Below are positions 1-64,000 of a DNA stretch of 64,000 bases, one piece after another (position 1 is the first letter of the stretch; the number at the start of each line of letters is the position of its first letter). A program made the position numbers and the translations under genes. Below the pieces are notes generated by a model, which was given only the letters and a program-made list of their open reading frames with translations, made no database searches and had not been told where the DNA came from. This DNA comes from Eledone cirrhosa (taxonomy: Eukaryota). Location: assembly GCA_964016885.1 (NCBI GenBank), contig OZ024741.1, positions 140,616,001 to 140,680,000 of the forward strand, read 5' to 3'.

Positions 1-71
1 CTTGACGACATAGTCGCATATATGTTATGGAATACTGTTAGCTTCTCGCTAAAACAATTTCTATACCTTTC

Positions 72-106
<35 letters not shown>

Positions 107-116
<10 letters not shown>

Positions 117-488
117 GAAAACGAAATTTCATTTCTCACTCTTAGTATGGCACTTACTTAAATGTAAGTATGCATGTATACGTACATACATATATGTATA
201 CAGACGTACAGTAGCATGCACATATATATATATATATACATATATACATACATATGCATACAGGTACACATACATATATGCACGTATCAGTTTAGCGGCG
301 CTTATTATAACGTCGCTTTGTTCGTTTGTAAACAAACTGAACAGCCTGAATTTATGCCATACGGTGTTAAGGCAACCACGTCACCTTTTTGTTCAACACT
401 GACACAGGAAGGATGTACTAGTTTCAAGCTTGTTAGCTAACATCAGCACCGTTTACCCATCTGCCAGATAGTTGAACGTTCGAAAGTA
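107..488 (-). repeat. Inverted partial copy (~380 bp) of the 472-bp monomer, forming a fold-back with the start of the array
   Basis: 107-419 is the near-exact reverse complement of 485-797 (313-bp arms, ~65-nt spacer). It is preceded by (TA)n at 75-106, and the junction carries an AGTA microhomology at 485-488. Confidence 0.95.
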
Positions 489-841
489 CATCGTTCCTGT
501 GTCAGTGTTGAACAAAAAGGTGACGTGGTTGCCTTAACACCGTATGGCATAAATTCAGGCTGTTCAGTTTGTTTACAAACGAACAAAGCGACGTTATAAT
601 AAGCGCCGCTAAACTGATACGTGCATATATGTATGTGTACCTGTATGCATATGTATGTATATATGTATATATATATATATATGTGCATGCTACTGTACGT
701 CTGTATACATATATGTATGTACGTATACATGCATACTTACATTTAAGTAAGTACCATACTAAGAGTGAGAAATGAAATTTCGTTTTCATTTTGTTTCAAT
801 TTATCGTTTTCGGTATGCCTGACCGATTTAACTCACTCAAT

Positions 842-849
842 ATGCAAAT
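842..849 (+). promoter_or_regulatory. Octamer motif ATGCAAAT, one per monomer, ~80 bp upstream of the hammerhead
   Basis: Exact octamer consensus, retained (as ATTTGCAT, 53171-53178) in the diverged relative. Function is inferred only. Confidence 0.4.
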
Positions 850-922
850 TAGGCTGCTCAGCCGTTAATTTTCATAAGGAAAGTATATACTTTCGAACGT
901 TCAACTATCTGGCAGATGGGTA

Positions 923-967
923 AACGGTGCTGATGATAGCTAACAAGCTTGAAACTAGTACATCGTT
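923..967 (+). ncRNA. Minimal type I hammerhead ribozyme (first of 40 copies, one per monomer); predicted cleavage after A960
   Basis: Stem I is aacggtg(923-929)/catcgtt(961-967). The core CTGATGA is at 930-936. Stem II is agct-aaca-agct closed by a U.U pair. GAAA is at 951-954, followed by a palindromic ACTAGT stem III and a GUA cleavage triplet. This layout matches the minimal hammerheads described for PLEs and metazoan retrozymes. Confidence 0.88.
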
Positions 968-3900
968 CCTGTGTCAGTGTGGAACAAAAAGGTGACGTGG
1001 TTGCCTTAACACCGTATGGCATAAATTCAGGCTGTTCAGTTTGTTTACAAACGAACAAAGCGACGTTATAATAAGCGCCGCTAAACTGATACGTGCATAT
1101 ATGTATGTGTACCTGTATGCATATGTATGTATATATGTATATATATATATATATGTGCATGCTACTGTACGTCTGTATACATATATGTATGTACGTATAC
1201 ATGCATACTTACATTTAAGTAAGTGCCATACTAAGAGTGAGAAATGAAATTTCGTTTTCATTTTGTTTCAATTTATCGTTTTCGGTATGCCTGACCGATT
1301 TAACTCACTCAATATGCAAATTAGGCTGCTCAGCCGTTAATTTTCATAAGGAAAGTATATACTTTCGAACGTTCAACTATCTGGCAGATGGGTAAACGGT
1401 GCTGATGATAGCTAACAAGCTTGAAACTAGTACATCGTTCCTGTGTCAGTGTTGAACAAAAAGGTGACGTGGTTGCCTTAACACCGTATGGCATAAATTC
1501 AGGCTGTTCAGTTTGTTTACAAACGAACAAAGCGACGTTATAATAAGCGCCGCTAAACTGATACGTGCATATATGTATGTGTACCTGTATGCATATGTAT
1601 GTATATATGTATATATATATATATGTGCATGCTACTGTACGTCTGTATACATATATGTATGTACGTATACATGCATACTTACATTTAAGTAAGTACCATA
1701 CTAAGAGTGAGAAATGAAATTTCGTTTTCATTTTGTTTCAATTTATCGTTTTCGGTATGCCTGACCGATTTAACTCACTCAATATGCAAATTAGGCTGCT
1801 CAGCCGTTAATTTTCATAAGGAAAGTATATACTTTTGAACGTTCAACTATCTGGCAGATGGGTAAACGGTGCTGATGATAGCTAACAAGCTTGAAACTAG
1901 TACATCGTTCCTGTGTCAGTGTTGAACAAAAAGGTGACGTGGTTGCCTTAACACCGTATGGCATAAATTCAGGCTGTTCAGTTTGTTTACAAACGAACAA
2001 AGCGACGTTATAATAAGCGCCGCTAAACTGATACGTGCATATATGTATGTGTACCTGTATGCATATGTATGTATATATGTATATATATATATATATGTGC
2101 ATGCTACTGTACGTCTGTATACATATATGTATGTACGTATACATGCATACTTACATTTAAGTAAGTGCCATACTAAGAGTGAGAAATGAAATTTCGTTTT
2201 CATTTTGTTTCAATTTATCGTTTTCGGTATGCCTGACCGATTTAACTCACTCAGTATGCAAATTAGGCTGCTCAGCCGTTAATTTTCATAAGGAAAGTAT
2301 ATACTTTCGAACGTTCAACTATCTGGCAGATGGGTAAACGGTGCTGATGATAGCTAACAAGCTTGAAACTAGTACATCGTTCCTGTGTCAGTGTTGAACA
2401 AAAAGGTGACGTGGTTGCCTTAACACCGTATGGCATAAATTCAGGCTGTTCAGTTTGTTTACAAACGAACAAAGCGACGTTATAATAAGCGCCGCTAAAC
2501 TGATACGTGCATATATGTATGTGTACCTGTATGCATATGTATGTATATATGTATATATATATATATATGTGCATGCTACTGTACGTCTGTATACATATAT
2601 GTATGTACGTATACATGCATACTTACATTTAAGTAAGTGCCATACTAAGAGTGAGAAATGAAATTTCGTTTTCATTTTGTTTCAATTTATCGTTTTCGGT
2701 ATGCCTGACCGATTTAACTCACTCAATATGCAAATTAGGCTGCTCAGCCGTTAATTTTCATAAGGAAAGTATATACTTTCGAACGTTCAACTATCTGGCA
2801 GATGCGTAAACGGTGCTGATGATAGCTAACAAGCTTGAAACTAGTACATCGTTCCTGTGTCAGTGTTGAACAAAAAGGTGACGTGGTTGCCTTAACACCG
2901 TATGGCATATATTCAGGCTGTTCAGTTTGTTTACAAACGAACAAAGCGACGTTATAATAAGCGCCGCTAAACTGATACGTGCATATATGTATGTGTACCT
3001 GTATGCATATGTATGTATATATGTATATATATATATATATGTGCATGCTACTGTACGTCTGTATACATATATGTATGTACGTATACATGCATACTTACAT
3101 TTAAGTAAGTGCCATACTAAGAGTGAGAAATGAAATTTCGTTTTCATTTTGTTTCAATTTATCGTTTTCGGTATGCCTGACCGATTTAACTCACTCAATA
3201 TGCAAATTAGGCTGCTCAGCCGTTAATTTTCATAAGGAAAGTATATACTTTCGAACGTTCAACTATCTGGCAGATGGGTAAACGGTGCTGATGATAGCTA
3301 ACAAGCTTGAAACTAGTACATCGTTCCTGTGTCAGTGTTGAACAAAAAGGTGACGTGGTTGCCTTAACACCGTATGGCATAAATTCAGGCTGTTCAGTTT
3401 GTTTACAAACGAACAAAGCGACGTTATAATAAGCGCCGCTAAACTGATACGTGCATATATGTATGTGTACCTGTATGCATATGTATGTATATATGTATAT
3501 ATATATATATGTGCATGCTACTGTACGTCTGTATACATATATGTATGTACGTATACATGCATACTTACATTTAAGTAAGTACCATACTAAGAGTGAGAAA
3601 TGAAATTTCGTTTTCATTTTGTTTCAATTTATCGTTTTCGGTATGCCTGACCGATTTAACTCACTCAATATGCAAATTAGGCTGCTCAGCCGTTAATTTT
3701 CATAAGGAAAGTATATACTTTCGAACGTTCAACTATCTGGCAGATGGGTAAACGGTGCTGATGATAGCTAACAAGCTTGAAACTAGTACATCGTTCCTGT
3801 GTCAGTGTTGAACAAAAAGGTGACGTGGTTGCCTTAACACCGTATGGCATAAATTCAGGCTGTTCAGTTTGTTTACAAACGAACAAAGCGACGTTATAAT

Positions 3901-6900
3901 AAGCGCCGCTAAACTGATACGTGCATATATGTATGTGTACCTGTATGCATATGTATGTATATATGTATATATATATATATATGTGCATGCTACTGTACGT
4001 ATGTATACATATATGTATGTACGTATACATGCATACTTACATTTAAGTAAGTGCCATACTAAGAGTGAGAAATGAAATTTCGTTTTCATTTTGTTTCAAT
4101 TTATCGTTTTCGGTATGCCTGACCGATTTAACTCACTCAATATGCAAATTAGGCTGCTCAGCCGTTAATTTTCATAAGGAAAGTATATACTTTCGAACGT
4201 TCAACTATCTGGCAGATGGGTAAACGGTGCTGATGATAGCTAACAAGCTTGAAACTAGTACATCGTTCCTGTGTCAGTGTTGAACAAAAAGGTGACGTGG
4301 TTGCCTTAACACCGTATGGCATAAATTCAGGCTGTTCAGTTTGTTTACAAACGAACAAAGCGACGTTATAATAAGCGCCGCTAAACTGATACGTGCATAT
4401 ATGTATGTGTACCTGTATGCATATGTATGTATATATGTATATATATATATATGTGCATGCTACTGTACGTCTGTATACATATATGTATGTACGTATACAT
4501 GCATACTTACATTTAAGTAAGTGCCATACTAAGAGTGAGAAATGAAATTTCGTTTTCATTTTGTTTCAATTTATCGTTTTCGGTATGCCTGACCGATTTA
4601 ACTCACTCAATATGCAAATTAGGCTGCTCAGCCGTTAATTTTCATAAGGAAAGTATATACTTTCGAACGTTCAACTATCTGGCAGATGGGTAAACGGTGC
4701 TGATGATAGCTAACAAGCTTGAAACTAGTACATCGTTCCTGTGTCAGTGTTGAACAAAAAGGTGACGTGGTTGCCTTAACACCGTATGGCATAAATTCAG
4801 GCTGTTCAGTTTGTTTACAAACGAACAAAGCGACGTTATAATAAGCGCCGCTAAACTGATACGTGCATATATGTATGTGTACCTGTATGCATATGTATGT
4901 ATATATGTATATATATATATATATGTGCATGCTACTGTACGTCTGTATACATATATGTATGTACGTATACATGCATACTTACATTTAAGTAAGTGCCATA
5001 CTAAGAGTGAGAAATGAAATTTCGTTTTCATTTTGTTTCAATTTATCGTTTTCGGTATGCCTGACCGATTTAACTCACTCAATATGCAAATTAGGCTGCT
5101 CAGCCGTTAATTTTCATAAGGAAATTATATACTTTCGAACGTTCAACTATCTGGCAGATGGGTAAACGGTGCTGATGATAGCTAACAAGCTTGAAACTAG
5201 TACATCGTTCCTGTGTCAGTGTTGAACAAAAAGGTGACGTGGTTGCCTTAACACCGTATGGCATAAATTCAGGCTGTTCAGTTTGTTTACAAACGAACAA
5301 AGCGACGTTATAATAAGCGCCGCTAAACTGATACGTGCATATATGTATGTGTACCTGTATGCATATGTATGTATATATGTATATATATATATATATGTGC
5401 ATGCTACTGTACGTCTGTATACATATATGTATGTACGTATACATGCATACTTACATTTAAGTAAGTGCCATACTAAGAGTGAGAAATGAAATTTCGTTTT
5501 CATTTTGTTTCAATTTATCGTTTTCGGTATGCCTGACCGATTTAACTCACTCAATATGCAAATTAGGCTGCTCAGCCGTTAATTTTCATAAGGAAAGTAT
5601 ATACTTTCGAACGTTCAACTATCTGGCAGATGGGTAAACGGTGCTGATGATAGCTAACAAGCTTGAAACTAGTACATCGTTCCTGTGTCAGTGTTGAACA
5701 AAAAGGTGACGTGGTTGCCTTAACACCGTATGGCATAAATTCAGGCTGTTCAGTTTGTTTACAAACGAACAAAGCGACGTTATAATAAGCGCCGCTAAAC
5801 TGATACGTGCATATATGTATGTGTACCTGTATGCATATGTATGTATATATGTATATATATATATATATGTGCATGCTACTGTACGTCTGTATACATATAT
5901 GTATGTACGTATACATGCATACTTACATTTAAGTAAGTGCCATACTAAGAGTGAGAAATGAAATTTCGTTTTCATTTTGTTTCAATTTATCGTTTTCGGT
6001 ATGCCTGACCGATTTAACTCACTCAATATGCAAATTAGGCTGCTCAGCCGTTAATTTTCATAAGGAAAGTATATACTTTCGAACGTTCAACTATCTGGCA
6101 GATGGGTAAACGGTGCTGATGATAGCTAACAAGCTTGAAACTAGTACATCGTTCCTGTGTCAGTGTTGAACAAAAAGGTGACGTGGTTGCCTTAACACCG
6201 TATGGCATAAATTCAGGCTGTTCAGTTTGTTTACAAACGAACAAAGCGACGTTATAATAAGCGCCGCTAAACTGATACGTGCATATATGTATGTGTACCT
6301 GTATGCATATGTATGTATATATGTATATATATATATATATGTGCATGCTACTGTACGTCTGTATACATATATGTATGTACGTATACATGCATACTTACAT
6401 TTAAGTAAGTGCCATACTAAGAGTGAGAAATGAAATTTCGTTTTCATTTTGTTTCAATTTATCGTTTTCGGTATGCCTGACCGATTTAACTCACTCAATA
6501 TGCAAATTAGGCTGCTCAGCCGTTAATTTTCATAAGGAAAGTATATACTTTCGAACGTTCAACTATCTGGCAGATGGGTAAACGGTGCTGATGATAGCTA
6601 ACAAGCTTGAAACTAGTACATCGTTCCTGTGTCAGTGTTGAACAAAAAGGTGACGTGGTTGCCTTAACACCGTATGGCATAAATTCAGGCTGTTCAGTTT
6701 GTTTACAAACGAACAAAGCGACGTTATAATAAGCGCCGCTAAACTGATACGTGCATATATGTATGTGTACCTGTATGCATATGTATGTATATATGTATAT
6801 ATATATATATGTGCATGCTACTGTACGTCTGTATACATATATGTATGTACGTATACATGCATACTTACATTTAAGTAAGTACCATACTAAGAGTGAGAAA

Positions 6901-9900
6901 TGAAATTTCGTTTTCATTTTGTTTCAATTTATCGTTTTCGGTATGCCTGACCGATGTAACTCACTCAATATGCAAATTAGGCTGCTCAGCCGTTAATTTT
7001 CATAAGGAAAGTATATACTTTCGAACGTTCAACTATCTGGCAGATGGGTAAACGGTGCTGATGATAGCTAACAAGCTTGAAACTAGTACATCGTTCCTGT
7101 GTCAGTGTTGAACAAAAAGGTGACGTGGTTGCCTTAACACCGTATGGCATAAATTCAGGCTGTTCAGTTTGTTTACAAACGAACAAAGCGACGTTATAAT
7201 AAGCGCCGCTAAACTGATACGTGCATATATGTATGTGTACCTGTATGCATATGTATGTATATATGTATATATATATATATATATATGTGCATGCTACTGT
7301 ACGTCTGTATACATATATGTATGTACGTATACATGCATACTTACATTTAAGTAAGTGCCATACTAAGAGTGAGAAATGAAATTTCGTTTTCATTTTGTTT
7401 CAATTTATCGTTTTCGGTATGCCTGACCGATTTAACTCACTCAATATGCAAATTAGGCTGCTCAGCCGTTAATTTTCATAAGGAAAGTATATACTTTCGA
7501 ACGTTCAACTATCTGGCAGATGGGTAAACGGTGCTGATGATAGCTAACAAGCTTGAAACTAGTACATCTTTCCTGTGTCAGTGTTGAACAAAAAGGTGAC
7601 GTGGTTGCCTTAACACCGTATGGCATAAATTCAGGCTGTTCAGTTTGTTTACAAACGAACAAAGCGACGTTATAATAAGCGCCGCTAAACTGATACGTGC
7701 ATATATGTATGTGTACCTGTATGCATATGTATGTATATATGTATATATATATATATATGTGCATGCTACTGTACGTCTGTATACATATATGTATGTACGT
7801 ATACATGCATACTTACATTTAAGTAAGTGCCATACTAAGAGTGAGAAATGAAATTTCGTTTTCGTTTTGTTTCAATTTATCGTTTTCGGTATGCCTGACC
7901 GATTTAACTCACTCAATATGCAAATTAGGCTGCTCAGCCGTTAATTTTCATAAGGAAAGTATATACTTTCGAACGTTCAACTATCTGGCAGATGGGTAAA
8001 CGGTGCTGATGATAGCTAACAAGCTTGAAACTAGTACATCGTTCCTGTGTCAGTGTTGAACAAAAAGGTGACGTGGTTGCCTTAACACCGTATGGCATAA
8101 ATTCAGGCTGTTCAGTTTGTTTACAAACGAACAAAGCGACGTTATAATAAGCGCCGCTAAACTGATACGTGCATATATGTATGTGTACCTGTATGCATAT
8201 GTATGTATATATGTATATATATATATATGTGCATGCTACTGTACGTCTGTATACATATATGTATGTACGTATACATGCATACTTACATTTAAGTAAGTAC
8301 CATACTAAGAGTGAGAAATGAAATTTCGTTTTCATTTTGTTTCAATTTATCGTTTTCGGTATGCCTGACCGATTTAACTCACTCAATATGCAAATTAGGC
8401 TGCTCAGCCGTTAATTTTCATAAGGAAAGTATATACTTTCGAACGTTCAACTATCTGGCAGATGGGTAAACGGTGCTGATGATAGCTAACAAGCTTGAAA
8501 CTAGTACATCGTTCCTGTGTCAGTGTTGAACAAAAAGGTGACGTGGTTGCCTTAACACCGTATGGCATAAATTCAGGCTGTTCAGTTTGTTTACAAACGA
8601 ACAAAGCGACGTTATAATAAGCGCCGCTAAACTGATACGTGCATATATGTATGTGTACCTGTATGCATATGTATGTATATATGTATATATATATATATAT
8701 GTGCATGCTACTGTACGTCTGTATACATATATGTATGTACGTATACATGCATACTTACATTTAAGTAAGTGCCATACTAAGAGTGAGAAATGAAATTTCG
8801 TTTTCATTTTGTTTCAATTTATCGTTTTCGGTATGCCTGACCGATTTAACTCACTCAATATGCAAATTAGGCTGCTCAGCCGTTAATTTTCATAAGGAAA
8901 GTATATACTTTCGAACGTTCAACTATCTGGCAGATGGGTAAACGGTGCTGATGATAGCTAACAAGCTTGAAACTAGTACATCGTTCCTGTGTCAGTGTTG
9001 AACAAAAAGGTGACGTGGTTGCCTTAACACCGTATGGCATAAATTCAGGCTGTTCAGTTTGTTTACAAACGAACAAAGCGACGTTATAATAAGCGCCGCT
9101 AAACTGATACGTGCATATATGTATGTGTACCTGTATGCATATGTATGTATATATGTATATATATATATATATGTGCATGCTACTGTACGTCTGTATACAT
9201 ATATGTATGTACGTATACATGCATACTTACATTTAAGTAAGTGCCATACTAAGAGTGAGAAATGAAATTTCGTTTTCATTTTGTTTCAATTTATCGTTTT
9301 CGGTATGCCTGACCGATTTAACTCACTCAATATGCAAATTAGGCTGCTCAGCCGTTAATTTTCATAAGGAAAGTATATACTTTCGAACGTTCAACTATCT
9401 GGCAGATGGGTAAACGGTGCTGATGATAGCTAACAAGCTTGAAACTAGTACATCGTTCCTGTGTCAGTGTTGAACAAAAAGGTGACGTGGTTGCCTTAAC
9501 ACCGTATGGCATAAATTCAGGCTGTTCAGTTTGTTTACAAACGAACAAAGCGACGTTATAATAAGCGCCGCTAAACTGATACGTGCATATATGTATGTGT
9601 ACCTGTATGCATATGTATGTATATATGTATATATATATATATATGTGCATGCTACTGTACGTCTGTATACATATATGTATGTACGTATACATGCATACTT
9701 ACATTTAAGTAAGTGCCATACTAAGAGTGAGAAATGAAATTTCGTTTTCATTTTGTTTCAATTTATCGTTTTCGGTATGCCTGACCGATTTAACTCACTC
9801 AATATGCAAATTAGGCTGCTCAGCCGTTAATTTTCATAAGGAAAGTATATACTTTCGAACGTTCAACTATCTGGCAGATGGGTAAACGGTGCTGATGATA

Positions 9901-12900
9901 GCTAACAAGCTTGAAACTAGTACATCGTTCCTGTGTCAGTGTTGAACAAAAAGGTGACGTGGTTGCCTTAACACCGTATGGCATAAATTCAGGCTGTTCA
10001 GTTTGTTTACAAACGAACAAAGCGACGTTATAATAAGCGCCGCTAAACTGATACGTGCATATATGTATGTGTACCTGTATGCATATGTATGTATATATGT
10101 ATATATATATATATATATGTGCATGCTACTGTACGTCTGTATACATATATGTATGTACGTATACATGCATACTTACATTTAAGTAAGTGCCATACTAAGA
10201 GTGAGAAATGAAATTTCGTTTTCATTTTGTTTCAATTTATCGTTTTCGGTATGCCTGACCGATTTAACTCACTCAATATGCAAATTAGGCTGCTCAACCG
10301 TTAATTTTCATAAGGAAAGTATATACTTTCGAACGTTCAACTATCTGGCAGATGGGTAAACGGTGCTGATGATAGCTAACAAGCTTGAAACTAGTACATC
10401 GTTCCTGTGTCAGTGTTGAACAAAAAGGTGACGTGGTTGCCTTAACACCGTATGGCATAAATTCAGGCTGTTCAGTTTGTTTACAAACGAACAAAGCGAC
10501 GTTATAATAAGCGCCGCTAAACTGATACGTGCATATATGTATGTGTACCTGTATGCATATGTATGTATATATGTATATATATATATATATGTGCATGCTA
10601 CTGTACGTCTGTATACATATATGTATGTACGTATACATGCATACTTACATTTAAGTAAGTGCCATACTAAGAGTGAGAAATGAAATTTCGTTTTCATTTT
10701 GTTTCAATTTATCGTTTTCGGTATGCCTGACCGATTTAACTCACTCAATATGCAAATTAGGCTGCTCAGCCGTTAATTTTCATAAGGAAAGTATATACTT
10801 TCGAACGTTCAAATATCTGGCAGATGGGTAAACGGTGCTGATGATAGCTAACAAGCTTGAAACTAGTACATCGTTCCTGTGTCAGTGTTGAACAAAAAGG
10901 TGACGTGGTTGCCTTAACACCGTATGGCATAAATTCAGGCTGTTCAGTTTGTTTACAAACGAACAAAGCGACGTTATAATAAGCGCCGCTAAACTGATAC
11001 GTGCATATATGTATGTGTACCTGTATGCATATGTATGTATATATGTATATATATATATATATATGTGCATGCTACTGTACGTCTGTATACATATATGTAT
11101 GTACGTATACATGCATACTTACATTTAAGTAAGTGCCATACTAAGAGTGAGAAATGAAATTTCGTTTTCATTTTGTTTCAATTTATCGTTTTCGGTATGC
11201 CTGACCGATTTAACTCACTCAATATGCAAATTAGGCTGCTCAGCCGTTAATTTTCATAAGGAAAGTATATACTTTCGAACGTTCAACTATCTGGCAGATG
11301 GGTAAACGGTGCTGATGATAGCTAACAAGCTTGAAACTAGTACATCGTTCCTGTGTCAGTGTTGAACAAAAAGGTGACGTGGTTGCCTTAACACCGTATG
11401 GCATAAATTCAGGCTGTTCAGTTTGTTTACAAACGAACAAAGCGACGTTATAATAAGCGCCGCTAAACTGATACGTGCATATATGTATGTGTACCTGTAT
11501 GCATATGTATGTATATATATATATATATGTGCATGCTACTGTACGTCTGTATACATATATGTATGTACGTATACATGCATACTTACATTTAAGTAAGTGC
11601 CATACTAAGAGTGAGAAATGAAATTTCGTTTTCATTTTGTTTCAATTTATCGTTTTCGGTATGCCTGACCGATTTAACTCACTCAATATGCAAATTAGGC
11701 TGCTCAGCCGTTAATTTTCATAAGGAAAGTATATACTTTCGAACGTTCAACTATCTGGCAGATGGGTAAACGGTGCTGATGATAGCTAACAAGCTTGAAA
11801 CTAGTACATCGTTCCTGTGTCAGTGTTGAACAAAAAGGTGACGTGGTTGCCTTAACACCGTATGGCATAAATTCAGGCTGTTCAGTTTGTTTACAAACGA
11901 ACAAAGCGACGTTATAATAAGCGCCGCTAAACTGATACGTGCATATATGTATGTGTACCTGTATGCATATGTATGTATATATGTATATATATATATATAT
12001 GTGCATGCTACTGTACGTCTGTATACATATATGTATGTACGTATACATGCATACTTACATTTAAGTAAGTGACATACTAAGAGTGAGAAATGAAATTTCG
12101 TTTTCATTTTGTTTCAATTTATCGTTTTCGGTATGCCTGACCGATTTAACTCACTCAATATGCAAATTAGGCTGCTCAGCCGTTAATTTTCATAAGGAAA
12201 GTATATACTTTCGAACGTTCAACTATCTGGCAGATGGGTAAACGGTGCTGATGATAGCTAACAAGCTTGAAACTAGTACATCGTTCCTGTGTCAGTGTTG
12301 AACAAAAAGGTGACGTGGTTGCCTTAACACCGTATGGCATAAATTCAGGCTGTTCAGTTTGTTTACAAACGAACAAAGCGACGTTATAATAAGCGCCGCT
12401 AAACTGATACGTGCATATATGTATGTGTACCTGTATGCATATGTATGTATATATGTATATATATATATATATATGTGCATGCTACTGTACGTCTGTATAC
12501 ATATATGTATGTACGTATACATGCATACTTACATTTAAGTAAGTGCCATACTAAGAGTGAGAAATGAAATTTCGTTTTCATTTTGTTTCAATTTATCGTT
12601 TTCGGTATGCCTGACCGATTTAACTCACTCAATATGCAAATTAGGCTGCTCAGCCGTTAATTTTCATAAGGAAAGTATATACTTTCGAACGTTCAACTAT
12701 CTGGCAGATGGGTAAACGGTGCTGATGATAGCTAACAAGCTTGAAACTAGTACATCGTTCCTGTGTCAGTGTTGAACAAAAAGGTGACGTGGTTGCCTTA
12801 ACACCGTATGGCATAAATTCAGGCTGTTCAGTTTGTTTACAAACGAACAAAGCGACGTTATAATAAGCGCCGCTAAACTGATACGTGCATATATGTATGT

Positions 12901-15900
12901 GTACCTGTATGCATATGTATGTATATATGTATATATATATATATATGTGCATGCTACTGTACGTCTGTATACATATATGTATGTACGTATACATGCATAC
13001 TTACATTTAAGTAAGTGCCATACTAAGAGTGAGAAATGAAATTTCGTTTTCATTTTGTTTCAATTTATCGTTTTCGGTATGCCTGACCGATTTAACTCAC
13101 TCAATATGCAAATTAGGCTGCTCAGCCGTTAATTTTCATAAGGAAAGTATATACTTTCGAACGTTCAACTATCTGGCAGATGGGTAAACGGTGCTGATGA
13201 TAGCTAACAAGCTTGAAACTAGTACATCGTTCCTGTGTCAGTGTTGAACAAAAAGGTGACGTGGTTGCCTTAACACCGTATGGCATAAATTCAGGCTGTT
13301 CAGTTTGTTTACAAACGAACAAAGCGACGTTATAATAAGCGCCGCTAAACTGATACGTGCATATATGTATGTGTACCTGTATGCATATGTATGTATATAT
13401 GTATATATATATATATATGTGCATGCTACTGTACGTCTGTATACATATATGTATGTACGTATACATGCATACTTACATTTAAGTAAGTGCCATACTAAGA
13501 GTGAGAAATGAAATTTCGTTTTCATTTTGTTTCAATTTATCGTTTTCGGTATGCCTGACCGATTTAACTCACTCAATATGCAAATTAGGCTGCTCAGCCG
13601 TTAATTTTCATAAGGAAAGTATATACTTTCGAACGTTCAACTATCTGGCAGATGGGTAAACGGTGCTGATGATAGCTAACAAGCTTGAAACTAGTACATC
13701 GTTCCTGTGTCAGTGTTGAACAAAAAGGTGACGTGGTTGCCTTAACACCGTATGGCATAAATTCAGGCTGTTCAGTTTGTTTACAAACGAACAAAGCGAC
13801 GTTATAATAAGCGCCGCTAAACTGATACGTGCATATATGTATGTGTACCTGTATGCATATGTATGTATATATGTATATATATATATATATGTGCATGCTA
13901 CTGTACGTCTGTATACATATATGTATGTACGTATACATGCATACTTACATTTAAGTAAGTGCCATACTAAGAGTGAGAAATGAAATTTCGTTTTCATTTT
14001 GTTTCAATTTATCGTTTTCGGTATGCCTGACCGATTTAACTCACTCAATATGCAAATTAGGCTGCTCAGCCGTTAATTTTCATAAGGAAAGTATATACTT
14101 TCGAACGTTCAACTATCTGGCAGATGGGTAAACGGTGCTGATGATAGCTAACAAGCTTGAAACTAGTACATCGTTCCTGTGTCAGTGTTGAACAAAAAGG
14201 TGACGTGGTTGCCTTAACATCGTATGGCATAAATTCAGGCTGTTCAGTTTGTTTACAAACGAACAAAGCGACGTTATAATAAGCGCCGCTAAACTGATAC
14301 GTGCATATATGTATGTGTACCTGTATGCATATGTATGTATATATGTATATATATATATATATGTGCATGCTACTGTACGTCTGTATACATATATGTATGT
14401 ACGTATACATGCATACTTACATTTAAGTAAGTGCCATACTAAGAGTGAGAAATGAAATTTCGTTTTCATTTTGTTTCAATTTATCGTTTTCGGTATGCCT
14501 GACCGATTTAACTCACTCAATATGCAAATTAGGCTGCTCAGCCGTTAATTTTCATAAGGAAAGTATATACTTTCGAACGTTCAACTATCTGGCAGATGGG
14601 TAAACGGTGCTGATGATAGCTAACAAGCTTGAAACTAGTACATCGTTCCTGTGTCAGTGTTGAACAAAAAGGTGACGTGGTTGCCTTAACACCGTATGGC
14701 ATAAATTCAGGCTGTTCAGTTTGTTTACAAACGAACAAAGCGACGTTATAATAAGCGCCGCTAAACTGATACGTGCATATATGTATGTGTACCTGTATGC
14801 ATATGTATGTATATATGTATATATATATATATATGTGCATGCTACTGTACGTCTGTATACATATATGTATGTACGTATACATGCATACTTACATTTAAGT
14901 AAGTGCCATACTAAGAGTGAGAAATGAAATTTCGTTTTCATTTTGTTTCAATTTATCGTTTTCGGTATGCCTGACCGATTTAACTCACTCAATATGCAAA
15001 TTAGGCTGCTCAGCCGTTAATTTTCATAAGGAAAGTATATACTTTCGAACGTTCAACTATCTGGCAGATGGGTAAACGGTGCTGATGATAGCTAACAAGC
15101 TTGAAACTAGTACATCGTTCCTGTGTCAGTGTTGAACAAAAAGGTGACGTGGTTGCCTTAACACCGTATGGCATAAATTCAGGCTGTTCAGTTTGTTTAC
15201 AAACGAACAAAGCGACGTTATAATAAGCGCCGCTAAACTGATACGTGCATATATGTATGTGTACCTGTATGCATATGTATGTATATATGTATATATATAT
15301 ATATATGTGCATGCTACTGTACGTCTGTATACATATATGTATGTACGTATACATGCATACTTACATTTAAGTAAGTGCCATACTAAGAGTGAGAAATGAA
15401 ATTTCGTTTTCATTTTGTTTCAATTTATCGTTTTCGGTATGCCTGACCGATTTAACTCACTCAATATGCAAATTAAGCTGCTCAGCCGTTAATTTTCATA
15501 AGGAAAGTATATACTTTCGAACGTTCAACTATCTGGCAGATGGGTAAACGGTGCTGATGATAGCTAACAAGCTTGAAACTAGTACATCGTTCCTGTGTCA
15601 GTGTTGAACAAAAAGGTGACGTGGTTTCCTTAACACCGTATGGCATAAATTCAGGCTGTTCAGTTTGTTTACAAACGAACAAAGCGACGTTATAATAAGC
15701 GCCGCTAAACTGATACGTGCATATATGTATGTGTACCTGTATGCATATGTATGTATATATGTATATATATATATATATGTGCATGCTACTGTACGTCTGT
15801 ATACATATATGTATGTACGTATACATGCATACTTACATTTAAGTAAGTGCCATACTAAGAGTGAGAAATGAAATTTCGTTTTCATTTTGTTTCAATTTAT

Positions 15901-18900
15901 CGTTTTCGGTATGCCTGACCGATTTAACTCACTCAATATGCAAATTAGGCTGCTCAGCCGTTAATTTTCATAAGGAAAGTATATACTTTCGAACGTTCAA
16001 CTATCTGGCAGATGGGTAAACGGTGCTGATGATAGCTAACAAGCTTGAAACTAGTACATCGTTCCTGTGTCAGTGTTGAACAAAAAGGTGACGTGGTTGC
16101 CTTAACACCGTATGGCATAAATTCAGGCTGTTCAGTTTGTTTACAAACGAACAAAGCGACGTTATAATAAGCGCCGCTAAACTGATACGTGCATATATGT
16201 ATGTGTACCTGTATGCATATGTATGTATATATGTATATATATATATATATGTGCATGCTACTGTACGTCTGTATACATATATGTATGTACGTATACATGC
16301 ATACTTACATTTAAGTAAGTGCCATACTAAGAGTGAGAAATGAAATTTGGTTTTCATTTTGTTTCAATTTATCGTTTTCGGTATGCCTGACCGATTTAAC
16401 TCACTCAATATGCAAATTAGGCTGCTCAGCCGTTAATTTTCATAAGGAAAGTATATACTTTCGAACGTTCAACTATCTGGCAGATGGGTAAACGGTGCTG
16501 ATGATAGCTAACAAGCTTGAAACTAGTACATCGTTCCTGTGTCAGTGTTGAACAAAAAGGTGACGTGGTTGCCTTAACACCGTATGGCATAAATTCAGGC
16601 TGTTCAGTTTGTTTACAAACGAACAAAGCGACGTTATAATAAGCGCCGCTAAACTGATACGTGCATATATGTATGTGTACCTGTATGCATATGTATGTAT
16701 ATATGTATATATATATATATATGTGCATGCTACTGTACGTCTGTATACATATATGTATGTACGTATACATGCATACTTACATTTAAGTAAGTGCCATACT
16801 AAGAGTGAGAAATGAAATTTCGTTTTCATTTTGTTTCAATTTATCGTTTTCGGTATGCCTGACCGATTTAACTCACTCAATATGCAAATTAGGCTGCTCA
16901 GCCGTTAATTTTCATAAGGAAAGTATATACTTTCGAACGTTCAACTATCTGGCAGATGGGTAAACGGTGCTGATGATAGCTAACAAGCTTGAAACTAGTA
17001 CATCGTTCCTGTGTCAGTGTTGAACAAAAAGGTGACGTGGTTTCCTTAACACCGTATGGCATAAATTCAGGCTGTTCAGTTTGTTTACAAACGAACAAAG
17101 CGACGTTATAATAAGCGCCGCTAAACTGATACGTGCATATATGTATGTGTACCTGTATGCATATGTATGTATATATGTATATATATATATATATGTGCAT
17201 GCTACTGTACGTCTGTATACATATATGTATGTACGTATACATGCATACTTACATTTAAGTAAGTGCCATACTAAGAGTGAGAAATGAAATTTCGTTTTCA
17301 TTTTGTTTCAATTTATCGTTTTCGGTATGCCTGACCGATTTAACTCACTCAATATGCAAATTAGGCTGCTCAGCCGTTAATTTTCATAAGGAAAGTATAT
17401 ACTTTCGAACGTTCAACTATCTGGCAGATGGGTAAACGGTGCTGATGATAGCTAACAAGCTTGAAACTAGTACATCGTTCCTGTGTCAGTGTTGAACAAA
17501 AAGGTGACGTGGTTGCCTTAACACCGTATGGCATAAATTCAGGCTGTTCAGTTTGTTTACAAACGAACAAAGCGACGTTATAATAAGCGCCGCTAAACTG
17601 ATACGTGCATATATGTATGTGTACCTGTATGCATATGTATGTATATATGTATATATATATATATATGTGCATGCTACTGTACGTCTGTATACATATATGT
17701 ATGTACGTATACATGCATACTTACATTTAAGTAAGTGCCATACTAAGAGTGAGAAATGAAATTTCGTTTTCATTTTGTTTCAATTTATCGTTTTCGGTAT
17801 GCCTGACCGATTTAACTCACTCAATATGCAAATTAGGCTGCTCAGCCGTTAATTTTCATAAGGAAAGTATATACTTTCGAACGTTCAACTATCTGGCAGA
17901 TGGGTAAACGGTGCTGATGATAGCTAACAAGCTTGAAACTAGTACATCGTTCCTGTGTCAGTGTTGAACAAAAAGGTGACGTGGTTGCCTTAACACCGTA
18001 TGGCATAAATTCAGGCTGTTCAGTTTGTTTACAAACGAACAAAGCGACGTTATAATAAGCGCCGCTAAACTGATACGTGCATATATGTATGTGTACCTGT
18101 ATGCATATGTATGTATATATGTATATATATATATATATGTGCATGCTACTGTACGTCTGTATACATATATGTATGTACGTATACATGCATACTTACATTT
18201 AAGTAAGTGCCATACTAAGAGTGAGAAATGAAATTTCGTTTTCATTTTGTTTCAATTTATCGTTTTCGGTATGCCTGACCGATTTAACTCACTCAATATG
18301 CAAATTAGGCTGCTCAGCCGTTAATTTTCATAAGGAAAGTATATACTTTCGAACGTTCAACTATCTGGCAGATGGGTAAACGGTGCTGATGATAGCTAAC
18401 AAGCTTGAAACTAGTACATCGTTCCTGTGTCAGTGTTGAACAAAAAGGTGACGTGGTTTCCTTAACACCGTATGGCATAAATTCAGGCTGTTCAGTTTGT
18501 TTACAAACGAACAAAGCGACGTTATAATAAGCGCCGCTAAACTGATACGTGCATATATGTATGTGTACCTGTATGCATATGTATGTATATATGTATATAT
18601 ATATATATATGTGCATGCTACTGTACGTCTGTATACATATATGTATGTACGTATACATGCATACTTACATTTAAGTAAGTGCCATACTAAGAGTGAGAAA
18701 TGAAATTTCGTTTTCATTTTGTTTCAATTTATCGTTTTCGGTATGCCTGACCGATTTAACTCACTCAATATGCAAATTAGGCTGCTCAGCCGTTAATTTT
18801 CATAAGGAAAGTATATACTTTCGAACGTTCAACTATCTGGCAGATGGGTAAACGGTGCTGATGATAGCTAACAAGCTTGAAACTAGTACATCGTTCCTGT

Positions 18901-19322
18901 GTCAGTGTTGAACAAAAAGGTGACGTGGTTGCCTTAACACCGTATGGCATAAATTCAGGCTGTTCAGTTTGTTTACAAACGAACAAAGCGACGTTATAAT
19001 AAGCGCCGCTAAACTGATACGTGCATATATGTATGTGTACCTGTATGCATATGTATGTATATATGTATATATATATATATATGTGCATGCTACTGTACGT
19101 CTGTATACATATATGTATGTACGTATACATGCATACTTACATTTAAGTAAGTGCCATACTAAGAGTGAGAAATGAAATTTCGTTTTCATTTTGTTTCAAT
19201 TTATCGTTTTCGGTATGCCTGACCGATTTAACTCACTCAATATGCAAATTAGGCTGCTCAGCCGTTAATTTTCATAAGGAAAGTATATACTTTCGAACGT
19301 TCAACTATCTGGCAGATGGGTA

Positions 19323-19367
19323 AACGGTGCTGATGATAGCTAACAAGCTTGAAACTAGTACATCGTT
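19323..19367 (+). ncRNA. Minimal type I hammerhead ribozyme, last (40th) copy; predicted cleavage after A19360
   Basis: Identical to 923-967. Confidence 0.88.
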
Positions 19368-19612
19368 CCTGTGTCAGTGTTGAACAAAAAGGTGACGTGG
19401 TTGCCTTAACACCGTATGGCATAAATTCAGGCTGTTCAGTTTGTTTACAAACGAACAAAGCGACGTTATAATAAGCGCCGCTAAACTGATACGTGCATAT
19501 ATGTATGTGTACCTGTATGCATATGTATGTATATATGTATATATATATATATATGTGCATGCTACTGTACGTCTGTATACATATATGTATGTACGTATAC
19601 ATGCATACTTAC

Positions 19613-19643
<31 letters not shown>

Positions 19644-19717
19644 CGTGTGTGTCTGTGTCTATGTGTGTATGTGTGTGTGTGTAACTAATGGACAAACAGA
19701 ATTCATTAAATTTTGGA

Positions 19718-19748
<31 letters not shown>

Positions 19749-20248
19749 TCTGTCTATCTATGAACGAAGACTATAAAACAGGAACTACTTAGAATAATGT
19801 CATTCTTCACAAATATGAAATATAATATATTTTCTCTCGTTTTCTCTAATGCCGAGACTGTCGTTTGACATGTTTGAAAATATATTTGTCAGTGATGTAT
19901 ATTTGATACACTGGTCGTAAACTATGTTACTAATGAGTCATATAGGTATATTATAAATATAGCTGCAGTGTAGAAAGCACTATATTATTACTGACGCTGT
20001 AAATTAATCTCAAGACATTAAAGAATACGTTAACTAATGGATAAACAGAATTCATTAAATTTTGGAATGCTGACATATTTATGGGCGTAGGCGTAGATAT
20101 GCTCTGAAAATAGTTCTGTTTGCATATGCATTATTACAGATGGAGCAGCATTAGGTGGCAGCTTAAGCAAGATACTTCTGTGATATATTTGCATGGAAGA
20201 GTAGATATTATAGTACTCGATCGGGCAAATAATTTGATCAAATAATCG

Positions 20249-20281
<33 letters not shown>

Positions 20282-20357
20282 CGAAGGAATTGTGGTAAGG
20301 AACCCGATGGACCATAACGCACCAAAGTACTCAATACTTAGGGTAGTAGAGTGGGTA

Positions 20358-20474
20358 ATAGGAAAAAGTATGACCTCCGGCGGCAGAGCTCAAGCCGTTT
20401 CGACGGCTATTTCTGGACTAAAATAGCCGTTGAAACGGCTTGAGCTCTGCCGTCGTGGTCATACCTCTTCCTAT
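20358..20474. repeat. GC-rich ~55-bp-arm inverted repeat (fold-back) at the end of a short (TA)n-flanked insertion (20281-20471)
   Basis: ggaaaaagtatgacc...cggctattt, an 8-nt loop ctggacta, then aaatagccg...ggtcatacctcttcc, with few mismatches. Confidence 0.85.
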
Positions 20475-21376
20475 ATATATATATATATATATATCGAGAA
20501 AAGAACGCGTGCCTATTCTGTCGGCCATCTTGGAAAGTGGCTTGTCAATGATAGCTTCGGCACAAGAGAGGTTTACGAAGGGATACAACTAATGTATAGT
20601 GAGTATACGTGCGCCTGTGCGTGTTCCTGCACGTGCGTGCATGTGTGTGCGCGTGAAGGTGTGTTCAGCTGTTTGAAGGAGAGCCATGACGGGTTAGAAA
20701 CTGGCTATTAAGAGAGGTTCAAGTTGGCTCCTGAACAACATAATGGGGTGTATAGGAATGTATATGAACTTCAATATATACGTAGATAAACATACACATA
20801 ACAGCAGCGGACAGTGAAAAAAATGTATAGGCCGATATATTTTATAACCCGGTATGGTTGAAAGGAAAGAAGCATAGCTTCGCATACAACAATATTGTAG
20901 TACACCCGTAAACGGTTAAGCTGCTCGGTGTGAGGTCATTACGTGCATGGATGGAGCCGGGAAATGGTGGGGTTGCAGCAACTGTTAGGAAACATTCACC
21001 ACTGGGTGCCATGCAAAATCAGATGAGCGCGCAAGAGAATCAAGCACACATGGATGTGAGCACAGGAAGGTGTGTCAGTGGTGTGTGAGGGAAGGTGCAC
21101 AAACATTTGCAAGCATCCGGTAGTGTAGGATATATGGTTAGGTGCATGCAAAAGTGGATGTGAGTGGAGTGCTAAGTAGGGATGTTGTAAATCTGGGTGT
21201 TTATTGTGTGGTGGCTGGAGTTGTATATGTGTGTGTATGTGTGTGTGTGTTTATGTGCGTGTATTTGCGTGTGAGAGCAAGGGTAAGGGGAGGCTAAAGC
21301 AACTAGAGGGGGGGGGGGGTTAGTATAACCGGAAAAGAGGTCATATATCAACATACGTACAAACACACAAGCATAT

Positions 21377-21383
<7 letters not shown>

Positions 21384-21443
<60 letters not shown>

Positions 21444-21861
21444 CTATTTATAAATATGTGTATATATATATGTTTGTATATATATATATAGATATATATA
21501 TATATATATATATAATATATATATATATAATATAATATATATATATATATATATAATATATATACATATATATAATATATATTTATATATATATATATAA
21601 TATATATATATATAATATAATATATATATATATATAATATAATATATATATATATATAATATAATATATATATAATATAATATATATATATATATAATAT
21701 AATATATATATATATATATATATATAATATAATATATATATATATATATATAATATAATATATATATATAATATAATATATATATATATATATATATAAT
21801 ATAATATATATATATATATATAATATAATATATATATATATATATAATATAATATATATAT

Positions 21862-21915
<54 letters not shown>

Positions 21916-21920
21916 AAAAC
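21384..21920. repeat. Long almost pure A/T tract: (TA)n interleaved with TATAA units
   Basis: Seen directly in the sequence. Confidence 0.95.
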
Positions 21921-22729
21921 ACACAGCCACACACATATTCACACAGACACAGACACACATACACACGCACATTTTGGTTTCATTATACTGTAATTTTCTG
22001 CAAAAATAACTATTTATGAGGTATGTTGAAACGTTCTACTTTGAATACCTATTGAATAATTTTGTTCTTGTAAGCAATATTAATTTTGAAAATTATTTGG
22101 AATGAAGGAGATTCAATTAAAAATATGTTTGTTTTAAATTATTCCCGCAAATCATTTTCCCGAAATATATTTCCAGAAATGTATAGCATTTAATTACTTG
22201 ACCTTAAAGCAAATATACTCCCACCAACGTTCATACAGATATAGGCAGCGACCCACACATAATGCAGAAAAATAAGCATGATAATATTAGTACGCTTTAC
22301 ATATATATATAGAGAGAGATTCATAGGAGATTCATAAATAGATAGATAGATAGATAGATAAATAGATAGATTGATAGATAGATAGATTCATAGATAGATA
22401 GATAGATTCATAGATAGATAGATAGATAGATAGATATGTTTCTTTTATTTGCCACCAGGGCATCAAAAGTGGGACAAGTACAAAGGAGGGAGTTTACACA
22501 AAAAGGCGTCCTCAATAAGGAGGAGGCAATAACAAAATATAAAAATAAAATAAAATATAACAAAAAATAAAATTTATAACAAAATCCTCAATAGAGAGGA
22601 GGCGCCTTGGGGAGTCGCACACACCCCCGAAAAAAGTGTGCAACCCTTTTCCTCAGGAGCACAGAGAGGGGGTGCTCCCTCGTTCCTTCCTCTTTTCCAC
22701 CTACAGGCTTATGTAAAGAGAAGGCCCAT

Positions 22730-25700
22730 TCACACGGGCCATCTCGCCACTTTCACCCACCTTTCATAAAAACGACTGGGGTGGAGCACCTCTCTCTCCA
22801 TCCTGATCCTTCTTCCGAAATGATATCGGAAGAAACGGACCAGTTGTTGGCCAGAGAGAAAGGTGCCTGACCTCAGTCCTTTCAGACGCGTCCACCATAC
22901 AACCTCTTTCGCCATGGCTATTACGCACAGAAACACCGCCTCTGCTTCATCTTTGAAGGGGGGAGGCGGCTTGATCATTACAATAGACTCGGTGGTCAAC
23001 CGGATCGGTCCCACCCTTGACAGCAGTTGTTCGACATAGCCCCACAGATCGGCAATGCCCGAGTAGTGTACCAATGCGTGTGCAACGGTTTCCTCGTCGC
23101 ACACATATCTGGGACAGATCTTTTTGGCGGAGTCCCTACCCGGGAGCCCGTGTCTGTAGAGCCTTTCTCGAACGGGTAAAGCCCCTCGGTAGCACTGCCA
23201 GGCCAGGGACTTCTGGAAGTTGTCCATAGGTCCCGGGCTGAATGTCCTACCGAACAGGCTGGCCAGTTCGTCCTCCTCCATGTCTAGGGCTTCTCCGAGG
23301 GTGTTGTCGCACCTGCTGCGTACCAGCCCTCTATAGAATGTTGCGGTGGAATCTCCACTGATAATCGGATCCGCCTGCCAGAGGGCGGTGAGCGCCTGGG
23401 CACACTCAGTGTGCCAGGCGCCCAGTTTTCTCGGTCTTTGCTTGACCCAGGATTGCAGCTCGGTGAGTGAGACGAGTCTGGGAAAGGTTCGTCTCACAAA
23501 CGAGGCCCACACCGGTTGACCGGTGAGGAATACGTAGAGGTGCCGTAGCCTTAATGCGTGTTTACGCATCATTAGCCACGGCATCCCCAGCCCTCCTTTC
23601 GAAGGGTGTTGACAGCAGATGGATCTCCTCACCATAGTAGCCCGCCTGTTCCAAATGAATTGGAAGAGTGCGCGCTCCATCTTGGTGAGGGTTTCCCTTG
23701 GGCAGGGCATTACGGTCAGGTGGTAGTAGATGACGGACGCTATGTAGGTGTTCGCCACCTCCGCCCGACCTTTCAGGGATAGTTTGCAACTGGCCCACTT
23801 CTGGGTCAGTGCAAACACCCTGTTCGTAACCTCCATCCACTTTTTCTCCACCTGGAGATCCGGTCCGAACCAGACCCCGAGCAACTTCACCGGGCCCTCC
23901 GTCCAGCGTCCGACGACGCCATCGGAGGGCATCGGTCTGCCCCTCCACGTGCCGAGTTGCAAACCGATCGACTTGTCCCGGTTCAGCTTAGCCCCTGTGA
24001 ACCTTTCGTACTCCTCCAGTAAGGTGCCGACCGCCTCGATTTCGGAGGCCGTCGACACCATTACTGTCACGTCATCGACGTAGGCCGACACCGCTTTCCG
24101 CAATCCCGGTTCCAAAGGGATGCCCTGCAACAACTCCAACTTCCGCAGTAGTGGCTCGAGAGTCAACACATACAGAAGGGAGGAAAGAGGGCACCCTTGT
24201 CGGATGGACCGCGCGATTTTGAACGGCTCCGAGAGGTAGCCGTTCACCTTGACCCTAGAGCAGATGTGGCTGCTGTGCATGGCATTGATCCAGCCCCTGA
24301 AAACGGGTCCGAAGCCTGCCGCCGCTAGCACCGCATCCAGGTAACCATGGTCGACCCTATCGAATGCCTTAGATTGATCCAAGTTGATCAGGGCCCCACC
24401 AAAGCCGGGTTCGTTCCCAACCCTCTCTATGATGTATCGCATGAAGTGGAGTTTATCGTGGATGGACCTGGACGGGATAGCACATGTCTGCGCATCTCCC
24501 ACCAGGTTGCCCACGACAAGCGCCAACCTCTTTGCTAGCACCTTTGCCAAAATCTGTAACTCTGTATTTAGCATAGTTATGGGCCTGAAGTTACTTATTT
24601 CGTCCCCCTTGTTCTCGTCCTTCCTCACTAGCGTGACTACGCCCTTGGTCACAGTACAGGGAATTCTCCCGTTATGTTGCCAGTTGCAGTAGACCGCCTC
24701 GAGGAGATCGGGGAACAAGTCCGGCATAGCTAGATATAATTCGTAAGGAAGACCATCGAGACCCGGGGATTTGCGTTTGCCGCATTGGCTCAGCACGTCC
24801 TCTATCTCAGCGGCCGAAATCGGCTCCTCGCAGGACTTCGCCTCCCTGTCCGAGAGGCGCGGCAGGCCGTCGAAGTATGGACCGAAGTCCACGTTCCCAA
24901 CCGGCTCCCCGCCCCTCCCGAACAGTCGGGCAAAGTGCCTTTGAAAGGCCTCACACATCTGCTTAGGCTCAAGAATCGCCCGTCCATCCAGGTCTCGCAA
25001 AGACCGGATGGTGGATTTAGTTCCACTGTTGGCCTCTGTCACGCGGGCCCAGCTAACAGCTTTGGTCCCCTCGTTCCCTAGAGCACGTATTTTACTTCGG
25101 ACAACGCAGCCTTCGTGCTTCGCGTCGAAAAACTGGCTCAAAGCCGTTCTCGACGCTAGCACTCTGGCCACGTCGCCGCTTCTAATAGCCTCTTCTACTC
25201 TATCTATTAGCTCCCTTTCCTTCCTATTCCTATCCGCAGCTAGAACCTTACTAAATTCTATAGAGACTACTCTAATCTCTCTCTTTAGAGATACCAACCA
25301 CCTGCTGTTGACGATCGCTCCAGTCAACCGTTCCTTAACTAACGTACTAATCCGATCCCTGTAGGCTCTACTTGCCGGCAAGGACAAGTTGAGCTTCCAG
25401 TAACCGGGGCCCTGTCTATGCGTTCTATCAAGGTTGACCATGCAGGTCACCAACTTGTGGTCTGAATAGCCAACCATGAGCATTTCTGGACAACTTAAAA
25501 AGTCCCTGTCCTTATTTCTAACTAAAAATCTATCTAGGTACGACCTAGATGATCCGCTGCCATTTGACCAAGACCAGGTTGGCACCGTCGGAAAATCTAG
25601 TCGAAATCTATCGGCCAGGTCAAATCGGCCGAGTAACCCTTGAGGCTGTTGCACCCCTCTCTATCGGGACATGCCCCTGCATAGTCCCAACGTGCATCCA

Positions 25701-26136
25701 GGATACCATTCCAATCCCCCACTAAAAGCAGGGAACGGGACGTCCCTAGAAAAGACTCCAGACGCTGGAAAAGGTCGGGCCGCTCAGTCCCAAAAGGGGC
25801 ATATGCGGCTACCAGCCTAAAGGCTCTACCTTCACCACTGCCAAGGTCCAGCACCACCAGTCGACCCCCTGGGTCCAAGTGAACTATCTGTGTTGCAAGG
25901 CCCATATGTTTTTGCAGCAGAACGACAACCCCACCCCCACCTCCGGGCTGACAGAGAGATGCGTGCATCTCAAAGTCGTCAAAGGTGGGGGCTAGCTGTC
26001 GCATGCTGCTGATCCGGGCCTCGCAGATAACCATCACATTTATAGATTGTGACCTGAGGTCATTTAGAAGCATTGCTTGCTTCCAAGATGAGCCCAGGCC
26101 ACGCGCATTTAGACACCCTACTCATAGCACAGCCAT
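22730..26136 (-). pseudogene. ORF2 of copy A (APE endonuclease + reverse transcriptase), frameshifted near 25640 and near the C-terminus
   Basis: Motifs CLNARGL, LVGDWN, SYLDRF, YSDH, KSPGLDGL, NFRPITMLN, LDQSKAFDRV, IRQGCPLS and AYVDD. ORF pieces are 25597-26073 (extendable to the ATG at 26136) and 22730-25654. Confidence 0.92.
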
Positions 26137-26191
26137 GTTGGTGGTAAGGAGAAAAGGCACTTACCTCTCTGCGTCCCGGGAAACGGGGCGC

Positions 26192-28026
26192 TCAATTTCC
26201 ATGCTGGTTGGGGATGGGTTGTTGGGTGGGGTGGTGGTTTGTGGAAGTGAAGGGGCATCGGTGTGTTGTGGGGTTGGGGTGTTTGTGGTTGAGTGGGTGT
26301 CTGGGTGGGGTGGGGGTTAAGGGGGGGGTGAACTTTTTTAGGAGGACGCGGTTGATTGGTTTGGCGCAGGGGGGGCCCACGTCCTCCGTGAAATTTATTT
26401 TCAGTGTTTTGTACAAGTGCATTGGGACTTTTATCATTTTTAAATGAGGTAGTCCCACAGCAGTTTTAAAGTTAGGCCCTTCGGTTTGGACCGAAGGGTT
26501 TGCTGAAATTGTTTTCCGTAATTCTTTGTTGTCTGTGTTCATGTATGTATATTGTAAGGTCTTTTCTTGTGTAGCAGATAGTGTTGTGTGACAGGGAGGG
26601 GTGGTTTGTGTGTAGTTTGTGTTCTCTTGGGGAGGGTTAAAGTTAACATGTGTGTCTGTGGTGCGTCTCCTCTTCTTTCTTTTTACTTGTTGGAAGGGAT
26701 CTTTTTCGTCTTGCGACGAAAGGGGTTCGTCTTCCTTGTTGGGTGGGAGGGGTATGTTTTCTGGTAGTGTTTGCGGTGTGTGTGTTTTTGTATTTGTTTT
26801 GGGTGGGGAGTGATTGGGTGGGACGGTATTCTGTGTTATTTTTTCACGTGTTTGTTGTTGTTGTTGTGGTGGTGGTGGTGGTGGTGGTGGGGTTGTTGGT
26901 TTTTGTTGTTGTTGTTGTGGTTGTTTTTTGTTGTTGTTGTTGGGGTGGTGTTGGTGTTGGTAGCAGTGTTTTTTTCTGTGTGAGCTGGGGACAGGCAGCC
27001 CTCAGGTGACCTCTATTGCCACAGAGGTAACAGGAGGCACGCCTACCCTCCACAATAATGTTGAGGTGGGTACGGTCATCCAGCATGACGCGCTCAGGGA
27101 TTTGGGCGATGCGTTCTGGCCTTATTTGGGTCAGAACTTCGATGCTCGTTCCACTGAACGCGTCGCCGGATGCCATCCCTATTGAAATGAGGTTGTCCTC
27201 GTCTAAATTGAGGAAGCCGGTTAGTAACCACCAGTAGTTTATGTTTGGGGTGATGGTGGTTATCCATATCCTCTGGGTTTTTTTTACCCATGTAGGTGGG
27301 AAAGAAGGTGTAGTGTGTGGACCGAATTGGCGACACAGAGTATTTTTTCGCCGCCAATTCGTCTTTCATCAATATGGATAAACACCCATAGAGTTTATCC
27401 TTTTGTATAAAAGTGATGTCTCTCATCGCCTCTTTCAAGACTAACTGAATTTCGGCTTGAGATGGTTGCGCTGGTTTTTTTGTTTTATTTAAAATTGTTC
27501 GGAATACGACAGTTCGTAATTCCGTCTAGTTTTTTAGTTCTGGAGGCGAATGTATAGAAAACGAACCGTTTTCGCCAAAAGATACATATTTCTTGGCTTT
27601 TTCCAGCATTTCTTTTGCTTTTGAAATATCTTCAAGCACATACGCGACTGATAATTTAGCCGTTTGTGCAAAAGATATTTTGTTTTCGCTTTGGATTTTA
27701 GTATTGTTTTGTTTCTCGTCGTTTGAGTTGTTTTCATCTTTGTTGTTGTTATTGTCTTTCTCGTTTGGTGTGTGGATACTTGTGACGTTTGTGTTGTTGT
27801 TGTTTTTGTTGTCTTTATTGTTGCTGTTGTTGTCGTTGTTGTTGTTGTTGTTTTCAAATTCTTGTGTAGTTGTGGCTACATCTAGTGGTCGGTCAACAGG
27901 TGAAGACAATTCTTCCTCTCTCTGACCTCTGCCTTTGGCATCTGCTGCTGTGACAGCGACAGGGGGAAGCTGTGAGTAGGACTTCCCCTTTCCTTCTTTG
28001 ATTGATGGTGAAGATGTTTCAGCCAT
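26192..28026 (-). pseudogene. ORF1 of copy A (gag-like, CCHC zinc knuckle, Asn/Thr-rich low complexity), broken into several frames
   Basis: Pieces 27526-28035, 27094-27438, 26844-27176 (CYLCGNRGHLRAAC) and 26192-26542. Confidence 0.8.
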
Positions 28027-28283
28027 TTTTCTCAAAATAGGGTTTTTCGAAGTTTTTCGAAAGATAAAATGTTCACAATACTATTTCGCCCAAAGGCGCA
28101 GAATATTTTGAGAGACCGACCAGATCAAAATTTGACCTGGCAGTCCCTCTACAAAATGGTACAAAAATGAAAGTTTACAGTTTACAATTTCCGTATGATT
28201 TAAACAAAAACTTACCGAGCGAGCTCAGCACATGTGTCCATCGTAAAGAGAGATAGATAGATGGATAGATTAATAGATAGATA

Positions 28284-31200
28284 TGTTTCTTTTATTTGCC
28301 ACCAGGGCATCAAAAGTGGGACAAGTACAATGGGGGGGGGGGGTACAAAACAAGGCGTACTCAATAAGGAGGAGGCAATAACAATATATAAAAATAAAAT
28401 AAAATATAACAAAAAATAAAATTTATAACAAAGTCCTCAATAGAGAGGAGGCGCCTTGGGGGGTCGCACACACCCCCGAAAAAAAGTGTGCAACCCTTTT
28501 CCTCGGGAGCACAGATAAGGGGTGCTCCCTTGGTATTTCATCTTCCTCACCTATAGTCTGTTGTAGAGTGAAGGCCCATTCACACGGGCCATTCTCGCCA
28601 CTTTCACCCATCTTTCATAAAAACGGCTGGGGTGCAGCACCTCTCTCTCCATCCTGATCCTTCTTCCGAAATGATATCGGAAGAAACGGACCAGTTGTTG
28701 GCCAGAGAGAAAGGTGTCTGACCCCAGTCCTTTCAGACGCGTCCACCATACAACCTCTTTCGCCATGGCTATTACGCACAAAAACACCGCCTCTTCTTCG
28801 TTTTTGAAAAGGGGAGGCGGCTTGATCGTTACAATAGACTCGGTGGTCAACCGGATCGGTCCCACCCTTGACAGCAGTTGTTCGACATAGCCCCACAGAT
28901 CGGCAATGCCCGAGCAGTGTACCAATGTGTGTGCAACGGTTTCCTCGTCGCACACGCATCTGGGACAGATCTTTTTCGAGGGGTCCCTACCCGGGCGCCC
29001 GTGTCTGTAGAGCCTTTCTCGAACGGGCAGAGCTCTTCTGTAGCATTGCCAGGCCAGGGATCTCTGGAAGTTATCCATGGGTCCCGGGATGAATGTCCTA
29101 TCGAACAGGTTGGCCAGTTCGTCTTCCTCCATGCCTAGGGCTTCTCCGAGGGCGTCGTCGCACCTGTTAACCACCAGCCCTCTATAGAATGACGAGGTGG
29201 ATTCTCCACTGACAGCCGGAGCCGCCTGCCAGAGAGCCGTGAACGCCTGGGCACACTCGGTGTGCCAGGCGCCCAGTTTTCTCGGTCTTTGCTTGACCCA
29301 GGATTGCAGCTCGGTGAGTGAGACGAGTCTGGGAAAGGCTCGCCTCACAAACGAGGCCCACACCGGTTGACCGGAGAGGAATACCTGAAGGTGCCGTAGC
29401 CTTAATGCGTGTTTACGTATCATTAGCCACGGCATCCCCAGCTCTCCTTTCGAAGGGTGTTGACAGCAGATGGATCTCCTCACCATAGGAGCCCGCTTCT
29501 TCCAAAGGAATTGGAAGAGTGCGCGCTCCATTTTGGCGAGCGTTTCCCTTGGGCAAGGCACAACGGTCAGGCGGTAGTAGATGACGGACGCTATATAAGT
29601 GTTCGCCACCTCCGCCCGACCTTTCAGGGACAGTTTGCACTCGGCCCACTTCTGGGTCAGTGCAAACACCATGTTCGTTATCTCACCCCAGTTCTTCTCC
29701 ACCTGGAGGTCTGGTCCGAACCAAACCCTGAGCAACTTCACCGGGCCCTCCGTCCAGTGCCCGACGACGCCATCAGAGGGCATCGATCTGCCCCTCCACG
29801 TGCCGAGTTGCAGACCGATCGACTTGTCCCGGTTCAGCTTAGCCCCTGTACACCTTTTGTACTCCTCCAGTAAGGTGCCGATCGCCCCGATTTCCGAGGC
29901 TGTCGACACCATTACTGTTATGTCATCGGCGTAGGCTGATACCGCTTTCCGCAATCCCGGTTCCAACGGGATGCCCTGCAACAATTCCAACTTCCGCAGC
30001 AGTGGCTCTAGAGTCATTACATACAGAAGGGAGGAGAGAAGGTACCCCTGTCGGTTGGACGCGCGATTTCGAATGGCTCCGAGAGGTAGCCGTTCACCTT
30101 GACCCTAGAGCAGATGCTGCTGCTGTGCATGGCATTGATCCAGCCCCTGAAAACGGGTCCGAAGCTGCCGCCGCTAGCACCGCATCCAGGTAACCATGGT
30201 CGACCCTATCGAATGCCTTAGATTGATCCAAGTTGATCAGGGCCCCACCAAAGCCCGCTTCATTCCCAACCCTCTCTATGATGTATCGCATGAGGTGGAG
30301 GTTGTCGTGGATGGACCTGGACGGGATAGCACATGTCTGCGTATCTCCCACCAGGTTACCCACGACAAGCGCCAACTTCTTTGCTAGCACCTTGGCCAAA
30401 ATCTGTAACTCTGTATTTAGCAGAGTTATGGGCCTGAAATTATTAATATCATCCCCTTTGTTCTCGTCCTTCCTCACTAGCGTGACTACGCCCTTGGTCA
30501 TAGCACAGGTAATTCTTCCGTTTTGTTGCCAGTTGCAGTAGACCGCCTCGAGGAGATCGGGGAACAAGTCCGGCATAGCTAGATATAATTCGTAAGGAAG
30601 ACCATCGAGACCCGGGGATTTGCGATTGCCGTATTGGCTCAGCACGTCCTCTATCTCAGCGGCTGAAATTGGCTCATCGAAGGACTTCGCCTCCCTGTCC
30701 GAGAGACGCGGCAGGCCGTCGATGTATGGACCGAAGTCCACATCCCCAACCGGCTCCCCGCCCCTTCCGAACAATCCGGCAAAGTGCTTTTGAAAAGCCT
30801 CGCACATCTGCTTAGGTTCAAGGATCACCCGTCCATCCCGGTCTCGCAAAGACCGGATAGTGGATCTGCTCCCTCTTATGGCTTCTGTCACGTGGGCCCA
30901 GCTAACAGCTTTGGTCCTCTCGTTTCCCAGAGCAAGTATTTTGCTTCGGACGATGCAGCCTTCGTGTTTCGCGTCGAAGAACTGGCCCAGGGCCGTTCTC
31001 GACGTTAGCACTCTGGCCACGTCGCCGCTTCTAATTGCCTCTTCAACACTATCTACCCACTCCCTTTCCTTCCTATTTCTATTTGAGGCTAACTCCTTAC
31101 TAAATTCTATAGAGACTACTCTAATCTCTCTTTTGAGAGATCCCCACCACCTGCTGTTGACGATGGCGCCCGTCAACCGCTCCTTAACTAAAGTGCTAAT

Positions 31201-32436
31201 CCGGTCCCTGTAAGCCTTACTTGCCGGTAAGGACAAGTTAAGCTTCCAGTAACCGGGTCCCTGTCTATGAGTTCTGTCAAGGTTGACTATGCAGGTCACT
31301 GACTTGTGGTCTGAATAGCCAACCATGCGCATTTTTGGACAACTTAAAAAGTCCTTATACTTAATTCTAACTAAGAACCTATCTAGGTACGACCTAGATG
31401 ATCCGCTACGATTTGCCCAAGTCCAGGTTGGCGCAGTCGGAAAATCTAGTCGATATCTATCGGCCAGGTCAAATCGACCGATTAACCCTTTGAGGCTATT
31501 ACACCCCTCTCTATCGGGACAGGCCCCTACGTAGTCCCAGCGTGCATCTAGGATACCATTCCAGTCCCCCACTAATAGCAAGGAGCGGGACGTCCCTACA
31601 AAAGTCTCCAGACGATGGAAGAAGTCCGGCCGCATTGACCCGAAAGGGCCGTAGGCGGCTACCAACTTAAACGCTCCGCCTTTACCACTGCCAAAGTCCA
31701 GAACCACTAGTCGACCCTCCGGGTCCAAATGTACCATCTGTGTTGCGAGACCCAGATGTTTTTGCAGCAGAACGACAACCCCACCCCCACCTCCGGGCTG
31801 ACAGAGTGATGCGTACATCTCAAAGTCATCAAAGGTGGGGGCCAGCTGTCGCACGTTGCTGATCCGGGCCTCGCAAATAACCATCACATCTATACGTTGT
31901 GACCTGAGGTCATTTAGAAGCATTGCTTGCTTCCAAGTTGAGCCCAGACCACGCGCATTTAAACAGCCTACTCTTAGCATGGCCATGTTGGTGGTGAAGA
32001 GAAAAGGCACTTACCTCTCTGCGTCCCGGGTATCGGGCTGCACAATTTCCATTAGGGTGGGGGTGGGTTGTCGCGTGGGGTGGTTGTTTGTGGAGGTGTA
32101 GGGGCATCAGTGTGTTGTGTGGTTGGGGAGTTTGGAGTTGTGTGGGTGTTTGGGAAGCGGGTGGGGTAGTTTTTTAGGATGTCGCCGTTAATGGGGCCGA
32201 CGCAGGGGGGACCCACGTCCTCTTTAAAGTTGTTTTTTAAAGTTTTATAGGTGTCCTGTGGGGCCTTAATCATTTTGAGGTGGGGGAAATCCCCTTCCTG
32301 CGTGAAGTTAGGCCCTTGGGTTTTTATTAGATAGTTGTTGTACACAATGTTTAACAGTTTTTTGTTTCATGTGTTTATGTATGTGTATGCATGTTTTTGT
32401 TTTTGTGTGGTGTTTTTTGTTTGCTGTTGTTGTGAT
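28284..32436 (-). mobile_element. Tx1/L1-clade copy B, close relative of A, 5'-truncated within ORF1
   Basis: 3' UTR and ORF2 are colinear with A. The tail is (GATA)-like at 28250-28283. The copy ends at the (GATA)n tail of copy C. Confidence 0.92.
28551..31986 (-). pseudogene. ORF2 of copy B (APE + RT), frameshifted near 30160
   Basis: ORFs 30094-32010 and 28551-30017; motifs YADD and CPRCVCDEETVAHTLVHC. Confidence 0.9.
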
Positions 32437-32443
32437 TAGATTA

Positions 32444-32537
<94 letters not shown>
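32437..32537. repeat. (GATA)n microsatellite, 3' tail of copy C
   Basis: Seen directly; followed by TTTATT (AATAAA on the minus strand). Confidence 0.95.
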
Positions 32538-37274
<4,737 letters not shown>

Positions 37275-37305
37275 AAATAATAATAAATAATAATAATAAT
37301 AATAA

Positions 37306-40300
37306 TGATTTCATTATTGGCCACAAGGGCTGACATCAAGAAAAACATTACAGACGGCACAGGACGGCACGATGTGGGTCTTGTGCGTGTAAAGATTTTT
37401 ATTATTTATATAAGAAAGGAAAAAAAAGACATAGAAACATATATATATAAACAATAAAAATGAAAATTGAAACAATAAAAAATTCCCCAATAGGGGGGGA
37501 AACTCCGAGAGTTACTCGTGGCGAAAACCACACAAAAGACCACGGCCACCCTGACCACCAGGGCAAACGCCCTTTCTCAATTTTTCCATTTCTCAAACTA
37601 CAGGCGTATATTCAGAGCAGTCCCGTTCACTCGGACCATTCTCGCTATAGTCACCCACCTTTCAACAAACTTGCTAGAAGGCAGCACTTGCCTATCCACC
37701 CTGATTTTCCTCTTCAAGTGAAACTTGAAAAAGTTAATTAGGGATTCGCCGAAGAGGAAAGTATCTGTATTTAACCCTTTCAACCTTGTCCACCACACAA
37801 TCTCTTTCGCCATGGCCACCAGGCAGATGAAAACCGCCTGACCTTCCTCCTCGAAAGAAGACGGCTAAACCATCTGCACAATGGACTCAGTCAATAACCG
37901 GATCAGTCCTACACTCAACAGCAACTGTTCGACATAGCTCCACAAGTCAGCAATGCTCGAGCACTGAACGAGTGCGTGCATGGTGGTTTCGTCGCTCTGC
38001 GCGCATCTCGGACAGGCTCGGCTGACGGCACTTCCGTGCCTGTAGAGCTTATCTCGAACCGGCAGAGCTCCCCGGTAGCACTGCCAGGCCAGGGATTTTT
38101 GTAAGTTATCCATAGGCCCTGGGCTAAAAGTTCTCCGGAAGAGAGCAAACAGCTGATCTTGTTCGACGCCCAGGATCACTCCGAGAACGTCGTCGCTCTT
38201 CCCCTCCACTAGTCCTCTATAGAACGCCGAGGTGGATGTTCCACCGATATTGGTGCCCAGCTAAAAGAGGACAGTCAGCTTTTCGCAACACTGTGCTGCG
38301 GTCGTCGAGAGCCGAGGCAGACCGTCGAAGTATGCACTGAAGTCCATACCCCGATCCGGCGCGCCGCTAGTCCCGAACAGTTCAGCAAAGTGCTGCTGAA
38401 AAGCTTCACACATCTGCTCGGGTTCGAGCAACACGTGCCCGTTTTGGTCAGATAAAGACCGAATTGTGGCTTTGTTTCCACGTCGCGCCTCTGCCACCCG
38501 GGCCCATTGAACGGCTTTTGTCGCCTCGTGTTTCAGAGAAACGCGCTCTAGCTCTGACAGCACAGCTTTGTGTTTTGCGTTGAAGAATTGGTCGAGTGCC
38601 AATCTCGCCGCAAGCACGTCGGTTGTGATGCCTGTCCTAACGCCTCTTCTAGCTTTCTGACTAGCTCTCCCTCTACTTTATTTTCCTCTATCATTAGTCC
38701 TTTGCTAAACCTAATCGGCTCTACTTTAATAGCCCTTTTCAGGGCGAACCACCACCTGTTGTTGACTACCGCTCCCGTCAACGCCCGCTTAACTAATACG
38801 CTAATCCGGTTTCTGTAGGCTTTGCGCGCCGGGAAAGACGCGTTCAGCTTCCAGTAACCGGGTCCTTGTCTATGAAGTCTGTCTATGTCGATCTCACAGA
38901 TCACAAATTTGTGGTCTGTGTAGTCGACTATTTTCAATTGTGGACAACTTATACTGGCCTTATCTAGTTATCTGCAGAATACCCTATCGAGATACGATTT
39001 GGATGATCCGATACGGTTTGTCCATGTCCACATTGGCACATACGGGTGATCCAGTCGATACCTGTCAGACAGTTCAAAATGTTTGAGCAGGTTGGTGAAG
39101 CTGTTGCACTCTTCTCCCCTATCCACTAGCCCCACACAATCCCAGCGTGCATCCACGATACCGTTCCAGTCGCCCACTAACACTAAAGAAATGTCTCTAG
39201 ACGTTTAAAGAAATCTTGCCGTCCAGTCCCTGTCGGGGCATAGACGGCTACTAGCCTGAAAGCGTTGCCTTCGGTTCCGCTTACGTCCAGCACCACCGAC
39301 TTACCTTCTGAATCCAGAAAGATTGTCCGTATGGCGAGACCCAAGCCTTTCCGAAACAACACAGCCACTCCGCCCTCCGCTCCCGGACGGCTCGGAGATG
39401 CATACACCTCGTAACCGCCGAAGATCGGTGCGAAAGCTTGTGTTTCGGAGATTCTCGTCTCGCTGATGTCCACCACATCTATGTTTAGTGACCTGAGTTC
39501 GTTAAGCAATTGACCCTGCTTCCAAACCGATCTCACGCCACGCCCGTTTACACTTCCGATCCTGAATACGGCCATGTTGGGTGAGGAACGGGGCAAGTGA
39601 GAAAGGATCACTTACCTTGATCGTCTGGTGAAGGGACCGTTGAATCGTCCCTTCTACTGGTGGTCGGCTCTTCTGTGAGTATATCCGAGTATATTCTCCG
39701 GTTGAGTGTCCCTCCGATGTCTCTGAAATCACCAACTGCGTTGGGGCATTTCATTTTAATGTTTGTGTATTGTTTCTGTGATATTCTTTACCGGTCTTAT
39801 GTTCGTTGGTGTTTTGATTGGTGCTGGTATTATGTAGTCGTGCTGTGAAATGTTTGTGTTCAATTATATAAGTCATTAGTTTCTTGTGTGTATTTATTGC
39901 TGTGCATTTCTTTATCTTGGGGTGGAGTGTGGTTCTGCTATTTTCTTGTCGTTGTTGCTGGGTGTGTGTGTTTTGTTGGTGTGTTTGCGATGTTGTTGCT
40001 TGTGGTGGTGTTGTTGAAGGTGTTGTTGTTGTTGGCGGTGGGGGTGCCGTCGGTGGTGATGGTAGTGCTGGTGTGGGTGGTTATGGTGTTGGTGTTGTTG
40101 CTGCTGTAAGTCTATTTGCAGTAACCTTTACCCTTTTTTCATTTCTTCCCTCCCTTTTCGAAGGCAACGATGCGCTGCTTCTGCATTTGTGCCTTCTTGC
40201 AACCTTTTGCCATCCGTCTCCCACCTCACACTCTATGTCTGATTCTGTGAGGTCGGGGAGGGGTACCAGTTCCATTCCTTCACTTGTTCTTGTTGGTGAA

Positions 40301-41273
40301 GGTTGCAGTGGAGTCTCTGTTGCAGCTGAAGTTGGTATTACTGTTGTTGTTGTTAATACTTCCACTGCTGCTGCTGTTCTTGATTTCCGTGGCGTGGGTA
40401 TGGGTGCCACGGACCTATCCTTCCTGCTTGCCGCTTGTCCTCTTGCTGGTAGCAGTGGAGCCGGTTTCGGAAGGAGGGGGGTGTTCTCCTTTCTCAGGGT
40501 CTTCTCATTGCAGAAGGCCCTGAGGTGAGTCTTCAACCCACAGCGAAAGCATTTCTGGCGTTTGCCCTCAACACTTATGGGATGTTGAGTACCGTTATCG
40601 AAGTCTATCACATCCGGGATAGCTTCGATGCACTCCTGGTTGGTTTGTATGAACATCTCAATGGAGGCGCCGACCCAATCTTCTCGTACATTTTTCTGTA
40701 CTTGCAGTACAGTTGTTTTGTCCTCGATTCCCACGAGGAGAGACGCGGCCAGCCAAGAAGGGGCCATCCGGGGGAGGGGGGCTGTGTCAGTTTGACCCTC
40801 ACATTTGTTTGCCCACAGTAGGAGGGCACCAACACCATTTCCTCGCTCCTTAGGGTTACTAAGGATTGAGCATTTGCCTCCTGGGGTGTGGCAAAAAGCA
40901 CGTCCACGGTGGCATATTTCTTGCCTCGGGTGATATGCGATTTCCGCTGCCACACAGACCCTAAGGCTTTTTGTATTTGAGCCTCTGTAGCTCTTTCAAC
41001 CCTACGTGATTTTTTGCTTACTGTACGGTACGTGACCGTACAGTGCCGTGTGTTTCGAAAAATTCTTCGGCTGCCTTGCAGATTGTTCAGTGTCCGGTTT
41101 TCGCCACCATCTTCTTTGCTTCCTATAATTCCTCATTTGTTATAAGGATGGTTTCCAGGTTCTTTGCGATACCTGCAAACGAGATTGTTTTTTCTTTCTT
41201 GTTGTTGTTGTCGTCAGAGCTGCTGTTACTAAGACCGCCGCGGCCGGTGTTGCTGTTGTTGGTGTTGTTGTTA

Positions 41274-41318
<45 letters not shown>

Positions 41319-41905
41319 TTGTTTATGCTGCTGTTGATCTTGTTGCGGTTGCTACTAGTATTTTCCTAGCCACTGTTGCTGCTGTTGCTGTTATTACGGC
41401 TGCTGCTGCTATTCTTCATGACTTCAGACGAATGAAATGGCTTTCCGTATTTCCCGCACACATATTTCCTTGTTGAGGAGATATGTACCACGGTACGCGC
41501 GTTCTCTTGATGAAGAAAGCTACGAGAAACTACATTTTTCTTTTTCATTAATGGCGTCGCTTGCGAAAGAGGCGACAGAGGCGACACCACATTTAGAGAA
41601 GGGAGGGAGAGAGACAATCTTTTCTCTGACGTAATGACGATTGGGGAAGAAGAAGACAGAAGGAGTGGGAGTGACTTGTGAAAATTCTTTTTTGTAACCA
41701 TGTTTTTTTACGGTTTAAAATGAATATTGGGCACAAATCCCCAATAACTGGTATTTAACCAAGTAACGGGCAGAAAGACCCAGCTCACAAGGAGGAGGGT
41801 GTTTTTATCTACAATTTGGTTCAAGTTTTAAACAATTTACAATTGATGTAACGGTTAAAAATTACAATACCTTACAGGGCCGAGCCTCCGTCAACCATGG
41901 CATTC
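37306..41905 (-). mobile_element. Tx1/L1-clade copy D, both ends present, RT domain deleted at ~38279; (TAA)n tail at 37276-37305
   Basis: ORF1 knuckle CFRCGLKTHLRAFC, ORF2 ATG at 39575 and APE motifs. The sequence jumps from the pre-RT ...QCCEK directly to C-terminal ...TSTSAFYRGL. Confidence 0.88.
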
Positions 41906-41938
<33 letters not shown>

Positions 41939-41939
<1 letters not shown>

Positions 41940-44900
41940 CTTTCTTTATTGGCCACAAGGGCTAACACGAAGAAAAATATTAGAGACGGCACAGAACAGT
42001 ACGGGACGATACAAAGTGGGTTTTGGTCGTGTAAACAGGTTATAACAGAATCGGGCTAGAAATCACAAGAATTCAAGCAACAAAAATTCCCCAAGAAGGG
42101 GGAAACCTCCGAGGGTCACTCCTGGTGAAAACCACACAGAGGAGCACGGCCACCCTGACCACCAGGGCAACCGCCCTCTCTCACTTTTCCCACTCCTCAG
42201 TCTACAAGAGCATACTCAGAGCGGGCTCGTTCACTCGGATCAGACTCACCACTTTCACCCACCTTTCAACAAACTTACTAGAAGACAACACTTGCCTCTC
42301 CACCATGATTTTCCTCTTCAAGTGAAACTTGAAAAGGTTAATCAGGGATTGGCCGGAGTGGAAAGTGTCCGTCTTCAACCCTTTCAACCTTGTCCACCAC
42401 ACAATCTTTTTCGCCATTGACACCAGGCAGATGAAAACTGCCTGCGCTTCCTCCTCTTTAAAGGGGGAAGGCGGGGCTATCTGCACAATGGACTCAGTCG
42501 ATAACCGGATCCATCTTGCGCGCAACAGCAGCTGTTCGACATAGCTCTACAAGTCAGCATTCCTCGGGCACTGAACGACTGTGTGCAGGACGAACCGGCA
42601 ACGCTCCCCGGTAGCACTGCCAGGCCAAGGATTTCTGGAAGTTGTCCATAGGTCCCGGTCTGAAAGTCCTCTTGAAAAGAGCGAACAGCTGATGTTGTTC
42701 GACGCCCAGGGTCTCCCCGAGTACATCGTCGCTCTTCCCCTCCACTAGCCCTCTATAGAACGCCGAGGTGGATGTTCCACCGATACTAGTGCCCAGCTGG
42801 TAGAGGGTGGTGAGCGCAGGGAGACATTCCAGCTTCCAAGCAGCATCCCTCGGTCTTTTTCTGATCCAGGACTGCAGCTCCGTCAAGGAGACGAGCTGGG
42901 GAAAAGCGCGTCTGGCAAACCGCGACCATATCTGTTCACCGTCAAGGAAGCACCAGAGATGTTGCAGCCTCAGCGCGGGCTTGCGCATCATCAGCCACGG
43001 TATGCCTAGTCCTCCACACAACGAGTGTTGAAAAATGGATCGGCTAACCATGGGAGCACGTCCCTTCCACAAAAAGCGGAAGAGAAGCCGCTCCATTTTG
43101 GTCAGAGTTGGGCGAGGGCAAGGAACGACGGTCAGGTGGTAGCAGATGACGGACGCAATGTACGAATCCGCCACCTCCCTCCGACCTTTCAGAGACAGCC
43201 TCCTCTCGGCCCATTTCTTGGTGAGAGAGGCCACCATGCTCAACACCTCGCTCCAGTTTTTTGTCCATCCGAACCAGACCCCGAGCAATTTAATCAGTCC
43301 TTCCGTCCAGCGCCTCACGACGCTGTCGAACGGCATCGAATTGCCGCTCCAGGTGCCGAGTTACAAGCTCACCAACTTTTCCTGGTTTATATTTGCTCCT
43401 GTCACTGTTTCGTATTCATTGAGAGCGGTGCCGAGCATCGGGACGTGTTTGGTGTTCGACAGCACCACAGTGACATCGTCGGCGTAAGCTGACACGGATC
43501 TCCCGCATCCTAGCTCGCATGGGACCCCCTCATCGTCGCCAATTTGTGCAGTAACGGCTCTAGGGCCAGTGCGTACAAGAGGAACGAAAGGGCGAAAACC
43601 TGGCGAACCGAGCGCATGATCCTGAAAAGCTGAGACAAATGATATTTCACCCTCACAATTGAGCAGATGTCGCTGTGTATTGCAGAGATCCAGCCCCTAA
43701 AAACGGGCCCGAAGCCGACCGCCTCGAGGACCGCAGCCAGGTACCGATGGCCGACCCTATCAAATGCTTTAGATCGATCCAAGTTGATCAGGGCCCCATC
43801 TGTGCCAGGTTCCTTAACAACCATCTTTATGATGTATCGCATTAGATGGAGGTTGTCGTGGATGGAGCTATCCCGAATGGCGCATGTCTGCGCCTCTCCC
43901 ACCAGATCACCGACGACAAGCGCCATTCTCTTTGCTAACACCTGGGCCAAAATCTTAAACTCTGCGTTTAGCAGAGTTATTGGCCTGAAGTTCTCTATAA
44001 TGTCCCCCTTGGTCGGGTTTTTTCTCAGCAGCGCCACCGCTCCGCGGCTCACACAACTGGGTATGCTCCAGTTCTGCTGCCAGTTGTAGTAGACATCTGC
44101 CAAGATGTCACCGAACAAGGCTGGCATATGCGCATAAAGCTCGTAGGGCAGATCATCCAAACTTGGCGATTTACCCCTTGTGCAGTCAGACATCGCGCCC
44201 CCGTATTTCCCCTGCTATTATCGGCTTTTCGCAGCACTGCGCGGCGGTCGTCGATAGCAGCGGCAGTCCATCGTGGTATGCACCGTGTCCATACTCCGAT
44301 CGGCCCGCCGCCGCTCCAGAACAATTGAGCAAAGTACTGTTGAAAAGCCGCACACATCTGCTCGAGTTCGAGCAACATGCGCCCGTTTTGATGAGGGAAA
44401 GACCGAATTGTGGACTTTTTGCCCCGTCACGCACAACCACCCGGGCCATTGAACGGCTTTCGTCCCCTCGTGTCTTAGAGCTCACGCTCTAGCTATGACA
44501 ACGCAGCCTTCATGTTTTGCGTTGAAGAATTGGCCAATCTCGCAGCAAGCACGTTGGTTGAGATGCCTGTCCTAAACGCCTCTTATAGCTTTCTAACTAA
44601 CTCTCACTCTACTCTATTTTCGTCTATCACTACTCCTTTGCTAAACCTTATCGATTCTACTCTAATAGCCCTTTTCAGGGTAAACCACCACTTGTTGTAA
44701 CGCACGCTTAACTAATTCGCTAATCCGGTCTCTGTAAGCTTTGCGCGCCGGGAACGAGCCGTTCAGCTTCCAGTAGCCGGGCCCTTGCCTATGGAGTCTA
44801 TCTAAGTCAACTTCAAAGATCACAAATGTGTGGTCCGTGTAGTCGACTATTTAAATTGTGGACAACCTACACCAGCCTTATCTGTTTCCCTACAGAATAC

Positions 44901-45247
44901 CCTATCTAAATACGATCTGGGTGACCCGAAGAAATTTGTCCATGTCCACATTGGCACATTCGAATAATCCAGTCTATACCTGTCAGACAGTTCAAAACGT
45001 CTGAGCAGGCTGTTGAAGCTTTTACACCCTCCTGTCCTGTCTACTAGCTCCACATAATCCCAGCGGGCATCTAAGATACCGTTCCAGTAGCCCACTAACA
45101 CTAAAGAGCGGGACGTTCCAATAAAGGTCTCTAGACGTCTGAAGAAATCTGGCCGTCCTACACCAGTTGGGACGTAGACCGCTACTAGCCTGAAAGCATT
45201 CCCTTCGCTGCCAGTCACGTCCAGCACCACCGACTTACTTTCTGGGT
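41939..45247 (-). mobile_element. Tx1/L1-clade copy E, related to D, 5'-truncated within the APE domain; (TAA)n tail at 41906-41938
   Basis: Motifs NFRPITLLN, LDRSKAFDRV, SAYADD (43475-43495), GPMDNFQKSLAWQCYRG and SYLDRVFC; several frameshifts. Confidence 0.88.
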
Positions 45248-45600
45248 TCACAAATGGAAGAAAACAACAGCCAAATAATTTCACCACCAACACCACCACC
45301 ACAAACAATTTAGCTAGAGACAAACCAACAGCAGCAACAACACCATCACTACAGTACTACTACCCCAACACCACCGTCACCACTCCATCATCGCTACCAC
45401 CACTATTCCCTCACTACCTCCTGTTAAGAGAGGGAAGGTAGTAGTGCCACTACACATGACTAGAACCGAGGAAGTCACCAAAAGATATAAATAGACTGAT
45501 TTAGTGACCAGGTCAAGCAGCTAACAACAACACCATAAACATTATTGTCGTTGTTATCTATAAACTCTCTCAGAATGTTTAGTTTAAACGATGTCAAATA

Positions 45601-45710
45601 ATAATAATTGTTTCTACTTTTGGCACAAGGCTAGCAATTATCCAGTACACTACTGGTACTTTATTTTATCGACCCCGTACGGATGAAAGGCAAAATTGAC
45701 CTCAGCGGCA
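45601..45710 (-). mobile_element. 5'-truncated tRNA-derived SINE (3' body)
   Basis: Shares ggggtcgataaaataaagtaccagt...gaaacaattatta with the copies at 48486, 54087 and 61325. Confidence 0.75.
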
Positions 45711-45829
45711 ACAAGTCGAAAAATTACAGAACAGAACACAGACAAAAACAAACGCATTCAAACATTACAATGAAACTTATGTTTATTTTTTATGTTTTTA
45801 TTTATTTATTTATTTATGTTTTGTCTACA

Positions 45830-48490
45830 GCGTGATGGTGCCACGCTAAAATCACCGGGGGTGATGAAATCACTGGTGGTTATGCAACCATACATTCACC
45901 AAACCTCGATATGAGTGTTTAAATGTCGAACTTAAACAGTTCGAAATATGGTGAAAAGGAGACTGGAATGTCATGTGAAAACTCTCACCAAGCAAGTCCT
46001 CCGTGGCCCAGCAGCAGGGACCTGGCTGTCATCCAAATACTGCTGATGTTGGAGGAACAAGTAGGAAAGGGACAAGAACCAACTGCACGGAAGAATTGAA
46101 TAGAACTGTCATGAAATGTATGACATGGAAAAAGGCTATAGAAAACTGATGCATAACATCTGGAACGAGATTGGTCTATTTAAATTAGATGAAAAAAATT
46201 GGCCGGGCAGGCTAGGGTAATAAGAACTAATGGATGGATATTCGAGTTGGAACTGGAGGAACTGAGCAGAGAGATTAAGTTGGAAACGGAGAGTGGAGTA
46301 TGTCAGGCAAACAAGCCAGAGGGAAATTAAGGTAAAGAGGTTGAGAGACCTGAGGAGGCATCCGAAGCGGACAGTGATCTGAATGCTGAAATAAATAACA
46401 TCTGGAACAAAGATACGGCCATTAAGGAAATGAATGTTGAAGAGCTTGGTCAAGATTTGGTTGATATCCTGAACTTAATGGTAGATGAAATGAACAATGA
46501 TAGTGGAAAACCTATGAACCTAAGATTTGTAGATAGGAAAAAGTTAAAAGAAACAACAGATAAGGTAAACAAAGTCATCCCATACCTTGAGGTGAGGAAC
46601 CTTCACCAGTGCAACAATATCCTCAAAGCAACCGCAATTGCGGTGAGGAAATTACTTGGCATAAAAACGAGTGGAAACAACAAACAAGAAAGATCAGAAC
46701 CTTGGTGGAAGAAACGAAATTAGAAAAGACATTGGACACATGGAAACATAGACACTAAAGTTAGATTGGAAATAAAATACAAAACTAAGGGGGAAAAGCT
46801 AAATATTATCATAGAGGAACTGAAGCAAGGCATTGTAGCAAAACGTGCAAAGATTAGGTGGTAATGGAACAGAGTTAGTCAGTATAGACAGATCCGCATG
46901 TTTGACAACAACCTGACGTTGTTGTTTGGACAGCTTGTAGGGAAAGAAAGAGGAACGACGTGATCCCTGAGGCAGAACAGACTAAGACATTCTGGAGAGG
47001 AATATGGGAGCAGGATGTTGAACATAATAGTCAGGCAGTGTGGATTGAAACAGTTCAAAAGGAGATTAGTGAACAAGCACACCAACAAACTGATTTGAGT
47101 ATCACAGTTGAAACTCTTAAAGGGCAGGTCAAAAAGCAAACCAACAGGAAATCACCAGGCCCAGATGGTGTGCAATGGTATTGCATTAAAAATATAACAT
47201 CCCTCCACCCGAAACTGACAACCATGTTCAATGACTGCTTGATGTCGGGTGAAGTACCAGAATGGTTGACAAAAGGTACCACAGTTCTGGTAATGAAAGA
47301 TTGAATTAAGGGTAATGATGTTACCAACTATAGACCTATCACATGTCTGTCCGTAATGTGGAAACTGTTAACAAGCATTATGCCTGAGAAAATCTATATT
47401 CACCTCCACATAAACAACTTGTTACCGGACGAAAAGAAAGGATGCCGAAAGAAGTCCCGTGGTACAAAAGACCAGTTACTTATTGATAAGATGGTAATGA
47501 AGAATTGCAAGAGGAGGCACACTGGTCTTGCCATGGGATGGATAGATTACAAAAAGGCATTTGGTATGGTACTTCATTCTTGGATAACCAAAATCCTAGA
47601 GATCTTCAAGGTGGCAGATAACATCAGATAGCTATAAAGCAAAAGCATGAAGTCCAGGGAAACTGAGTTAACATCAGATGGAGATTCCTTGGGAGGCGTG
47701 AAGATCAAGAGAGGTATCTTCCAGTGAGATAGTTTGTGCCATTTGTTGTTTGTCCTTGCCCTGATACCCCTGTCCGTCATATTGCGAAAAGTGAGAGCAG
47801 GATACAAGTTGGGAAGATCTTAAACTGTTTGGGAAGAGTGAGAACGAGTTGGATGTACTTGTTGACACTGTCCGTATTTTCAGCAATGATATATGTATGG
47901 AATTTGGTGTTAATAAGTGTGGAGTCCTAGTGATGAAGACGGGTAAATTGATCAGAAGCAACGGAATCCAGGTACCAACAGGTGAGATGATAAAGGAAAT
48001 TGACACTGAAGAGTGATACAAATATTTAGGTGTCATGGAGGCAGATGACACCAAGAACAAAAAAATAAAGGAATTGATAAGATCTTAATACATAAGCAGA
48101 CAAGGAAAAAAGATCGTGCCTGATTGTAGATGTTGCCTGTCCATTTGATACGAGAGTGCAAGAAAAGGAGAGAGAGAAAATTACCCAATACCAGGATTTA
48201 AAGTGGGAGGTAAAAATGATTTGGAACTGCCATGGAATCAAGGTCGTCCCGATTGTCATAGGCGCACTAGGTACTATCTCAAAGAGTTTCCAAGGATGGT
48301 TAAAGAAGATTAGTCCAGCCCCGCTTTTTGGATCACTTGAAAAGTCATGCTTGCTGGGAACAGCAAGAACCCTCCGATACGTCCTGCATGTCTGAGGCTG
48401 CAGGTAGCGGCTTGATATGCAATTCAACAAACTTTCCAGTTAAATAACATCAATGACTGAGACACAAAGAACAATAATAATAATAATAAT
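45830..48490 (+). mobile_element. Decayed RLE-type non-LTR retrotransposon, R4/Dong-like, with internal deletions and (TAA)n tail
   Basis: Motifs [57 protein letters not shown] and RGIFQ*DSL. The restriction-like endonuclease part reads IVDVACPFD...EKITQYQDL...VVPIVIGALG. The YxDD region is deleted near 47817. The 5' boundary is approximate. Confidence 0.85.
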
Positions 48491-48668
48491 TGTTTCTATT
48501 TGTGGCACAAAGCCAGCAATTATCCCAATGCATTGCTGATACTTTAATTTATCGACCCCCGTAAGGAAAGGCAAAGTTAACCTCGGTGGGAGTTGAACTC
48601 AGAGCATAAATGGCCATAACTCTATACTGTACAGCATGGTGTCCGAAGCTCTACTGACACTGCCAATC

Positions 48669-48670
<2 letters not shown>
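48486..48670 (-). mobile_element. tRNA-derived SINE, near full length
   Basis: A-box-like tggcagtgtcagt, B-box-like gagttcaactc, shared core and (ATT)n tail; flanked by (GAA)n at 48670-48710. Confidence 0.78.
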
Positions 48671-48699
<29 letters not shown>

Positions 48700-51600
48700 A
48701 AGAAGAAGAATTTTGCTGAAATTAAGTAACTAGATCTATTCATCTCACTGGTTATAGATTGTCATAGATACAACTAAAGTGCTGCCTCCCCAACTGAGAA
48801 TAATTAATTCTATTACAAGTATGAATATGTGAAATATACCCAATATATTCTGTAAGCAAATGAAATACTAAACGAATACAACTATTTTCATTCTTATAAT
48901 CACAAAGAACATCCATGACTTTTTTAACTATATTTTTTTCCTTTCGCTTTCTATCTTGCATGATTCCCTGTTGGTACTTGGCAAATACTCAAGCAATTTC
49001 GGTAAACGAACATGAGAATTTCCCACTGGAATTCAAAGCTAATCTTCACCTGAAAATTGTGTAAGAATTGAATAATAAACCCCACAGACTATATTTGGAA
49101 GATGCTGACGATAATTGAATTAGTCTAACCTTAAATCGAAAATGACATGACCATTAAAACCATCTTTATATTGTCGTGTTGTATAGCAATATTGAGGCGG
49201 TGTAATAGAATAGTCATTAAAACGTTGGATAGTATGTCTAAAGATATTCGCTCTGGTTCTGAGCTTCCATGTGAAATTGATCCGAGATTAACTTTGCTAT
49301 TCATTTTATCGAAGTCGGTAACGTATCGATATATTACTGAAGTTGGTCCTTCTCTTCACTCATCTTTTCACTTCCACTTCATAAGCTCAGCTGTTTTCAA
49401 ACTTGGAGAAGTTAGGCTTCCGCTAGCTTTAAAACGCGAAAGACACGCTGTGTAACCTGATGGCGAATCTACTACGTCAGTAGTTGAACGTCCATAACTG
49501 GACGAAGTAATATTCCTCTCATCGCGTTGGAGCTACATTAAAAAGAAGATTTTGAGTTCATGAGAAATATTAATATTGCTACCGTTTATGCCAAAATAAG
49601 TCATGAGGGTGCAGACATTCATTTAGAGCGTTCTGTCATATCAGGTATACCATTGTCCAAAATAACCTTTATATTTTTCATATCATTGGTTACTGTTTAC
49701 AATAGTTCAATCAACGGTATAGGTCCTCTGTTGCTGGCTCGCAAAATATTAATGTAAATTCCTTTTTGTAAATAGTTATGGCTGTGTTGATGCTGCTTAA
49801 TTTAATTATTAAAGTGTTGGCTGTGATGTTTTGTGGTATATGCTTCGTTTCACTGGCCTCAGGGTTCAAATCCAGTCAAAGTGAATTTTACTTTCCACAC
49901 ATTTAGGATCCACTATTTACAAAACAAAATTAGTTGTTTGACAGTATTTTTAGAACGTTACATTAGATGCCGTGTGGTATTTTGTTCTGTTCTACGCATG
50001 TTGAGTTCAAATTCCTCCTACATTTTCAATTTCAAATTGTGCCCAGTTTATAATAACCCGTGGACAAGCAAGCCTGTAGTAAGTATATATGTTTCGATAA
50101 CGGCTTCATCCTGCAGTGTCCTCGCACTTGGGGTTCTTGAACCCTTAGTGATCCACAAAAATCACTCCGTAGGGCTAAGGTTAAATTTTCAATAATATGC
50201 ACATACAATTATGTATCCAATCTTTCCCAACGTATTAGTTTTTCTTTTGAAAATGATGTTCATTCTATGAAAGTCAGAAAAAGAGAGTAGTTGCAGGGTG
50301 AGATCCTAGAAACATTAATTTAAATTAAAGGGGTTCTTGGTAGTGAACATTTTAAAAACCACTGAGGTAATATAACAGTAAAGAATGGTGAAAGGGAGTA
50401 ATCTTCAGACTCGTGATGTGGACCTTTTATTGAAACACGTTATGTTCTTCAAAATCACCGAAAGTCTTGCCAGTATTGTTAAAACCGGGCGATGAATTAC
50501 GCTAACGAATTCTAGAAATGCAATGCAAATGAAAAGTACCTTATTGAATATGATATGGATATAATAATATGATGCTTAAGCACTGAGTAAATATTTGATT
50601 ATTATGTATCCGAAATCAATATTAAAATTACGCTTTGATATTTCTATATAACTTGACAATCAAATAAACGATACAGCTCTAATGAAATATCGAATTATTT
50701 GAAACAAAATTTAACATTTTAATTAGAAACATACATAATGAATATGCACATAAATTGTTGTAAACACCATTATATGCTTCCTTTCAGCATGATACATTAG
50801 AATGTTTTACATTCCACTTCGGCTATGTAAGAAAATACTTGATCAAAGCATTGTGAATTTCCTGACCACAGAGTTATGTTTACGTCATTATTTGTTAATG
50901 CGTGTAAAATTTAACCCGAATATAAACCCCTGCTCTAAAAGTTCTCTTTTCGCACATGAAGATAGGTGGCTTAGTGGATGATCATAATATTGTTACTTTG
51001 TATTGCGGCGGCGCGTTTTGCTCTGAGTAATAATTTTTTCTCTTGTCAAATATCGATCACCTAATTTAATAACTGGATTATAACCTGAACGTAGAGGGCT
51101 TGGACACACCCTCATGTTTTCGAAAACAAAACGGGGATGTTCGGTGTAGTCATTTGCCCTGCTAGGGCAAATATCTCTCAAATCATAACCAGGTCACTTG
51201 AAAAAGAAGTTGACAATAGAAAATGTAGTGGTAGATAGACGGTGTCTGAATAAAAACGGGATGGAAACGGCTTTTATCATAGAACTAATTGATCATATGT
51301 CTGAAGGCTAAATAAAAAAATGCAACAAGAGAAACAAACTCCACAGCATGTACAACAATAACAGTAACAACCAATACATGACATTAACACTATACAATCT
51401 ACAGAACTGGCAAAAAATGAGTTGCACTTGCAAGACCTGGCACACACATTTCACACTATCATTCTGAGAACAAAGTGAACTGCGCATGTTCAGCTAGTTG
51501 CACGTTAAATTCATACATTTCCTAAATAGTAAAATGTCTCTCAATACGTTCTGTGTTATTAATTTTCTGAGAGTATCTGTGATGTCTAAGTTGATGTTGA

Positions 51601-51975
51601 TTTTATTATTACATTGTGTGATCACAAACACTCTGAAAATCTGTGACAGTTTTCCCTTTGATAATGAATCGCAGGAATATTAAGAGTGTTGATATTAATA
51701 TCATGAAATGCATATCCACACCAACAATCCTCTTATCAGTTTAAATATTTACAAGCAATCGACAATATAACTAACATGCATAACCTATTATCATTTCAAT
51801 CTCTTTGAATAGAGTGTGTTTGGCTTGTCATAGTTAACTCAACTTTAGGTGGCATACAAAGAATTATGTCAATTATAGCATCAGAATAGCAGCTACTTCA
51901 ATATATTAATACTAATCATTTTATCCACACTTGAGTAATAATTCAATTTTAGTTTTAGCATAAGATAAATGGATA

Positions 51976-52040
51976 GGCGTAGGTATAGCAGCGCGGTGAA
52001 GAAGTTTGATTTGCAACTACGTGGTTCTTAGTTCAGTCCA
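51976..52040 (+). mobile_element. Truncated tRNA-like head of a second SINE family
   Basis: ggcgtaggtatagcagcgcggtgaagaag...gttcagtcc has A/B-box-like spacing and ends at (TA)n. Confidence 0.45.
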
Positions 52041-52607
52041 TATATATACTATCTCTCTCTATATATATATATACACTAGAATTCATTCTTCTGTCTACTT
52101 CTCAGCAAAGAAGAGGGAAAAAGAAACTTATCTCTTAATTCTAAATCTTTAATTTTTAGTTTTTAATTTTTATTAATTCCTTTTAAATGTAATACTCAAC
52201 ATTTGATAAGATGAATTTTAATAAACGCGAAATACTTTATATAATTATAAAACTCTTTTTTTTTAAAGAATTCTCCCTCTCATTCTGTCAGTAATATGAC
52301 TTTGACGAATCAAAGAAAGGAAACAAAAGAAAAGCAGACCCCAAAATATAGTTTCCGTGCTATTTCCAACTTCATTTTTTCTCTCTATATATATATATAG
52401 AAGTATTTCCACAAAAGTTAGTTCGCCATACCAAAACAAATATTTCACCTTTTGCGGATCTTCATTTCGGTGACCGAGCTGAAGATCCGCATAAGATGAA
52501 ACGTTTGTTCTTGGAACTATTCCTACCAAACTTGTCCTATGGACTTAGTGCTCTACTATTACTACTGCTATGGATATAACCCTCCAGGGTTCTATTATAT
52601 ATATATA

Positions 52608-52827
52608 GTAATAATAATAAAATTTGAAGACTAAAATCCAAAGAGGGCTCGATAAGGATAAATATATATCAAATATATAAGAACCGTAGAACGAATAATT
52701 ATTAAAATAACAGATTAAAGTTTAAGCAAAGAATCGCTGCTTTCACCCTTAACGGGATCTTCTGAAGATCTCGTTAAGGGTGAAAGCAGCGATTCTTTGC
52801 TTAAACTTTAATCTGTAATTTAATAAA
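52608..52827. repeat. Fold-back copy of a PLE-associated 3'/pseudo-LTR module (family X), palindrome centred on T52763, (TA)n-flanked
   Basis: 52608-52762 is the reverse complement of ~58822-58978; 52764-52827 is the forward partial copy. Confidence 0.85.
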
Positions 52828-52846
52828 TATATATATATATATATAT

Positions 52847-53692
52847 AAATATAAGTATATATACGTACATACATATATGTGTACAGACGCACAGTAGCAT
52901 GTATATATATACATACAGGCACACATATATATATATATATATATACGTATGGGTTTACCGAACATTTATTATAATATTCGGTTTGTTTGTAAACAAACAG
53001 CCCGAATTGCGCCGTACAGTGCTCGGCACCATCGTCGCCCTTTTGTTCAACACTGACACAGGAACGATGTACTAGTTTCAAGCTACTCAGTATCGTATAC
53101 CTATATGTCAGATGATTGAACGTTTGAAAGTATATACTTTCTTTATGCATATTAACGGATGAGCAGCCTAATTTGCATATCGAGTGAGTTAGTCGGCCGG
53201 GCGCACCGAAAACGATAAATGGAAAAGAATGAAACGAAATTTCATTTCTCACTCTTAGTACGGCTGATACCTAAATATAAGTATGTATACGTACATACAT
53301 ATATGTGTACAGACGCACAGAAGTATGTATATATATATATACATACATGCACACATATAGATATGTACGTATGGGTTTACCGAATATTTATTATAATGTT
53401 CTGTTTATAAGCTTGAAACTAGTACATAGTTCCTGTGTCAGTGTTGAACAAAAGGGCAACGATGGTTGCCGAGCACTGTACGGCGTATTTCGGGTTGTTT
53501 GTTTACAAACAAACCGAACATTATAATAAATGTTCGGTAAACCGATACGTACATATATATATATATATATATGCATGTATACATACTACTGTGCGTCTGT
53601 ACACATATATGTATGTACGTATACATACTTATATTTAGGTATCAGCCGTACTAAGAGTGGGAAATGAAATTCCGTTTCATTCTTTTCCATTT
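52847..53692. repeat. Diverged relative of the 472-bp monomer (period ~426 bp): ~1.3 units on minus, then ~0.65 unit on plus; (TA)n-flanked
   Basis: Shared blocks include gcttgaaactagtacat, cctgtgtcagtgttgaacaaaa, gtttgtttacaaac, gaaatttcatttctcactcttagta, gagcagcctaatttgcatat and aaagtatatacttt. The orientation switches at ~53407. Confidence 0.92.
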
Positions 53693-53827
53693 ATATATAT
53701 ATATATATAAAGGATAACAAAATATTGCTATAGGTAATCCAATTAGAGGTTGTGAATACAATTCTTAGACTGCAAATAAATCCCATTTTTTGTACTGTTG
53801 ACCATGTTATTCTCCACTTTTCAATTA

Positions 53828-53880
<53 letters not shown>

Positions 53881-53883
<3 letters not shown>

Positions 53884-54475
53884 TTAATTATAATAACAGA
53901 TTAAAGTTTAAGCAGACGTGGTTTTGTCTTTGCGAGCAATTGTTCTCACCGTTCCACATAATTATGTATTTTTTTTCCGTTCATTGCCAGAGAACGTCTC
54001 TATGAACCTAATAGAATATTAGTCTACGACTTCATTTATACCATAAACGTGGTTTTGTCTTTGCGTGTAATTGTTTTCAGCGCTCCAAATAATTGTTTCT
54101 ACATTTGGCACAAGGCCAGCAATTATCCAGTACATTACTGGTACTTTATTTTATCGACCCCGTAAAGATAATGACGTATTATCTTCGTTTTGTTTTCGTT
54201 CTTTGCCAGGCAACGTTTCCACGAACCAAAGTATCGTCTTCCTGTCTTACTCCAGTTGCAAAGTTTTTTGAAATATTGATTTCTGCGTTCACAGATTGAC
54301 TTTTTTAGTTTCAGAAGATCCCGTTAAGTGTGAAAGCAGCGATTATTTGCTTAAACTTTAATCTGTTATATTAATAAATATTTGCTCTACGGTCCTTATA
54401 TATATTTATCCTTATCCATATATATTTATCCTTATTGAGCCCTCTACGGATTTTAGTCTTCAAATTTATTACTAT

Positions 54476-54480
<5 letters not shown>
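53881..54480 (+). mobile_element. Family X module (PLE 3' region) with a short 5' inverted piece (53881-53914) and a SINE insertion
   Basis: 53916-54480 is colinear with 58497-58978; (TA)n on both sides. Confidence 0.75.
54087..54166 (-). mobile_element. 5'-truncated SINE 3' end inserted in the family X copy
   Basis: Matches 45601-45680 and is absent from the homologous 58670-58680 region. Confidence 0.75.
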
Positions 54481-54518
<38 letters not shown>

Positions 54519-55059
54519 CCTTATATTTTCTGCACAAAGAATGAATAATTTATTTGATTAATCAATTAGTCAGAGCGTTATTAACTCATAAGTGGGAAAA
54601 GGGAACAAGATAAACATTACCTTAATTACTAATTGGTTCCGACAGCAGCATGCCTTTTAAGTCCCGCTTGGATATTCTAATAATTTAGAATATTTTCTGG
54701 TGGGAGACAGTCGACCTTTTCAAACTAAGAGAACATTTCATGTGTCCGCTACTGGTGATATTTTCGAAAGCAGAAAATATCACGTGGTCGGTAGTTCACA
54801 AGAAGGGTAGAAAGAGATGGATGATTGGCAAGTAACATGAATGATAGAAACAGCAGCCGGTTCCCACATTTTTCACTCAACCATAAGGAGTATAGACACA
54901 ATTATTGGAGGTACACACAGAAACACAGACACACACACAGAGTTATAGACATAAAGGTGACTGTCAGCTACCACTTTTGCTGAATGGATTAATTAATTAG
55001 CATATAAATGTTTCAATTAAGTCTGCGGGAAGGTCTGAAAGTGTGTGTGTGTGTGCGAA

Positions 55060-55508
55060 GGTCTAGGTTGATGCCAAAATAATTTTAGTCAGATTGGTGG
55101 CTACAGTGTTCTTCAGTCCTAAATCATTCAACGTGGCAATCGGGTTTTTTCTAAATCGGTGAATGTCATGACCGCTTTTATGGCTTGATAGTGTCAGAAC
55201 ATCGTCGTGTTATAAACCCGTGTGGAAGTTCGAGAATTTGACTCCTAACGTATCTAATATATATAACCCAACCAAATCGAATACATCAGCAAGATCAAAT
55301 GGTCCCATTCAGACGTCTAATGGTTCCGAGGTAGTTGATTCTTTTGCCCAAGCTACAAGCTACTCCAATGATGAACAGAAGGGTTTTCTGCAGTAGATAA
55401 TTATCTGTCTATTCTTGTTATAGACGTAGGTTTATATAGTTGCGAACTCCAACGCTTTATCCAACAGGGTCACCGAGATCCAGAGCGAATCGTAGAAGGT
55501 CCTCGACC
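55060..55508 (-). pseudogene. Penelope-like element reverse transcriptase fragment (decayed)
   Basis: Manual translation gives ...TLLDKALEFA...DV*MGPFDLADVFDLVGLYILDTLG...GL*HDDVL...LGLKNTVATNL, matching the PLE RT pattern DVTMGSxDGAExCxLVGLYxL...GLYRDDGL. Confidence 0.75.
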
Positions 55509-55510
55509 GA

Positions 55511-55661
55511 TTACGGAAAACGACTTTCACGCCGGATTCCAAAATCGGCAACAACGCTGGGATCGGTGTATTGCTTCGCAAGGTGACTATTTCGAAGGAG
55601 ATAAACATATAAGTGTTTTTTAAACATAACTAGTCGAGAAACCTTTTGATACCATCTCGTA
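55511..55661 (+). mobile_element. mariner transposon 3' remnant (transposase C-terminus + right TIR + TA)
   Basis: FQNRQQRWDRCIASQGDYFEGDK, then ...agtcgagaaaccttttgataccatctcgTA. Confidence 0.8.
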
Positions 55662-55665
55662 TACA

Positions 55666-55741
<76 letters not shown>

Positions 55742-56527
55742 TATGTATAGTATATTTGGCAATATACCGTATGTTTAATTAAAAACATTTTGAAGACGAT
55801 ACGCTATCGGTTTTAAAGTAGTGAATGTGTCACTTACTTCTTTTCGGCGAAAAGAGGGAGATAAGTTAACAGTCTATTTCACGTTGTTGGCGATCATCAG
55901 AGCCACGCACTCCCCGCTTTCACCGAAAATTATAGAAGCTGGATTCTTATAGAATTCCAGTAATAATCAAGAGCTGATTATACAGAACGATTGCCGGTCC
56001 AGCAAAAATTAGGTATTAGGATTGGTGCTCTGAAATAGCGATGTATACATGAATGAAAAAGATGTAAGTGACATAATAGACGCCAATCCTAATACCATAT
56101 ATATATATATATAGTTATACTTGGGGAGGGTCATATTGTTGTAATAATATTGCCAGAAATAATAACAGAGCACACTCAGTGTTTAGTTGGTTTTCGCTTG
56201 TGTATCTTTTATATCTCCACAATTAATTCATTTGGTCTTCAATGTTTATCATTACCTGACCAACGGTCAAAAATACAGGTATAAACACATATATAGTCTA
56301 ACAAAGTTCTTTCGTTGCACATCTGCAACATCATCAGTGGTAAAAGAATGAAGAATAACATGGTCGGACCTACAATAGGAATTATTTACAGTATTAACAA
56401 TTGGTTTTTAGTCAGGTGAATATAAATGTCGCTGATCGTTAGAGGTTACATCACTCGAGCTTAACTACAGTCGATATACGACCAAATCGTCAAAATAGCA
56501 GGATTACTTTAAACGATGCCTTGTTAT

Positions 56528-56567
<40 letters not shown>

Positions 56568-56574
56568 GTAAGAG

Positions 56575-56592
56575 CGGGAGAGGGAGAGAGAG

Positions 56593-56678
<86 letters not shown>

Positions 56679-56687
56679 CGAGAGAGA
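56575..56687. repeat. (GA)n microsatellite
   Basis: Seen directly in the sequence. Confidence 0.95.
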
Positions 56688-57214
56688 TGCATGTTGACAA
56701 TATATTCTCGTATTTGTCCTTTGTTGTTATCTCGATAGCTAGCATCGAAGTGTTATCATATTTTTTTGAAATTTGTTTGTTAATTAGGATTATTCATCTG
56801 CAGCTATATAATGTCGACTCACTAATGACACTTTATACTTTGCTATTTACATTTCTCTACTCAAAAGCCATAATTTGTAATAGATTAATGCGATTCATTA
56901 GCAAGGTTTGGAATGCTACACTTTAAATAATTTGAAGTGCTTTAGTTAATATCCATTTAAAATAAATATGTTATATTGAAATTTAAAATAAATTTACAAT
57001 ATCAGCGGTATAAACATTGCATTTGAGCTTTTAAAATTTGGAAGTATATTACTAATGCATTTCTATAATAGATTATACAAATTCTGTACGAAATTCATGA
57101 TACCTTACACTTAAACATTTCAGCTGTATTACTTAAAAGCTTCTTCCGACATGATGGTCTGATATTTCATTCACACACATACCAATATATACATATATAC
57201 ATATATATACATAT

Positions 57215-57283
<69 letters not shown>

Positions 57284-57291
57284 CATACATA

Positions 57292-58974
57292 CATAAATAT
57301 ACATATTTTTTAATAGAAATACTTATACAATTTCTTACTCTACGACTCCTAACCTTGCACATAACATCACAGCTTCAAATTTAGCTAAACTACCTAGCCG
57401 TAGGAACACGTGCAACCCTGTATTTAGTAATAACTGTAATTGTAGGAATCGGGTTGATTGCCCCCTATCCGGGAAATGCCTCTCTAGTAACATTGTCTAC
57501 AAATGTGAGGTTGAAACACCCACGTCCCGTAGGGCCTACATAGGGTTAACCGCCAATAGATTCAAGCAGCGTCTTTACATGGATACCCATTCTTTTCGTT
57601 ACCCTCTAAGAAGGAATATGACGTCACTTTCAGCTTATATCTGGAGTCTAAAAGACAACCACACCAAATATAAATTACACTGGGAGATCCTAGCTAGGGC
57701 TAGATCGTATAACGGAAATAAAAGACCATGTGACCTCTGCACCGCTGATGCCCTGGAAATACTCCACGCCACAGACCACATCTTAAACAAAAAATCTAAG
57801 GCAATTTCGGCTTGTTAACATAAATTGCACAAGACTTTCCTGTATTACAGCCCCACGTTATACCCGAACGGATAGTACGATCTATACGTGGATATTTTAC
57901 GTCTTGATGTGTTAGCTAAGTATATGTTTTCTTTATACAAATACTTATTTGCATAGGTAAGTATATATATCCTGTATGTTTTGTGAAGGTACGTATACCT
58001 TCCCGTACGTATATTTGATTGTATATGTTATGGCGTATAATTTTATATATCCTGGTACATATGGTTTGGTTATGTGTATACGGGAGTTTTGCGTCTGTGT
58101 GAGTATGCAGGTTCGTACGTATGTAGGGTGTGTCTATATGTGTACTTCATGTTTTGGTTGACTTACGTCTCCGAACATTTGTGTATTTACATGTAGGTAT
58201 GTGTGTGCGCTTGTTATATACGTATTAATTTATTTATATACGTTTATTTAATTATTTATTTATTTGTATACACGCATACACACACACACACATATTTATA
58301 TGTGCGTGGTTTTGTATACCTATGGTAAGTGTTTTCGCGTATGCTTGTGTATGTACGTATTTGTATGCGTGTATGTATTTATTTAATTTCTATTACTTCG
58401 GTATTGTATTTATTTACTTTGTTCTTAAACTTGAAGCGGAGATTCATTCGGTCTCCTAGTTAGAATTTTAGTCTACGACTTCAGCTACACCATTTACGTG
58501 GTTTTGTCTTTTCGTGCAATTGTTCTCCATGCTACACATATGACGTACTATCTTCGTTTTTTCCGTTCATTGCCAGAGAACGTGTCTATGAACCACCTAA
58601 GAGAACATTATTCTACGACCTCATTTATACCATTAACGTGGTTCTGTCTTTGCGCGTAATTGTTTTTCACCGCTCCTATTAATGACGTATTATATTCGTT
58701 TTTTCCCGTTCTTTGCCAGGGAACGTTTCCACAAGCCAAAGTATCGTCTTCCCGTCTTCCTCCGGTTGCAACGTTTTTTGAAATATCCACTTCTGCGTTT
58801 ACAGATTGACTTTGTTAGTTTCAGAAGATCACATTAAGGGTGAAAGTAGCGATTCTTTGCTTAAACTTTAATCTGTTATTTTAATAAACATTTGCTCTAC
58901 GGTTCTTATATATTTGATATATATTTATCCTTATCGAGCCCTCTTTGGATTTTAGTCTTCAAATTTATTATTAT

Positions 58975-58978
<4 letters not shown>
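57292..58978 (+). mobile_element. 5'-truncated Penelope-like element: thumb/linker + GIY-YIG endonuclease, long 3' region ending in the family X module; (TA)n on both sides
   Basis: One frame from ~57309 to 57818 reads [14 protein letters not shown]...CNCRNRVDCPLSGKCLSSNIVYKCEV...AYIGLTANRFKQR...TSLSAYIWSLK...WEIL...CDLC...ILNKKS...C*HK. There is an internal ~140-bp tandem duplication at 58497 and 58637. Confidence 0.82.
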
Positions 58979-59024
<46 letters not shown>

Positions 59025-59132
59025 ACAAGCGCAAGCGGAAATTATATTCATATTGGAAAATAATATGATTAATGAATGTAAATTATTTCTATACAAGACC
59101 TCACAAACTGCGGTTATATATCCATACAGAAT

Positions 59133-59201
<69 letters not shown>

Positions 59202-59232
59202 GTCTGTATATATATATATATATATATATATG

Positions 59233-60293
<1,061 letters not shown>

Positions 60294-60304
60294 TATATAT
60301 ATAT

Positions 60305-60772
60305 ATCTATCTAAGGCGGGTAAAATTCCCGAGATCCATGGACGAGTTCTCTCCAGCGGTCTCTGTCCCTCATTATCGCTGCCATATCCTGCATCTCCAA
60401 CAGACCAGTGTCTGTCCTGAGGGCATCAACATATGTTAACCTTGGTCTTCCCCTTCTAGTGTGTCCATGTAGGGGCTCCCAAAGGAGCACTGAGTGCAAT
60501 GTCAACTCTGGATGTCGGTGAGCATGTCCAGCCAACCTCAGTCTCCTCTGTGTCACTTTTGAGCTGACTTTTGGGATGCTCCCATACAGCTCTGAGTTTT
60601 TCATCCTCAGTGTATACTGATTAATGTTCAGAGCCATCCTCAGCATTCTCGTGTAGCACCCATCCACCATCTGAGTGAGTCTCTTGGTCAGTGTCCAAGT
60701 CTCAGACCCATACAGCAGCACAGACTCCACTACAGCAATGAAGAGGCGGATTTTCAGATGTAGTTTAATGTC
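60305..60772 (-). mobile_element. RTE-clade non-LTR retrotransposon 3' fragment
   Basis: KIRLFIAVVESVLLYGSETWTLTK...RMLRMALNI...RRLRLAGH...RGRPRLTYVD. Confidence 0.85.
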
Positions 60773-60994
60773 CTGGGTATGACATTAAACTACATCCAGT
60801 GGCAAGGCTCCAGTTCGGGAGTTCAGGCGATGTGGGGAATGTGGAGTTACTCCTTAGTTGTCATGACTCCCAGGTCTGCCATGGCCCGGGGTCGTAGTAC
60901 CTGTTAGGGCTCCATTTATGGGTTAAATAACTACCTTATTCGAGTGGCGCCGGTAAGGTATTGTCAGCCATTGAAAAGAAATATGGAGAGTCGA

Positions 60995-61048
<54 letters not shown>

Positions 61049-61277
61049 AATGGAAGTTTAGTAAAATTGAACTTTCGGCTGTAGCCAAGCCAACGAAATA
61101 GAATCGGGATTTATGGAACCAAGCACTCGATGAGAAAGCTCAGGGTAATAACATTCGTTAGACGACATGACAAATTGAAAACTGTGGTAGGCAACACCGA
61201 AGCAACGAAAAAACCAACAGGTTAATAAACAAACCTCGACCATCTTGGAGGCAGATCGTAATTTCTCCGATAGGTTT

Positions 61278-61321
<44 letters not shown>

Positions 61322-61324
61322 GTA

Positions 61325-61510
61325 TATAATTGTTTCTACTTTTGACATAAGGCCAGCAATTACCCAGTGCATTACTGGTACTTTATTTTATCGACCCCAT
61401 AAGGGTGAAAGGCAAAGTTAACCTCTGCGGGATTGAACTCAGAATCGCAAGGGCCGTAACTCTATCGGTCAAAGCATGGTGTCCGACCCTCTACCAATAC
61501 TGCCAATCCA
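61325..61510 (-). mobile_element. tRNA-derived SINE, near full length
   Basis: A-box-like tggcagtattgg, B-box-like gagttcaatcc, and the core shared with 48486-48670. Confidence 0.8.
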
Positions 61511-64000
61511 CGGGAATTAGGGTCGAAAATTATCAAAAGGGTAACCCCTCAAGTGTGTTGTGTTGACCTGTACCAAATAATAGTCTATGCGTAGCTAGAA
61601 TCCAGCAGATAGTGATAGCCACATTCAAGACTACAGCTACTACAACAACAACAACAACAACGACAACAACAGCAAACACCAACCATTTGTGTATATATAT
61701 AGTTCAGAGGCAATATATCTATAGCACAAAAACGTACACTCTCTTCGGTTCTGCCGACATGCGTTAGATTTGAATCTGACAACGGAGCAGACTACCCGTG
61801 AAATAAACATGCAATTGGCCGAGCATTCCACAGAAATGTCCACCCTTAAAATTTTCTCGGTGAGATTCAGTGTGACAAGACAAAACTGATTACAGGTACA
61901 GCTTATTTTAATCTAGTTGCGTGATATGGAGCTCAAAATGCCACCGGGTATCTATCGCGAAACTAATGCGCTAAGCACGTGCCTTCACGGATTACAGGTG
62001 ACATCCACTCAAGAAATACCTTTGAATTCAAGATAGTAGTTTCACATTTGCAGACCCTTTTTTTTCTTATAGACGGAAAAAAAACCCCTAGATGAAGTGA
62101 AATTTAGGGTTCATCTCTCTGCAGGTTTAACTGGTCTCATACAAGGTGGTTTCACGGATTTAATAATGGTAGGGACCCCATATTGTTTGAAATACTGTGA
62201 GATTCTATCGAGGAACCATAATATTTCCGTATTTTAAACGAAAACAAATAATAAATACTGCGCAAAAAGAGACATTACAACTGAAAAGGATATCAGTAAT
62301 AGTTTATAATGGGATTAAACCGCAGTAATCTCACAGAATCTGCAGAAATTTAATTATTGAAATCTGTGGGAAGGAATTTTAATGAGGCAAACGTAATGTT
62401 GAACTTATTCCCTAATTAATTATCTGAATACTCTGATAATATATAAGTTGTGTGGAAGACGATGATTCGGTTGATTCGTAGGATTGAATGCCATGTGGTA
62501 TTCTGTGTTCTCCCTACAAATCCCACCGATGTCAGTTTGCATTTCATCATCTCAAGATTGATATATATATATATAGCCATCCCAGTACTGTGGTTTATCG
62601 ACACCTCTCTCTCTCTCCCTAGCCCCTCTTTCTCCCCTACCCCCTATATCACCCTACCCCCTTTCTCTCTATGTATCCCTCTCTCTCTCTCTATACCCCT
62701 CTCTCTCTCCCTTAATGGTTCTCTTCACATTTTCTTGATATAGTCTGTTGTGCACAGACCTGGAGGGCACGCTGTGTATCCTGACAACACCCCTATATTA
62801 CCATCAAGGGGGCCGAAACAATACAAGAATGCGTGAAAAATATGCGTGAAAAAAGAAAATATTGTAGCAATGTTCATGTCTGTGTTGGGGTAAGAAAATG
62901 TTCATTTGAAACCAGATACATTGAATGCAAAAAGTGAATCTTTCTTTTTTTTATTTCTTGCTAAGAAATTACAAGCCATTACGAAATTCCTAGGAATAAT
63001 AATTCTTCTGAAACTTTACGTAGTACATTTTCTAGTGATTAAACGTGATTCCAGGTTTAAATGCTTAATGAAATATTGGATAAAATCACGAACAACCTAG
63101 CTCTTTCAGTTTCATGGAAATATCCTTACGTTGCTTCAAGTGATATAGCATTACGTATTTGATTGCTTAAATCATTATAAAATGTCATGTTCCCTGTGCA
63201 GAAACTAAACAACGCTCTTTTTAATTTACGGATTATGTCCACATCTCATCATATTGATAATAACCATATAGAATACTTAATGTCTGGGGATAAATTATCA
63301 TTATTTCTGGGATAGTGGTTAGGCTGAATTGTTAAGTTACTCAACTTTACTTCACAGTTCAAATCCTCTAGAGTTTGACTTTATTTTCAGAAATCAATGA
63401 CGTAGTACCTATGAAGTTCAGATCAATGTTTTACCTTTTATTTTTATGGAGTTGATAAAATAAACTTCTGATTTCCCATCCACAAAAGAAATGTTCGTTT
63501 GCCTATTTTAGAAAACAATTGGTATAGCTTTATTTTCATGACAGGACTCAAATGTTGAAATACGTATTCAGATTCAATGACTTAAGCATACATGGTATCT
63601 ATTCATAGTCATCACATTGGTAAATTCGTTAAGGCGTTGGAATAAATTCCTATTCATTTGGTACGGTTCAGTGAGCTCTGATTTCAAATTCAACCGAAGT
63701 CAGGATTGCATTATGCCATTCCAGGATCGATAAATAATTTCCAGTGCTAGAGGGGTAATTTGGCAGATTTGTTAAATATTAGTACATCTTGTTTTTTGCT
63801 ATCCGTTCCCCCTAAGTACCTTATAATTTCAAATACTGAATCCTGCCAGAGAATCTTGACCTGTAATCACTATCAGCAATTATGAGGCCAAATTAAGCAG
63901 TTAAGTGTAATGATCGGTGCTCTTTATTTTGCTTAGAAGAATTGTGGGACTATATTATATATTGAATATAAAATACGATCGTTTGAAGAATGTTTATTCT

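Follow-up and report, generated by a model that had tools for sequence, protein, structure and literature searches.

A two-armed hammerhead-repeat insertion in Eledone cirrhosa, the family to which it belongs and a junction at a predicted ribozyme cleavage site

The stretch of the Eledone cirrhosa assembly analysed here, hereafter the window, comprises 64,000 nucleotides of contig OZ024741.1 (GCA_964016885.1, positions 140,616,001 to 140,680,000). It carries a tandem array (485-19614; period 472, 40.5 copies, 99% matches by TRF) with a GC content of 35-36%, which runs forward from a short inverted piece of the same repeat, so that two arms of unequal length stand head to head with (TA)n adjoining the outer ends of both (Table 1). 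No ORF of at least 200 aa was found in window positions 1-20,000, and the array carries no reverse transcriptase (RT) plus GIY-YIG ORF. The two substitutions of the inverted arm are private to it, occurring in none of the 41 forward units. We number the unit from the C that follows the predicted GUA cleavage triplet (+1), so that -1 is unit 472. A first-pass annotation had reported that the forward array starts precisely at a predicted ribozyme cleavage site, and this is borne out: window 485-488 reads AGTA, the sequence from 489 on is CATCGTTCC, and C489 lies one 472-nt period before C961, the base after GTA 958-960. AGTA is compatible with either arm, which leaves the breakpoint ambiguous over 5 positions, and on the side of the inverted arm it lies within the unit's 16-bp palindrome. 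The outer (3') end of the inverted arm lies 7 nt before the family's usual tail end at unit 316, and the forward arm ends at unit 254, close to the family's usual short end at about 257.

Table 1. Coordinates of the features described, in window positions
Feature	Position	Strand	Basis
(TA)16, left half of the microsatellite target	75..106	.	TRF + unit alignment
Inverted arm, 382 nt; reverse complement of unit 400-472 then 1-309, two substitutions	107..488	-	unit alignment
Hammerhead copy within the inverted arm, predicted site 416/415	409..453	-	inspection + unit alignment
AGTA overlap, head-to-head joint of the arms	485..488	.	inspection + unit alignment
Forward arm, 40.5 copies of the 472-nt unit	489..19614	+	TRF + unit alignment
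"Tail", unit 258-316, between the family's two outer ends; copy in the first unit	746..804	+	
16-bp perfect palindrome, unit 391-406; copy in the first unit	879..894	.	unit alignment
First complete predicted type I hammerhead, predicted cleavage 960/961	923..967	+	inspection
(TA)n, right half of the target	19615..19632	.	
Second, diverged (73-77%) two-armed family insertion; outer ends unit 257 and 316, inner ends near 161 and 457	52846..53694	.	

The second family insertion is older, and its inner junction is more complex than that of the main one. Elsewhere in the window, RVT_1 or Exo_endo_phos domains occur in five of the eight ORFs scanned, of nine listed, and a cluster of retroelement ORFs on the minus strand (22730-44214) includes a 976-aa RVT_1 frame and Exo_endo_phos frames. 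At 20280-20470, and again at another locus (L035), a short element that contains an inverted repeat lies in (TA)n, at L035 within the TA tract of the unit itself; it is probably another microsatellite-targeting element.

By inspection, each unit contains what reads as a type I hammerhead, with the CUGANGA, GAAA and GUH core elements, three stems and an open stem I. In its first complete copy, stem I is formed by 923-929 and 961-967, the core CTGATGA occupies 930-936, stem II 937-950 and GAAAC-TA-GTA 951-960; stem I has 7 bp, stem II 4 bp and stem III just 2 bp, around the palindromic ACTAGT. The predicted cleavage-site motif recurs in every unit of the 40.5 x 472 nt array, the hammerhead core is unchanged across variants, and in a diverged variant (seven loci) one stem I pair is altered on both sides, from G-T to T-G. 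An Rfam search returned no matches at gathering thresholds, and the local minimum free energy fold of the hammerhead, in which stems I and II do form, is no better than those of shuffled sequences (z 0.15); the fold of the whole unit has a z of -7.7, largely from its TA-rich palindromes. Self-cleavage of the unit RNA at 960/961 is predicted from these motifs. We note that both substitutions of the inverted arm fall in its 45-nt hammerhead, at window 440 (core A9) and 411 (a stem I pair), a clustering that may be chance.

Genome-wide searches of the 3.0-Gb assembly show the insertion to be one of many. The tail followed by TA, in a pattern covering the wider family, has 4,870 forward-strand matches, which on doubling gives a family of roughly ten thousand insertions; the exact tail of the window's variant followed by TA occurs in 845 copies and that of a sister variant in 277. 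Of the 120 loci that we mapped, 90 belong to the window's variant, taken from the first 100 of its 845 copies as listed, every one on contig C1, and 30 are the first of the sister variant's 277; all were chosen by tail and TA, so that the choice itself sets their tail end. At least 83 of the 120 have two head-to-head arms in (TA)n, a partner arm being accepted when it measured at least 45 nt and, in addition, had its 3' end at 240-265, ran beyond the retrieved stretch or exceeded 250 nt. Among the 72 partner-arm 3' ends that are visible, 62 lie at unit 253-261. The outer ends of the family thus fall at unit ~257 and ~316, about 59 nt apart, and these two ends recur in the window's second copy and in the 30 loci that a plain DNA search gave. 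Inner ends, by contrast with these fixed outer ends, are scattered over the whole unit, and at the junctions the arms overlap by at least 1 nt in 66 of 84 cases and by 1-9 nt in 59 (BLAST estimates). Arms in the sample reach 17 units, with a median of 432 nt and a maximum of 8,123 nt, which makes the window's 19-kb forward arm an outlier. Several of its units have variants in common (265G>A in units 1, 3, 7, 14 and 17; 43G>T in 33, 36 and 39), a pattern that suggests later DNA-level duplication or a mixed template, and such later duplication probably contributed part of the 19-kb length.

Two further observations concern copies of other form. Fold-back at the hammerhead's own palindromes, with near-perfect inverted junctions, is seen at L116/L117, L110 and L185 and in rows of two of the genome-wide bins described below (-15..-20 and +7..+2). 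A long and more diverged array (L003-L018 and L023, at 6.08-6.11 Mb of G000:C11) has a higher-order period of ~4.5 kb and is a satellite-like expansion of the 472-nt unit.

From the position of the junction, the first-pass annotation had concluded that reverse transcription reached the 5' end of an RNA that had cut itself and then switched template, leaving a genomic fossil of in vivo cleavage. A peak of 5' ends at the cleavage site, which would support such a reading, appears in none of three counts along the unit. The first is the 120-locus set, in which three tail arms are censored, leaving 200 mapped 5' ends; these positions are taken from BLAST alignments, with a possible error of a few bases, and the 52 of them that fall in TA-rich unit 129-258, where calls are unreliable, were excluded from the mean rate. 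None of the 200 lies at -4..+1, where 2.1 were expected, and the arms cross the cleavage site 327 times without one stop, so that the upper 95% bound on stopping per crossing is 0.9%. The second count used a pattern enriched for truncations around the site, with an anchor at unit 31-50 required and the reference base forbidden at four upstream positions. It returned 411 truncations between -28 and +31 (60 nt), the first 100 of which gave 97 distinct rows and, after removal of 11 small indels, 86 real ends; three of the 86 lie at -4..+1, against 7.2 under uniformity. The third is a series of genome-wide bins of six positions each, all with one anchor, for which we give raw counts and, in brackets, counts made by eye with small-indel rows removed: 36 (about 31) at +21..+16, 89 (86) at +15..+10, 52 (42) at +7..+2, 40 (33, with seven small indels out and the window's junction included) at the cleavage site itself, +1..-5, 49 (44) at -15..-20, and 25 raw at -35..-40, where ends are not visible and the count is an upper bound. 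The pattern for -15..-20 truly excluded three positions, not four, with a similar pass rate for real junctions. The site bin is thus ordinary, no higher than its neighbours, and 5' junctions are not concentrated at the cleavage site in the manner of R2 elements.

A departure from uniformity lies just downstream. In the 120-locus set, 27 ends fall at +2..+33 where 13.8 were expected (ratio 2.2, look-elsewhere p 0.006), mostly in the 257-arms (17 vs 6.8), and the excess persists in arms longer than one unit (12 vs 6.8, p 0.04). A minority of cDNAs may run off the cleaved end and then be trimmed. Genome-wide, +15..+10 alone stands out, at twice the neighbouring bins; TGTGT lies within it, and TA-type sequence is the partner in many of its rows. 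Since repeats of the TA type can pair with TGTGT, the simpler cause of this genome-wide excess would be local microhomology. A model of run-off at +1 plus trimming, expressed as a ramp and step, was weakened by the +21..+16 bin, which is no higher than the site bin. The +7..+2 bin also holds rows with a single base gained (three rows) or lost (two rows) between +2 and +1; these may be ligation-site scars or may be ordinary indels.

How, then, is the window's own junction to be read? A run-off of the reverse transcriptase at a self-cleaved RNA's 5' end, with joining of the cDNA at that point, would fit the exactness of the position, the 33 real junctions in the site bin genome-wide and the +2..+33 excess with its greatest strength in 257-arms, and R2 elements offer a precedent for ribozyme-defined 5' junctions (PMC3774820). 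We nevertheless consider it improbable, given that the site bin is not raised when its 33 are set against about 31, 86, 42, 44 and at most 25, that counts at +21..+16 are no higher than at the site, leaving no broad shoulder genome-wide, that 327 crossings produced no stop, and that in the window itself the forward arm passes 40 intact sites and the partner arm one more. As a rule for the family, run-off is already contradicted. Nor does the apparent precision of the junction weigh as much as had been claimed: the five-position ambiguity stands, but the corresponding chance of 5/472 (1%) is valid for one pre-chosen end only. The figure is post hoc, because the window alone has four arm starts, which makes it 4%, and the genome holds thousands of insertions, among which one hit at the cleavage site is expected anyway. 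The claim of in vivo cleavage recorded in the genome is accordingly left unsupported, with no peak and with arms that cross the sites, and the inverted arm, having its own family-typical outer end, is better seen as a separately primed cDNA than as the product of a template switch. These results speak against hammerhead cleavage as what determines where insertions end. RNA-mediated insertion as such, which had also been proposed, does gain support, through other features: the fixed outer ends, the (TA)n targets and the Penelope-like anatomy.

An origin wholly at the level of DNA would have the array arise first and the inverted arm be added by replication template switching or by break repair at the palindrome. 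The inverted arm does begin inside the 16-bp palindrome, the palindrome recurs as partner in 3 of the 52 rows of the +7..+2 bin, and the variants common to several units record some DNA-level turnover. Such an origin leaves unexplained, however, why the ends next to (TA)n fall at ~257 for partner arms (62/72) and at ~316 for tail arms, and why an autonomous Penelope-like element (PLE) described below has the same shape, and the inner ends are spread over the entire unit; we hold it to be highly improbable. Palindromic junctions are prone to assembly and fold-back errors, and the short contig pieces from 4 of 24 sequencing runs include none listed across position 488. An artefact from assembly or from a chimeric, folded-back read is nonetheless barely credible here, since neither of the inverted arm's two substitutions recurs in any forward unit, since this arm ends at the family tail in (TA)n and is no mirror of neighbouring sequence, and since dozens of independent loci have the identical anatomy.

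The arms themselves are informative about the template. In 36 of the 37 insertions in which each arm covers unit 31-132, both arms are of the same variant, the two variants being about equally common, and the mean variant distance is 0.54 within insertions and 3.41 between them, a difference matched in 0 of 10,000 permutations. This concordance would fit one RNA behind both arms, or variants active at different times. The arms also run through ribozyme sites, and it follows that a circle, an uncut multimer or template jumps are needed to account for them.

Penelope-like elements with the appropriate enzymes are present in this genome. A search with PF01541 (GIY-YIG) gave 150 scored matches above the cut-off from 10,598 candidates, and at five of the six scored loci that we examined an ORF combines a YxDD with a GIY-type motif; Pfam recognises an RT in four of these five ORFs and GIY-YIG in three. 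One of the loci (L322:1460-4725, in G000:C1:97885800-97891900) is a 3,266-bp head-to-head palindrome, 99.7% perfect, in (TA)n, whose arms differ by one extra tail of about 45 nt. Judged by its sequence, it is an autonomous-type PLE with the same anatomy as the retrozyme insertions, but coding. The PLE sequences of the six loci from the 150 scored matches have no similarity to the retrozyme unit, including the pLTR. We also observed a hammerhead-like core in the 3' part of L322, and likewise in L321 and L326; at L321 a retrozyme copy lies beside a PLE. A Penelope-like enzyme is the likely, and at present candidate, mobiliser of the family.

Taken by its parts (tandem hammerhead units, non-coding and low in GC, in dispersed copies, with RT plus GIY-YIG ORFs co-occurring in the genome), the element is a newly found member of the non-LTR retrozymes with PLE-like anatomy, an inverted 5'-truncated partner, a tail at one end and a microsatellite target. 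In L1 twin priming, too, both target strands prime cDNA, and inverted and forward pieces are joined by microhomology, the second priming site being opportunistic; in contrast, the family described here has both outer ends fixed, and either of its arms can exceed one unit. Published metazoan non-LTR retrozymes resemble it in their tandem units, which are non-coding, low in GC, a few hundred bp long and each equipped with a type I hammerhead (PMC7229834; 10.64898/2026.07.22.740005). Head-to-head arms in pairs, with two fixed outer ends, and maps of 5' breakpoints do not appear in the parts of those accounts drawn on here. Expression, cleavage and pLTR homology are reported there for some published families; for ours, cleavage is predicted from sequence. 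Among the titles and abstract openings found, a coverage that leaves out subscription journals, none describes two-armed retrozyme insertions. Retrozymes have been regarded as PLE derivatives on the grounds of co-occurrence and pLTR phylogeny (10.64898/2026.07.22.740005), and circular RNAs have been proposed as templates for tandem cDNA, with PLEs as candidate mobilisers (PMC7229834). PLE insertions feature inverted copies, tails of 30-40 bp and a (TA)n bias (PMC8557442), and those of EN+ PLEs share with the present family the inverted 5'-truncated copy, the tail and the (TA)n or AT-rich target (PMC8557442; PMC11167929); they differ in that our family has no ORF, a tail of ~59 nt rather than 30-40, and arms of up to 17 units (40 in the window). 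In R2 retrotransposons the cut of an HDV-like ribozyme defines the 5' end of the RNA and hence the genomic 5' junction, with chance microhomology (PMC3774820), a mechanism of the kind envisaged in the first-pass annotation; here there is no concentration at the cut site, the ribozyme is of another class and the target is not site-specific.

We suggest, as the best account of these results, that the window holds a two-armed insertion of a non-coding hammerhead repeat, likely made by the enzyme of a PLE, and that the junction at the predicted site is likely chance; we think this reading highly probable. The steps by which it would have been made can be proposed with less assurance. A GIY-YIG endonuclease would nick the (TA)n duplex on both strands, and from each nick reverse transcription of the same RNA would be primed at one internal site, unit ~257 or ~316. 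These would be RT start sites by analogy with a PLE protein that in vitro cuts and extends both strands, is predicted to be a dimer, starts at two internal RNA sites which define the tail and works without hammerhead cleavage (PMC11167929). The template would be continuous across the ribozyme site, as a ligated circle or an uncut multimer. In its 2-bp stem III the unit's hammerhead is similar to dimer-type motifs, for which efficient cleavage is reported in the dimer only (PMC7229834), and monomer circles of the unit might on this ground be spared cleavage. Both cDNAs would then end, by stopping or by trimming, at mostly arbitrary positions and would pair through microhomology, in this case AGTA with the unit's palindrome. 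In its complete form, that a dimeric Penelope-type RT copied one circular retrozyme RNA from both nicked strands, starting at fixed sites 59 nt apart and rolling through the ligated site, and that the cDNAs were joined head-to-head, in thousands of insertions, the proposal is tentative, and we would put it a little short of an even chance. Against a PLE-type process as the best explanation we have counted the 59-nt tail, the dissimilarity between the unit and the PLE sequences at six loci, and the +2..+33 excess.

The coincidence that drew attention to this junction is by itself unimportant, and the value of the locus lies in the family-wide anatomy to which it leads. This anatomy points to PLE-type insertion, primed on both strands, from an RNA that runs uninterrupted through the ribozyme site. 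In the passages of PMC8557442, PMC7229834, PMC11167929 and 10.64898/2026.07.22.740005 on which we draw, the formation of PLE inverted repeats and tails, and the use of PLE enzymes and circles by retrozymes, are treated as open. Should the full proposal be true, the family would show directly, from genomic sequence, that PLE machinery acting on circles moves animal retrozymes, and the inverted repeats and the tails of PLEs would be explained by one mechanism. A young, non-coding family of about ten thousand insertions, with fixed ends and matching arms, makes these questions about PLEs and retrozymes testable in one genome.
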